Assembly (NCBI GenBank): GCA_020630615.1
Contig: JAHDBA010000003.1
Location: 10,027-74,026, forward strand
DNA: 64,000 bases
Source: Myxococcota bacterium
Lineage (GTDB): Bacteria > Myxococcota > UBA727 > JAHDBA01
Reading direction: 5' to 3'
Positions within the stretch are counted from its first letter, which is position 1; every line of letters starts with the position of its first letter. A model generated the notes under the pieces. The model was not told the origin of the DNA, searched no databases, and saw only the letters and a program-made list of their open reading frames with translations. Made by a program: the position numbers and the translations under genes. Below, one piece after another: positions 1-64,000 of the stretch.

Positions 1-936
1 ACGGGACTCACGACGCAAAAAAGAGAATGCAGAGATGGGCTCAAAGAGGATATGGCATCCTTGTCGAGCTTAGAGATTCGCGAAGAGGATGCCTACTTGC
101 TTCATAGTCCACATCGCGCACATTCGTTCTCATCCTTGCACGCTTCTGCGCACGCGACACCGACAGAACTCGACGCAGAGTCGAAAGAGCAAAGAGACAC
201 AAACTCCAAACGTGTTCTTCCCCGTCAAGCGAACTTGGGTTCCTCCGAAGGTTCGACAAAAAAGACGAGCGTTCTATCGCCGCACCTCATCGGAGCCGAC
301 TTCGGGAATTGGGTTCACGAGGTCCTTGAGAAGCTTGAGTTGTTTCATTGCGACCACGAAGATATCGCCAAAGTTGTGCGTGCAACACGACCTGCGAATT
401 TTTCGAAAGTGGACGAGTGCGAAATAGCGCTTCATATTTCAAAGATTCTTGAAGCCCAGTTACCGGGTGCAAGCAATACAAATTTTTCTTTAGCAGATTT
501 AAAGATGGAAACCTGCCTCCGAGAACCGGCCTTTACATTTCAACTTTCGGAGTCACACCTCTTGAACGTGCTCCGCAAAGGCCAAGGTGTGCGTCGACAC
601 GATACCCTCTTTGGCTTTATCGATATGGTATTTGAGCACAACGGTGAGTTTTACATTGTCGATTATAAAACCAATCATCTTGGAGACGATCTCAAAGACT
701 ATCAACACGATGCGCTTGCACGTGTGATGCGGGAGCAAGACTACACTCTTCAAGCAAAAATCTACTCGCACTCGCTACGTACTTGGTTCAAAGCCTTCGA
801 AGGGGCTGCGTCAAAGCAAGGGCGCTGGAAACTCCCTCGCTCGATTCATGTCCTCTACCTCTTTACACGAGGGCTAACGCTCGAAGCGCGTCAACCAAAG
901 GATGGCGTTTTCAAAATCGAGGTGCCTTGTGAGTAA
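1..936 (+). CDS. recB: Exodeoxyribonuclease V beta subunit, C-terminal nuclease domain (partial; runs in from upstream of the window)
   Basis: Frame 1 is open from base 1. The PD-(D/E)XK nuclease motif GFIDMVFEHNGEFYIVDYKTNHLG closely matches the RecB C-terminal GFIDLVF..YYLLDYKSN motif. The stop overlaps the recD start, as is typical of recB-recD. Confidence 0.7.
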   Translation, partial: TGLTTQKRECRDGLKEDMASLSSLEIREEDAYLLHSPHRAHSFSSLHASAHATPTELDAESKEQRDTNSKRVLPRQANLGSSEGSTKKTSVLSPHLIGADFGNWVHEVLEKLELFHCDHEDIAKVVRATRPANFSKVDECEIALHISKILEAQLPGASNTNFSLADLKMETCLREPAFTFQLSESHLLNVLRKGQGVRRHDTLFGFIDMVFEHNGEFYIVDYKTNHLGDDLKDYQHDALARVMREQDYTLQAKIYSHSLRTWFKAFEGAASKQGRWKLPRSIHVLYLFTRGLTLEARQPKDGVFKIEVPCE

Positions 937-2599
937 GCAGCTCGAATCGGACATGAGCAGAGCACCCTCCTTTTCTCCGGAACTTGCAATCGCATTGGAA
1001 TGCCTAATTGATGCCTATGAGCATGGGAGAATGTCGCTTGCCCCCGAAACTCTCCAGTCCTACTTAAATGACCATGGGCATCCCATCGCCTTAGAGCGAA
1101 TCAAGAAAATGCTATCGCCGTATACGATAGAGCACGAGGGACGAGTCGTACTTCAACGCGCATGGTATTATGAGACTTTTGTGGCATCGAACCTTGCATC
1201 ACGCGCCAAGACTGAAGGAAGCTCTTCGCTGAAAGACACACCGCACCCCCCAGCGCGGCGAAAGAAGCTTCGTTCCAACAGTCGACTTTCGCCGGAACAG
1301 GAAGCTGTCGTTCACGCATGCGCAAAAACACGCTTGATTGTGCTTACCGGTGGGCCTGGTACGGGCAAGACGACAACGCTCTCGTCCATGTTACGATATT
1401 TTCTCGATAGCCACACCTCGGCATCCCATGACTCATCGGTGCAAACAGACTCGCAACAACGTGTCCTTGTGTTGGCACCCACGGGCAAAGCGGTGCGACG
1501 CCTCAAGGCAACAATCGCATTCGAAGACGATGACTCAAGCCTAGAACTTTCTTTTCAGACCGTACACGCTGCACTTGGTTTTCGTGATCGCGCTTTCATG
1601 GCGCCGCGTGCACATTTCAACTCGAAACTCGATGCTGATTTGTGTGTGATTGATGAAGCGTCAATGCTCGACAATGAACTTTTGGCGCACATGCTTTCTG
1701 CACTACCGATGCGCTCCGCACTGTGGCTCGTGGGCGACCCGGACCAACTCCCGCCCGTTGGCCCAGGCACCCCCTTTCTACAATTGGTGGACGCCGCTCG
1801 GGAGATGGCTTTGCGCCCAACTTACTATTACGAACTCACGACAAACTTTCGTCGGCGAAAATCCTTTGATATTGCGGGTGACACGTATCAAGAAAAAGGC
1901 AGCCCTGGCCTTTCACTCGCCAACCTCAGCTCGCTTCTGTCAAAGCTCCCACCCAGAAGGCGAGACGAATTGAAGAACGACACCAAGAGACATGCGTCTG
2001 CCAGCCTTCTGTTTTTCAAGCTTGACGACCATTGGGAACTCGAAGAACTCCTTCAGACATTTATGCAAAACTGCGGCATTCAACGCGACTCGAATGCGTG
2101 GCGAACATTATGCGTGACCTACGAGGGTGGCTTGGGTGTCCACGCTCTACAACAGGCATGGAAAAATGTTTTTGCCGGGCAAGACGATCGTGTGGGCGAT
2201 CCTATCTTTGCGACAAAGGCACTACGGGATTTCGCACTTGAAAATGGTGCGGAAGGCCGATTGGTTCTCAAGAACGATTTCATGGTAGGGCGGTTTGAGA
2301 GTATGCGGGGTGAAGAAGTTGATATCCCTTGGCCTCATCCTGGCCTGCAAAAATCCTGGGTCTCGAGTGTGCATAAAGCACAAGGCTCAGAGTATGAACA
2401 TGTCATTTTCTTTTTGCCAGACTTCGAGAGTCCATTGCTGACGCCGCGTTTGGTCTACACAGCTTTGACACGTGCGCGCAGGCAAACCTGGATCGTATCA
2501 CGTGATGGCATCTACTCAATGTCGAGCGATCGTAACGAAGGTGAGCTGAAACGCATCGAAAGTACACTCCTGTCGGATACCGCTGGCAGGGTCGAATAG
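902..2599 (+). CDS. recD: Exodeoxyribonuclease V alpha subunit (RecD helicase)
   Basis: Walker A motif VLTGGPGTGKTTTL and DEAS-like motif CVIDEASML. The C-terminal SF1 helicase motifs are VHKAQGSEYEHV and YTALTRAR. The gene overlaps the recB end. Confidence 0.85.
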   Translation: MAFSKSRCLVSKQLESDMSRAPSFSPELAIALECLIDAYEHGRMSLAPETLQSYLNDHGHPIALERIKKMLSPYTIEHEGRVVLQRAWYYETFVASNLASRAKTEGSSSLKDTPHPPARRKKLRSNSRLSPEQEAVVHACAKTRLIVLTGGPGTGKTTTLSSMLRYFLDSHTSASHDSSVQTDSQQRVLVLAPTGKAVRRLKATIAFEDDDSSLELSFQTVHAALGFRDRAFMAPRAHFNSKLDADLCVIDEASMLDNELLAHMLSALPMRSALWLVGDPDQLPPVGPGTPFLQLVDAAREMALRPTYYYELTTNFRRRKSFDIAGDTYQEKGSPGLSLANLSSLLSKLPPRRRDELKNDTKRHASASLLFFKLDDHWELEELLQTFMQNCGIQRDSNAWRTLCVTYEGGLGVHALQQAWKNVFAGQDDRVGDPIFATKALRDFALENGAEGRLVLKNDFMVGRFESMRGEEVDIPWPHPGLQKSWVSSVHKAQGSEYEHVIFFLPDFESPLLTPRLVYTALTRARRQTWIVSRDGIYSMSSDRNEGELKRIESTLLSDTAGRVE

Positions 2600-2608
2600 G
2601 AGACGGAC

Positions 2609-3409
2609 ATGAGGCTAACGCAAGATAGAATCTTAAGTCACAAGAAAAGCGCCGATGCGAACTTTAAGTTCCCCATGTGCCCTTCATGGTTTCAAGGCCG
2701 AGGCGCTTTCGGGGGGCTTTTGATGGCACAGGCAATTCGTGCGCTCAATAGCTGTGATGGTTTAGAAAGCAAAGGAATGATTCTGTCGTCGCTCAGCGGT
2801 TCTTTTATGCAATCGCATCAAGGCGAGAGTGTTGAGATTGAGATTCAACCTTTGCGTCTCGGTCGAGGTACACATTTTATTCAGGCGCGACTCTACGACG
2901 CTGATTCCATTGTGGCTGATTTCACGCTGACTCTGAGCCGACCACGACAAACAAGCGTCGCTTCGAGTTCGCCCACCATGCCCGAAGCCGAACCCTTTGA
3001 AAAATGCCTTGAAGCCCCCGCGGGTCTTGTTCCCGCCTTTGTTCAGCATTTCGACATGCGAATGTGTCCATCATTAATTCGGCCCAAGGACTCTCTGTGT
3101 ACAATGTGGGTTGAGCCCAAGAGTCCTACAAAGAGCCCCTACGAGAACATTGCTCTGTCCATAGATGCGTTGCCCCCAACAGTGTTTCTTCACGCCGGCC
3201 CGCATTTTAAAGGCGGTACCGTTCACATCAGCCTTCATTTTTGGGAGGCATCATCCAAAGTCAAAGAGGAAGGGGCCTTTCTCGTACAAAGTCGCGGCGG
3301 CACTCGAGCCGAGGGGTGGCTCGAAGAACACCAAGACTTGTGGTCGGCATCGGGTGAACACCTTGCTTCAAGTACCCAACAAATCGCTTTTTTTACGCCG
3401 TCGCCTTAA
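2609..3409 (+). CDS. Acyl-CoA thioesterase II-like protein (hotdog fold)
   Basis: The N-terminal GRGAFGGLLMAQAIRA motif resembles the TesB-type thioesterase motif GG.VFGGQ.LAQAL. An AGGAG ribosome-binding site lies 5-6 nt upstream of the ATG. Confidence 0.45.
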   Translation: MRLTQDRILSHKKSADANFKFPMCPSWFQGRGAFGGLLMAQAIRALNSCDGLESKGMILSSLSGSFMQSHQGESVEIEIQPLRLGRGTHFIQARLYDADSIVADFTLTLSRPRQTSVASSSPTMPEAEPFEKCLEAPAGLVPAFVQHFDMRMCPSLIRPKDSLCTMWVEPKSPTKSPYENIALSIDALPPTVFLHAGPHFKGGTVHISLHFWEASSKVKEEGAFLVQSRGGTRAEGWLEEHQDLWSASGEHLASSTQQIAFFTPSP

Positions 3410-5350
3410 AAAGACAGGCAACGCAAAGAGCGTATAGGTCGAAGGACCAAGGCTCCCGCTCGTCTCAGAACTTGAGCAGCTCTGCGTTAAGAGTCCACCG
3501 CCCGAAAGAGAAAGTGCGCCACTCGTATCGCTTGTATTGCTCTCATCTGAAACATTGACAGGATCGGTCGGCCCTTGTGGGTTACTTGCAGGGTCTTGCC
3601 CGTCTTGGTCAAAGGTTGGATCAGCAGGGACTCCTGAGTTATCAGTGGACGTGTTGTCCGATGATGTGGGATCTGCGGGTTCTGAATCTGCGGGCTCAAG
3701 TTGACTGGTTCGCGGTGTACATACAGCCCCAACGACTACAGAAGGGTTGACTGTGCCCATGAAACGTTCGCATGTCTGCCTTGTATCTGGACATGTCCAA
3801 GAGTGGTCACAGCGCGCATAGCAGCGCGAGATAGCGACAGACTCTTGAATGCACGCTAAACCGACATCACACCCAAAGACGCCGGTACATGTGTCTCCCT
3901 CTTGACCCGGGCCGCCCGGATAGCAGAATGAAGAGTCTTCACAGTATCCATTATTATCGCATCCATCAAAACAAGCACTCGTATTGCTCTGCGTACAACT
4001 GTCATTATTAAAGTAGATGCAGCTCTCAAAAGCAGAACAGCCCACGCCGCTTTGTGGGTTACATGCAGCTCTGCATGTTCCAGAGCTCGCACCGTTAACT
4101 TCCGGAATACAGGTCGCCCCTTCAACACAGCGAAACTCTGAGTCACAGTATTCACCCGGCGCTTGCTCCCCATTCGGGTTGATACAAACTCCGAACACAC
4201 TGGCTTCCTGGCCAATGTCAACGCATTCAAAACTCGCAGGGCATGTGTTACTCCCATTTGGATTACAGCGCTCATAACAAAGTGCACTAGACTCATCTCC
4301 CAGACACACTGCGTCGTTTTCACACTCATAATAGGGAGGCACACAGGCTTCTCCGACTGAGGGAACTATCGTTCCTAAAAACACACATTCTCCACTTCCT
4401 GCTTCGTCACATTCAAATCCGTCGGCACAATCGCTATCGCTTGAGCATAACGAAGTGCAATAGCGAAGCCCATCCGAGAAGCCGCATATCAAAGGCGATG
4501 GACAGTCGCCGTTCGACGAACACGCACTACCTGCACCCGAACCGGATCCAGGATAAATCGCTTCGATACCTGCAATGTCTGAGATGCGTAGCTCCTCTGG
4601 GTCCCCTCGACCACCCGAGGCAGCCATGACAGACCAGTTCTTACAACTGTCGTCCGGGCACGGGTGCCCCAAACCGACCAAGTGTCCCATTTCATGGAGG
4701 AGCACTGCCTTGGCACTCGTGCACCTGTCCTGGAAGCGGTCACAGTCATCTCGATCTGCCGACCATGGAAGTTGCACCGCACCAGGAACTGCATTCATCA
4801 CGATATCGGCATCGGTGATGTCTCGACTGCACAAGTCAATACTTGAAAGTGTCACGCCCAATGCCCCCAGACCACCTGCACCGAGGAGGCTTATATATTC
4901 AGACTGAGAGTTGATCCATAGAAGGACGTTTTGGCCGTCTTGCAGCCCAGGGTCCCGAGAGCCGCTGCCTAAATTCTGTACCGATAAGTTACTGCCAGGC
5001 ACACTCGACCATTGATTCGTCACATTGTTGACAATAGTGCTCCACTCCGCGCTACTCACCTCGCTGGGTCTTTGACTGCTTTCAAATCGCACACCGACAA
5101 CAGGGTTAACCCAGCGTGTGGCATTTGACGTCGTGCATGAACCACATCCGTCATTGGAGATAGAACCGGTCGCATCAACGCTATTGCAAAGCGACCGATA
5201 ACACGCGCTTGAAGGGAAGATCGTGCCCGACGAACACATATTTGGCGATTGCGCACGGAGCTCGCTGGCCAGAAAAAGTGCCGCTCCCATCGAGATTGCA
5301 CACAGCCACGATTGAACGAACAATCGCTCTGTATTGAAAAGACAAATCAT
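3368..5350 (-). CDS. Secreted metzincin (matrixin-like) zinc metalloprotease with Cys-rich repeat modules and a C-terminal sorting-like tail
   Basis: N-terminal signal peptide. The HEMGHLVGLGH zinc-binding motif is followed by an SVM Met-turn. At least four roughly 45-aa Cys-rich repeats follow (C..C..C..C pattern, Myxococcus cysteine-rich-repeat-like). A Ser/Thr/Pro/Asp-rich linker leads to a hydrophobic helix plus RRRRKK at the extreme C-terminus. Confidence 0.75.
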   Translation of the reverse strand: MICLFNTERLFVQSWLCAISMGAALFLASELRAQSPNMCSSGTIFPSSACYRSLCNSVDATGSISNDGCGSCTTSNATRWVNPVVGVRFESSQRPSEVSSAEWSTIVNNVTNQWSSVPGSNLSVQNLGSGSRDPGLQDGQNVLLWINSQSEYISLLGAGGLGALGVTLSSIDLCSRDITDADIVMNAVPGAVQLPWSADRDDCDRFQDRCTSAKAVLLHEMGHLVGLGHPCPDDSCKNWSVMAASGGRGDPEELRISDIAGIEAIYPGSGSGAGSACSSNGDCPSPLICGFSDGLRYCTSLCSSDSDCADGFECDEAGSGECVFLGTIVPSVGEACVPPYYECENDAVCLGDESSALCYERCNPNGSNTCPASFECVDIGQEASVFGVCINPNGEQAPGEYCDSEFRCVEGATCIPEVNGASSGTCRAACNPQSGVGCSAFESCIYFNNDSCTQSNTSACFDGCDNNGYCEDSSFCYPGGPGQEGDTCTGVFGCDVGLACIQESVAISRCYARCDHSWTCPDTRQTCERFMGTVNPSVVVGAVCTPRTSQLEPADSEPADPTSSDNTSTDNSGVPADPTFDQDGQDPASNPQGPTDPVNVSDESNTSDTSGALSLSGGGLLTQSCSSSETSGSLGPSTYTLFALPVFLRRRRKKSDLLGT

Positions 5351-5952
5351 TCTGCAACCTTGTTCGTATTGGATCGTGTACGACTGCTCACACTCTTGAC
5401 AATCCGTCTTAGAAGCTCACGCCGATCAAGCTTTAGGGGCGGATTGAATGCTTGTGTTTTTAGACTCAATGCACCACTGCGCGCCTCATGATATTCCACA
5501 GTGCCCTCTTCTATGACCTGCTCAAACTTTCCCAAGCCTATCCCGACCTGTGCAAACATTCGCAACTCTTTAACCTCGAGTCCTGCGCGAATCGTTTCTG
5601 GCACCACGACACCAAAGAAAAGCAACTTTTCGTCTCGGCGGTAATCGTGAATCCCATCGATATGAAGTTCTTGATGGTTGACGACTCCACCAACTTTATA
5701 GATCAGGAATTCCTCATGTGTACTGGAGCCTTTTAACGCCTCCAACACACGGACTCGAATCAGCTGAACGGGGCGTTTACCAAGAAGCATTTTTTGGATC
5801 CCTACAACCTGAACTTCGGCGATAAGCTCACTGGCTTCGGTCATTCTTTCCAAGCCGGGTGAGACTATCGTCGAGCCATACACGTTGATGGAACCCAAAG
5901 TTGATATTGACGCTACAAGTAGGGTACACACTAGCGCGTAGAGGTTTCGCAT
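5347..5952 (-). CDS. Hypothetical secreted protein, translationally coupled to the downstream metalloprotease
   Basis: An ATGA stop/start overlap with the protease gene at 5347-5350. An internal ATG at 5952 gives the signal peptide MRNLYALVCTLLVASISTLG. The listed ORF extends to 6036 through a GTG alternative start, so the true start is uncertain. Confidence 0.45.
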   Translation of the reverse strand: MRNLYALVCTLLVASISTLGSINVYGSTIVSPGLERMTEASELIAEVQVVGIQKMLLGKRPVQLIRVRVLEALKGSSTHEEFLIYKVGGVVNHQELHIDGIHDYRRDEKLLFFGVVVPETIRAGLEVKELRMFAQVGIGLGKFEQVIEEGTVEYHEARSGALSLKTQAFNPPLKLDRRELLRRIVKSVSSRTRSNTNKVAE

Positions 5953-6135
5953 CGCAAAGCGTGAGGCCTGAGTGCAGTGAAAGAGACGAGCACGGGATAT
6001 TGATGATACATAGAACATACCGTCTTCTAGCGACACTTCACTTTTCCATCAATAGAAAACATTCAAGGGGTAACAAAGCTTTGTAACGACATCCCCCAAT
6101 TTCGACTCACTCAAGACAAATTCATGGTCTTCGAC

Positions 6136-7701
6136 TCACTCGGAAAGGAGTGAGAGCAAAACGAAGGCGAACACACATGCCAGAACCAACGTTGCCACCA
6201 AAACAGGCTGATAGCGATGACGCTCCCTTTTCGTAGGGAGGTCTGGACTTTTTCCTACGTTGTTCGCAGCCACGTCACTTGAGCCGGTTCCCCCATGGTC
6301 TTCCACGATCACAACCTCTGAAACTGTTTGTGTTCGTTGCTTTCTTGGGCGGTCGAGATTCAAATGCGGGGTCGGTTCCGTCGATGCGTCGTCACCGAGC
6401 GAATTGGGATACCACTTTTCACTGCGCTCGTCCGCAGACCGCGTCTCAAATACACGATGCTGGTCATGGGTAGCCCCAACTGGCATCGGGACGACCGAGC
6501 GACCCGAGATGTTCACTTGAACTCTCCGATCAGCAGCCCCAGAGAAATCGTTGACGGGCTCGTTTCCGTTTGAAGCCTCGAAAAAAGTTTGAGCACGCTC
6601 AAAAACGATGGTTCGCTCTTCGTCATGGTTGAGGTTTCCATCAACGTAAGACTCAATATCTTCTTGCCGCCGAAGAAAGATCTCGCCTGAGCCGTCTCGG
6701 GTCACGAGACGCATCGATCGCAACGTCTGCACCAGAGCACGTTCTCGCTCACGTTCTTCACTCACCTCACTCGCAAACACATTTTGAATGTGTTCAAGAT
6801 GTTCCTGACGGGCCTTCGCAAGCACTTCGGGTTTCTCTAGTGTAAACAACGACCGTAACGCCTCCGCCATCTCAGCTGCCGAGGAGAAACGCCGACGGGG
6901 AGATTTCGACAGCGCCTTATTGATAATGTGAACCAAGCCTTGTGGAATATCCGGTCGAATGCCTTCTGGCGCACGAAAACGAACTTCTCGAATCCGCTCC
7001 AAAGTGTCCAAATCGTTCTGCCCCTTGAATGCACGAGCCCCTGTACAGAGCTCATAAAGAACCACCCCTGCTGCAAAAATGTCAACACTTTGCGTAAGTT
7101 TCTTCCCTTTGACCTGCTCCGGTGCCATGTATGCGAACTTACCTTTCAGTATTCCTGCTTCAGTTTTATATTCACGGTCGCGTGCCCGAGCGATACCAAA
7201 GTCAATAATCTTTACGGAGCCATCGAATCCAACAAGAATGTTTTGAGGCGAAATATCGCGGTGAATAATGTCAAGTTTCCTGCCCTTTTCGTTACGCAAC
7301 CCATGCGCATAAGAAAGACCGTCACAAAGCTGGGCAACGATAAGTGCAGCCTGAGGGTAGGAGAAACGATGTCCAGCTCGGAAACTGCGGTCCATGTAGT
7401 TCCGTAGTTCTCTCGAGGGAAGATACTCCATTGCAAGATAATATTGCCCCTCGCAGCGACCCAGTTCATGGGTCCGTATTAAATTGGGGTGCTCAAGGCG
7501 AACTGAAATACGCGCTTCATCAAGGAACATTTTTACGAAGTCATCATTTTCAGCAAGGTCGGGTAAGATACGCTTGATTGCAACGGGGATGTCGCCATCC
7601 ACGCCTCGATAAACACCTTGGTACACTTCAGCCATTCCGCCTACACTAATACGACGTAAGAGTGAATACTTCCCATAGGGGGTGACGTGGTTTGTAGACA
7701 T
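6136..7701 (-). CDS. Hanks-type serine/threonine protein kinase with a C-terminal transmembrane anchor
   Basis: Kinase motifs present: the Gly loop and VAIK lysine, the HRDISPQN catalytic loop, DFG as IIDFGIA, and APE. A single hydrophobic helix, VLVATLVLACVFAFVLLSLL, sits at the extreme C-terminus. Confidence 0.85.
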   Translation of the reverse strand: MSTNHVTPYGKYSLLRRISVGGMAEVYQGVYRGVDGDIPVAIKRILPDLAENDDFVKMFLDEARISVRLEHPNLIRTHELGRCEGQYYLAMEYLPSRELRNYMDRSFRAGHRFSYPQAALIVAQLCDGLSYAHGLRNEKGRKLDIIHRDISPQNILVGFDGSVKIIDFGIARARDREYKTEAGILKGKFAYMAPEQVKGKKLTQSVDIFAAGVVLYELCTGARAFKGQNDLDTLERIREVRFRAPEGIRPDIPQGLVHIINKALSKSPRRRFSSAAEMAEALRSLFTLEKPEVLAKARQEHLEHIQNVFASEVSEERERERALVQTLRSMRLVTRDGSGEIFLRRQEDIESYVDGNLNHDEERTIVFERAQTFFEASNGNEPVNDFSGAADRRVQVNISGRSVVPMPVGATHDQHRVFETRSADERSEKWYPNSLGDDASTEPTPHLNLDRPRKQRTQTVSEVVIVEDHGGTGSSDVAANNVGKSPDLPTKRERHRYQPVLVATLVLACVFAFVLLSLLSE

Positions 7702-7752
7702 CGATTGTAGACTAGCAAAGCTTCACCATAACATCACCTTTCACACGATAAT

Positions 7753-9255
7753 TTACGATTCGAGGTCTTGTCGATACATCAGGGCTTCTTCAATCGCCTT
7801 GCGCTCGATACGAATGTCCTTGTTGAGATCTGCGATCGTACGCGCAACCCTTAAAACTCGCAGATATGAACGTGTTCCAAGCCCAATCTTTGTGGCGAGG
7901 TTACGAAGAAAGGCACCCGCTTGCTCACACAGCATGGCTTTTTGATGGAGTTCATGCCACTGCAATTCCGAGTTGAGCTTGTTTTGACGCTGAAGTTGAG
8001 CCTGACGCGCAGACTGAATTCGGCTCCGCACTTTCGCAATATCGGTAGCGATCTCAGGCTTCGTTGTTGCAAGCAAGTCAAGACTGGGTGGTGAGACCCA
8101 TATCGTCATGTCCAAACGATCCAAAATAGGGCCACTAATACGATTTAAGTAACGCCCTCTTTGCAGTGCCGAGCAGGAACAATTGCGCCGCGGGTCTCCC
8201 CAATATCCACAGGGACACGGGTTCATGGTTGCGATGACAATCATCTTTGCAGGATAGCGAACCTGTGCCCTCGCTCGACTCAAGGTGATGTACCCATCTT
8301 CAAGCGGCTGACGCAGCACCTCGATGGTTTGCCTTGAGAACTCAGGTAGCTCATCAAGAAAGAGTACACCACGATGGGCCATTGAAATATCGCCGGGCTT
8401 TGCAAACCCAGCACCGCCACCAGCCAAACCCGCCAGCGATGACGAATGATGTGGGGCTCGAAATGGCCGCGCGATATGGCTTTCTGTATCGTCGTTTAAC
8501 TCCCCTGCTATTGAGAGCAATCGTGCGACCTCCAAACCTTCATCACGCGTTAAGGGCGGCATGATCTCAGGTACGCTCTTGGCCAACATGGTCTTTCCTG
8601 TGCCTGGGCCTCCAAAAAGCAAGACATGGTGGCCTCCTGCTGCGACGACCTGCAATGCTTTTCGCTCGAGGACTAAACCGCGAATGGAGTCCCACTGCGT
8701 CGACTTTGGCTGCGTGGTAGACGCTTCACTAACTTGAAGCGGGCGCTCTTTGACCCTGCCGTGAAGCATGTCCAAGAGGTGCGCCAAAGTATGGACGGCA
8801 AAAACCTCTAAACCATCGATGAGCGCTGCTTCCTTTTGGTTCCCATGCGGAATATAGGCTCTTTTGATACCTTGTGCTCGCGCCGATTCGAGTCCTGCCA
8901 AGACCCCTGCGACGGCCTGCACACCGCCCCCAAGAGAGAGTTCCCCCATGACAAATATCGGTTTGGAAAGCTCAACCTTGCTCTGGGCCTCTTCCAATGC
9001 AAGTGCTACAGGCAAATCAAAGCCGGTTCCAACCTTGGGTACATTGGCAGGTGAGAGGTTTACCGTGATCCGCCCAAGGGGAAAAGACAATCCTGCCGCA
9101 TCCATTGCAGCATGCACACGTGCCCTCGCCTCGCGGACTGCCGTTTCCGCCAGCCCAACAGTCGTAAAGGAGGGCAAACCACCTCCAATATTTGCTTCAA
9201 CTCGAACCAATTTGGCGTCCGCGCCAACTAGTGTTGCAGAAAAAACACGCGTCAT
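7753..9255 (-). CDS. comM: Mg-chelatase-like AAA+ ATPase, YifB/ComM family
   Basis: Walker A motif LLFGGPGTGKTM and the ChlI/ComM family architecture. The start is placed at the internal ATG giving MTRVFSATLVGADAK, which matches the usual ComM N-terminus. The listed ORF extends to 9402. Confidence 0.8.
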   Translation of the reverse strand: MTRVFSATLVGADAKLVRVEANIGGGLPSFTTVGLAETAVREARARVHAAMDAAGLSFPLGRITVNLSPANVPKVGTGFDLPVALALEEAQSKVELSKPIFVMGELSLGGGVQAVAGVLAGLESARAQGIKRAYIPHGNQKEAALIDGLEVFAVHTLAHLLDMLHGRVKERPLQVSEASTTQPKSTQWDSIRGLVLERKALQVVAAGGHHVLLFGGPGTGKTMLAKSVPEIMPPLTRDEGLEVARLLSIAGELNDDTESHIARPFRAPHHSSSLAGLAGGGAGFAKPGDISMAHRGVLFLDELPEFSRQTIEVLRQPLEDGYITLSRARAQVRYPAKMIVIATMNPCPCGYWGDPRRNCSCSALQRGRYLNRISGPILDRLDMTIWVSPPSLDLLATTKPEIATDIAKVRSRIQSARQAQLQRQNKLNSELQWHELHQKAMLCEQAGAFLRNLATKIGLGTRSYLRVLRVARTIADLNKDIRIERKAIEEALMYRQDLES

Positions 9256-9319
9256 GTGCAACCTCCCTTGATGTTGCGAATCGAAGCTTAGAGACTTGCA
9301 AAACACGAAGAGGTTTTTG

Positions 9320-9982
9320 ATGTTTACGGGGATTATCCGGGATGTGGGACGAGTCGAAGCGATAGCAATGCGGGATGAAACCCGCGTGCTCGAAATTTCC
9401 ACGAACCTTGATCTAAGCGAAGCTTCTCTTGGCGCAAGCTATGCAATCAACGGCGTCTGTTTGACACTCGTAAAAAAGTCACGTGAAGAGAATGAAACGA
9501 ATACCACTGAGACCCGGAGTTCATGGCGCTTCGGGGTCGAACTTGGCCCCGAGACACTTGCGGTCACCACCTTGGGTAAGCTAGCGAGCGGGGCGATGGT
9601 CAATATTGAACCCGCGCTTAAAATGGGCCAAGCGTTGGACGGTCACTGGGTTCAAGGCCATGTCGACGGCATTGCAACATTGAGCTCAGTCGAGCTCGAC
9701 GCTGACAGCATTGTTTGGACCCTTCATGTCGAAGCAGAGCGCTACCTCCCTTATCTCGTCCCGAAAGGCTCGATAACACTGGAAGGCGCGAGTCTAACGA
9801 TCAACAGTGTCGAGGGTCACGATTTTTCCGTCACTCTGATTCCGCACACCTTGCAAGAAACAACATTCTCCGGCCTGGGTGTCGGCGATAAACTCAATTT
9901 TGAAACCGATATTATGGCGCGTCAGATAGAACGTCTTTTAAACTATCGTACGTCGCAACAGTGCAACCCGCCCCAGGCATAG
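9320..9982 (+). CDS. ribE: Riboflavin synthase alpha subunit
   Basis: The canonical N-terminus MFTGIIRDVGRV and two lumazine-binding repeats. The ATG at 9320 is preferred over the upstream TTG at 9296. Confidence 0.85.
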   Translation: MFTGIIRDVGRVEAIAMRDETRVLEISTNLDLSEASLGASYAINGVCLTLVKKSREENETNTTETRSSWRFGVELGPETLAVTTLGKLASGAMVNIEPALKMGQALDGHWVQGHVDGIATLSSVELDADSIVWTLHVEAERYLPYLVPKGSITLEGASLTINSVEGHDFSVTLIPHTLQETTFSGLGVGDKLNFETDIMARQIERLLNYRTSQQCNPPQA

Positions 9983-9995
9983 ATTAGGAATTGTC

Positions 9996-11165
9996 ATGAC
10001 ACCATCGGAACTTTCTTCGGACAACAAAATATCTCTTGCCTTCGAAGCATTACGTCAAGGGCGACCGGTCATCGTCGTCGATGATGAAAGTCGAGAAAAT
10101 GAGGGTGACTTCGTTTTTGCCGCAGAGAAAATCACACCGGAGTCGATTAACTTTATGGCCAAGCATGGTCGGGGACTCATTTGCTTGGCAATGACCGCAG
10201 AACGCTTAAAACATTTGGACATTCCACTCATTCGCACGAAAAACAATGAACGGTCCTCGACTGCGTTTACAGTGTCAATTGAAGCCCGTCACGGCATAAC
10301 CACCGGGATCTCCGCAGCCGACAGAGCCCATACCGTTCAAGTCGCGGTTAACCCAAAAGCCAATGCGAACGACCTCACTCAGCCGGGCCACATTTTTCCT
10401 TTACAAGCCCAGGACGGTGGTGTTCTTTCGCGCGCAGGCCACACGGAGGGCTCTGTTGACCTCGCACGACTCGCTGGCCTCGCGCCTGCCGGTGTCATTT
10501 GCGAGATTATGAATGATGATGGCACCATGGCGAGACTCCCGGAGCTTCAAGAGATTGCTGAACGGGAAGGGCTACTCATCCTGTCCATTGCAGATATTAT
10601 TCAGTATCGACTGCGCCAGGAATCTTGCGTGGAGCAGGTTGCAAGCACAATACTATCAACACAATGGGGCGACCTCGAAGCCTTTGCATACCGTTCGACC
10701 TTGGATGACCGCGAAGCCTTGGCTCTGGTATGTGGCGATGTGTCCAGTGCGATCCCAGGCAATACCCCATTGGTTCGAGTGCACTCTGGAGACCCACTTA
10801 CGGAAGTCTTTGGAGGAATCCTCGACCAAGGCGGGCTTCGGCTTCATGCAGCACTCGATCGAATCGCCAAGGAGGCACGCGGGGTCATTCTCTATCTCCC
10901 AAAAGAGCCGGAACCGATGAATTTTGTTGCGGCCTTGCAGCGCGCCTCCGAATCGCATTCACAGGGATTGGGCCTGCCTGAGAAGGTACGCGCTCCGGAA
11001 GGTTTGTCGCCGAAAATTCGACATTACGGACTTGGAGCTCAGATTTTACGTGACTTGGGTCTACGTCAGATAAGGGTAATGTCCAATAATCCTGTACGGC
11101 TTTCCGGGATTGAGGGCTTTGGGATTGAGATCGTTGGAACAGAGTCCCTTTCCCCAGACGCATAA
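9996..11165 (+). CDS. ribBA: 3,4-dihydroxy-2-butanone-4-phosphate synthase fused to a GTP cyclohydrolase II-like domain
   Basis: The RibB motifs VVVDDESRENEGDFVFAAEK and HTEGSVDLARLAG are intact. The C-terminal RibA-like half reads VRVHSGDPLTEVFG and lacks the three zinc-ligand cysteines of active RibA. Confidence 0.8.
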   Translation: MTPSELSSDNKISLAFEALRQGRPVIVVDDESRENEGDFVFAAEKITPESINFMAKHGRGLICLAMTAERLKHLDIPLIRTKNNERSSTAFTVSIEARHGITTGISAADRAHTVQVAVNPKANANDLTQPGHIFPLQAQDGGVLSRAGHTEGSVDLARLAGLAPAGVICEIMNDDGTMARLPELQEIAEREGLLILSIADIIQYRLRQESCVEQVASTILSTQWGDLEAFAYRSTLDDREALALVCGDVSSAIPGNTPLVRVHSGDPLTEVFGGILDQGGLRLHAALDRIAKEARGVILYLPKEPEPMNFVAALQRASESHSQGLGLPEKVRAPEGLSPKIRHYGLGAQILRDLGLRQIRVMSNNPVRLSGIEGFGIEIVGTESLSPDA

Positions 11166-11210
11166 ATCACGTACTCTAAACTTATCGGAACATCTACCAA
11201 AGGTACAACT

Positions 11211-11687
11211 ATGTCCACATCACCGACCCCGATTCTTGAAGGTTTCCTGAATGCTGATGCCAAACATTTTGACATCATTGCGTCTCGTTTCAATCACATG
11301 ATTGTCGATCGTCTGGTTGAAGGTGCGCAGGACACTCTAAAGCGCCATGGTGCTGACATGAGCAAGGTTCGCGTCCTTTGGGTTCCCGGCGCATGGGAGC
11401 TCCCACTCGCAGCACAAAAGTCTCTTCAGGGCAAGGTAGATGCAGTGATTGTTTTGGGCGCGGTCATTCGAGGAGCCACCCCACACTTTGATGTTGTTGT
11501 AAATCAATGCGCATCTGCGCTGAGCAAGCTCCAACTTGAGAAACAAAAACCTGTGGCACTCGGACTTTTGACCACCAATTCAATTGAAGAAGCGATTGAG
11601 AGGTCAGGAACGAAGCACGGCAACAAAGGTATCGAGGCAACGCTTGCGGCGATCGAGTCTGCAAATCTTCTTGACGCTATGGGTTGA
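11211..11687 (+). CDS. ribH: 6,7-dimethyl-8-ribityllumazine synthase
   Basis: Full-length similarity to RibH over the pattern FDIIASRFN...VLWVPGAWELP...VIVLGAVIRGATPHFD. Confidence 0.9.
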   Translation: MSTSPTPILEGFLNADAKHFDIIASRFNHMIVDRLVEGAQDTLKRHGADMSKVRVLWVPGAWELPLAAQKSLQGKVDAVIVLGAVIRGATPHFDVVVNQCASALSKLQLEKQKPVALGLLTTNSIEEAIERSGTKHGNKGIEATLAAIESANLLDAMG

Positions 11688-11834
11688 GCAAAAGAGTGTG
11701 TTGAATCATTCCCGAGGGCTGGGGTCCGGGCTTTGTATTGAGTTCATATATCGAAAATTATTAAACTCAACTAGGATCCCCATGATAGTCCGTAGAACCT
11801 TCATTTGGGTGATTTGTTTTTAAGAGGTTTTCCG

Positions 11835-12311
11835 ATGTCCGACCATTCCAGAGTTTTCGACCAGGTTGTTCAGGTGCTCTATTTGCTCGAAGTCGGTTAT
11901 GGCTGGTCCGAGAAAGGTAAACTTGACCAACGCCAGACGACTCTCTTGTTGTCCCAGCAACAGGTTGACGATGAGGCCTTGAGTGTTGCCCTTGATAATT
12001 ACTACGATTCCTTCGACGCTCGAGAGAAACTGCGACTTGAAACCCTTTCGATTGTCCGCGGTGTTCTTGATAGCGTCAACGAGCTTGATGTTCAGATTGA
12101 ATCCAGTGACTCAACATGGCGTCTTGAACGAATGAATCCCACGGATCGTAATATCCTACGACTTGCTCTCTTTGAGGCCATGACACGTGACCTTTTAAGT
12201 CGTAAGCAAATCATTAACGAGGCGGTGGAGCTTGCCAAACGTTTCGGCGATGCAGAGTCGCCACGTTTTGTCAACGGCGTTCTCGATGCATTGCTGTCGT
12301 CACGTCACTGA
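11835..12311 (+). CDS. nusB: Transcription antitermination factor NusB
   Basis: NusB-family sequence RNILRLALFEAM...FVNGVLDAL and the conserved ribH-nusB gene order. The ATG at 11835 is preferred over the TTG at 11805. Confidence 0.85.
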   Translation: MSDHSRVFDQVVQVLYLLEVGYGWSEKGKLDQRQTTLLLSQQQVDDEALSVALDNYYDSFDAREKLRLETLSIVRGVLDSVNELDVQIESSDSTWRLERMNPTDRNILRLALFEAMTRDLLSRKQIINEAVELAKRFGDAESPRFVNGVLDALLSSRH

Positions 12312-12326
12312 TTTTCAAAGCCCAAA

Positions 12327-13157
12327 TCAACGAAGGCCGATCGAAGACCGAAGCCTTTTCAGATCCTCCCATGCCGGCTTCTTAAGCTCTGGACGGTGAA
12401 TCAGGTCTTCGGGGTGAAAGGTGGCAAAGAGAGGTATGGTATCCACCTTAACATCAACCATGTGCCGAAGCGTCTCAATCGAGCTCAATCGGGACCTCGG
12501 ATCTTCGCGACCCACAATTCCAGGTGCGATCGTTTGTGTGTTTTTGGAATTGGCAACGTGCATGAGTGCAAGCGCTGCCGAGCGCTCGCCCAATGCCAAA
12601 ATAGACTTGCAGTCACGGCCATAAAGCTCGGATTCCAGATGCTTGCGGCACGCTAGATTTTCTTGCAACGCCACATCTCGATCATTCGGTGGTCGACACC
12701 GCACCCAGGACGTTACGATAAATTCATCTTCGGCAACATTGAGTGCCTTCATCATACGTAAAAGCAAGGCAAATGAATTGGGTGCCAACAAACTTTGACG
12801 TTCCAAGGCTATGCAATCCGGTGCGTCCAGAACGATGCAAATTTTCAAAGGCCTCGCAAACGAATCGGTAGAAACAGGAATACATCGCTCACGCGTTTTG
12901 GCGAGCGCACAATCATAACAGTTCTCAATACGACTATTGATGTCTTCACCCACCCACTCTTGGGTCTCTGTAGGGGAAGTGATCTTCAAGAGTTGAGACG
13001 CACTTGTCTTCGGGATGCCGTCTTTTGAAAGCTCCTGAAAACCAAAGTCCTGAAGTTCATGCAAGGCATTCCACAAGGAATGAGTCAAGTCGTCCACACC
13101 TTGTACAAGTCTCTCTTCCATGCACTCTATCGATTCGTCATTGCTTTCACTATTCAT
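12327..13157 (-). CDS. Uracil-DNA glycosylase superfamily protein, family-4-like, with a non-canonical active-site motif
   Basis: A 4-Cys cluster C-x2-C...C...C. The family-4 signature blocks are present as RCRPPNDR (family consensus KCRPPgNR) and TFHPEDLIHRPELKKPAWEDL (consensus tYHPAaLLRnPelKraaw.DL). Motif A reads IVLDAPD rather than the expected VGEAPG. There is a roughly 75-aa N-terminal extension. Confidence 0.6.
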   Translation of the reverse strand: MNSESNDESIECMEERLVQGVDDLTHSLWNALHELQDFGFQELSKDGIPKTSASQLLKITSPTETQEWVGEDINSRIENCYDCALAKTRERCIPVSTDSFARPLKICIVLDAPDCIALERQSLLAPNSFALLLRMMKALNVAEDEFIVTSWVRCRPPNDRDVALQENLACRKHLESELYGRDCKSILALGERSAALALMHVANSKNTQTIAPGIVGREDPRSRLSSIETLRHMVDVKVDTIPLFATFHPEDLIHRPELKKPAWEDLKRLRSSIGLR

Positions 13158-13159
13158 CT

Positions 13160-13426
13160 TTAACTTTCGTCATTTTGCAGTTGAAGTTTTTCATTCTTAA
13201 ATTCTCTGCGAATTAAAAAAAGACGTACACACACAACCGTTGTCACCACAAGAGCGACCAATCCCATCATACTCAAGGGAGGTGAATCGCGATGGTACCC
13301 CAAGAATACAAGCGCAACACTCAAACCACCGATCAACGCTGCCCCAAGAAAAAATCGTGTTAGCAGGCGCTCTTTTCGCTCCAAGTCTTGCATCAGAAAA
13401 TCACGTACTTCGTTCTCAAAATCCAT
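13160..13426 (-). CDS. Small (88 aa) two-helix membrane protein, translationally coupled to the downstream UDG-like gene
   Basis: Two hydrophobic segments. Its stop lies 2 nt before the UDG-like start codon. Confidence 0.4.
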   Translation of the reverse strand: MDFENEVRDFLMQDLERKERLLTRFFLGAALIGGLSVALVFLGYHRDSPPLSMMGLVALVVTTVVCVRLFLIRREFKNEKLQLQNDES

Positions 13427-13645
13427 ATCAACTACCTACCACACGCGCGTACCAAGCAAACATGAATCCGACATTGCCCCGCGGATCATGAAAAGTGTGC
13501 ACAAGTGGGATCCCCACCTTCCTCGACGAGGAAATTTGTTTTTTTTTAGGAAAAACGTCCGTCGGTGTTTGACGGAGTGATCTCTATAGTCTTAAGATTG
13601 AGATCATCAACAACACGAACGAGTCAAGTTAATTTTGGAGAAGAC

Positions 13646-14233
13646 ATGAGCAACCTTAGCATTCCGCCAACCTCAACTGAACCCAACTCGCTACTCTCAC
13701 TACCACCTACCCGTACCGGCGGGCTGCACGAAGGACATATCCTTTCGGAGTCGGTCTATTTCGACGACCTGTCTGAGGCTCATTCAGGCTTCTCTGACGA
13801 TGATGAGTTAAGTCGTCATAGAGCTCGAACCCTCTCCCGCAAACAAATGGCGCGCGAACATAGGAAAATGCGCTCACGGGGAGAGATGCTCGATGTGATC
13901 GATTACTGGCGCCCGGCAATGCGCTCAGAGTGTCTCAATATGCCACGTCCATGCCTCTATGTTTCATGTCGGCACCATCTTTTTATCGATGTGAACCCCG
14001 AAACGGGCTCGATTAAGTTTAACTTTCCAGACAAAGAACCATGGGAGCTCGCGTACAGTTGTGCGCTCGATGTTGCAGACCGAGGCGGGATCACACTTGA
14101 AGAGGTCGGATCTATTATGAACTTAACACGGGAGCGCATTCGTCAAGTTGAAGTTCGCGGGCTTGAAAAGCTCAACGAAACAAAAGATGCAGGTGTGCAA
14201 GTTTATGCAGATTGGAATCCTGCAGCCCTGTAA
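13646..14233 (+). CDS. Protein carrying only a sigma-70 region-4-like helix-turn-helix domain
   Basis: The C-terminus [28 protein letters not shown] matches sigma-70 region 4.2, which reads TLEEVG..F.VTRERIRQIEAKALRKL. No region 2 is recognisable. A Cys/His cluster [16 protein letters not shown] lies upstream of the HTH, and a GGAG ribosome-binding site sits 5 nt upstream of the ATG. Confidence 0.5.
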
Positions 14234-14282
14234 CTAAAGCTTTCATAAAAGCTCTAATAACAAGCGCAGCAATCCGTGTTCC

Positions 14283-14312
14283 GGGCCCACATCGAATGGG
14301 CCTTCTGTATTG
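14283..14312 (+). terminator. Putative rho-independent terminator after the sigma-region-4 gene
   Basis: A hairpin GGGCCCA-catcgaa-TGGGCC is followed by the T-rich run TTCTGTATT. Confidence 0.35.
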
Positions 14313-14470
14313 GAGACGCAATCAAAAGACGTCTTTGCGTTGCTCCTTACAAGCCTCGCAAGGCATACGGACATCACCTTTGGTTGTCACCTCTAAAAAC
14401 ACACAATTAAAAGAGTGGATCGAGCTCTTTTACCTTGAGGCTTTCAATGGATCTGGTAAACTTTGCGTGG

Positions 14471-14555
<85 letters not shown>

Positions 14556-14812
14556 CATCCTTACAAGAACTAGAATGTTTCAGTCGGGTAAAGCGAGGGT
14601 CAGGGCTGAGTTCAGTGCATTGTACGAAGCCTCGATTTTCGCTTCCTAAACTAAAATCCTTCCATGAAACCTTTGATATGCGTTGCGCCCGAATAGGGTT
14701 TCCTTTTCATAAATCCAAAACACCCTCATCCTTAAACTTCGAACGCAATAACACCCTTTATTTTTGTGATGGATGTGCTTGAATATGGCACTTACTTAGC
14801 AAGGAAGCCACA

Positions 14813-16141
14813 ATGGAAATCACCACCGAAGTCAATGAAGTGAACAGCGTTACCCGAGAAATTGCAATCACGGTTGCAAGCGAAGATGCACTCAAAATTC
14901 TCGACCAAGCGTACCTGAAAATTGGGCGGAAAGCGCATCTCAAAGGATTTCGTAAAGGCAAAGTTCCACGTTATGTTCTTGAGCAGTACTACAAGGGTGA
15001 CGCTGAGCGAGAAGCGATTAACACCATGGTTGGCCGGTCGCTGCACAAAGCAATCACCGAGAGTGACCTTCAGCCGATTACCGAACCCTCAGTGAAAGAC
15101 CTCTCAGAGTTTATCCCGGGGATGGATTTTAAATATGTCTCTACGGTTGAACTTCGACCTGTTTTTGAATTGCCCGCACTCGATGCATTAACCGTCACAC
15201 GGACAACCTATGAGGTTAACGAAGATGCAGTTGAGTTTGAGTTGAATAAGATTCAAGAGCAAGCGTCCAGCATTGAACCGGTCTCGGACAGGGACACCGT
15301 TGCACAGGGTGATTTTGTCGAAGTAAACCTTTCGGCAATCGACGCAGAGGGGAACGCAATCGACTCGCTGACTCGACCCGGTGCACAGCTTGAGATTGGC
15401 AAGGGCACTTTCTTTAAAGAAGTCGAGCAAGGTTTAGTGGGGCAGACAGCGAAAAGCGAGCATGACATCTCGCTCACCGTGCCCGAAGACCATTATCTTG
15501 AAGCGTATCGCGAGAAAACAATCGTCGTGCACGTGAAGGTCCTCGAGATCAAGACAAAAGTTCGTCCCGAACTTAACGATGACTTCGCACAGGATGTCGA
15601 TGAAAAGTTCCAGACAATTGCTGACCTTCGATCGGAGCTTCAAAACCGTCTCGAGCGAGAAGCTCTTATCCGTAGTGAACAAGAAGCGCGGGAGTCTGTG
15701 ATCGACGCATTGATTAACGCTCAAGAATTCGAGGTTCCAGAAGGTCTCGTCCTGGAACGCGCACAAGAGTTGGCGATAGAACCCTTTCGTCAGTTCCCAC
15801 AAGAAACCCTAATGCAATTCTGGCAGATGCAAGGTGAGCAGATGACAGAACAAGCAAAACCCAAGGCGCTCCGTCAAGTCCGGGGTGGCTTCTTCGTGGC
15901 AAAGCTCAAAGATGAACTCGCAATCGATATTGTTGACGCAGATGTCGATGCACATTTTGAGAAGCTCGCAAAACGTACGGGTGAAGAAGCGGGTAAGATT
16001 AAACTTCTCTTCAACCAGAACCAACAAATGGATCAGTTGAAAGATCAACTGCTCGCAGAGAAAGCTTTGGACACCGTGCTTGAAAAGGCGAAGATTGTTG
16101 CTGAAGAGAAATCGATTCGAGAATTGCAGCAGGGAGCTTAA
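14813..16141 (+). CDS. tig: Trigger factor
   Basis: The N-terminal ribosome-binding domain contains the GFRKGKVP motif, and the length and architecture match Tig. Confidence 0.9.
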   Translation: MEITTEVNEVNSVTREIAITVASEDALKILDQAYLKIGRKAHLKGFRKGKVPRYVLEQYYKGDAEREAINTMVGRSLHKAITESDLQPITEPSVKDLSEFIPGMDFKYVSTVELRPVFELPALDALTVTRTTYEVNEDAVEFELNKIQEQASSIEPVSDRDTVAQGDFVEVNLSAIDAEGNAIDSLTRPGAQLEIGKGTFFKEVEQGLVGQTAKSEHDISLTVPEDHYLEAYREKTIVVHVKVLEIKTKVRPELNDDFAQDVDEKFQTIADLRSELQNRLEREALIRSEQEARESVIDALINAQEFEVPEGLVLERAQELAIEPFRQFPQETLMQFWQMQGEQMTEQAKPKALRQVRGGFFVAKLKDELAIDIVDADVDAHFEKLAKRTGEEAGKIKLLFNQNQQMDQLKDQLLAEKALDTVLEKAKIVAEEKSIRELQQGA

Positions 16142-16195
16142 TACGCTCCAACCCGAGTGTGTCCCAATCTGTCAATAAAGACCAAAGGCTTAAAA

Positions 16196-17641
16196 ATGAA
16201 AGAGAACGCGAACATCTACATTGAAACCTTTGGTTGTCAGATGAACATCCTCGATACAGAGCTGGCCCAGGACGACCTGTCTCAGCGCGGCTATTCCTTT
16301 GTTGAGGATCCGAAGAAGGCTGATGTTGTGCTCTACAATACGTGCTCTGTCCGCGACCTTTCGGAGCAAAAAGTCCTGAGTCGCCTCGGCATTCAAAGTC
16401 AGCGAAAGAAATCGGGAAGTGATGTTATTGTCGGGGTGCTCGGGTGTATGGCTGAGCGGAAAGGCGAAGCTCTGCAAAAAGAGTTTCCCGTCGACATCCT
16501 AATTGGCCCGTCTGAACTTGATAGACTCGGAGACCTCATTGAGGCACAGCTGTCTGCACGCTCTTCGACGCAAAAAACAACTCCAGAAAGTGCGCTCTCC
16601 AATTTCAAGAATCGAAAGTTGAAGGTTGACCCTGCCCGTCCTGCAGAGCTCGACGCCTTTGACCGTGGTCGTATTATTGACGAATCAAAAACGGGTGCGC
16701 AGGCCTATGTTCGCATCACGCGTGGGTGTAACAAGTTTTGCGCCTTCTGTGTTGTGCCTTACACCCGTGGTGAAGAAGTCCATCGACACCCGAGTGATAT
16801 TGTTTCTGAGGTGCAAAAGTTGACCGATGCCGGTGCGAAAGAAGTCACCTTGTTGGGGCAAACGATCAACCATTACCGCTACGAAGATACTGGCTTTGCT
16901 GAACTTTTGAGGCGGGTTCATGATGAATGCCCAGAGCTCCCTCGGCTGCGCTATCTCACGAGTTACCCGCGAGACTTCACCGAAGACATGCTTGATGCGA
17001 TGGCTGAATGTGAGCGTGTTGCCCCCTTTTTGCACATCCCGGCACAAAGCGGTTCCAACCGTATTCTAAAAAAGATGAATCGTGGGTACACCCGTGAGTC
17101 CTATCTAGAGCTTGTTCGAATGGCCCGGGAGAAAATGCCAAACCTAACAATCGTAGGTGATATGATCGTGGGCTTTCCCTCGGAGACCGATGCAGAATTT
17201 GAAGAAAGCCTTACGCTCCTACAGGAAGTTCAGTACAAAACTGTGTATGTCTTTAAATACTCCCCACGCCCGGGCACGGTTTCTGGCAAGCGTGATGAAG
17301 ACGACATCCCAATTGCTGTGAAAAAATCCCGAAACAATCGAATGCTTGACCTTCAAAAAGGTATCACTTTGGTCCAGCATCAAGCATTGGTGGGTCAAAC
17401 CCACAAACTACTCGTCGAAAGTGTTGCGAAGAACCAAGGCCTGGAGCCCAACCCTACCTCCAACCTGGTCACGATTGGCTCCAAAAATACTGAAAGACGC
17501 GATACGCTCCTCCAACTCACGGGAAGAACCGTAGGCGATCATATTGTTCACTTTAAAGGTGAGCGCTCACTTATTGGTCAGATTGTCAATGTGCGTGTCG
17601 AGGAAGCACGCGGCCTGAGTTGCTCAGGGACCCGAATCTAG
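16196..17641 (+). CDS. miaB: tRNA-i6A37 methylthiotransferase (radical SAM, MiaB family)
   Basis: An MTTase N-terminal domain, the radical SAM motif CNKFCAFC, and a C-terminal TRAM domain. The ATG at 16196 is preferred over the GTG at 16157. Confidence 0.85.
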   Translation: MKENANIYIETFGCQMNILDTELAQDDLSQRGYSFVEDPKKADVVLYNTCSVRDLSEQKVLSRLGIQSQRKKSGSDVIVGVLGCMAERKGEALQKEFPVDILIGPSELDRLGDLIEAQLSARSSTQKTTPESALSNFKNRKLKVDPARPAELDAFDRGRIIDESKTGAQAYVRITRGCNKFCAFCVVPYTRGEEVHRHPSDIVSEVQKLTDAGAKEVTLLGQTINHYRYEDTGFAELLRRVHDECPELPRLRYLTSYPRDFTEDMLDAMAECERVAPFLHIPAQSGSNRILKKMNRGYTRESYLELVRMAREKMPNLTIVGDMIVGFPSETDAEFEESLTLLQEVQYKTVYVFKYSPRPGTVSGKRDEDDIPIAVKKSRNNRMLDLQKGITLVQHQALVGQTHKLLVESVAKNQGLEPNPTSNLVTIGSKNTERRDTLLQLTGRTVGDHIVHFKGERSLIGQIVNVRVEEARGLSCSGTRI

Positions 17642-17690
17642 ACCCAAGCCCCATTCCAACTCGAATTGTGTTGTTGGCCGAACTTACCCG

Positions 17691-18401
17691 CTACCCAAAG
17701 CGTCGTAAGGGTATCTCAACGGGTTTGAAATTGAGGTAGTCACACGAAAGGAGATGGTAGTCTCGCCCATTGATTCGTCCAGTGTTTGCGCTCTTATGGG
17801 ACGCGCGACCATGCAGGTGTCCGTATACGACCAAATCCACATTGAATCGGTCCAAAAGCTTGGAAAACTCAGTCTCGCGCGCCCCCGGTTTGAGCGGCGG
17901 ATAGTGCAATGCTGCAATCAATATTCTACCATCGCGAATCTTCTCAGCCTCCTTGAGGGAGAGCTCCAAGCGCCCGACCTCTCGACGATATATTTTTTCG
18001 TCTTTTGCCGTATATTCTGGCCCACCAGGAACCGACCAACAGCGACTCCCCGCGACAACAAAATCACCAAAATCATGTGCATTGTTTTGCAAAGCAATAC
18101 AGGTATCACCAATCGCTGCTCGAACTTTTGAGATCGATTGCCACCAATAGTCATGATTCCCACGAACCAGAACTTTTGTCCCCGGGCGTTCAGCAATCCA
18201 CCGCAAGTCCAGCTCTGCTTCGTCAAGCTTGAGTGCCCAGCTGAGGTCACCGGGCACCAGAACAATATCATTCGGTTGCACCAGTGCGTCCCATGATTCA
18301 CGCATCTTATCCGCATGGTTCTCCCAATGGCCGCCAAATATGTCCATTGGCTTATTGGAGCTAAACGAAAGGTGAAGGTCACTAATTCCAAATACGCGCA
18401 T
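17691..18401 (-). CDS. Calcineurin-like metallophosphoesterase
   Basis: Metal-binding motifs GISDLH, GD and GNHD are present. Confidence 0.7.
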   Translation of the reverse strand: MRVFGISDLHLSFSSNKPMDIFGGHWENHADKMRESWDALVQPNDIVLVPGDLSWALKLDEAELDLRWIAERPGTKVLVRGNHDYWWQSISKVRAAIGDTCIALQNNAHDFGDFVVAGSRCWSVPGGPEYTAKDEKIYRREVGRLELSLKEAEKIRDGRILIAALHYPPLKPGARETEFSKLLDRFNVDLVVYGHLHGRASHKSANTGRINGRDYHLLSCDYLNFKPVEIPLRRFG

Positions 18402-18445
18402 AGACCGATGTTGCCCTAAAGATTCGAAGTGTGCAAAGTGAAGTT

Positions 18446-19117
18446 ATGAATGAAACAAAGACGAATGCGATCGTTGCGTCTCCGGAAGGTCGAGGCGACA
18501 ATGAGGTTTATGCCGTTGAGCCGGGCTTCCCGCCTAGCCCCGCATCTTGGGCAACAGTTTTTGAACGTAGAGCTCCTTTGCGACTTGAGATCGGTTTTGG
18601 GCGACCGCATTTCCTCTACGACCTCGCAAAGGAGTTCCCGGACGACAACATCATAGGTATCGAGTGGAAGAAGCGATGGGTCACTCAAGCGAATCGCAAG
18701 GTTGCGCGCGAGGGTATTCCCAATCTCAGAGCTCTTCATGGAAATGCTTGGCATTTAGCCTGTGCTCTTTTTCAACCACAGAGTGTTGACGCAATGTACC
18801 TTAACTTTCCAGATCCTTGGTGGAAAAAGAAACACCGCAAGCGTCGAGTGATCAATGCAGACTTTGCATCACACTTGATTTCGAGGCTCACTCCTCAAGG
18901 AAGCTTTTTCATCCAAAGTGACGTCGCTTCTCTCTTGGAAGAAATCCTAAGCGTGCTTGAGGACCACACCCCCCTCGTCAACGTGCATGGCCCTGGACGC
19001 ATCGCCCCCAAGAAGTCATACCGCGCACGCAGCCATCGAGAGAAAAAGTGTTCCGAAGCTGGAATCCCCATTTTCAGAGCGAGGCTTCAAATGAAACCAT
19101 CTAAAGAGAGAAGCTAA
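18446..19117 (+). CDS. trmB: tRNA (guanine-N7)-methyltransferase
   Basis: TrmB family sequence EIGFGRPHFL...NFPDPWWKKKHRKRR. The ATG at 18446 is preferred over the GTG at 18431. Confidence 0.85.
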   Translation: MNETKTNAIVASPEGRGDNEVYAVEPGFPPSPASWATVFERRAPLRLEIGFGRPHFLYDLAKEFPDDNIIGIEWKKRWVTQANRKVAREGIPNLRALHGNAWHLACALFQPQSVDAMYLNFPDPWWKKKHRKRRVINADFASHLISRLTPQGSFFIQSDVASLLEEILSVLEDHTPLVNVHGPGRIAPKKSYRARSHREKKCSEAGIPIFRARLQMKPSKERS

Positions 19118-19130
19118 GCACAGAAAATTG

Positions 19131-20975
19131 CTAGAGGTTGGCCCGGTATCCAAAGAAGGTTTCCGACTGGGCAAGGGTCGTTCCCTCAACAGGGTCGTAG
19201 CCCCCGAAGGTCACAACCAGGTTGCTCGGGAGCCAAATCGAACCCACACCACTTAGCGCCTGCCGAGGTGGTGCCGATACATTCTGATTGCTATAAGAAC
19301 CATCGTTCTCTCTTCGGATAATCTCTGCACGAAGCCCGTTGATTGGGTCTGCAAGAGTCCCACCAAAAACTAAAAGGTCGTCCCCATAGAGGCGAACAAC
19401 ACGATGCCCGGCTCGAGCACTCACCAGCGAAATGGAAGTTAAATCCGAATCCGCAGGTGTTGTGATACCGTGAAAGCTAATATCTCCCGTTGGGACATCT
19501 CCACTACGGGGCTGAGAGGCGTTGCCAATATCATCGTATCCACCAATAATTGCGATAATCTCTGTTCGCCTTCCGTTTGCCCCCCGAGTAGCTCCACCAA
19601 TGGTTATTTGTTGGTGATGGATACGACCAGGAAAACTTAGGTCCGATGTTCTTTCTGCGTCTGCAGTCCGGCGCACCAAAGAGTTGGCCCCTGCCATCAT
19701 CCCAACAACTTCCAGGCCATCTCGCAGACCTCCCGCATTGACACCACCTGAGATAACAATCACGTCCCCAATAACTGACGCCGCGTGGTGACTTCGCGCA
19801 AGCGCAAGAGAGTCACCATCGCTCAGACCAACGATTTCACCTTGTAAAAGGCTTCCCTCTGCAAAACTCACATGGACACTTTCCAATACCGGAAAGCTAC
19901 CCGCAATACCAACACCGGCGCCTGTGGTTGGGTCCACACCATTGAAGGTTTCAACACCATCAATACTACAGCCCGGACCCGCGCAGCCACCCACGAGGAT
20001 GACTTCGTTTCGACCCGGGAGAACATGCGCACTATGCATCGCACGAGGGGCAGACAATGCAATATTCACCATCTCTGGGTCGTCGTCGAGAAGTGTTTCC
20101 ACTCGGATAGCCACACCGCTTTGCAAAGCTTGGAATCCTCCAGCATCTTCACTCAGAACTCCAAAACCGCCCGAGATGACGACAACCGCGTCTCCCTCCT
20201 GTGTCCGTGTTAAGGTTGCTTGATGAAATACACGAGAGTGAATCCCAAGTTCAGCACCAATAATTTCATAGGTACTGGACACAGGGTCAAAGAGAAGCCC
20301 TCGGTTGGTGGCGACCATGCATTTCACACGCATCCCGCTCGAACTCGAAAACTCCTTACAGCCAGCATCATCAGCATTCGCACCAGGGTTATCGACCCAC
20401 TCTGCCCCACCCATAATCAAGACTTTTTCGATCGACGGTAAATACGTCGTTGAATGTCCGAAGCGCGATAACAAGATGTCATCACCAGACTCGTTACGTG
20501 TCTCACCCAATCTCAAATCACTACACTCGCTTTCGCCCGAGCTGCTAACACGTCGGGTTGTTCTTTCGAAACCATTTGCACGACCAAGCGTCAACGTCAC
20601 TTCGCCGTCATGCAGACTCGCATCAAGTGGGCCCACCGCAGCAAGGGATGAAATGGAAGCAGAAGATTGAGGGCCGGAGAAACCCTCAAACGAAGCTACC
20701 ACCTTCTCATCGACATCAAAGCTAACTCCACTAAGTTCATCACTTGGACTAAAGGCACTGCCCTCAAGTCGTTCGCCAAGCTCTGCCAGATTCTCTTGAT
20801 GTTGATACCTGTGCAGGTTGAAGCGATACGAAGAGCTCGATGCACTCGAGGCTGCAGACGAGACACAAGGCTCCACGACATGCAAGTCGAGGTCAGCTCT
20901 CCTGCTGCACGCATTTGCACCTATTAAAATGAGAAGCATCAAGGCTTTTGTAAGTGTGTTCTCGAATGTGTTCAT
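19131..20975 (-). CDS. Kelch-repeat (galactose-oxidase-type beta-propeller) lipoprotein
   Basis: A lipoprotein signal LIGANAC. Kelch blades repeat the motif hydrophobic-x-GG with Gly/hydrophobic cores, for example VILVGG, VIVISGG and LLVFGG. A strong GAGGAGG ribosome-binding site lies upstream. Confidence 0.65.
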   Translation of the reverse strand: MNTFENTLTKALMLLILIGANACSRRADLDLHVVEPCVSSAASSASSSSYRFNLHRYQHQENLAELGERLEGSAFSPSDELSGVSFDVDEKVVASFEGFSGPQSSASISSLAAVGPLDASLHDGEVTLTLGRANGFERTTRRVSSSGESECSDLRLGETRNESGDDILLSRFGHSTTYLPSIEKVLIMGGAEWVDNPGANADDAGCKEFSSSSGMRVKCMVATNRGLLFDPVSSTYEIIGAELGIHSRVFHQATLTRTQEGDAVVVISGGFGVLSEDAGGFQALQSGVAIRVETLLDDDPEMVNIALSAPRAMHSAHVLPGRNEVILVGGCAGPGCSIDGVETFNGVDPTTGAGVGIAGSFPVLESVHVSFAEGSLLQGEIVGLSDGDSLALARSHHAASVIGDVIVISGGVNAGGLRDGLEVVGMMAGANSLVRRTADAERTSDLSFPGRIHHQQITIGGATRGANGRRTEIIAIIGGYDDIGNASQPRSGDVPTGDISFHGITTPADSDLTSISLVSARAGHRVVRLYGDDLLVFGGTLADPINGLRAEIIRRENDGSYSNQNVSAPPRQALSGVGSIWLPSNLVVTFGGYDPVEGTTLAQSETFFGYRANL

Positions 20976-21088
20976 AGGGAATCCTCCTCACATAAAATTA
21001 AAGTCGACAAGGGCTCAACCGCGAATGCTAAACACCCTGTCATTGGCGCAAGCGACTCCCTTTGAGCGCTTCCACGTTACCAGAGCAT

Positions 21089-22864
21089 CTAAGAACCCAG
21101 AAAGCTCCCAATAGCAACATCACCACCGGAGACCGATGCATTTTGATTGAGGTACCAAAGACCCACACCGGTACCTCCTCCAAGCACAACCACACCCGCA
21201 CCGACGCCAACCCAAGTCCATGGGTTCTTGTACCAAGGTCGCGTGACCTCGGATTCATCCGAAATAGATACTCGGGTTGATGGCGAATCGTCGCTCAAGC
21301 GTTTGGACTCTCGCGAGTCAAAGGTATCGCGCATCGAGGCACGCTGCTGCCCCGAGTTACCGGTCGAGAGTAATCTTCGACCACTCTCACTACTGCCTGT
21401 CTTGGGTTGTGGGCTGTCAAGAAGTCTTCGGCCAGACTCAGAGCGGTTAACGCTTTGCGCAGGTTTTGTTCTCGCACGAGAATCATCTACAACATCACCG
21501 CTAGGGTCAAAGGCTCCAGCCTTTGCTATGAGGGGTCCCTGAACGCGCTCAGGCCCTGTTGCCGTAGCTTTTTCACTCAATGATCTCGCACTTGGATGTA
21601 TCGGTGTGCCCGCATATGCGATAAAATCGCCTCCTTCAAGAGTTGAGGAGATTGCCGAGCGAAGCCTTTCGACTTCAATGGTCACATTTAAAAAGTCATT
21701 GTCCAATCGCAACGGCGGCAAAGACACGGTTTTACCGTCACCGACTCGCACTAAAACATAATGGACTTCGGTCATTCCAGCAGAGCGCGAGGCGAAACTG
21801 GCAAGTGCCGCCTGAGAACCTTTCGCCTTTGCTCCACCAACAAGCCATTGCAGCGTTTTTTTGTCGAGGCGATTCTCTAATATTGCCATTCCCGCCTTGG
21901 ATTCTTTGGGGCTTTCATCTTCAATACGAAGTTCTGCCTTTTCGTTCGCTGAAACCACTACCTTTTCAACTTTCAAGTCCCCCCCCTCGGGAAGAACTTG
22001 CACCCAGTGCTCACCTGACAAAAGTCCTTCAACAAGCTTCGATCCTTTTCCGTAACGCACTCCATCGACTCGAATCTCGGTCGTTTGCGGCGCGATGATT
22101 TCTAAAACCCCTAACGATTTATCCGCGGATAACGTATTCTGAACTTCGCGAAGTCGGTTCTCAAAAATAGGGGGTGATTGCTGGGGAATGAGCCCCCGCG
22201 TCGGGTCGATCGTCAGGGCATTGATCAACATCGCATCCGCCTCTGCTCGTCGATCTTCACGCATCAACAGTCTTGCCTTTGCGAGGAAAAAACGCACACG
22301 GGTATCCATGTTTAGTAGAGCGCGCTGATGTTCGACAAGAGACTTTTCCACGCGATCCAATACCAAGGCTGCGTTTCGAGTTGAATCATTCTTCAAATAA
22401 CTCTCTGCTCTCCCGATATCACGTAAGGCTTTCTCAAGTGCCTTTTTCGAAGACGAACTGATGCGTGTTCCTTTCTTTTTGGATTTTTCACCACGACCTG
22501 GTAACGCAATCATTGTGGTTTTCACCCCTGCCTGCTTCAAACCCTCGCGAATTTTAGCGTTGACTTTGCTGGTGTCCGCATCGCTTAAGTCAAAGGAAGC
22601 CACCTCAACGAGTGCAAGATTCAATTTGATCTCTAAAGCTTCGTCTTCTTCGTCCATCCCCACCAAAATATCGCTGTCGTCGTCTAAACTCGCTGCCATG
22701 TCTTGAGATGCAAGCGAGACACTGGTCGATGTGATTAATACGAAAGTGAGAACGCGAATCAATGAAGAGCTGATGGCCGACGCTATTGGACCTTCATGCT
22801 TTACGGAATATCCACTTTCAATACTTGTAGACCTTTTGACGATATTGTTTTTCAGAAAAAGCAC
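21089..22864 (-). CDS. Membrane-anchored protein with a PEGA-like domain and an internal ESGRRLL repeat
   Basis: An N-terminal signal/anchor and a PEGA-like segment EIRVDGVRYGKG...GEHWVQV. A C-terminal transmembrane helix WTWVGVGAGVVVLGGGTGVGLWYL. The GTG start is uncertain. Confidence 0.45.
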   Translation of the reverse strand: MLFLKNNIVKRSTSIESGYSVKHEGPIASAISSSLIRVLTFVLITSTSVSLASQDMAASLDDDSDILVGMDEEDEALEIKLNLALVEVASFDLSDADTSKVNAKIREGLKQAGVKTTMIALPGRGEKSKKKGTRISSSSKKALEKALRDIGRAESYLKNDSTRNAALVLDRVEKSLVEHQRALLNMDTRVRFFLAKARLLMREDRRAEADAMLINALTIDPTRGLIPQQSPPIFENRLREVQNTLSADKSLGVLEIIAPQTTEIRVDGVRYGKGSKLVEGLLSGEHWVQVLPEGGDLKVEKVVVSANEKAELRIEDESPKESKAGMAILENRLDKKTLQWLVGGAKAKGSQAALASFASRSAGMTEVHYVLVRVGDGKTVSLPPLRLDNDFLNVTIEVERLRSAISSTLEGGDFIAYAGTPIHPSARSLSEKATATGPERVQGPLIAKAGAFDPSGDVVDDSRARTKPAQSVNRSESGRRLLDSPQPKTGSSESGRRLLSTGNSGQQRASMRDTFDSRESKRLSDDSPSTRVSISDESEVTRPWYKNPWTWVGVGAGVVVLGGGTGVGLWYLNQNASVSGGDVAIGSFLGS

Positions 22865-22995
22865 ATCTACTCCTAAAATATATAGGGACGTTACATGCTT
22901 CTATAGAGCGTTCAAGTACCTCTGCGAGCCTTTATAGGCTCGGTGTTCCACCATATCTCCTTATCTTTTTCCCTCCGATCGATTAACCTCTTTGA

Positions 22996-24852
22996 GTGAG
23001 TCAACAACATCGCGAACCTCAATTGTTTCAGAATGTCAATGCGAGCCTACAAACGCGCATTCTGGCGTTCAGCACTTGCCTTTTGGCCTTTACAATCGTG
23101 CTCATCGTCATTTCGATGCTGCGTACAAAGAGTCGAGTACGAAGAGACACGTTTTTTAGGCGGACGAATAAAGTCTTAATCGATTTTGAAGCAGAGTCCG
23201 AACGGCTCCTATCCTCCAATTTTGACAGCATTGAGCCAAAAGCTGACTCGAATAAAAAAGAGTATCACTTGGCCAAAAAGCATTCTGAATATCTGCGTCG
23301 CCTTGAAAGTTGGTCGACTCAGAACATTCAAAAGCAAGGTGACAACCCAGCTCTTAACGCGTATCATAGCGCACTCGAAAAGTACTCGAAGACGTTATCA
23401 CAACTCTTAAACGTTCGCATTCGACCCGGCGATGCCTCCACACTCGAGCTTCAAGGTTATCGTAAGTCGCTTCGCACCAATCTCGGCCTCTTACGCTCGA
23501 AGCACAATTCTCTAAACGAATTCTATTTGACTCAGCCCCCAGTGCTCCGCGTTTTAGAGAAAGAAGTTCTTTGGATGTTCGTAGGACTGCTTTTTCTTTC
23601 CTTTGCTTGGTTCTGCCGAGGTTTCGTACAGCACAAAAAGCTCCTCTCGCCCGCGTCTTTAGAGAGACTTTCAACTCAACGAAGCCTTTACGATCAAGCG
23701 CCCCGTGAAACAGCGTCTTTCCTGACTCAAGTTCACGAGAAAGTCAGCAAGAACAAATCGGAACTCCAACACAAACTTGACGAGAATGAGAACTCCTTGG
23801 CACAAATTCGGAACTTTACGAATGATGTGCTTCGATCGATGCCTGTGGGCCTAATTGTTTTGGGAGAAAACGATCGAATCGTGCGCATCAATGCAGCTGC
23901 GAAGCAGTATTTCCCTGAGCTTTTGAAAGCAAAGGTTGGCGACACGCTAACAACCTTCCTTAATCCTGAGCTTCTACTACCCGTTGCAAGCAACGTGCCT
24001 CAAAACGAAGGCGGTGAGAGCAATAGCCCGAGCCATGTACGAGAATTCCACGGCCGCTTCTTTAACGTCCTTACGGAGAGACTACGAGAACGCGATGGAA
24101 CACGGGGGGATGACTCCCTGATACTTATACAAGATGTTAGTGAACGCGAGCGCACCAAAGATCGATTGGTCGTGAGTGAACGGATGGCCACAATGGGGCG
24201 GTTGGGCGCGCAAATCACACATGAAATACGAAACCCGCTTTCAAGTATTGGCCTTAACATCGACCTCTTGACTGACGACGTTTCGGAACTTCCAGTTGAA
24301 CGACGTGAAGAATGCCAGCATATTCTCAACGCCGTTCAAGAAGAGGTCTTGCGCTTATCAGAGATCACTGAGGGCTACCTTCGTCTCGCGCGCTTTCGTA
24401 ATACTGCCGAAGGAGATGATCGGATTGATCAACTTTTGGCTGACCTCTACGCCTTCATGCAGAGCGATGCGCGCTCCAAAGGTGTGCGTATCGAACTCCG
24501 GCTCCCGGCAGAGCTCCCACCGCGCCAGCACTCCAAGCAACGTCTTCGTCAGGCTGTGATGAACCTGGTTCGCAACGGAATCGAAGCAGCAGGTAAAGGT
24601 GGTAGCGTTGTTTTGTCGGCATCGCACCGTGACAAAACGATTGTTATTGGCGTGTCAGACACAGGTGCCGGGGTCCCCGAAGAACTCCAGGAGCGTATTT
24701 TTAAGCCTTTTTTTACAACAAAAGATTCTGGGACAGGGATTGGGCTGAGTCTGACGCAAGAGATTGTAAAAGAGCATGGAGGTCAAATGAAGTTGGCAAA
24801 TGCACCGATTGGTGGTGCGCTTTTCGAAATCACCCTCCCGCTTGCCGGCTGA
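22996..24852 (+). CDS. Sensor histidine kinase (two transmembrane helices plus a PAS-like domain)
   Basis: H-box HEIRNPLSSI, an N-box, and G-boxes DTGAGV and GTGIGLSL. Two N-terminal hydrophobic helices. A GTG start. Confidence 0.8.
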   Translation: MSQQHREPQLFQNVNASLQTRILAFSTCLLAFTIVLIVISMLRTKSRVRRDTFFRRTNKVLIDFEAESERLLSSNFDSIEPKADSNKKEYHLAKKHSEYLRRLESWSTQNIQKQGDNPALNAYHSALEKYSKTLSQLLNVRIRPGDASTLELQGYRKSLRTNLGLLRSKHNSLNEFYLTQPPVLRVLEKEVLWMFVGLLFLSFAWFCRGFVQHKKLLSPASLERLSTQRSLYDQAPRETASFLTQVHEKVSKNKSELQHKLDENENSLAQIRNFTNDVLRSMPVGLIVLGENDRIVRINAAAKQYFPELLKAKVGDTLTTFLNPELLLPVASNVPQNEGGESNSPSHVREFHGRFFNVLTERLRERDGTRGDDSLILIQDVSERERTKDRLVVSERMATMGRLGAQITHEIRNPLSSIGLNIDLLTDDVSELPVERREECQHILNAVQEEVLRLSEITEGYLRLARFRNTAEGDDRIDQLLADLYAFMQSDARSKGVRIELRLPAELPPRQHSKQRLRQAVMNLVRNGIEAAGKGGSVVLSASHRDKTIVIGVSDTGAGVPEELQERIFKPFFTTKDSGTGIGLSLTQEIVKEHGGQMKLANAPIGGALFEITLPLAG

Positions 24853-24937
24853 AGAAAGCCTGACAACCTTCTTGACCTATGAAGTACTATGACTAGACTA
24901 TAGTTCTTCGCGGGCAGAATCGCGAAGGGAGATGAAA

Positions 24938-25135
24938 ATGAAACCAAACATTCACCCTGAGTATTTAGAAGCAACTGTCAACTGTGCGTGTGGGCATACC
25001 TATATAACAAAAAGCACAAAAGGATCGTTCAATGTAGACATTTGTTCTGCTTGCCATCCTTTTTATACCGGAAAAGCCCGGATCGTAGACACCGAAGGCC
25101 GTGTCGAACGCTTTAAAAACAAATATAAAAGATAG
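24938..25135 (+). CDS. rpmE: 50S ribosomal protein L31
   Basis: MKPNIHPEY and a C-x-C...C-x2-C zinc ribbon. A GGGAG ribosome-binding site lies 6 nt upstream. Confidence 0.9.
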
Positions 25136-25256
25136 TTTGATACATCTTTACGTACGCTCTTCCAAATGGAAGAACAAAGTTTCTCTCTTGAACGTTTTAG
25201 CTTTAGTCCCAATAAGGTTAAAATGGGTAGAGAGTTTCTTTTTTTTGGGGTAAACC

Positions 25257-26390
25257 ATGGGCATCTTTTCGAAACTACGTATCCTTCTTCCCCTTCTTTT
25301 AACGGCTCCTGTGATCGGCGGGCAAGCGGTTATTGAGGGCGTCATGATGCGTTCCCCAAATAGTTTAGCGATAGCGGTCCGAAGAAAAGACGGGCGTATT
25401 GTCATCCGTGAAGATCACTGGCTCTCATTCTCCGAGCGCTTACCATTCCTAAAATGGCCGATCTTGCGTGGGGCAACGATGCTGGTCGAAAGTATGTTTA
25501 ATGGGGTTCAGGCGTTAAACTTCTCTGCCTCGCAAGCAATGGAAGACGAAGAGAACCCGGACGAACCCAGTTCAAACACAACAGGGCATGGCACTGTGGG
25601 GACGTCTCCTGAAGATGATAAAAAGGGAAACTGGGCCCTTGGTGCAACGGTGGCTTTTTCTTTGGCTTTGTCATTTCTTATTTTTAAGGGTGTTCCTCAT
25701 CTTGCTACCATGTTCTTCGGGTTTAACCCTGCAAGCGGTAGTTTTCATTTGGTTGATGGCGCTATCAAACTTGCTTTTTTTGTCGGATATATCGTGCTGA
25801 TCTCAAGAATGGATGAGGTTAAACGTCTTTTTATGTATCATGGCGCTGAACATAAGTCAGTCCATACCTATGAAGGGAAAGAAGACCTTGTGGTCAAAAC
25901 GACTCTTCCGCAAAGCACTGCACACCCTCGCTGCGGCACAACACTGATTCTACTGGTCATCACGGTGAGCGTTTTTGTTTTTGCACTTTTCATTCCTTTT
26001 GTCCCGGTTGTGAGTTCAAATTCATGGCTACAAGGACTCTTCGCGCTCTTCGTGAAAATCCCCCTCATGTTTCCGGTAGCCGGTGTCGCGTATGAAGTCC
26101 AACGCTTCGCGGCCAAGAATCCCGATGCGTCTTGGGTCAACTTAATTGTGAGGCCAGGCATGTTAATGCAACGACTCACCACACGTGAGCCGGACCCAAA
26201 ACAAATTGAAGTTGCTCTTGCAGCTTTACGCCAGACCTTATGGCGAGAAATAGAAGTTCAAGACCCAAATAGAGGCGCTTCGAACCCCGCATTTGAGAAG
26301 GAACTTATGCGTGAGTACGCAAGCTTTGAGGACTTCGAGTTGTCCAACAACGTTCACTCCAGCATGTTGAACACAACCCCATCAATGTAG
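25257..26390 (+). CDS. DUF1385 (YqhQ-like) membrane protein
   Basis: The signature GGQAVIEGVMMR and multiple transmembrane helices. The position adjacent to rpmE matches other genomes. Confidence 0.75.
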   Translation: MGIFSKLRILLPLLLTAPVIGGQAVIEGVMMRSPNSLAIAVRRKDGRIVIREDHWLSFSERLPFLKWPILRGATMLVESMFNGVQALNFSASQAMEDEENPDEPSSNTTGHGTVGTSPEDDKKGNWALGATVAFSLALSFLIFKGVPHLATMFFGFNPASGSFHLVDGAIKLAFFVGYIVLISRMDEVKRLFMYHGAEHKSVHTYEGKEDLVVKTTLPQSTAHPRCGTTLILLVITVSVFVFALFIPFVPVVSSNSWLQGLFALFVKIPLMFPVAGVAYEVQRFAAKNPDASWVNLIVRPGMLMQRLTTREPDPKQIEVALAALRQTLWREIEVQDPNRGASNPAFEKELMREYASFEDFELSNNVHSSMLNTTPSM

Positions 26391-26502
26391 AGCGTTGGTT
26401 GACAGCTTTGACATAGTTTTAGAGTAAATCAAAGCGCGGGCACCCTCGACACAAAATCTCTTTTGGGGGGTCAAAAGATTGAACCATCGATAAACAAAAA
26501 AA

Positions 26503-26522
26503 GACGGGGCCATTGCCCCATC
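26503..26522 (-). terminator. Rho-independent terminator for the small Cys-rich lipoprotein gene
   Basis: On the minus strand a hairpin GGGGC-AATG-GCCCC is followed by TCTTTTTTTG. Confidence 0.45.
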
Positions 26523-26551
26523 TCCCTAACTTTATCTACACTATGCTTGGC

Positions 26552-26707
26552 CTATTTTTTTGCGTTACAGTCGCACTTATCACAGTTACCTTCGGCTTCA
26601 CATGTATCACCGCATTCACATGTTTTTGGCTTATCGTCACCGCCACACGCCAGTGTTGCTTGTGCACCACCCAACATAATCCCGCACGCAATAACAAAAC
26701 TTTTCAT
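26552..26707 (-). CDS. Small (51 aa) Cys-rich lipoprotein, not listed in the ORF track because it is under 60 aa
   Basis: Translation: MKSFVIACGIMLGGAQATLACGGDDKPKTCECGDTCEAEGNCDKCDCNAKK. A lipobox TLAC is present. A GAGGTG ribosome-binding site lies 5 nt upstream of the ATG. A GC hairpin plus T-run terminator lies about 30 nt downstream. Confidence 0.5.
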   Translation of the reverse strand: MKSFVIACGIMLGGAQATLACGGDDKPKTCECGDTCEAEGNCDKCDCNAKK

Positions 26708-26922
26708 TTTTCACCTCTTCTAAAACTATAGCCAGTCATTCAGAATATTGCCAACATCAATGATCTTTTTAGCGACGAAAATACCTCTCTCAGCAACTAC
26801 TCCCTTCAAAACTTTTCATTTTTCGCAATCTTGCGCAAAAATCACCCGAGAAAGATTTTTGGCGCATAATGATAAGCTAAACTGTTGACCAAGAACGCGA
26901 TTTCCTTTAACGTCCTTGTGGC

Positions 26923-27012
26923 GGAGACGTGGCAGAGCGGTTGAATGCATCGGTCTTGAAAACCGAAGTACCTTCACGGGTACCCAGGGTTCGAATCCCT
27001 GCGTCTCCTCCA
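26923..27012 (+). tRNA. tRNA-Ser (anticodon TGA)
   Basis: Acceptor stem GGAGACG pairs with CGTCTCC. The D-arm is GGCAGAGCGGTTGAATGC, the anticodon loop ctTGAaa gives TGA, there is a long variable arm, the T-arm is CAGGGTTCGAATCCCTG, and the molecule ends in CCA. A TTGACC-17-TAACGT promoter-like element lies upstream. Confidence 0.85.
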
Positions 27013-27076
27013 TTTAAGCTTATGAGTTCAGCCCGAGATTCGAACTTTTGAGTTAACCTTTAGAAAGGTGCTTTCG

Positions 27077-27775
27077 ATGAGTTTAGATATCGCTACTCCC
27101 GTAAAGTTTACGCTAATGTCGCTTCTGGTGTTCTCAGGATGTCAGGGCTGTGAACCACCCTCCGATGATGTCGAAAGTTATTGCGCACTTCTCGATGAAT
27201 GTGTCAATGGTCCTTCGACCGAAGAAGAGAATCTAGAGACCTCAGAGACAGGTGGTGCTTTAAACGTTGTTGAAAATGCTTGTGTTCAAGAGATGGATGA
27301 CAAACTGCAACTCTTAAGAGACAATGACGATTGTTTAGACATACGTCAATCTCTACTGACTCTGATCTCATGTGGCTCGAGTCGCGGTCGATGTCTCCGC
27401 GATGATGATGAGAAGGTTGCAGTCTTCGTTGGGCAACCCGTTGATGTCGACTTCCCGGTCGCCGAGTGCAACTCGGAACTTGTTCGCTATATTGAAGCGA
27501 TTTTCAGCGCTCCAGAAAATTGCCGAGACTTGGTTCTCGTTGAAGAGCTCGATGAAATGGCTACAGAGATTCCTGTGCATCCGAACTGGCAGTGTACGGA
27601 TTCATTTTATGCAGACGGAGCTCGCTGCGATTGCGGTTGTGGCGTCCAGGACCCCGATTGTGACAACACTACACCGTCAAGCTGCGACGTATTGCACTGC
27701 CCTGAGGGGCAGATTCTCGATTCCCAGTTTGCAGATATCTGTGTAGATGAAGCCGAGACTCCCCCACCCACATAA
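27077..27775 (+). CDS. Cys-rich, highly acidic lipoprotein
   Basis: A lipobox VFSGC and 20 cysteines. The C-terminal segment CDCGCGVQDPDCD resembles the myxo-type Cys repeat of the protease at 3368..5350. The ATG at 27077 has an AAAGGTG ribosome-binding site. Confidence 0.5.
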   Translation: MSLDIATPVKFTLMSLLVFSGCQGCEPPSDDVESYCALLDECVNGPSTEEENLETSETGGALNVVENACVQEMDDKLQLLRDNDDCLDIRQSLLTLISCGSSRGRCLRDDDEKVAVFVGQPVDVDFPVAECNSELVRYIEAIFSAPENCRDLVLVEELDEMATEIPVHPNWQCTDSFYADGARCDCGCGVQDPDCDNTTPSSCDVLHCPEGQILDSQFADICVDEAETPPPT

Positions 27776-27802
27776 CATTGGCCCCTTCTGCAAGTTAATC
27801 GC

Positions 27803-28372
27803 TTATCGAGAGGATTTACCGTTAAAAGTCCGTTGCACCTCTTCCAGAGTTCCGCGTATCAGCGCTTCGCTGGCATCGGCAGCAACATCGACAGCCTTTT
27901 TGATAGCAAGTGCTTCGTTCGGCTCGGGGGGAGACAGCACATAACTGGAAACCTGAGACTGATGCTCGGGGCGACCAACACCGAGACGTACCCGAAAGTA
28001 ATCTTTGCCTATTTTCTGACTGATGTCTCTTAAGCCATTGTGACCACCGTGACCTCCGCCTTCTTTCACTCGTATGCCCCCAGGCTTTAGGTCCAAATCA
28101 TCATGAACAACAATGATATTCGATGGTGATATTTTGTAAAAAGTCATTGCTGACAACACGGATTCGCCAGAGAGATTCATATAGGTTTGCGGTTTCAATA
28201 GTGCACAACGTTCACCACTCAACTCACAGGCAACCAACTTGCCTTTAAATTTGTTCTGCCAACTTTGGGCACTGGCCCGGCGGGCCAGTTCATCGATAAT
28301 ATGGAAGCCGACATTATGGCGAGTCGCTGCGTATTTATCGCCGGGGTTCCCTAAACCAACCAAAAGCCACAT
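27803..28372 (-). CDS. pth: Peptidyl-tRNA hydrolase
   Basis: LVGLGNPG, HNVGF and GGHNGL motifs. The start is set at the internal ATG giving MWLLVGLGNPG. Confidence 0.9.
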   Translation of the reverse strand: MWLLVGLGNPGDKYAATRHNVGFHIIDELARRASAQSWQNKFKGKLVACELSGERCALLKPQTYMNLSGESVLSAMTFYKISPSNIIVVHDDLDLKPGGIRVKEGGGHGGHNGLRDISQKIGKDYFRVRLGVGRPEHQSQVSSYVLSPPEPNEALAIKKAVDVAADASEALIRGTLEEVQRTFNGKSSR

Positions 28373-28500
28373 ACATCCACCATCACTATGTCTTAACCCG
28401 CCGTCCCGTCGTGCAACCATGTTTATAATTCTTTGTAACATTAGTGCAAAACTCCACGAGAGAATTTCTTCTGACGGAATCTGGTATGACGCAAAGATTC

Positions 28501-28530
28501 AAAAAAAGGCGCCCTAAAAGCGCCTTACTT
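28501..28530 (-). terminator. Intra-operon rho-independent terminator or attenuator between ctc and pth
   Basis: On the minus strand a hairpin AAGGCGC-TTTTAGG-GCGCCTT is followed by TTTTTTTG. Confidence 0.4.
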
Positions 28531-28549
28531 CTATGCCGCGTAAGTATTT

Positions 28550-29149
28550 TTACGCGTCAGCACTTTGAGCTTCGCCTTCAGCTGCGCCTGTCTTCTGGCC
28601 CCGGGGCGTACTTAGCGTGAGCACAGTAACGTGGCCATCTACTGCGAGTTCGCACCCTTCGGGGAGGTTCAGTTGGCTGGCGCGAAAAGCCCCTTTCTCG
28701 AGGTCGGTGACGTCCACTTCGATGGCAACAGGGATTTTGTCTGCAGCAACGTTCACCTTAATTGAACGCAAAACAACTTGTAGTTTTGCCCCCAGCTGAA
28801 CAAGCTTAGAACGACCAACACGTTCTACAGGGACAGCCACAGTGACCGCTTTATCAGAGGGAAGCGCCCAGAAGTCAACGTGTAAAGGCACTCGTTTCAC
28901 CGGGTCGATTTGAATGTCTTTCGCCAAAGCTTTGGTTACTTTTCCATCAATATCAAGCTCGAGCACAACATTTCGCTTATGAGGCGTCTTCATTGCTTTC
29001 ACAAAGGCCAGTGGAGTCACAGTCAAAGCCGTGCTTGAACCTTTGCTATCGTATAATACCGCAGGTATTTTTCCAGCAGCTCGAATCTTGCGTGCTGCTC
29101 CTTTACCAATCAACTCTCTTGCTTCGACTTTTAACTTTACACTGCTCAT
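28550..29149 (-). CDS. rplY: 50S ribosomal protein L25 / general stress protein Ctc
   Basis: L25/Ctc family N-terminal domain with AGKIPAVLY..S motif, and the conserved prs-ctc-pth gene order. Confidence 0.85.
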   Translation of the reverse strand: MSSVKLKVEARELIGKGAARKIRAAGKIPAVLYDSKGSSTALTVTPLAFVKAMKTPHKRNVVLELDIDGKVTKALAKDIQIDPVKRVPLHVDFWALPSDKAVTVAVPVERVGRSKLVQLGAKLQVVLRSIKVNVAADKIPVAIEVDVTDLEKGAFRASQLNLPEGCELAVDGHVTVLTLSTPRGQKTGAAEGEAQSADA

Positions 29150-29256
29150 TTGTATCCCCTCGATGACGCCTTCAAATAGGCCTCGCTAAGAGATGAAACC
29201 CTACCAGATCGTATGGAAAAGAAAAGTCCTGAACTTTACGAACTCAACCGTTGCAC

Positions 29257-30216
29257 TCAAATAAACAAAGTTGAAACAGACTCACCTTGATGTATTCGCC
29301 GTATTGCTTCGGCAATTAGCTTTGAGACACTGAGCTGCTCAATCTGCTCAACGCTTTGTGCCTGTGCGTTTAACGCGATTGTATCGGAAACAACCAATTT
29401 CTCGAGAGGAGATTGGTGAACGCGTTCCAAGGCCGGGCCTGAAAGCACTGGGTGCGTTGCATATGCAGAAACCGACCGTGCACCATGCTCAACGAGTGCA
29501 GATGCTGCTTTCGTGATTGTTCCCGCAGTATCGATCAGATCATCGACTAAAACAGCGCGTTTTCCCTGAACATCACCAATAATATTCATGACTTGGGCCA
29601 CATTGGGGCCATCCCGACGCTTGTCAATGATTGCAAGACCGACTTTTAGTCTCTTCGCAAACGCGCGAGCTCTTTCGACTCCCCCCGCATCGGGTGCCAC
29701 AATAACAAAATCATCATCATGACCGGACAACTGATATCGAGTTCGTATGTCCTCCAACATCACAGGCGTTGCGTAAAGATTGTCAAAGGGAATGTTAAAA
29801 AAACCCTGGATCTGGCCCGCATGCAAATCCATTGAGATAACACGTGTTGCGCCTGCGCTCTCTAATAAGTCTGCAACGAGCTTGGCAGTAATCGGTGCCC
29901 GGGGCGCGACTTTCCGATCTTGTCGACTATACCCATAATATGGGATTACGGCTGTAATCTCAAAAGCGCTCGCTCGCTTGAGAGCGTCAATCATGACTAA
30001 AGTCTCCATGACGTGCTCGTTGACCGGGGCAGAGGTCGATTGAAGTACAAAAGCATGTGACCCTCGCACACTCTCCGTGATTTCAACCCGTGTCTCGCCA
30101 TCCGAGAAGCGACCTACTTTTGCGTCTGCAAGAGAAATACCCAGTTTCTTGGCAATATCTAAAGCCAAGGCCCGGTTTGAACTGCCACTAAAAAGTTTAA
30201 GATCGCTTGGAGTCAT
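29257..30216 (-). CDS. prs: Ribose-phosphate pyrophosphokinase
   Basis: Prs family sequence KLFSGSSN..LA..I and a PRPP-binding loop. The start is the ATG with an AGGGGTG ribosome-binding site. Confidence 0.9.
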   Translation of the reverse strand: MTPSDLKLFSGSSNRALALDIAKKLGISLADAKVGRFSDGETRVEITESVRGSHAFVLQSTSAPVNEHVMETLVMIDALKRASAFEITAVIPYYGYSRQDRKVAPRAPITAKLVADLLESAGATRVISMDLHAGQIQGFFNIPFDNLYATPVMLEDIRTRYQLSGHDDDFVIVAPDAGGVERARAFAKRLKVGLAIIDKRRDGPNVAQVMNIIGDVQGKRAVLVDDLIDTAGTITKAASALVEHGARSVSAYATHPVLSGPALERVHQSPLEKLVVSDTIALNAQAQSVEQIEQLSVSKLIAEAIRRIHQGESVSTLFI

Positions 30217-30299
30217 CATCACCCCTAACAGCTTAGCGAATATTCAACTCTTACGAAAGTTCCATGCCCAAACAATGCAAAGTCGTACTATGATAAGTT

Positions 30300-33200
30300 G
30301 TGGAAGAACAAAGCCCCAGCGAAACGAAGGAAGTCAGCTCACTCCGAGCACTTTTGTTCGCATTGCTCAAGAAGTGGGTACTCGCGATATGTGTGTTCGC
30401 GAGTCTTGCACTTGCGGTTTTCATCTTTGTGCATTCGACATTCTTCATGCAAAACGCAATCGGGCAGTTGAATATCCGAGTGCTATCAAAACATAAGCTT
30501 TTGCTTCAGGTTGAGGGGAGCCAAATCTCCAGTCGGCAAGGTTACTTCCAAGCCTCGAATGTTTCTCTTGTCTCCACAGAAGACATGCGAGTGCTGGCCC
30601 ATATCGAGAATTTTGAAGCGCGACTCTCGTTCCTTGATCTTCTGGGAGGAGAAATGAAAGTGAAATCGCTACGACTCGAGGGTCTTAAAAGCGATCTCAT
30701 TGTTCGCAATGGAAAAATACAAGGGCTCGAAAGTCTTCTGCAAGACTCAGAGAATAAAAGTGAACCACCAATTGACATCCAAGAACTCAAACTACGAAGA
30801 GCGAACTTAAATCTTGATATCGAAGGCGAATACAGCATCCACGCGCAAGATATCTCCTTGGATCTTGCACACGAAAACTTTCACACCCACTCCTTCGAAT
30901 TTCTGGTCCCCGCGCTGGAGCTCAACTCAAACAATGCTTATGTGTGGCCCAAAGAGGTCGTCAACATACTTGGCTTCAGACCATCAACCCTCAAAACGAG
31001 TCTGCCGATAAAACTCCGTGGGCAAGGCCGCATGGAAAACAAAGGCGACACACAAAGTCTAACGCTCAGCGAAGTCTCCATGACCCATGCTATCGGCAAA
31101 GCAACAATCACCGGCTCTCTCCTTCAAAACGATAAAAACGTTACGATTTCCGAACTTGGGCTCACCACAAATCTTGATCTTGCGAAGCTCGAAGCATGGC
31201 TTTTGGGGCCCTCGGAAGACAACGCAGGAACTCTTAAACGCCCTCTTGCGCTCGGAAAACTACAAACGAACCACACGATTAAATTAGGAACATTAGATCT
31301 TCCAACAAGGGACGCTTGGACCCTTAAAAGTATTTTGCAAGAGGCTGAAATCGATAGTGCACTCTCGCTTTCTGACGCCACGCTTTTCGGGAAGGCAATT
31401 GGCTCCTTGACTGGAGACACCACGATACGAAAGGGAGTCGCACATTTGAAGGGGCTTAAGGTCAAGCACCCGGATGGAACGATCGCTGCCGACTTAAGGA
31501 TAGACCTACTGACAAAAGGGTTCCCATTGCGAGGGTCCTTGAGCCATAACGATGTTAGCTTTTACACCCTTCTGGACACGGTGACGGTTGAAGGGTCTTG
31601 GGTTGAATCGCGAATTAGCGGTGAGCACCAAATCCACGGCACCCTCGTACCGCTACGAGTTGATACGGACACGACACTTCGCTCCAAAGACTTTCGTGTT
31701 TTTGATTCGGATGCTCGTCGCGCGAGTGTTGCACACGACAAAGCCATTCTAGAAATCCCCGCCCCTGTCCGCTTCGATGGCAACCTACGTTTGACACTCG
31801 ACGCATTGTGGGCAAGTGGAAAAGTCGAAGATGAGTGGAGTGAAGTGCACCTTGAAAGTACGGTCAACTTTGAAAAATCGCGCGGACTTGAGCTCAAAGC
31901 GGAGGTCCTTAAGCTCGACTCTGAAACCTTTCAAAACCATATCGGAACGTTGCCTATTCAAACACGTGTGAAAGGTATGATTGAAGCAAAAGGTGGCTAC
32001 GATGAGCTCATAATTCAAGGTGATGGAGAGTTTGGTCCTAGCCGAATCCTTAACTTTGAACTTGCAGACTCAATGCAAAGCAAACTTACATTTTCTGATA
32101 AGAGTCTAAGTTTCACTCAGGCAGAAATTGTGAAAGGCGAGACGCACGCCTACGGTTCATTAAATCTTGTTTTCGATGCGCAGGGAATCCATTTTGATCG
32201 CAGCGATCCCACTGTGCGCGAAACACTCTTAACGCAAAAGCGCGACGTTTGGCTTAACCTCGGACTCTCCGAACTCAAAGGCAAATGGGCCGACTTGCGC
32301 TCCATCGTAGCCAGTGATGAAAGTAGTGAGGCGCTGATTTTCTTCCGCGACCTCGAGCTCGAGGGTGACATGCGCGGACAAGTTGAAGTGCAAGGCCTTC
32401 TCACATCGGGGATTGATGACCTTTTGGGCAAAATTACTTTTTCTGGCGAAAACAACCATATTCTGGGTGAAAAGCTGTCCACGCAACAAGGAGAACTCTG
32501 GCTGCAGAGAAGCCACTACGCCTTGAAGCATTGGCAAGGCAGTCTTTCCTTCCTTGCTCAAAGCGAGACAGAGCCTCTCAATGAAGGTACGACAAGACAT
32601 CCGAATAAGACGCGGTCGTTAAGTCATGGAAACATCCTTGCCACGTTGTTGATTCATCGCGACAGCCTCGATACCTCCGGCACGTTAAAGTTCACGGATG
32701 TCGAACTTTCAGAAATGAACCTCTTTCGAGATACGAACAATAAACCTTGGGCCGGCGCTACGCTTAGCGGTGAGTTGGAGGCATCAGGGCAACTCAACAC
32801 CCTCGCGCTTCGCGGCGAAACCCAACTCGATGATGCAATGTTTTTGGGCGAAGGTGTGGCACTCGAAGAAGCTCAAGTTTCACTAAACTACCCAAGCTTT
32901 GAGCTAGCATTCCCTGTCACGAGTGAAGAGGGAGGCGAACTCAACCTCACTCTAATGCTCTCTGAACCGTATCCATATCAGGTTGAACTCACAGCCCCTC
33001 GCCAGGACCTCTTGAAATTAACCAAACGTAAGTTTGGAAAAGACTTTCGTTTATTCGCAAAGTCAGCGATGCAGATTCAGGGAGAATTCCTCGGCGAACT
33101 TTTCAAACTTGGCTTTGTCGAGCTCAAGAATACGGTGCTGGAATCGGAAGGTATTCGGATAGAGCACCAAGAAAACTTGTACGCGAACGTCAATGAGGGA

Positions 33201-34652
33201 ATGTGGCAGCTGAACCCAACACGTTTTCGCTTCGGAGAAAATGGCAATGGGGGCGAAAGCGAGCTGAGTGGGTTTTACTCGAATGAGGGCTGGGCTCTTC
33301 TTGCAAACGGTAGTCTGGATGCAGCGATGGTTGCACCATGGTTTGAGTCGATCGACGAAGCAAGCGGCGAACTTCGTTTTGAGCTCGGTCAATCAATGCG
33401 TGCGGGAAGAGCAATCTATGGCTTCGGTGAGTTAGAGTTTTTAGAGACGGTACTTATCATGAATGAAGGGCAGGATCAGCTTGATCTTTCCGGTACACGT
33501 TTCAAGCTTACGGGAGAAAATTTCCAATGGGAGAAAGGTAGTGTTTTGATCAACGACAACCCGGTTGTTGTCGGTGGTACGATTGAGAGCGAGTATCTCA
33601 TCCCCAAAAATATTAATCTTGAAGTTGAACTGGACCATTTCCCGTACGAATACGACGAAGACATTGACATGATCACCAGCGGACAACTTAATATTGCAGG
33701 ACTCCCCCCCACGACTCATGTCAATGGCAATTTGAATATGAACCGATTGCGTTTTCAGGGCGATACAGATTGGGAGCAACTCCTCCCTACACTTCGTCAA
33801 GATGCAACGCTTCAACAAATATGGAACAAAGACAACGAATGGGTGTATTTGGATATTGGCGTACGGGGGGATAACACCTTCTTCGTCGAGAATGCGAATA
33901 CGATGATACGCGCATCGGCCGACTTACAACTCAAAGGTACGAATGAACGCTTGGGGCTTGTCGGCAGCTTGGACGTTGATGAAGGACGCACTCGCTTTCG
34001 TAACCACGAATATGAAATTGAGCGTGCGCATGCATCCTTTGAGAATCCGTATTCGATCGTCCCACGTTTCGATGCATCGCTTCGAACGGAAAGCCGAGGT
34101 TACGATATAACCACAATGATCGACGGCAGTGTTGAGTCACTTGATATCGGGTTTCGCTCATCACCAAACCTCAATGAATCCGAAATCGTCAGCCTTTTAA
34201 CTTTTGGTTTTCTACCGCTAGAAGGTGAAGACCTTGTCAGCACAGCGGGAACTGCCGGACTAGAAATTATATCGGCATATTCCGGTCTCGAAAGTGAACT
34301 CCGCAACCTTGTGCCGACGGATGCAGACAACAGGTCCCTTTTTGAGATTGCGGAGTTTCGTATCACCTCACAATACTCCACCGCACGACGAAGCACTTTA
34401 CCCGCCTTACGGCTTGGGCTGCAACTCGATGACCAGATTCCTTTTTTGGGAGACACACGACTCGTGCTTCAAAGTACGCTAATGGCAAGCGATCAAAATG
34501 GCGCTCAACAAAGGCTTGACTGGGAGAAAACGTTCAACCGACGCCTTCGCGCACGAACCACTTGGCGCTCGTTGGACCGTGGGGTCTGCCCCAACTGCCA
34601 GAATCAGCTGGGCGACTTCGGAGCCGACCTCTTTTATCGATGGGATTTTTAA
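30300..34652 (+). CDS. tamB: TamB/AsmA-like translocation-and-assembly-module protein (DUF490 C-terminus)
   Basis: An N-terminal signal-anchor helix. At 1450 aa it is predicted to be beta-rich. The C-terminus, ending LGDFGADLFYRWDF, is typical of TamB/DUF490. A GTG start. Confidence 0.65.
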   Translation: MEEQSPSETKEVSSLRALLFALLKKWVLAICVFASLALAVFIFVHSTFFMQNAIGQLNIRVLSKHKLLLQVEGSQISSRQGYFQASNVSLVSTEDMRVLAHIENFEARLSFLDLLGGEMKVKSLRLEGLKSDLIVRNGKIQGLESLLQDSENKSEPPIDIQELKLRRANLNLDIEGEYSIHAQDISLDLAHENFHTHSFEFLVPALELNSNNAYVWPKEVVNILGFRPSTLKTSLPIKLRGQGRMENKGDTQSLTLSEVSMTHAIGKATITGSLLQNDKNVTISELGLTTNLDLAKLEAWLLGPSEDNAGTLKRPLALGKLQTNHTIKLGTLDLPTRDAWTLKSILQEAEIDSALSLSDATLFGKAIGSLTGDTTIRKGVAHLKGLKVKHPDGTIAADLRIDLLTKGFPLRGSLSHNDVSFYTLLDTVTVEGSWVESRISGEHQIHGTLVPLRVDTDTTLRSKDFRVFDSDARRASVAHDKAILEIPAPVRFDGNLRLTLDALWASGKVEDEWSEVHLESTVNFEKSRGLELKAEVLKLDSETFQNHIGTLPIQTRVKGMIEAKGGYDELIIQGDGEFGPSRILNFELADSMQSKLTFSDKSLSFTQAEIVKGETHAYGSLNLVFDAQGIHFDRSDPTVRETLLTQKRDVWLNLGLSELKGKWADLRSIVASDESSEALIFFRDLELEGDMRGQVEVQGLLTSGIDDLLGKITFSGENNHILGEKLSTQQGELWLQRSHYALKHWQGSLSFLAQSETEPLNEGTTRHPNKTRSLSHGNILATLLIHRDSLDTSGTLKFTDVELSEMNLFRDTNNKPWAGATLSGELEASGQLNTLALRGETQLDDAMFLGEGVALEEAQVSLNYPSFELAFPVTSEEGGELNLTLMLSEPYPYQVELTAPRQDLLKLTKRKFGKDFRLFAKSAMQIQGEFLGELFKLGFVELKNTVLESEGIRIEHQENLYANVNEGMWQLNPTRFRFGENGNGGESELSGFYSNEGWALLANGSLDAAMVAPWFESIDEASGELRFELGQSMRAGRAIYGFGELEFLETVLIMNEGQDQLDLSGTRFKLTGENFQWEKGSVLINDNPVVVGGTIESEYLIPKNINLEVELDHFPYEYDEDIDMITSGQLNIAGLPPTTHVNGNLNMNRLRFQGDTDWEQLLPTLRQDATLQQIWNKDNEWVYLDIGVRGDNTFFVENANTMIRASADLQLKGTNERLGLVGSLDVDEGRTRFRNHEYEIERAHASFENPYSIVPRFDASLRTESRGYDITTMIDGSVESLDIGFRSSPNLNESEIVSLLTFGFLPLEGEDLVSTAGTAGLEIISAYSGLESELRNLVPTDADNRSLFEIAEFRITSQYSTARRSTLPALRLGLQLDDQIPFLGDTRLVLQSTLMASDQNGAQQRLDWEKTFNRRLRARTTWRSLDRGVCPNCQNQLGDFGADLFYRWDF

Positions 34653-35908
34653 GTCTTGCGTACCACTCTCTCGACAAGTCGTTCGGCGAGTTTCTTTTTT
34701 AGATCTCTTCCAAGGTCAATTGCTTGCCCTTGAGGTGGCACGAGCCAAAGACGATTTTCGTCACTTTCGAAGGCACTTTCGTGCTCGTCACCGGATTCAT
34801 TCTCGAGCGCAGCAATCGCATTGAGCGCAACCCAGGTGCATCCTTTCGCGATGCACTTACGTCGAGCATTTGAAATGTAATTTTCGCTTTCTGCCGCAAA
34901 ACCGATCAGATTCGGGATCCGCTGTGAGGCACCCAGCAGTGAAAGGGTATCGCGTGTTCGTTTGAGGGCGAGCGACATTCCCTCCCCCTTTTTCTTTATT
35001 TTCTCAGTTGAGGCATTTACTGGAGTAAAATCCGACACGGCTGCAACACAAAAGGCAAGGTCAAATTGTGTCTCCACGATGACCTGTTCGCAAAGCGCCG
35101 CGAGTGTATCGGCGTCCTGCACATAGAGGGTTCTCAGTTGAGCATCGTGTTCTTCGGGTACGAGTGCTTCGGCCGTCGTGTGAGCACACAAGGCGGTGAC
35201 ATACCAACCTTTACGAAGCAAGGCGTTGATAATTGCAAAACCCATTTTCCCGGACGATGGGTTTGAAAGAAAGCGCGCGGGGTCCAAATACTCGCGTGTT
35301 GCGCCAAGCGTCACAAGTGCATGCCTCTCCGGAAGGCTCTTAAGCCCGTGCGATTTCGGTAAACTTTGACGGGCTTTTAGCGTGGTACGTATCACCTTAA
35401 GTATAGTCTCGTCACGAGCGAGTCGCCCCACCCCTTTTCGCCCGGATGCAAGGTCGCCTGATATTGGCCCTACAAAGAGGCACCCGTCATCGCGTAACTG
35501 GGTGACATTCCTTTGCGTTGATGGATGTTTCCACATTCGCGATTCCATTGCTGGCGCGATGAGCACAGGACCACGAACACTGAGATAAGTCGCGCCCAAG
35601 CGATTGTCCGAATGGCCTGAAGCCATGCGAGACAGTGTTGCTGCAGTTGCTCCAAAGATGACCATGGCTTGCGCTTCGTAAGCATCATCAACATGGGATT
35701 CCTTTGTGTCTGCATACCATTCCTCGTCACTCAAAACTTTAGAGCCTAGAATGGCCTGGAAGGTTTCGGGTCTCACAAAATTTAAAGCTGCTCGTGTCAA
35801 GAGGACCTCAACCTCATACCCACTCTTCACAAGCTGTCGAGAGAAGTTGTAGGCCTTGTAGGCTGAGACACTTCCACAAACACCAAGCAAGATCTTTTTT
35901 TTCTGCAT
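34649..35908 (-). CDS. coaBC: Bifunctional phosphopantothenoylcysteine decarboxylase / phosphopantothenate-cysteine ligase
   Basis: A flavoprotein N-terminal domain with ILLGVCGSVSAYKA, followed by the DFP/CoaB C-terminal domain. Confidence 0.9.
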   Translation of the reverse strand: MQKKKILLGVCGSVSAYKAYNFSRQLVKSGYEVEVLLTRAALNFVRPETFQAILGSKVLSDEEWYADTKESHVDDAYEAQAMVIFGATAATLSRMASGHSDNRLGATYLSVRGPVLIAPAMESRMWKHPSTQRNVTQLRDDGCLFVGPISGDLASGRKGVGRLARDETILKVIRTTLKARQSLPKSHGLKSLPERHALVTLGATREYLDPARFLSNPSSGKMGFAIINALLRKGWYVTALCAHTTAEALVPEEHDAQLRTLYVQDADTLAALCEQVIVETQFDLAFCVAAVSDFTPVNASTEKIKKKGEGMSLALKRTRDTLSLLGASQRIPNLIGFAAESENYISNARRKCIAKGCTWVALNAIAALENESGDEHESAFESDENRLWLVPPQGQAIDLGRDLKKKLAERLVERVVRKT

Positions 35909-35957
35909 GGGCTTAGACTAGCATAAACTTGGACCTTATATCTATCGAGCATTCAAT

Positions 35958-37298
35958 ATGAAACGGATAACACCCAGTGAAGTTAAAGCACTCGCACGAC
36001 CCACAACTCCAGGCGAAACCCTTTATCAGGCAATGCACAATTACCGAGCGGATCAAGAAAAGATCGCGCTCCTATTCGCCTTGCGTGAAGCGCGAGCCGA
36101 TCGAGAGACCGTGCTTCGGCTCTTATCCGAAAAGCACGGCCTAACAATCGATATCAAGCTGATGCACGCACTCGTCGCAATATGCGATGGTCGAGATCTC
36201 TTTGATGAAAGCTTTATCGAGGACGTTGACCCGATATTGCAACGCTTACATGGCCAAGTCGGTGCAACGCCCATTGTAGAGAGTTTTTTAGCAAAGGTAC
36301 CCTTGGGTCTTCAACTGAAAGGCGTTCTCTCTTCCACTTCAAGCAAACGCGAAGAAGCCTCTGATGAGGAGCTCAAAGTTCGTCGCGCACTACGACAATT
36401 GCGTTCATTCAATATGGATGAAAGGAAAGCAGCAGAATCGTATCTTTCTCAAAACGACGTAGCCCCCTACCTCAGCTTACTTCATCAAAGGCTTCTAAAC
36501 CAAGCGAGCACCGATGCAGAAGTCTCACAGCTTGCATTAATTCTGTCGAACCATGCAAGTGAAGACTCATGCGCTCCCTTGCTTAACGCTTACGCACGGG
36601 TTGAATCAAAAGGATGTCGTACAGTTTTGGTGCGCACTTTTGCGAAGCTACCATGCAAAGACAGCGATAAGATTCTGGCCCTGGGTCTTCGTGAGCTTTT
36701 GGCGGAGGATTCCTTTCTGGTCTGCGCAGCACTTCAGCTTTGTGCAAAGTTTTCGACTCCGACTCTTGCAGGAACGATAATTGGATTCCTGAGGCACGAA
36801 GACAGCTCGATTAGGAGCGCTGCCTTAGAAGCGTTACTGAGGTCCGTGAGTCCAATTGGAACGCCTGAGATTACGACACTGATTGAATACCTGGGCTCAC
36901 CAGGCGCAATCGATGGGGAGTGCGGGCTAATCTTGAGATTCCTCTTTCATCGGGTAAATGATTTACGCGTTATACTTTTGTACCCAAAGGTATCCGAGGA
37001 AAACTTTAACCTCGAACATGCGAACTCAAGAGCACGATTGTGGTCTCAATTCTCCCTCTATCTCATGGTCGAGGCGCAGTATGCGTCTCCTCGGCAAATT
37101 CTGTCCCTGATACTCTTGGATGAACTCTACCCTGAGGGCCCTTTTACTTCTTTTGCGTCTATCGGGCTGACAAAGGCACTTTCGTATTCAGGCGCGATTG
37201 ATCGGAATATTCTTCAAGAAATTGCATCCCGTCGTTTGGGAGGCGAAGCTCTCGCAGCAACACTTACGCACCTTGATGACGCGCCGCACCCAAAGTAA
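35958..37298 (+). CDS. HEAT/armadillo-like repeat protein
   Basis: Repeated helical pairs of the form SSIRSAALEALL. Confidence 0.4.
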   Translation: MKRITPSEVKALARPTTPGETLYQAMHNYRADQEKIALLFALREARADRETVLRLLSEKHGLTIDIKLMHALVAICDGRDLFDESFIEDVDPILQRLHGQVGATPIVESFLAKVPLGLQLKGVLSSTSSKREEASDEELKVRRALRQLRSFNMDERKAAESYLSQNDVAPYLSLLHQRLLNQASTDAEVSQLALILSNHASEDSCAPLLNAYARVESKGCRTVLVRTFAKLPCKDSDKILALGLRELLAEDSFLVCAALQLCAKFSTPTLAGTIIGFLRHEDSSIRSAALEALLRSVSPIGTPEITTLIEYLGSPGAIDGECGLILRFLFHRVNDLRVILLYPKVSEENFNLEHANSRARLWSQFSLYLMVEAQYASPRQILSLILLDELYPEGPFTSFASIGLTKALSYSGAIDRNILQEIASRRLGGEALAATLTHLDDAPHPK

Positions 37299-37448
37299 TT
37301 CCTCTTCACCCAACTCCTATGAAAGACCAATGTACCTCATGCTCCTCGCTCGATAACAAGTTCTAGCAGCATTCTCGCAAAGCTTGGCATCTCAAAGCGG
37401 CTAGAACTTGACTTTCTAAGTTGAGGGCTATTCACATGCACTTGACCT

Positions 37449-38495
37449 GTGATATCAGGGTTCGTGGGTTTAATTGATCGTATACGTTCATGGTTTTCTG
37501 TCGATCTCGCGATCGATCTTGGTACAGCAAATACCCTGGTGCATGTTCGGGGTAGAGATGAGGTCCTTAATGAACCGAGTGTCGTCGCCATCCATCGACG
37601 GGGCAATCAAAAACGTGTTGTAGCCGTTGGGTCTGATGCTAAAAAAATGATAGGGAAAACGCCCGGGAATATTAAAGCAATACGGCCGATGCGTGATGGC
37701 GTAATTGCAGACTTTAATGTTACTGCAAAAATGATTGGCGCGTTTATTCAGAAAGCCGTAGGAAAGCGTGGATACCTCTCTTCGCGGCTCATCATCTCAG
37801 TACCTGCCGAGATTACGTCAATTGAACAAAAAGCTGTGCGGCAAGCCTCTCAAAAAGCGGGCATTCATCAAGTTTATCTAATTGAGCAGCCGATGGCAGC
37901 TGCCGTTGGCGCAGGCCTCCCCGTTCGGGAAGCAAAAGGCTCGATGATCGTTGATATCGGAGGCGGCACGACAGATGTAGCAGTCATCTCACTCGAAGGA
38001 TTGGTCGCCAGTCAAACCTTAAGAGTTGCAGGAGATCGCTTCGATGAAGCGATTGTTAACTTCATTCGAAAAAAGCACAATATCTTGATCGGCGTTCGTA
38101 CCGCAGAAAAACTCAAAATGAGCATTGGGTCGGCGGCACCATTAGATGAAGAGCTTACGATGGATGTCAACGGACGCGACCTTATCTCAGGCGTCCCTCG
38201 TGCAGTTACAATTACAAGTGAAGAGATCCGCGCTGCGTTGGATGACAGTATCAAACAGTTGGTTCGAGCGGTGAAAGCAACACTTGAAAAGACTCCTCCT
38301 GAACTGTCTGCAGACATTATTGATCGCGGTATTGTGCTGTGTGGCGGAGGAGCCCTTATTCGAAACCTTGATGTTTTACTCACAGAGGCCTGTTCTTTAC
38401 CTGTATTTGTGGCAGAAAATCCGCTTCACGCTGTTGTGGATGGTGTGCGCACGGTTTTGGACAGTCTTGAAGAATATCAAAGACTCTTGCTCTGA
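37449..38495 (+). CDS. mreB: Rod-shape-determining protein MreB
   Basis: Actin-fold motifs DLGTANTLV and DIGGGTTD. The start is GTG at 37449 or GTG at 37464. Confidence 0.9.
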   Translation: MISGFVGLIDRIRSWFSVDLAIDLGTANTLVHVRGRDEVLNEPSVVAIHRRGNQKRVVAVGSDAKKMIGKTPGNIKAIRPMRDGVIADFNVTAKMIGAFIQKAVGKRGYLSSRLIISVPAEITSIEQKAVRQASQKAGIHQVYLIEQPMAAAVGAGLPVREAKGSMIVDIGGGTTDVAVISLEGLVASQTLRVAGDRFDEAIVNFIRKKHNILIGVRTAEKLKMSIGSAAPLDEELTMDVNGRDLISGVPRAVTITSEEIRAALDDSIKQLVRAVKATLEKTPPELSADIIDRGIVLCGGGALIRNLDVLLTEACSLPVFVAENPLHAVVDGVRTVLDSLEEYQRLLL

Positions 38496-38519
38496 GTCGA
38501 AAACAAACGAGGAAGTTGG

Positions 38520-39728
38520 ATGAAAATAAGTGCTGTCGTTAAACCACGTGTATCGCTTTGGGCGAAAACCTTTCTGATTCTCCCCGCGTTGATCCTCACA
38601 GGATGTTCCAAACCCATTGAACTGTCATGGAAATACGCTTCGGAGTCCGCAAGCTTTTCCTCACCGGCAGTGATTGAAGATCTCATTGTTTTCGGGACGG
38701 CTTCGGGTGAAGTCCACGGCGTTAATAAGAACACTGGTGGATACCGGTGGAAATTCCAGACGCGCAAAGAAGTCACGTCAGGACCCGCTACGAAAGACAA
38801 TCAAATCTTCTTTGGCTCAACCAATCACACCTTTTACGCACTGGATACCTTGGGGCGTCAAGTATGGAAACACACGACACGCGGTCGAATCAAAGGCGAC
38901 CCGGTTGTGGATGGTGACAAAGTCATCTTTGGCTCTTATGACAAGCATGTCTATGCGGTCGACACCGAGACACATGCATTACGCTGGGTCTTTCCGGATA
39001 ACGTACCTCACAATGGGCTCATGACTCAGAACGGAAAAGTCATGACCGGACCAAGTGATACCGCAATGCCAAAGGGTGATGCAGCAGAAGCTGCACGTGA
39101 ACAACAGTTTTGGCCACAAAATGGTTTTGCTTACCCAAAACCCTTGATCACATCAACGGGCCTTGTCTTAATCGGTAGCCTTGACGGGTACCTTTATGCA
39201 CTTGAAAAAGAAACAGGAAAACTCGCATGGCGTTGGGCCTCGAAAGGTGCAGCGTCGGGCTTCGGGATTACTTCATCCGTACTGGAAGCCAAAGGTGTTT
39301 TATATTTTGGTGCAAACGACGGCCACGTTTATGCATTGCGCCTGAAGGATCAAAAAGTTCTTTGGTCGTTTAAAAGTGAAGGAGAAATTAACTCCTCCCC
39401 CGTACTTGGTTCAGATGACACGCTCTACGTCGGTTCACGTGATAAACGTTTTTATGCAATCAATACTCAGACTGGCGAACCACGCTGGTCTTTTGAGGCA
39501 AAGGGGCCAATCCTTTCCATTCCAACACTTTATAAGAATCTCGTTATTTTTGGTGGTGGTGAAGGTGACCATCATGTTTACGCGCTCAACAAAAAAAGTG
39601 GAAAGATGTTTTGGAAGTTTGAAACCGGCAATAGAGTCGATGCCGATCCGCTAATCGACGATGACATGCTCTATATTGCTTCTGGTGACCGCTATTTATA
39701 TGCCTTTAAGATTAACGAGACCCCCTAA
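38520..39728 (+). CDS. PQQ-repeat beta-propeller lipoprotein (BamB-like)
   Basis: A lipobox LTGC and repeated blades of the form G.VYAxD..TG...W. A GAGGAAG ribosome-binding site. Confidence 0.6.
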   Translation: MKISAVVKPRVSLWAKTFLILPALILTGCSKPIELSWKYASESASFSSPAVIEDLIVFGTASGEVHGVNKNTGGYRWKFQTRKEVTSGPATKDNQIFFGSTNHTFYALDTLGRQVWKHTTRGRIKGDPVVDGDKVIFGSYDKHVYAVDTETHALRWVFPDNVPHNGLMTQNGKVMTGPSDTAMPKGDAAEAAREQQFWPQNGFAYPKPLITSTGLVLIGSLDGYLYALEKETGKLAWRWASKGAASGFGITSSVLEAKGVLYFGANDGHVYALRLKDQKVLWSFKSEGEINSSPVLGSDDTLYVGSRDKRFYAINTQTGEPRWSFEAKGPILSIPTLYKNLVIFGGGEGDHHVYALNKKSGKMFWKFETGNRVDADPLIDDDMLYIASGDRYLYAFKINETP

Positions 39729-39821
39729 AGTTTAGCACAACTCGCGATAGGCGAATCCTCAGTTGGACGCTCTTTTTTCAACCCGTAAATTGAAGAAGGG
39801 CCTTTTCATACTTCGTTTCCC

Positions 39822-39841
39822 CCCACCCATTGGTGGGTTTT
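39822..39841 (+). terminator. Rho-independent terminator after the BamB-like gene
   Basis: A hairpin CCCACC-CATT-GGTGGG followed by TTTT. Confidence 0.5.
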
Positions 39842-39877
39842 AATATCGCTCGAAGATCTCAACTTCTGTGTGGCTTT

Positions 39878-47929: not shown

Positions 47930-49072
47930 TCATACAAATCCTTTCAAGATGTGCGCAAGCCGATCAACATCCGACTTCGAGTTATAAATATGAGGCGCCA
48001 GGCGTAACCCTTCACCTCGTACACTATGAACAACGCCGTGCGAGTTAAAGTGCCCCGACATTCTTTGAACCTTTGTTAATGAAGCTTTAACGTTGAGTAT
48101 TGGACTGATAAAGGAGTTTGAGCTTTCAACAGCGTCAAAACCATAATCTTTTAGAAGAAGCCTCAATTCCTCTCGAAGCATTAAATTATGCCGATATACT
48201 TCATCAATACCAAGCGATAAGAGTCGCCTCAGCGACGCCCCCATCCCCAAGACATGAAGCATCATGGGTGAGCCTGGCTCCAATCCGGCCGCGCCCTTTT
48301 TAAGACTGAGCGTTATATCCGCTTTGTCATCGGGTGTACCATACGACATTGCCCCGACCATGATAGGCTCGATTGCCGAGCGCAGCGATTCCGACATCCA
48401 TAAAAATCCTTGACCCAAGGGTCCCATGAGCCATTTATGGCCACCACCCGCTACTGCGTCGACCGGAAGATCCTTGAGCGAGAAAGGAATGGTTCCTAAA
48501 CCTTGTATTGCGTCAACAACGACCCAGGCCCCCACACGATGTGCTGCATCACAAAGCATCTCGAGGTCCAATATTTCTCCGGCTTCATACTGGACCCAAG
48601 AGCAGGCGACAATCTTCGTTGAATCCGTAATTGCTTCGCATAGCAATTCTGTACGGTGCTTGCCCGCTTCCGCATCGATTAACTTCAGAGTTGCACCGGA
48701 GCGCCTACAGGCATCAACCCATGGATAAACGTTGCTTGGGTAATCGCTCCCAAAGCAAATAACCTCGTTCTCGCTACTCAGTTCTTTCGCCTGAGACAAG
48801 CCAAACGCAACTTGTGAGAGCGCGGCAGCGCAGGTGTGAAAAAACGCAATGTCTTTTGGGGCACCATTAATCAACGCTGCGATATCGCTACGCACTTTTT
48901 CGTACGACTCAAAAAGCAGGTTCAGCGTATTGTAGTCTGGGCATGCTAAATCGTGCATCGCAATACGTATCGTCTCAGATGCCGAAACACTTAAAGGTGC
49001 AACGCCAGCCGCATTGAAGAAAATTTTTTCCTCTGGCGCGCCAATAAAAAGGTTGTCTGGGCTGGAATGCAT
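47930..49072 (-). CDS. Class V aminotransferase / cysteine-desulfurase-like PLP enzyme
   Basis: The PLP-lysine motif GGGHKWLMGPLG is SufS/CsdA-like. Confidence 0.7.
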   Translation of the reverse strand: MHSSPDNLFIGAPEEKIFFNAAGVAPLSVSASETIRIAMHDLACPDYNTLNLLFESYEKVRSDIAALINGAPKDIAFFHTCAAALSQVAFGLSQAKELSSENEVICFGSDYPSNVYPWVDACRRSGATLKLIDAEAGKHRTELLCEAITDSTKIVACSWVQYEAGEILDLEMLCDAAHRVGAWVVVDAIQGLGTIPFSLKDLPVDAVAGGGHKWLMGPLGQGFLWMSESLRSAIEPIMVGAMSYGTPDDKADITLSLKKGAAGLEPGSPMMLHVLGMGASLRRLLSLGIDEVYRHNLMLREELRLLLKDYGFDAVESSNSFISPILNVKASLTKVQRMSGHFNSHGVVHSVRGEGLRLAPHIYNSKSDVDRLAHILKGFV

Positions 49073-49130
49073 TGAGAGACTCCTTGATACCCGTGTCTAT
49101 GCTTCGGGTTAAGCACAACCGCAATGAGTA

Positions 49131-49748
49131 TTAAAATGGATCGGCAACGATGCGTGCTTTGGCTCGAATTTCGATATCCGTATCCAAGGTTGGACTCTCT
49201 CGCAGCTCAATCGAAGGTACGATCGCAATTGTCCCATGCGACATAACAAGATCGGCCAGTTCGGCTTCGGTGACATTAAACTCTTTAAAGGTGTCCCCCT
49301 CTTCAATGCCCGAGAGTGATCCGACGCGAACTTCATCTTCTCCTTCTGGGCCAGCTGCTGAAAGCGTTAATGATTCGAGAAAATACAAATCACGCCTAAG
49401 ATTTGGGTTGCTCTCCGCTTGCGGATGATCCAAAACATTGGTGACTTCGATTGCAATGGACTCTATTACCAGTGAGTCCAACTGATCAGCCTGTAACCCT
49501 TCGGTGGACAAACGTTGCACCAAAGCTTCGTCCAGCTGAGATTCGATTTCATCCCAGAGTGCGTCGTCATCACTCAAGGAACGTTCGACCTGACCAGGGA
49601 TTGTAGCCGGAACGACAACTTCGAGCACGCCGGAAAACAGGCATGCGCAGCCCGGCAGTGTGATAGCGCAAAGAGCAATCGTCCAAACAATCGCGCAGCG
49701 GAGATAGCGAGTCCTAACATTGGGATGCATCAAATTTTTCCAGTTCAT
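49131..49748 (-). CDS. Hypothetical lipoprotein
   Basis: An ATG with an AAGGAGA ribosome-binding site and a lipobox LPGCA. Acidic. Confidence 0.4.
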   Translation of the reverse strand: MNWKNLMHPNVRTRYLRCAIVWTIALCAITLPGCACLFSGVLEVVVPATIPGQVERSLSDDDALWDEIESQLDEALVQRLSTEGLQADQLDSLVIESIAIEVTNVLDHPQAESNPNLRRDLYFLESLTLSAAGPEGEDEVRVGSLSGIEEGDTFKEFNVTEAELADLVMSHGTIAIVPSIELRESPTLDTDIEIRAKARIVADPF

Positions 49749-49832
49749 CGTTCTCCTTATGTGTTGGAGCATCTTTCGATGCGAGACCAACCCTAGTTGC
49801 ACAAGCAATCGTCTCAGACCAAGCTTGCTTTT

Positions 49833-50792
49833 ATGAAGGTTTACACCTCAACCGCTGATTTTCCAGACCCAAGCTCCACCATCTTGGCACTTGGAAACTT
49901 TGACGGGGTGCACCTCGGACATCAGAAGCTTCTGAGCAAAGCGCTGAGCCTACGAGCACAATCGAAAGCTGCTGGAAAACCATGCGAAGCCGGCGTTTTA
50001 ACATTTTGGCCCCATCCTGCAGAAGTTCTCTCACCGAAACGCGCTCCAAAACGTGTTCAGACGAAAGCGCAACGACTTCAGGCAATTGACTCGATGGGCT
50101 TTGACTTTGTGGTTGCCCAAGACTTCACACTCCAGCTTGCTCAAACGTCGCCAGAAGCATTTGTTGAAAAAATGTTGATTGGCGATCTCCATGCTCGACA
50201 TGTCGTGGTTGGTGAAAACTTTAATTTTGGACGTGGAGGCAAAGGAACGCCGGCACTTCTCTCGGAATCGCTACCCAGATTCGGAGCGCTTGTGCATGTA
50301 TGCAAGCTACAGCAAGCCGATGGAAGCACGCTTAGCTCGACTCGAATTCGCTCCTTAATCTCCGATGGACAAGTCTCTTTTGCATGGGAACACCTTGGCC
50401 GACCCTTCGCTCTCGAAGCCAAGGTTGTGTCGGGCGACGGACGAGGGCGCTCCCTTGGCTTTCGAACTGCAAACCTTGATATTGGAGCTCAACAAATCTT
50501 ACCGCAAGCCGGCGTCTATGCGACACGAACATTTTGCATGGGTCAGGAATTGGACTCGATCACCAATGTCGGAGTCAGGCCCACCTTTGGAGAAAGTTCA
50601 TTACAGGTTGAATGCCATCTCTTGGATACCTCTATGGATCTCTACGGTGAACGTATTGAAGTTCGCTTCATTCGCCGTGTCCGGGATGAACGCAGATTCG
50701 CGAGTCGTGAAGACCTTATAGCACAAATTCAAAACGATATTGCAATAGCGCGACGTATCCACTCCGAGTCCCGACACGAATTCTTAGCTTGA
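49833..50792 (+). CDS. ribF: Bifunctional riboflavin kinase / FMN adenylyltransferase
   Basis: LGNFDGVHLGHQ in the FAD synthetase domain and a C-terminal riboflavin kinase domain. Confidence 0.85.
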   Translation: MKVYTSTADFPDPSSTILALGNFDGVHLGHQKLLSKALSLRAQSKAAGKPCEAGVLTFWPHPAEVLSPKRAPKRVQTKAQRLQAIDSMGFDFVVAQDFTLQLAQTSPEAFVEKMLIGDLHARHVVVGENFNFGRGGKGTPALLSESLPRFGALVHVCKLQQADGSTLSSTRIRSLISDGQVSFAWEHLGRPFALEAKVVSGDGRGRSLGFRTANLDIGAQQILPQAGVYATRTFCMGQELDSITNVGVRPTFGESSLQVECHLLDTSMDLYGERIEVRFIRRVRDERRFASREDLIAQIQNDIAIARRIHSESRHEFLA

Positions 50793-50871
50793 TGAAGTGA
50801 CATCAACCCAGCATCACCGTTAAACTCTAGTGATCGGGGTTCAAGTTGGAACTCCCAATGGAGTGAAACAC

Positions 50872-52596
50872 ATGGCTGCACGCTTGGGTGAAATGCTGAT
50901 ACGTGAGCAACTGATTTCGTTGCAACAACTGCATAAGGCTCAAACTGAGCAACAGACGGAAGGTGGGAAGCTCGGCTACCACCTAACGAAACTCGGTTTT
51001 ATTTCGGAGCGCGAACTCACACAGTTTCTTTCACGCCAATACGGTGTTCCTGCTATCGCACTCGATGAGTTTGAAATTGAAAGTGAGGTGGTTCGATTGG
51101 TCCCACAAGAGTTGGCTGAGAAACACAAGCTGATTCCTGTAAACCGTGCCGGGGCATCGTTAATTGTGGCGATGAGCGACCCCTCGAATATTTTTGCGGT
51201 CGACGACGTGAAGTTCAAGACCGGATACAATATCGAAGTGGTCGTTGCTGCCGAAGCTTCAATCGTGGAGGCAATTGACAAATACTACAATCAGCAAGAT
51301 TCAAGCGGGTTGTTGAACGATTTGGATGTTGATGAGTTGATGGACGACCTCGATGACATTGAGGCGGAAGTTCAACAAGAAGAAAGCGCCAATGTCTTCT
51401 CTTTGACAGAGCAGGCTGATGATCCTCCTGTGGTTCGACTGGTAAATGTTATTCTCGTTGATGCGATCCGACGAGGTGCCAGCGACATCCATATTGAACC
51501 CTACGAGAAAGAGTTTCGCGTACGCTATCGGGTTGACGGTAACCTCATGGAAGTGATGCGACCACCCAACAAACTTCGAAATGCGATCTCTTCGCGTATT
51601 AAGATCATGGCACAACTGGACATCGCGGAAAGACGTCTCCCGCAAGATGGTCGTATCAAACTCAAGCTACGCAAAGATAGTGAAATGGATTATCGAGTCT
51701 CGGTATGCCCGACCCTTTTCGGTGAAAAAATTGTTCTTAGGCTTTTGGATAAATCCAACCTCCAGTTGGACATGACGAAGCTGGGTTTTGATACAGAACA
51801 AATTGATATTTGGATGGGTGAGATCGCAAAACCCTACGGGATGTGCTTGGTAACAGGCCCCACTGGCTCGGGAAAAACAACAACTTTGTACTCAGCCTTA
51901 TCGGCACTCAACAAAGAAGATGTCAATATTTCTACTGCCGAGGACCCATGTGAGTTCAACTTTGCAGGAATCAACCAGGTTCAGATGCATGAAGATATCG
52001 GCCTCAACTTTGCGGCTGCACTTCGAAGTTTTCTACGGCAAGATCCAGACATCATTATGGTTGGAGAAATCCGTGACTTTGAGACTGGAGAGATTGCAGT
52101 AAAAGCCGCTCTCACCGGGCATATGGTGCTCTCAACGCTCCATACCAACGATGCCCCATCCACTGTGACCCGAATGCTCAATATGGGTATCGAGCCCTTC
52201 TTGGTCACAGCGGCGGTGAATGTCGTTGTTGCACAACGACTTGGGCGTCGCATTTGCGAACAGTGTAAAGTTCCTGTTGATGTGAGCAAGGAAGCATTGC
52301 TCGACGCCGAAGTCCCAGAAAGTTTGATTGGAACCTTTCAACCCATGCGTGGTCGCGGATGTGACGCGTGCGGTAAGACGGGTTACAAAGGTCGTGTCGC
52401 GTTTTACGAAGTTCTTAAAATGCGGGACGAACTCAAAGAACTGATCCTTAACGGGGCTTCAACCTTAGAGATTAAACATGAAGCAATTAAGCTTGGCTTT
52501 AAGACGCTACGTATGGGTGCTATCAAGCACTTTATGGCAGGCGTAACGACACTCGATGAGGTTTTGGGGCGAACAGTTGCGGACTTTGAGCAATAG
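50872..52596 (+). CDS. pilB: Type IV pilus assembly ATPase PilB (GspE family)
   Basis: An N-terminal MshEN domain, the Walker A motif LVTGPTGSGKTTTL, Asp/His boxes, and a tetracysteine zinc motif CEQC...CDAC. Confidence 0.9.
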   Translation: MAARLGEMLIREQLISLQQLHKAQTEQQTEGGKLGYHLTKLGFISERELTQFLSRQYGVPAIALDEFEIESEVVRLVPQELAEKHKLIPVNRAGASLIVAMSDPSNIFAVDDVKFKTGYNIEVVVAAEASIVEAIDKYYNQQDSSGLLNDLDVDELMDDLDDIEAEVQQEESANVFSLTEQADDPPVVRLVNVILVDAIRRGASDIHIEPYEKEFRVRYRVDGNLMEVMRPPNKLRNAISSRIKIMAQLDIAERRLPQDGRIKLKLRKDSEMDYRVSVCPTLFGEKIVLRLLDKSNLQLDMTKLGFDTEQIDIWMGEIAKPYGMCLVTGPTGSGKTTTLYSALSALNKEDVNISTAEDPCEFNFAGINQVQMHEDIGLNFAAALRSFLRQDPDIIMVGEIRDFETGEIAVKAALTGHMVLSTLHTNDAPSTVTRMLNMGIEPFLVTAAVNVVVAQRLGRRICEQCKVPVDVSKEALLDAEVPESLIGTFQPMRGRGCDACGKTGYKGRVAFYEVLKMRDELKELILNGASTLEIKHEAIKLGFKTLRMGAIKHFMAGVTTLDEVLGRTVADFEQ

Positions 52597-52647
52597 AAAC
52601 TTTCCTGGCTTAACTTTAGTAGCCACGTGGACCAAGGTTTAGAAACG

Positions 52648-53727
52648 ATGCTTTCTCTACAACAACTCCTACGCGCAATGCACCAACGCGGCGGCTCCGA
52701 TCTGCACATTACTCGAGATGCAGCCCCCCAAGTACGATTGGATGGCAAGCTCTCTCCAATGAAAGTGCCGGCGCTCTCAGCGGAAGAAACGCGTCGCCTT
52801 TGTTATGCAGTCTTGAATGACCGTCAGAAACATACTTTTGAGAAAACAAAAGAGCTGGACTTCAGCTTTAGTTTGCAGGACATCGCGCGCTTTCGTGGCA
52901 ACCTCTTCATGCAAAAAGGAGCCGTTGCAGGTGTCTTCCGTACGATACCGCACAAGATTTTAACCTTTGACGAACTGGGGCTCCCACCAGTTATCGCCAA
53001 AATGGCGGATCGACCGAACGGCCTTGTCCTTGTGACCGGACCTACCGGTTCCGGGAAATCAACAACACTTGCATCGATTATCGATCGAATTAATTCAACG
53101 CGCCACGATCATATCGTTACGATAGAAGACCCTATCGAGTATGTTCATCCCCATAAAAAGTGTTTGGTCAATCAACGCGAAGTGGGGGCGGATACAGAAG
53201 GCTTTCACCATGCTCTCAGAGCCGTCTTGCGCCAAGACCCTGACGTGGTTCTCGTAGGCGAACTCCGAGACCTCGAGACCATTGAAGCGGCGATCACACT
53301 CGCAGAAACAGGACATCTTTGCTTCGCAACATTGCATACCAATAGTGCGGTTCAGACGATCAATCGTGTTATCGATGTCTTTTCCCCGCATCAACAAGCA
53401 CAGGTTCGGGCGACGTTCAGCTTGGTTTTAGAAGGTGTAATCTCCCAGCAGCTGATTCCAAAAATCAACGGAGGTCGCGCCATGGCACTCGAGGTGATGG
53501 TACCCAACGCTGCGATACGAAACCTCATTCGAGAAGATAAAGTTCATCAAATTTACTCCCAAATGCAGGTCGGCCAGCAGCATCATGGCATGGTCACATT
53601 AAACCAAAGCCTCATCGCGCTACTCAAGCGACGCGAGATCGCGCCTGCTCAGGCGATGCAACGTTGCACCGACATCGATGAATTTACACAGTTATGCAAC
53701 AATCACGGTGTTTCGTTGAGAAGCTGA
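52648..53727 (+). CDS. pilT: Type IV pilus retraction ATPase PilT
   Basis: The Walker A motif LVTGPTGSGKSTTL, and GHLCFATLHT and AIRNLIRE motifs. Confidence 0.9.
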   Translation: MLSLQQLLRAMHQRGGSDLHITRDAAPQVRLDGKLSPMKVPALSAEETRRLCYAVLNDRQKHTFEKTKELDFSFSLQDIARFRGNLFMQKGAVAGVFRTIPHKILTFDELGLPPVIAKMADRPNGLVLVTGPTGSGKSTTLASIIDRINSTRHDHIVTIEDPIEYVHPHKKCLVNQREVGADTEGFHHALRAVLRQDPDVVLVGELRDLETIEAAITLAETGHLCFATLHTNSAVQTINRVIDVFSPHQQAQVRATFSLVLEGVISQQLIPKINGGRAMALEVMVPNAAIRNLIREDKVHQIYSQMQVGQQHHGMVTLNQSLIALLKRREIAPAQAMQRCTDIDEFTQLCNNHGVSLRS

Positions 53728-53797
53728 GCACTTTAGCCACATGTCGAGTTGCCCCTCTCCCTAAAAATTCGGTAGTTTTGAGTGCGGGGGATACACG

Positions 53798-55006
53798 ATG
53801 GGACTCTACCTTTGGAAAGGCAAAACACGTACCGGTGATAAGAAGAAAGGTGAGATTGAGGCTCCCTCTCTCGAGGCTGCCGAACAGAAGCTTCGCCAGA
53901 AAAACATTATTCCCACCAAGGTTAAGAAGAAGCCCAAAGATATTATTCTTAAGATGCCTGGATCTTCGGGCGTAAAACCAAAAGAGCTGATGGTCTTTAC
54001 ACGGCAATTTTCGGCGATGATCGATGCCGGTCTACCACTGGTACAAGCCTTGGACATTTTAGTCCCGCAACAAGAGAACCCGATCTTCAAAGAAATACTC
54101 ATGAATGTTCGTGACGACGTTCAACAAGGTTCGACTCTGGCCGACGCTCTCGCAAAACATCCTAAGGTCTTCGACTCACTTTTCACAAACCTTGTGGCTG
54201 CGGGAGAACAAGGTGGTATTCTTGACACCATTATGGGACGACTGGCCCAACAAATTGAAAAAGGTGTAAAGCTCACAAAGCAAATTAAGGGTGCGATGGT
54301 CTACCCGACAGCAGTCTTGGTGGTCGCATTCATTGCGGTCGCGGCTTTGCTGATCTTTGTGATCCCTGTATTTGAAGAAATGTTTGCGGAGATGGGACAA
54401 GAACTTCCTGCCTTCACTCAACTTGTCATCAATATGTCGCACGGGTTTATGAAATATTGGTACGTTGTTGTGGCAGTACCTATTCTTTTCGGTGTCCTTT
54501 GGAAACAAATAAGAGGAACACCGACAGGTCGTTTACAAACGGACAAGATGTTCCTTTCGGCACCCATCTTTGGCAATATCATTCGAAAAGGTTCTGTTGC
54601 TGGCTTCACGAGGACAATGAGCACAATGGTCTCGTCCGGTGTACCCATTCTGGACTCACTCGAGGTGGTTGCAAGAGCAAACTCCAACCAGGTCATTTCT
54701 CAAGGAATCCTTTACGCGCGGCAAAAGGTTGCGGAAGGCAGCACACTTTCAGAGCCTCTCGAACAAACTGGTATCTTCCCGAATATGGTTACGCAGATGG
54801 TGCACATTGGAGAGAGTACTGGTGCCCTTGATGATATGCTTGGCAAGATCGCTGACTTTTATGAAGAAGAAGTCGATGCAGCCGTCGCAGGGCTTGCTTC
54901 GCTGTTGGAGCCCTTGCTCATGGTCTTTCTTGCAGTCGTTGTTGGCGGATTTCTGATTGCAATGTATTTGCCAATATTCAGCATGGCGGGTGCCGTTGCC
55001 GGCTAA
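53798..55006 (+). CDS. pilC: Type IV pilus inner-membrane platform protein PilC (GspF family)
   Basis: Two T2SS-F repeats and three transmembrane helices. Confidence 0.85.
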   Translation: MGLYLWKGKTRTGDKKKGEIEAPSLEAAEQKLRQKNIIPTKVKKKPKDIILKMPGSSGVKPKELMVFTRQFSAMIDAGLPLVQALDILVPQQENPIFKEILMNVRDDVQQGSTLADALAKHPKVFDSLFTNLVAAGEQGGILDTIMGRLAQQIEKGVKLTKQIKGAMVYPTAVLVVAFIAVAALLIFVIPVFEEMFAEMGQELPAFTQLVINMSHGFMKYWYVVVAVPILFGVLWKQIRGTPTGRLQTDKMFLSAPIFGNIIRKGSVAGFTRTMSTMVSSGVPILDSLEVVARANSNQVISQGILYARQKVAEGSTLSEPLEQTGIFPNMVTQMVHIGESTGALDDMLGKIADFYEEEVDAAVAGLASLLEPLLMVFLAVVVGGFLIAMYLPIFSMAGAVAG

Positions 55007-55051
55007 CCCCTTTAAGGCATTTACAGTAACATAAGAGCAAACCTCTCGGCA

Positions 55052-56815
55052 ATGCGAATATTTATGGGACTTCTTAATCGCGGCACAACAATAATTGCGC
55101 GGATTCCCGTGGCACTTCTTGTTTCAAGTTTACTCTTTGACTCGAAGAGTTTTTCAAGCGCACTCGTGCCCTATCTAAAAATTCTTTCGAGTGCTGTGGT
55201 CCTCTCATTCATCGTATCCTATGTTCTGCAAGCCAGTTCGCTGTGGCGCACCAACCCTGACTCGTCGAAAGACGCGGAAGAGAACAACCATTCGCGGTAT
55301 TTCTTTTTCGATATGGCTGTGACGACGTTCGCACTAAGCCTCCACCGCGGTATCCATAGCCCTTTTCTCGTGCTCTTACATGTGAGCCTTCTCGGAGCAT
55401 CGTTGTCACAACGCAAACGCCGAACACTGGCTCCGCTTTTCTTTGCGCTCCTCTGTTACATATTGCTCTTGGTGGGTCACAACATTAACAGTTCTCTGCA
55501 CCATTGGACAGAGCTAACAACCCTCGACACTCTTACGACTGCCTTCTTCCACTGTGGAACCTTCGTCGTCATCATGCTCTTGGGTTCCCGCCTCAATATT
55601 GAAGTTCATCAAGAAAGAGAGCGCGTTCGGGTTGCTGAATCTCGACTGGCTCGTGCGCAAGTCATCCATGAACAAATCCTTAATTCCCTGCCCAGTGGTG
55701 TTGTCACCCTGGGAAAGAATGGTTTCATTCATTATGTCAACCAACGTGCCTATGACCTTGCCGAACAGGCATCAAAACATAGTGCAGGTGGCGAACATGA
55801 TTTCTTTGCACCGATAAAAACCAATGTGTTGGGTGCGCAATCAAAGCATCCGATTCAAGACTTTAGTGCAGAGCTCTCCGCCGAATCTCTAAAGTTTCTT
55901 CAAGAACTGGGTTCAATTGCTCCCTGTAGGCGTTTTGACCATTATCATACGACCCCAGGGGGAGCCGAGCTCCTCTTCGGGGGCTCTGTTACGTCTATCG
56001 ACCATCTTGATCAGGCTCTTGTTGTTTTCCAAGATGTAACTCGCTTTAAAGAACTGCAGAAAAAAGCTCAACGCGAGGAACATTTTAAGAGCCTCGGTGC
56101 ACTTTCGGCCTCACTTGCCCATGAAATTCGCAACCCGCTCGCAGGGATGAAAGCATCCTTAGAGCTCTTGCGACCGAACCGCGCTGGACTGTATGCGAAA
56201 GGTCAAAGCGTAACTCGTAGCGAAACGGATGAAGAAAACGAGCGACTCTTTTCCATGGCCCTGAATGAAGTTGAACGACTGAGTACACTCGTGAGCGGTT
56301 TCTTAAATTACGCCCGACCTCCAGAATGCAGTCCAGCCTCACTAAATTTAGAGAGCCTCATCAAAGAATGTATCAAGCTACACGAGCTTTCTTGCGTATA
56401 TCCAATCGTCTTTGAAACTCCTCTACAAACGGAATGCATGATTCAGTCCGACGCAAGCGCTTTACGTCAAATCATGCTTAACCTTTTCCGTAATGCAAGC
56501 GAGGAGATTGGCGCCTGCCCTCAAGACTCGCAACACCAGGTTCTCGTCAGGCTTGTAAACAAAGCTGAGAACTACCTTGTCGAGGTCCATGATTCGGGTC
56601 GCGGGATTCCGGATGAGAGAAAGAACACAGTATTCGAGCCGTTCACGACCGACAAGGTGAAAGGCACGGGTTTAGGCTTGGCAACCTGTTTTCAACTCTC
56701 GAGCGTACTCGGAGCAAATCTTAGTGTTCATGATTCACCCATACTGGGTGGTGCATGCTTCTCGCTTGTACTTCCGGGTTTGACTTTTCAAGACTCTCAA
56801 GCACTAAAAGAATAG
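55052..56815 (+). CDS. pilS: PilS-like sensor histidine kinase
   Basis: About six N-terminal transmembrane helices, a PAS-like linker, H-box LAHEIRNPLAGM and a HATPase domain. It lies immediately upstream of pilR. Confidence 0.65.
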   Translation: MRIFMGLLNRGTTIIARIPVALLVSSLLFDSKSFSSALVPYLKILSSAVVLSFIVSYVLQASSLWRTNPDSSKDAEENNHSRYFFFDMAVTTFALSLHRGIHSPFLVLLHVSLLGASLSQRKRRTLAPLFFALLCYILLLVGHNINSSLHHWTELTTLDTLTTAFFHCGTFVVIMLLGSRLNIEVHQERERVRVAESRLARAQVIHEQILNSLPSGVVTLGKNGFIHYVNQRAYDLAEQASKHSAGGEHDFFAPIKTNVLGAQSKHPIQDFSAELSAESLKFLQELGSIAPCRRFDHYHTTPGGAELLFGGSVTSIDHLDQALVVFQDVTRFKELQKKAQREEHFKSLGALSASLAHEIRNPLAGMKASLELLRPNRAGLYAKGQSVTRSETDEENERLFSMALNEVERLSTLVSGFLNYARPPECSPASLNLESLIKECIKLHELSCVYPIVFETPLQTECMIQSDASALRQIMLNLFRNASEEIGACPQDSQHQVLVRLVNKAENYLVEVHDSGRGIPDERKNTVFEPFTTDKVKGTGLGLATCFQLSSVLGANLSVHDSPILGGACFSLVLPGLTFQDSQALKE

Positions 56816-56827
56816 GAGACTCCTTTT

Positions 56828-58345
56828 ATGGCCAAGATACTTATTCTTGATGACGAAGTAGCGATTCGCGAAAGCCTTGGGATTCTCCTCAAGCGGAAGG
56901 GGCATGATGTTGTATTGTGTGAGAACCTAGCAAATGCGCGACATGCGCTGGCCCAAGTGGGCTATGATCTCATCTACAGTGACCTCCGGCTACCTGACGG
57001 TCAGGGGATCGACCTCTTGAGAGACCTCGAAGAACAATGCAATGCCCCGAGCTTCATAATGATGACGGCGTTCTCAACCACAGAAACAGCTGTTGAAGCG
57101 ATGAAACTTGGTGCACTTGACTATATCCACAAACCTTTCTCACTCGATGAGATCGAGCTCCTAACCGATCGGGCACTTGAACAACGCAAGCTCAAGGACG
57201 AAAACGCAAGTCTCAAGGCAAGGCTCCAAGATGTTCGAGGTCGACGTCTCGTCGGCAACTCGGATGCGATGAACAATATCAAAAGTATGATCCGGCGTGT
57301 TGCAGATGGGCGAGCGACTGTTTTAATTACGGGGGAAAGCGGAACAGGAAAAGAGATGGTGGCCCGCACACTGCACGACGAAAGTGTTCGCGGCCCACAC
57401 CCCTTCATTCCTGTTAATTGTGGCGCAATTCCTGAGAATTTAATTGAGTCCGAATTTTTCGGCCATAAAAAGGGAAGCTTCACAGGCGCGAATGTCGACC
57501 GCGCAGGTCTCTTTGAAGAAGCCTCTGCGGGGACTATCTTTCTGGATGAAATTGGCGAGCTCCCAATGTCGATGCAAGTCAAACTTCTACGTGTCCTACA
57601 AGAACGGGAAGTTCGTAGAATCGGTGAGCATAAAGTAAGACCTTTAGAATGTCGTGTATTGGCAGCAACAAACCGAGACCTTGAAGTCGAGGTTGCCAAC
57701 GGACGTTTTCGTGAAGATCTATACTTTCGCCTCAATATTATTCAAATCAATATACCACCCTTGAGAGAACGCTCAGCTGACATTCCAGCCCTCGTGGATG
57801 TTCTTCTACGAAAGCATGCCAGCGCAATCGGCCGAGATGATTTGCGTTTTGACGATAGTAGTATTGCTAATCTTGTCCGACATGATTGGCCTGGTAACAT
57901 ACGCCAGCTTGAAAATGTCATAGAACGCGCAGTGACACTGGCAGAATCCTCATTGATGACCAACGAGGTTCTTCCAACGAAGCTAGTTGAAGCCCATACC
58001 TCCACGCTAAACACCGCTAGCGCTTTTAGTGCTGAGCCGGTCTCGACTCCACTCTCAACAGAAGCGTTCGACGCGCAAGAGATGCCTTTGACTGGGAACT
58101 TCGATGACAACATCTCGCTACCCCATGTTCTTTCAAGGGTTCGAGAGCATGATATTAAACTTGAATCGCTCCTGGAGGCCATTGAGCGTCGAATTGTGAG
58201 GGAGGCGATTGAAAATACAAAGAATAAAACTGAAGCAGCCAATCGACTTGGTCTCTCGTTTCGATCGCTTCGTTATCGTCTGACCAAACTTGGACTCGGC
58301 CCAGTCAAGGCTAGGAGTTCGAGTTCGGGCGAGCCTTCCAAATAA
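56828..58345 (+). CDS. pilR: Sigma-54-dependent response regulator (PilR/NtrC family)
   Basis: A REC domain, an AAA+ domain with GESGTGKE, the sigma-54-contacting ESEFFGH motif, and a C-terminal Fis-type HTH. Confidence 0.85.
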   Translation: MAKILILDDEVAIRESLGILLKRKGHDVVLCENLANARHALAQVGYDLIYSDLRLPDGQGIDLLRDLEEQCNAPSFIMMTAFSTTETAVEAMKLGALDYIHKPFSLDEIELLTDRALEQRKLKDENASLKARLQDVRGRRLVGNSDAMNNIKSMIRRVADGRATVLITGESGTGKEMVARTLHDESVRGPHPFIPVNCGAIPENLIESEFFGHKKGSFTGANVDRAGLFEEASAGTIFLDEIGELPMSMQVKLLRVLQEREVRRIGEHKVRPLECRVLAATNRDLEVEVANGRFREDLYFRLNIIQINIPPLRERSADIPALVDVLLRKHASAIGRDDLRFDDSSIANLVRHDWPGNIRQLENVIERAVTLAESSLMTNEVLPTKLVEAHTSTLNTASAFSAEPVSTPLSTEAFDAQEMPLTGNFDDNISLPHVLSRVREHDIKLESLLEAIERRIVREAIENTKNKTEAANRLGLSFRSLRYRLTKLGLGPVKARSSSSGEPSK

Positions 58346-60221
58346 ACCCTAAAAGTATTGCACCGATCAAGGCAAAGGGAGCAAGGAACATTGGCCAATA
58401 GTCCCAAGACATTTCGGTTAACTGTCCCAAGACCATAAATTGTAATGCTGTTCCAAGGTACACAAAGCCATCAATAATCCCCACTGCTGTGGCAGCTCCC
58501 TTTCGTCCTCCAAAGTCCATCGTCGCTGTTCCTGAGAGAAGCCCATGTGTGCCGATCACACAAAGACTCATCATAAATATAATTAGTCCTAAAATCCATG
58601 GGCTCTTTGGTAGCTCAAAGCTTATTTTTGACTGACGTAGACTTTGAACTTTTGCCTTCCAGCTTGGATCACGAATTTGAATTGTTAGGCTCTCCCCCTT
58701 GCGTTCGACCGTTAGTTCGAGTTGTGGATAGACACGCGGTTGGGTTACTCTGCCACCCGTGCTTTCCACACACATACATTGTTCCCCGCTCCATTCACTC
58801 TTGCTAGGGCAACGCATTGGCACACACTGAAAGCGCGTCTCAAATTGTGAAGCATTGCGAACTTCATGTTGAAAGACGTGAGTAATACGGTCACCCGGCA
58901 AGAGCTGATTGTCATAGGCGGCGCGGGAAACAATATTTGTCGCATCAAACATCCCGAAGGGCATTACGAGACAGCACAGAAAGAGCAACGCATACAAGAA
59001 GAGTGCCGATGGGCCCCGACGAGACTGAAACACTTTATCCGAAACCCATCCAGCAAAGTTTCCACCCGTCACACCTGCTACAAAGAGTAGCCCGCCCCAT
59101 CCCATAGGAAAGAACGCAGCCAAGAAGATAAAAGCTCCTACCAAAATCAGTGCAATGCGTCCTCGTCGCTGCGTACGACGCAAGCCAAGCAAAAACAGGA
59201 TAATTCCGACACCAATACCACCTGCAAAATAGCTGAACCAATAGGAACTTTCCGCGCTGAATGGCGCATTGCAAAGCATTGATTCCGCGTTTTGGGAATC
59301 ACATAAGAGACGTGCAAAGGGATTCAGAACAACATTGCGGATAGGGCCATAGCGAAGTGGGTGCGCAGCAGCCAAGCCCCAAACCTCTCGAGCATATACT
59401 GGGAACCAATGCATAACCCCGTTGCGCAAAATCCCAGTACAAAACTCGACCACCGCGACGGTCATGATGATCGGGTTTGTAAAAATCTTCTTCATAAGTT
59501 GGAGTGCAGAGAGATCGCTCTCGTCTCCAGAGCTCGCGTCTGCAGTGTCAAAGTCCTTAAAGCCAGCCGCTCCCGGGTCATTCCTCAAGAGTGCAAACTC
59601 AACAACTAAAATAAGCGCCAAAAGTAGAGCTGGAGCCCCAAATACGACCCATTCCATTCTCTGGCCCGGAAAGAATATCTGTAAAAGATCTAAAACCAAG
59701 AAGTTTCCGGTGAAGGCAAAAAAGATTCCTGACGAAATCATCGTACCAAAAATACCGCTAAAGCCTCCCCGTTCACGCACATGAAACCAGTGCGCGTTGA
59801 CCTTGACAATTGAAACTGCCGCAAAGGATTGAAAATACATGTTCGCACCATAAAGTAGCGACATCAAACCAACATTAAGACCTTCACTTGCTCCAAGCTG
59901 GGTGAACAAGTATAGTGCAAACATTCCATTAAAGAATGCAGCTCCACTTAACGCGATTAGCATTCCCTTTCGGCCTCCTATTCGGTCCACCAAGGGGCCA
60001 TTATAGAGAAAAGACAGGCCGTAGATTACTGTGCCAACTGCCGAGACCCAACCAAAGTCCGCCTTGGTCATCGCATCGCCGAGCGCTGTCTTTGCAACTG
60101 TGAAGTTGTATCTCCCCATGTACAACAAGGCATATGCAACACCCAAGGGGAACCAGTTTAAAAAGCGTCGCCGCCGAAAAATGGGGTCGCGGCACAATTC
60201 GGGTAACTCAAGTCCTTTCAT
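58311..60221 (-). CDS. MFS transporter of the organophosphate:phosphate antiporter type (GlpT/UhpC-like) with an inserted soluble domain
   Basis: N-terminal similarity to GlpT/UhpT in the pattern YMGRYNF...DRIGGRK. A roughly 110-aa hydrophilic insert containing 5 Cys sits between late transmembrane helices. Confidence 0.65.
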   Translation of the reverse strand: MKGLELPELCRDPIFRRRRFLNWFPLGVAYALLYMGRYNFTVAKTALGDAMTKADFGWVSAVGTVIYGLSFLYNGPLVDRIGGRKGMLIALSGAAFFNGMFALYLFTQLGASEGLNVGLMSLLYGANMYFQSFAAVSIVKVNAHWFHVRERGGFSGIFGTMISSGIFFAFTGNFLVLDLLQIFFPGQRMEWVVFGAPALLLALILVVEFALLRNDPGAAGFKDFDTADASSGDESDLSALQLMKKIFTNPIIMTVAVVEFCTGILRNGVMHWFPVYAREVWGLAAAHPLRYGPIRNVVLNPFARLLCDSQNAESMLCNAPFSAESSYWFSYFAGGIGVGIILFLLGLRRTQRRGRIALILVGAFIFLAAFFPMGWGGLLFVAGVTGGNFAGWVSDKVFQSRRGPSALFLYALLFLCCLVMPFGMFDATNIVSRAAYDNQLLPGDRITHVFQHEVRNASQFETRFQCVPMRCPSKSEWSGEQCMCVESTGGRVTQPRVYPQLELTVERKGESLTIQIRDPSWKAKVQSLRQSKISFELPKSPWILGLIIFMMSLCVIGTHGLLSGTATMDFGGRKGAATAVGIIDGFVYLGTALQFMVLGQLTEMSWDYWPMFLAPFALIGAILLGFIWKARPNSNS

Positions 60222-60267
60222 CTTGTCACCTCATTATTTCGCCTCAAAGGCTGGCATTAAAAATAGA

Positions 60268-61032
60268 CTATTCGGTGAGCTCACTAAAAACGCCCAGCCC
60301 TTCAATACATAAAATACCATCGACTAAAGGAGGAGGATTCGGAGCACAGTGTGATTCAATATGTGCAATAACTGCGCTAGGCCACGCGTTCTGAAATAGA
60401 TTGCAGTTTGCCGGTTCATTATCGATCGACAAGACAACTTGGCCCAACTCATTGATCGCTTCTATTGCCTCTTGCTTAAAGAGCTCGTCTGGCATTTCAA
60501 AAGTCGTTTTTAGCAGCGTCTGTGTTCGCACGCCGCCTAGAGGGAAACCTGTTTGCACCAATGAATCGACGCAGCCTTGGAGCATGCCGGGCACATCCCG
60601 TCCCGTAAGGTACACAATAAAGCATCCTTCTTGATAACAATAGGTTGCGAGCTCTAAAGCTCCGGGCATTGCCACATCGAAGAGTTGGTATTCACTTTTA
60701 AAGAAACGTTCTTTCCAGAACGCTAAAAGCTCTTCCGTCATTAGATGAGGGTGCTCCAGAAAGCCTAACACGTCGCTTAACGCGTAGGGCCAGTTCACAG
60801 GAACAACGACCGAAAGCTTGTCGAGTAACGATCTTTCCCCACGTGTGGAAGCGTATTCCCACAGAATCTTCCATGTCCGTGGAGCATTCTCAAAAAGTGT
60901 AGCATCAAGGTCAAACACCACAACTGGGCGCCTGCCAGCGACTTTTGATTTTTGGATTTTATCTGCGAGTTGTTGAGCTATATTCACCTGCACACATTGG
61001 CACACACAATGCAAAAGACAAGACCAGAGCAC
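60268..61032 (-). CDS. HAD-superfamily hydrolase
   Basis: The DxD motif VVVFDLDATLF and an LTGRD motif. The start is uncertain (GTG). Confidence 0.5.
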   Translation of the reverse strand: MLWSCLLHCVCQCVQVNIAQQLADKIQKSKVAGRRPVVVFDLDATLFENAPRTWKILWEYASTRGERSLLDKLSVVVPVNWPYALSDVLGFLEHPHLMTEELLAFWKERFFKSEYQLFDVAMPGALELATYCYQEGCFIVYLTGRDVPGMLQGCVDSLVQTGFPLGGVRTQTLLKTTFEMPDELFKQEAIEAINELGQVVLSIDNEPANCNLFQNAWPSAVIAHIESHCAPNPPPLVDGILCIEGLGVFSELTE

Positions 61033-61049
61033 GAATCTCTAACCTAGAA

Positions 61050-62642
61050 TTAAATCATATCAAACCCGTCGATCTTAGGAGTATGAACTTGCAACAGTGC
61101 GCCAATACCCCACGCAATTCCTGTCCTTGCCCCCGCAGGCAATGTCGTGCGTGCTGTGTGGTTGTGGCCATAAAAAGACGAACGACCCGTGAGGCCCAAC
61201 GCTATTGGCATCGTCTTAAAGGGATGTACCACACCAAGTTCACAATCAACGTTGAAGTCCAAAAGGCTTGTATACACTTGACTCCATAATTTCAGCGGAG
61301 AATTCCGAACCCGTGTTTGTCCCCAAAAAGCGAGTCGAGAATAAAGTTGTGTTCGGTCATAAAAAGTGCCGTTGTTTGCATGGTCAAGCGCAAACTCTAA
61401 GTCTATTTTTGAAGGAAGTTCACTTGGGAATACCAAGGTTCCACCAGCAACAACCCTGTGAACGCTAACTTCAGACACTTCAGAATCATCAAGATGTCGA
61501 AGCTGGCCCGCCGAGAATGGCCCTTTAACAAAATGGCGTGACCCCAGACGAAAGGAGCCAGCCAAATGTTTATAGATGATTGATGTGTCGACACCACCCA
61601 AAGGTTTGCTAACGGCAGTTCTCGCTTCTTTAAAAAGCTCTCCGGTGCTATTCGAATCAACACGATATTGTTGAGGACCAAGCCCAAACTCTATCTCAAG
61701 TTGCCAAGCCCCCAAGTTGACAAGCGTGGCTAAATTACCAAACGCAGTCAGTTCTTCTAGGGCTGAACGCTGCCCGAAGGCAAATGGAGAATGTCCACCT
61801 TCATAAACTGTACTGACCCTGCCTCTGCTCCCCATCCAGCGCGTCCCTATTTCTGAGAACATTCCTGTCGAGCTGGTCAGTAAAAATTGTTGCTGAACAC
61901 CAAGCGAACCAAGAATTTTCAAATCCCCAAAACGAAACTCACCTTGTACCCCGAGATAAGGTGCCCCCTGCCGAAACCCACCCGGAACAGAATCACCCAC
62001 TGGCTGCAGAGCATTAAAACGATTGTCGATCGCTCCCAGCAAGCGCTTGGCACCTTTAAGTACAAACGCAGACCCAGAGTCCTGCAAGCGTCCAAAAGAG
62101 ATTCGACCTCGACGATGCCGGTGTGTGAGACTTAACTCCATTATATCGGCACTGAGCGAATGATGTCTTGGACCAAAAGCTTGAACATTGGCATCAAATG
62201 CAATGGCCCATCCATCAATCAATTTCGCCAGATATGAAGTTTTCAACTGGGTGATGAGTGCTGGACTCAAGACCTGGTCGCTTCCCTCACCGGCTGCCCC
62301 CAAACCAACAATCGATGTCGAATCAAGATTGACGTGAACATCCTTAAGAATGCGTAAACCCTTGTCGAGGTTCTGGAGATCGCTCCGAAGCGTAATGCTG
62401 CCTCTATCGTCTTTGCCATAAAGCCCCGTTCCATTGTATCTAGACAGAGAACTCTCAAACCCTATTTGTTCCGCACCATCTAGACGACCTTCTTTGAGTG
62501 CACGAGGATCCGCGAAAGGCTTTGGGTCTTCATCCTCTTCTTCATCTTCAACTATAATGATGTCATCATCGTCATCCTGCTGCGCCGAAACACACAACGA
62601 GAATGTGATCAATAGCCCTAATAATACGCGACATCCCAACAC
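61050..62642 (-). CDS. Outer-membrane beta-barrel protein with a poly-acidic N-terminal segment
   Basis: A signal peptide, then QQDDDDDIIIVEDEEEDED, then alternating amphipathic beta-strands. A GTG start. Confidence 0.4.
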   Translation of the reverse strand: MLGCRVLLGLLITFSLCVSAQQDDDDDIIIVEDEEEDEDPKPFADPRALKEGRLDGAEQIGFESSLSRYNGTGLYGKDDRGSITLRSDLQNLDKGLRILKDVHVNLDSTSIVGLGAAGEGSDQVLSPALITQLKTSYLAKLIDGWAIAFDANVQAFGPRHHSLSADIMELSLTHRHRRGRISFGRLQDSGSAFVLKGAKRLLGAIDNRFNALQPVGDSVPGGFRQGAPYLGVQGEFRFGDLKILGSLGVQQQFLLTSSTGMFSEIGTRWMGSRGRVSTVYEGGHSPFAFGQRSALEELTAFGNLATLVNLGAWQLEIEFGLGPQQYRVDSNSTGELFKEARTAVSKPLGGVDTSIIYKHLAGSFRLGSRHFVKGPFSAGQLRHLDDSEVSEVSVHRVVAGGTLVFPSELPSKIDLEFALDHANNGTFYDRTQLYSRLAFWGQTRVRNSPLKLWSQVYTSLLDFNVDCELGVVHPFKTMPIALGLTGRSSFYGHNHTARTTLPAGARTGIAWGIGALLQVHTPKIDGFDMI

Positions 62643-62652
62643 TGGTGCATAG

Positions 62653-62679
62653 TAAAAAACACCCGCGTTCGCAGGTGTT
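62653..62679 (-). terminator. Rho-independent terminator after rpsU
   Basis: On the minus strand a hairpin ACACCTGCG-AAC-GCGGGTGT is followed by TTTTTTACT. Confidence 0.5.
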
Positions 62680-62707
62680 AAAGACAGAACAATATGCAGG
62701 TGCCTGT

Positions 62708-62920
62708 TTATAGCATACCTGTATTTTGGCGGGCGCGCTTAACACGTTTTCTGGCACGCGCTTCAGCTGCACGTGTTTTCATTTTTTCTTGAACCGAAGG
62801 CTTAACGTAGTGTTCTCGCTTGCGCACTTCTTTAAGAATACCGGCCTGTTCAACCTTCCGTTTGAAACGCTTTATCGCACGTTCAACAGCTTCACCATCT
62901 CGTACTGATACTTTTGTCAA
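62708..62920 (-). CDS. rpsU: 30S ribosomal protein S21
   Basis: A(I)KRFKRK...AG(I)LKEVRKREHY matches S21. A TTG start with a GAGGTG ribosome-binding site 6 nt upstream gives a length that matches E. coli S21. The listed ORF starts 9 nt further upstream at a GTG. Confidence 0.85.
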   Translation of the reverse strand: MTKVSVRDGEAVERAIKRFKRKVEQAGILKEVRKREHYVKPSVQEKMKTRAAEARARKRVKRARQNTGML

Positions 62921-63016
62921 AACTGACACCTCACTGAAAGAACTCTATGATCGCATAATCGCAGCGCTTGTCAATAGGACGCTTGCCAACTATTGCATCA
63001 TCTTCTAACAACTATC

Positions 63017-64000
63017 ATGACAAAGCAATCGACGGCCGCCACAACTTCAACAGTCATCGTTCGGATTTCAGGTCTTGATCAACCTGGCATCACAGCAGCA
63101 ATTACAGCAATATTAGCACGCCATACGGTCAAACTTGTTGATATCGAGCAAGTCGTGACACATGGCCGCCTTTTTCTCTTCGTCTCTTTCCAGTACGGTC
63201 ACGATTCTGACGCAGCACGAGAGAATACAGTTTTAAAGGATCTGCTTTTTGAAGCGAAAGACCTCAATGTTGATATGGACTTTGAACTCGTGCAAACGGA
63301 CACAACCCTTATTGATTCACAGCGCCGACAACACCACTTAACAATGATTGCGCCCACCTTAGGGGCACGCCATCTTCATTCTGTCGCGAAAATACTTGTG
63401 CATCACGAAGCGAATATCGACAGAATAACACGCCTTTCGAACGATGGCGTCAATGCTATAGAAATCCTGACATCGACTCCAAGCAACGCGACCCCCGATA
63501 GCCTTCGGAATCTCCGTCATGCCCTCTTTGAAGAACTTCATCCTTTTGGAGTAGATGTTGCCTTACAAGATGGTGGCTTGCGAAGACGGGCAAAACGTCT
63601 CCTTGTGATGGACATGGACTCAACATTAATCCAAATGGAAGTAATCGATGAGCTTGCACGCGCAAACGGATGTTACGACAAAGTATCTGCGATTACCCAC
63701 CGAGCGATGGAGGGGGAACTTGATTTTACAGAAAGCCTAAAAGCACGTGTGGCTGCTCTCAAAGGTCTTCCTATAGAGCGGTTAGAGGCCATCGCATCGA
63801 ACCTTCCGCTCACTGCCGGAGCCGAAAAAGTCATTAAGCTATGTCAGCACATTGGTCTCAAAACCGCGGTCATATCTGGGGGCTTTACTTTCGCAACCGA
63901 AAAGCTCAAAGCAGATCTGCAGCTCGATTACGCCTATGCAAACAAACTTGAAATAATTGATGGTAAACTGAGTGGGAAGGTACTCGGTCCGATTGTCAGT
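63017..64000 (+). CDS. serB: Phosphoserine phosphatase SerB (N-terminal ACT-like domains plus HAD domain; partial, runs off the window end)
   Basis: The frame is open from the ATG at 63017 to base 64000. The HAD motif is LVMDMDSTLIQ. It is absent from the ORF track because there is no stop codon within the window. Confidence 0.85.
   Translation, partial: MTKQSTAATTSTVIVRISGLDQPGITAAITAILARHTVKLVDIEQVVTHGRLFLFVSFQYGHDSDAARENTVLKDLLFEAKDLNVDMDFELVQTDTTLIDSQRRQHHLTMIAPTLGARHLHSVAKILVHHEANIDRITRLSNDGVNAIEILTSTPSNATPDSLRNLRHALFEELHPFGVDVALQDGGLRRRAKRLLVMDMDSTLIQMEVIDELARANGCYDKVSAITHRAMEGELDFTESLKARVAALKGLPIERLEAIASNLPLTAGAEKVIKLCQHIGLKTAVISGGFTFATEKLKADLQLDYAYANKLEIIDGKLSGKVLGPIVS

Follow-up and report, generated by a model that had tools for sequence, protein, structure and literature searches.

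Why a 532-bp gap between housekeeping genes should hold a short reading frame dense in cysteine codons, and whether that reading frame is a gene at all, is the question raised by this locus. It lies within a 64,000-nt stretch of Myxococcota DNA, referred to here as the window, to which all positions refer. The reading frame is encoded on the minus strand, convergent with a DUF1385 gene at 25257..26390(+) and divergent from a tRNA-Ser(TGA) gene at 26923..27012(+). An earlier note on this DNA had proposed a cysteine-rich lipoprotein gene with its own ribosome-binding site and terminator, possibly serving metal binding or redox chemistry. As set out below, we are highly confident that the ORF at 26552..26707(-) is a real protein-coding gene, while the identity of its mature product calls for more guarded wording. 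The features on which the argument rests are, in the direction of minus-strand transcription and followed by two antisense ORFs:

26807..26824, minus strand: upstream copy of an exact 18-nt direct repeat, GAAAAATGAAAAGTTTTG
26749..26754, minus strand: promoter-like -35 hexamer TTGGCA, by consensus match alone
26725..26730, minus strand: promoter-like -10 hexamer TATAGT, by consensus match alone
26711..26717, minus strand: Shine-Dalgarno sequence GAGGTGA, a 7-nt match to the anti-Shine-Dalgarno complement, 3 nt before the ATG
26695..26712, minus strand: second copy of the exact 18-nt direct repeat, spanning the start codon and codons 1-4
26552..26707, minus strand: coding sequence, 51 codons plus TAG, translation MKSFVIACGIMLGGAQATLACGGDDKPKTCECGDTCEAEGNCDKCDCNAKK
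26648..26707, minus strand: predicted signal peptide, residues 1-20, read from the sequence as n-region MK, h-region SFVIACGIMLGG and c-region AQATLA
26645..26647, minus strand: TGT codon of Cys21, the putative lipidated +1 cysteine of T-L-A-C
26567..26620, minus strand: six-cysteine core, residues 30-47, C-E-C-GDT-C-EAEGN-C-DK-C-D-C, with spacings of 1, 3, 5, 2 and 1
26496..26527, minus strand: intrinsic terminator, 13-bp stem AGGGAGATGGGGC/GCCCCGTCTTTTT, loop AATG, run of seven T
26463..26723, plus strand: ORF of 86 aa, codon score -0.081 bit/codon
26513..26731, plus strand: ORF of 72 aa, codon score -0.007 bit/codon

Reading the minus strand over 26350..26900, together with a list of ORFs of at least 30 aa, gives a translation in exact agreement with the one proposed earlier. 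The reading frame had been missing from the original list because that list was cut off at 60 aa, and the 51-aa ORF shows once the cutoff is lowered. The description of the gene as unlisted is thus accurate for the 60-aa list but not beyond it, since an identical 51-aa protein, still unnamed, is already present in a public NCBI-derived collection. The presence of the identical sequence in this NCBI-source protein set amounts to an independent gene prediction.

Several features of the locus point to translation. The ribosome-binding site GAGGTG is present at 26717..26712, with a spacer to the ATG of 4 nt rather than the 5 nt first given, and among the 751 window ORFs of 30 aa or more just five have a 7-nt Shine-Dalgarno match. 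GAGGTGA ends in an in-frame TGA (26713..26711) two codons upstream of the ATG, so that the ATG at 26707 is the sole possible start. Codon usage was scored as a log-likelihood that contrasts the coding frame with the other five and was trained on 49 long ORFs of the window that do not overlap one another. The candidate scores +0.18 bit/codon, which is typical of genes in the window: 51-codon pieces of real genes score 0.194 +/- 0.099 bit/codon, and 266 spurious ORFs (40-70 aa, in wrong frames inside genes) score -0.091 +/- 0.104 bit/codon, with 0.8% of them reaching the value of the candidate.

The transcription signals differ in how much they contribute. At the 3' end, the GGGGC-AATG-GCCCC hairpin described earlier is indeed present together with its T run (26502..26496), and forms the core of a longer, 13-bp stem at 26527..26498. 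The stem begins 24 nt downstream of the stop codon and the core 32 nt downstream of it. The predicted folding energy of the terminator is -25.8 kcal/mol (z = -4.38), and none of 200 shuffled sequences was as stable. Read on the plus strand, the hairpin has no T run after it, so that its orientation suits minus-strand transcription. At the 5' end, TTGGCA-18-TATAGT at 26754..26725(-) matches 10 of the 12 consensus positions. However, two promoter-like sites are seen in the region where 1.7 are expected by chance, and since consensus matches thus occur at background frequency, we treat the promoter as weak evidence. If it is used, the usual distance of 6-8 nt would place the transcription start near 26718 and leave a leader of ~11 nt.

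The two copies of the 18-nt repeat are 112 nt apart; 0.02 such repeats are expected by chance. The 94 nt separating them hold the promoter-like site and the Shine-Dalgarno sequence. The upstream copy opens a 9-codon ORF only, MKSFEGSSC*, that has no Shine-Dalgarno sequence. We considered that the repeat might be a decayed tandem duplication and rejected this, as similarity ends at 18 nt. A scar left by a rearrangement and paired binding sites are both conceivable, and whether the repeat has anything to do with the gene is uncertain.

We take the gene as real because roughly independent rare features coincide on a single ORF, which makes a chance origin very unlikely. One of these features is the N-terminus of the product. 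The predicted n- and h-regions have the form required of a lipoprotein precursor, namely K2 followed by SFVIACGIMLGGAQA, a stretch free of D, E, R and K, and export of the precursor through a Sec-type signal peptide appears quite probable from the sequence. Such export would take place in a diderm cell, since TamB and BamB are both encoded in the window, and the lipoprotein pathway is in use there, the BamB homologue carrying a canonical LTGC lipobox.

Whether the exported product is also lipidated is less clear. The lipobox claimed earlier holds under a permissive rule of the PROSITE PS51257 type ([LIVMFWSTAG](2)-[LIVMFYSTAGCQ]-[AGS]-C, with the cysteine at 15-35), which A-T-L-A-C with Cys21 satisfies, and does not hold under the strict form [LVI][ASTVI][GAS]C, because the non-canonical TLA|C has T at -3 and L at -2. 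The permissive rule is itself selective, passing seven of the 751 window ORFs of at least 30 aa, among them the BamB homologue. As a further argument against a chance origin of the ORF, a survey of small ORFs in 1.8 Mb of loci from other organisms returned none with a lipobox followed by a cysteine-rich tail (0 of 12,093). On balance, the sequence favours a product that is lipid-anchored at Cys21, and we regard this as probable.

The alternative that survives best accepts the gene but not the lipid anchor. A competing signal peptidase I site, AQA|T, lies after residue 17, three residues upstream of the lipobox cleavage, and cleavage there would release a soluble 34-aa periplasmic or secreted protein beginning TLACGG and containing seven cysteines. 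In its favour, A-Q-A is a textbook -3/-1 site placed directly after the h-region, and the failure of the strict lipobox is compounded by the lack of a single TLAC among 56 lipoproteins predicted by rule in the window and the fetched loci. However, leucine at -2 is no anomaly in the same set, being found in seven of the 56 boxes, including SLAC and SLGC, and LLAC was seen as well. A segment of Gly, Asp, Lys and Pro directly after the cysteine is typical of lipoprotein tethers. Lipidation is therefore preferred on two grounds, in addition to the permissive rule: the CGGDDKPK segment resembles such a tether, and modification of Cys21 leaves an even number (six) of free cysteines, whereas cleavage at AQA|T leaves an odd one. 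For these reasons we consider a soluble product unlikely, though it is the rival to be taken most seriously.

A more appealing scenario is that the gene specifies a disulfide-locked lipopeptide. From its own promoter, the gene would yield an mRNA of ~220 nt with a short leader containing the Shine-Dalgarno sequence and an end at the intrinsic terminator. The 51-aa precursor would be exported by Sec and probably processed at Cys21 by Lgt, LspA and Lnt, giving a 31-aa lipopeptide that is tethered to a membrane of the diderm envelope by an N-acyl-diacylglyceryl cysteine, with GGDDKPK serving as a flexible linker. In the oxidising envelope, three disulfides would be expected to form among the six remaining cysteines through the envelope oxidation machinery. 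As a conjecture, they might be stacked as a ladder between the two arms of a hairpin that turns at EAEGN, pairing C30 with C47, C32 with C45 and C36 with C42. The outcome would be a small, rigid and negatively charged knob on the membrane surface.

The composition of the mature part shows why its cysteines matter so much to any reading. The eight cysteines earlier assigned to the mature peptide are in fact those of the whole 51-aa precursor, the 31-aa part from Cys21 having seven: C8 resides in the signal peptide and C21 in the lipobox, and the six others are C30, C32, C36, C42, C45 and C47. Once C21 is lipidated, the six free residues follow the pattern CxCx3Cx5Cx2CxC, in which the CxC...CxxCxC arrangement is near-symmetric around EAEGN. 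The 30 residues after Cys21 comprise 6 Cys, 5 Asp, 3 Glu, 5 Lys and 4 Gly, and the 31-aa part has a net charge of about -3 and contains no aromatic residue, histidine or large hydrophobic residue. Since such an acidic segment has no hydrophobic core, cysteine chemistry alone can give it structure. A single-sequence AlphaFold prediction, made with no alignment, proposes short beta-strands over residues 18-44, but its confidence is low (pLDDT 55) and the model is too poor for the fold to be read from it. Cys-x-Cys motifs in an all-polar sequence are about equally compatible with disulfides and with a metal-thiolate cluster. We nonetheless rank disulfides above a metal cluster, on the grounds that the product is sent to an oxidising compartment and that homology and gene context are silent on metals; disulfides rather than metal are, in our estimate, somewhat the likelier state.

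The metal-based alternative deserves consideration in its own right. It holds that the product is a lipid-anchored or periplasmic metallothionein-like peptide whose six thiolates, with neighbouring Asp and Glu residues, would hold a small cluster (Zn2Cys6 or Cu(I)-thiolate) that buffers or scavenges metal in the envelope. The metallothionein-like pattern of CxC and CxxxC noted earlier is sound as a description insofar as cysteine is abundant (6 in 30 residues), occurs in two CxC motifs and one CxxC motif, and stands among many Lys, Asp and Gly residues in a segment devoid of F, W, Y and H; as a resemblance, it is not significant. The wheat Ec-1 metallothionein, whose sequence we checked against PDB chains 2l61, 2mfp and 2kak, shares the spacing run 1-3-5 and a CxCGxxC motif with the candidate. 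However, this coincidence has p ~0.013 and was selected in hindsight among many comparators that could have been used, and a BLASTP comparison with Ec-1, as a single comparison, gave E = 0.14. The search with metallothionein-like profiles that the earlier note had proposed as a check came back empty, with 0 matches in Pfam and NCBIfam at E up to 10, and the PDB sequences gave no match either. Free thiols tend toward oxidation in the oxidising periplasm, which would work against the thiolates that this alternative requires. Gene context is likewise unsupportive, there being no metal sensor, efflux or resistance gene within ~10 kb. The candidate also carries an export signal, whereas the bacterial metallothioneins SmtA and MymT have been described among cytosolic copper-binding proteins (PMC7558416). 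An envelope location need not preclude metal binding, since surface-engineered E. coli with a cyanobacterial metallothionein is reported to have served for cadmium adsorption (PMC5572434). Taken together, these considerations make a metallothionein-like peptide improbable. Its fullest version, in which a lineage-specific gene beside a tRNA gene would provide a natural lipid-anchored Cys6 metal-thiolate site (Zn2Cys6-type or Cu(I) cluster) on a diderm membrane, strikes us as a shade more doubtful still.

The disulfide-locked lipopeptide finds little to lean on in its surroundings. The neighbours are housekeeping genes: a PAS histidine kinase gene, rpmE, the DUF1385 gene, tRNA-Ser, pth, the gene for L25 and prs. 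Also among them are genes for a TamB-family protein, coaBC, mreB, the BamB homologue, trigger factor and a methyltransferase with a Methyltransf_4 domain. No gene for metal handling, for thiol-disulfide exchange (Dsb) or for peptide maturation (RiPP) was found within ~10 kb. The redox role suggested earlier, like metal binding, thus has no backing from homology or gene context. As a side observation, the next gene past the tRNA, 27068..27775(+), encodes a 235-aa lipoprotein-like protein with 18 cysteines. It has no family match in Pfam or NCBIfam and is likewise an orphan that offers no functional clue. A second small ORF with the same Shine-Dalgarno sequence, 14243..14377(-), also lies beside a tRNA gene; it was dropped as not protein-like.

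Relatives of the 51-aa protein were sought on a large scale. A word-indexed search of 5.8 billion clusters returned the protein itself as the sole match, and a full phmmer search of 1.84 billion representatives returned itself and two long repeat proteins. The latter match only the signal-peptide/lipobox stretch GAQATLACGGDD, and do so repeatedly through their GAQPTSACGSSD repeats, and were rejected as spurious. Back-translated scans of metagenomes and of viral contigs gave no relative, nor did tblastn against plasmids. PDB sequences yielded 0 matches and Pfam and NCBIfam 0 families for the 51-aa protein, each at E up to 10, and neither a paralogue nor a relative emerged when the window and the loci collected by then were searched with tblastn. 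Using the adjacent DUF1385 protein as a synteny probe, we fetched 160 loci. The top genome matches of this protein are in Syntrophaceae, Myxococcota and Bacteriovoracales assemblies, and the best identity is 43-47%, indicating that the genome and metagenome collections scanned contain nothing closely related to the source lineage. The intergenic DNA that holds the gene has no match in the 160 fetched loci and is unique within the window. The reading as a whole, that of a monocistronic, lineage-restricted gene that is a strict orphan in all collections searched and whose product is a lipopeptide with disulfides, stands in our view at about an even chance.

It is this lack of homologues, and thus of evidence from conservation that the ORF is translated, that gives some room to a third alternative, in which the locus has no protein-coding gene and the minus strand produces a small non-coding RNA, or nothing, the ORF having arisen by chance. 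A unit of ~220 nt with a promoter and a terminator is, after all, also the anatomy of a small RNA. However, an Rfam scan of 26300..27100 passed the tRNA-Ser alone, the next best hit in the ORF region reaching 17 bits against a gathering threshold of 58.7, so that there is no Rfam family at a meaningful score. In addition, codon score, 7-nt Shine-Dalgarno match, signal peptide and cysteine-rich tail would all have to coincide on the same ORF, each at a level of 1% or less among the ORFs of the window. We therefore regard a non-coding locus as very unlikely.

It is less plausible again that the ORF encodes a RiPP precursor, of the SCIFF/ranthipeptide or lanthipeptide type, with the N-terminal part as the leader and the cysteine-rich part as the core of, for example, a thioether-bridged product. 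Small size and the division into a distinct N-terminal half and a cysteine-rich C-terminal half are what such a precursor would show, but the N-terminal part has the make-up of an ordinary Sec signal peptide and not of a leader, no NCBIfam precursor family matches, and no modifying enzyme, protease or transporter is encoded nearby. A single radical SAM protein is encoded within 10 kb, at 16157..17641; it combines UPF0004 and Radical_SAM domains, and we take it to be a methylthiotransferase of the MiaB/RimO type. A RiPP precursor is accordingly highly improbable. Finally, the two antisense plus-strand ORFs, which exist as the earlier note had reported and look as spurious as it had judged them, are longer than the candidate, but the chance that either of them is the expressed gene is practically negligible, given their negative or near-zero codon scores, their TTG starts lacking a Shine-Dalgarno sequence (one of them within the loop of the terminator hairpin), their lack of any Pfam match and their low-complexity products, which mirror the codons of the minus strand.

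Each of the known systems to which the candidate can be compared shares only part of its design. The closest in idea is the chlamydial small cysteine-rich outer-membrane lipoprotein OmcA, which we take to be Pfam Chlam_OMP3. OmcA is a very small lipoprotein, cross-linked into the envelope by disulfides, with a cysteine-packed mature part. OmcA and, as predicted here, the candidate are both made as tiny lipoprotein precursors with a short, cysteine-packed mature part. The analogy is functional, however, and does not extend to sequence, Pfam having yielded no family at E up to 10. Moreover, the mature part of the candidate is about half the size of that of OmcA and has 6 cysteines against ~14, and no OmcB-like partner was seen. 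The metallothioneins (SmtA/BmtA, MymT and plant Ec-1) share with the candidate a cysteine content of ~20%, CxC and CxxC motifs, the lack of aromatic residues and histidine, and small size, but they differ in that the candidate has no family match, bears an export signal and is not in a metal-responsive gene context. In cystine-ladder beta-hairpins such as protegrin, tachyplesin and theta-defensin, a CxC...CxC arrangement around a short turn allows cross-strand disulfides, a likeness at the level of pattern. These peptides are cationic, eukaryotic antimicrobials that have no lipid anchor, whereas the candidate comes from a bacterium, is anionic and has asymmetric spacing (3 versus 2). In terms of gene organisation, the candidate resembles Lpp, the entericidins EcnA/B and OsmB. 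These too are encoded by stand-alone genes, ~40-80 codons long, that have a promoter and a terminator to themselves and specify a signal peptide and a lipobox. Yet these proteins are poor in cysteine except for the lipidated residue, and have no sequence similarity to the candidate. The candidate varies a familiar theme, the small exported peptide or lipoprotein, through an unprecedented Cys6 all-polar tail, and by sequence it belongs to none of these families. No description of a lipid-anchored, exported metallothionein-like peptide was found in the literature searched.

The present weight of the finding is modest, as it concerns one orphan without a name, from a lineage that has been sampled poorly. 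At a general level, it illustrates that orphan genes of fewer than 60 codons can be supported by intrinsic signals alone. If the peptide is made, it would be an unusually small exported bacterial protein with a fold wholly dependent on its cysteines, and should it prove to bind metal, it would rank as a metallothionein-like peptide that is exported and tethered to a membrane, and as such be a natural counterpart of the engineered metallothioneins displayed on cell surfaces. In either event, provided that it is made, the peptide would offer a compact test case for how the bacterial envelope handles dense cysteine arrays, that is, for the choice between oxidation and metal loading.

The start of the small gene, which encodes a putative Cys-rich lipoprotein on the minus strand (26552..26707), is covered by one copy of an exact direct repeat, and two inverted repeats also involve this region.

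26695-26712 and 26807-26824, 18-nt exact direct repeat GAAAAATGAAAAGTTTTG (minus-strand reading), spacing 112 nt
26413-26423 and 26719-26729, 11-nt perfect inverted repeat ATAGTTTTAGA / TCTAAAACTAT
26635-26647 and 26917-26929, 13-nt inverted repeat, 92% complementary

The direct repeat has a chance expectation of 0.02. Its copy at 26695-26712 spans the start codon and codons 1-4 of the small gene, and the copy at 26807-26824 begins a 9-codon ORF (MKSFEGSSC*) that is not preceded by a Shine-Dalgarno (SD) sequence. Both the promoter-like site and the SD of the small gene fall within the 94 nt that separate the two copies, and comparison of the flanks revealed no similarity past the 18 nt. The inverted repeats are probably chance occurrences. 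The 11-nt repeat is AT-rich; its arm at 26719-26729 overlaps both the small gene's -10 box and its predicted transcription start, and its arm at 26413-26423 is located 23 nt past the DUF1385 stop. The 13-nt repeat pairs the small gene's Cys21-Gly-Gly-Asp codons with the 5' edge of the tRNA-Ser gene.

No terminator-like site was found for the convergent DUF1385 gene on the plus strand between 26390 and 26530, and the sole hairpin downstream is the terminator of the small gene, which carries no T run in the plus orientation. Thus, it is possible that this hairpin is where the convergent transcripts of the DUF1385 gene and the small gene meet.

The adjacent DUF1385 protein attains a best identity of 43% across 185,579 species-representative genomes, and its metagenome matches reach 47% at most. 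The source lineage appears to be poorly sampled, an observation that covers the whole window and the 160 loci retrieved with this protein as query. Two proteins encoded in the window were also looked up by exact sequence, and neither led to a recorded contig.

Elsewhere in the window, three further ORFs were noted.

3368-5350, minus strand, 660-aa protein with 49 Cys
14243-14377, minus strand, 44-aa ORF with a GTG start, adjoining tRNA-Leu
27068-27775, plus strand, 235-aa Cys-rich protein with 18 Cys, just past tRNA-Ser

The ORF beside tRNA-Leu shares an upstream GAGGTGA with the small gene; as a candidate second small gene it was judged spurious, its product not being protein-like. The 660-aa protein matches metzincin protease families weakly and below threshold (Matrixin, E = 1e-4; Reprolysin_5; archaemetzincin); a secreted metalloprotease rich in Cys is one possibility. 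The 235-aa protein begins with a lipobox-like VFSGC and carries a CDCGCGVQDPDCD motif at its C-terminus. It has no match in Pfam or NCBIfam, and among 5.8 billion clusters its sole match is itself, annotated there as 232 aa. Together with the product of the small gene beside it, it makes two putative envelope proteins that are orphans and rich in Cys.
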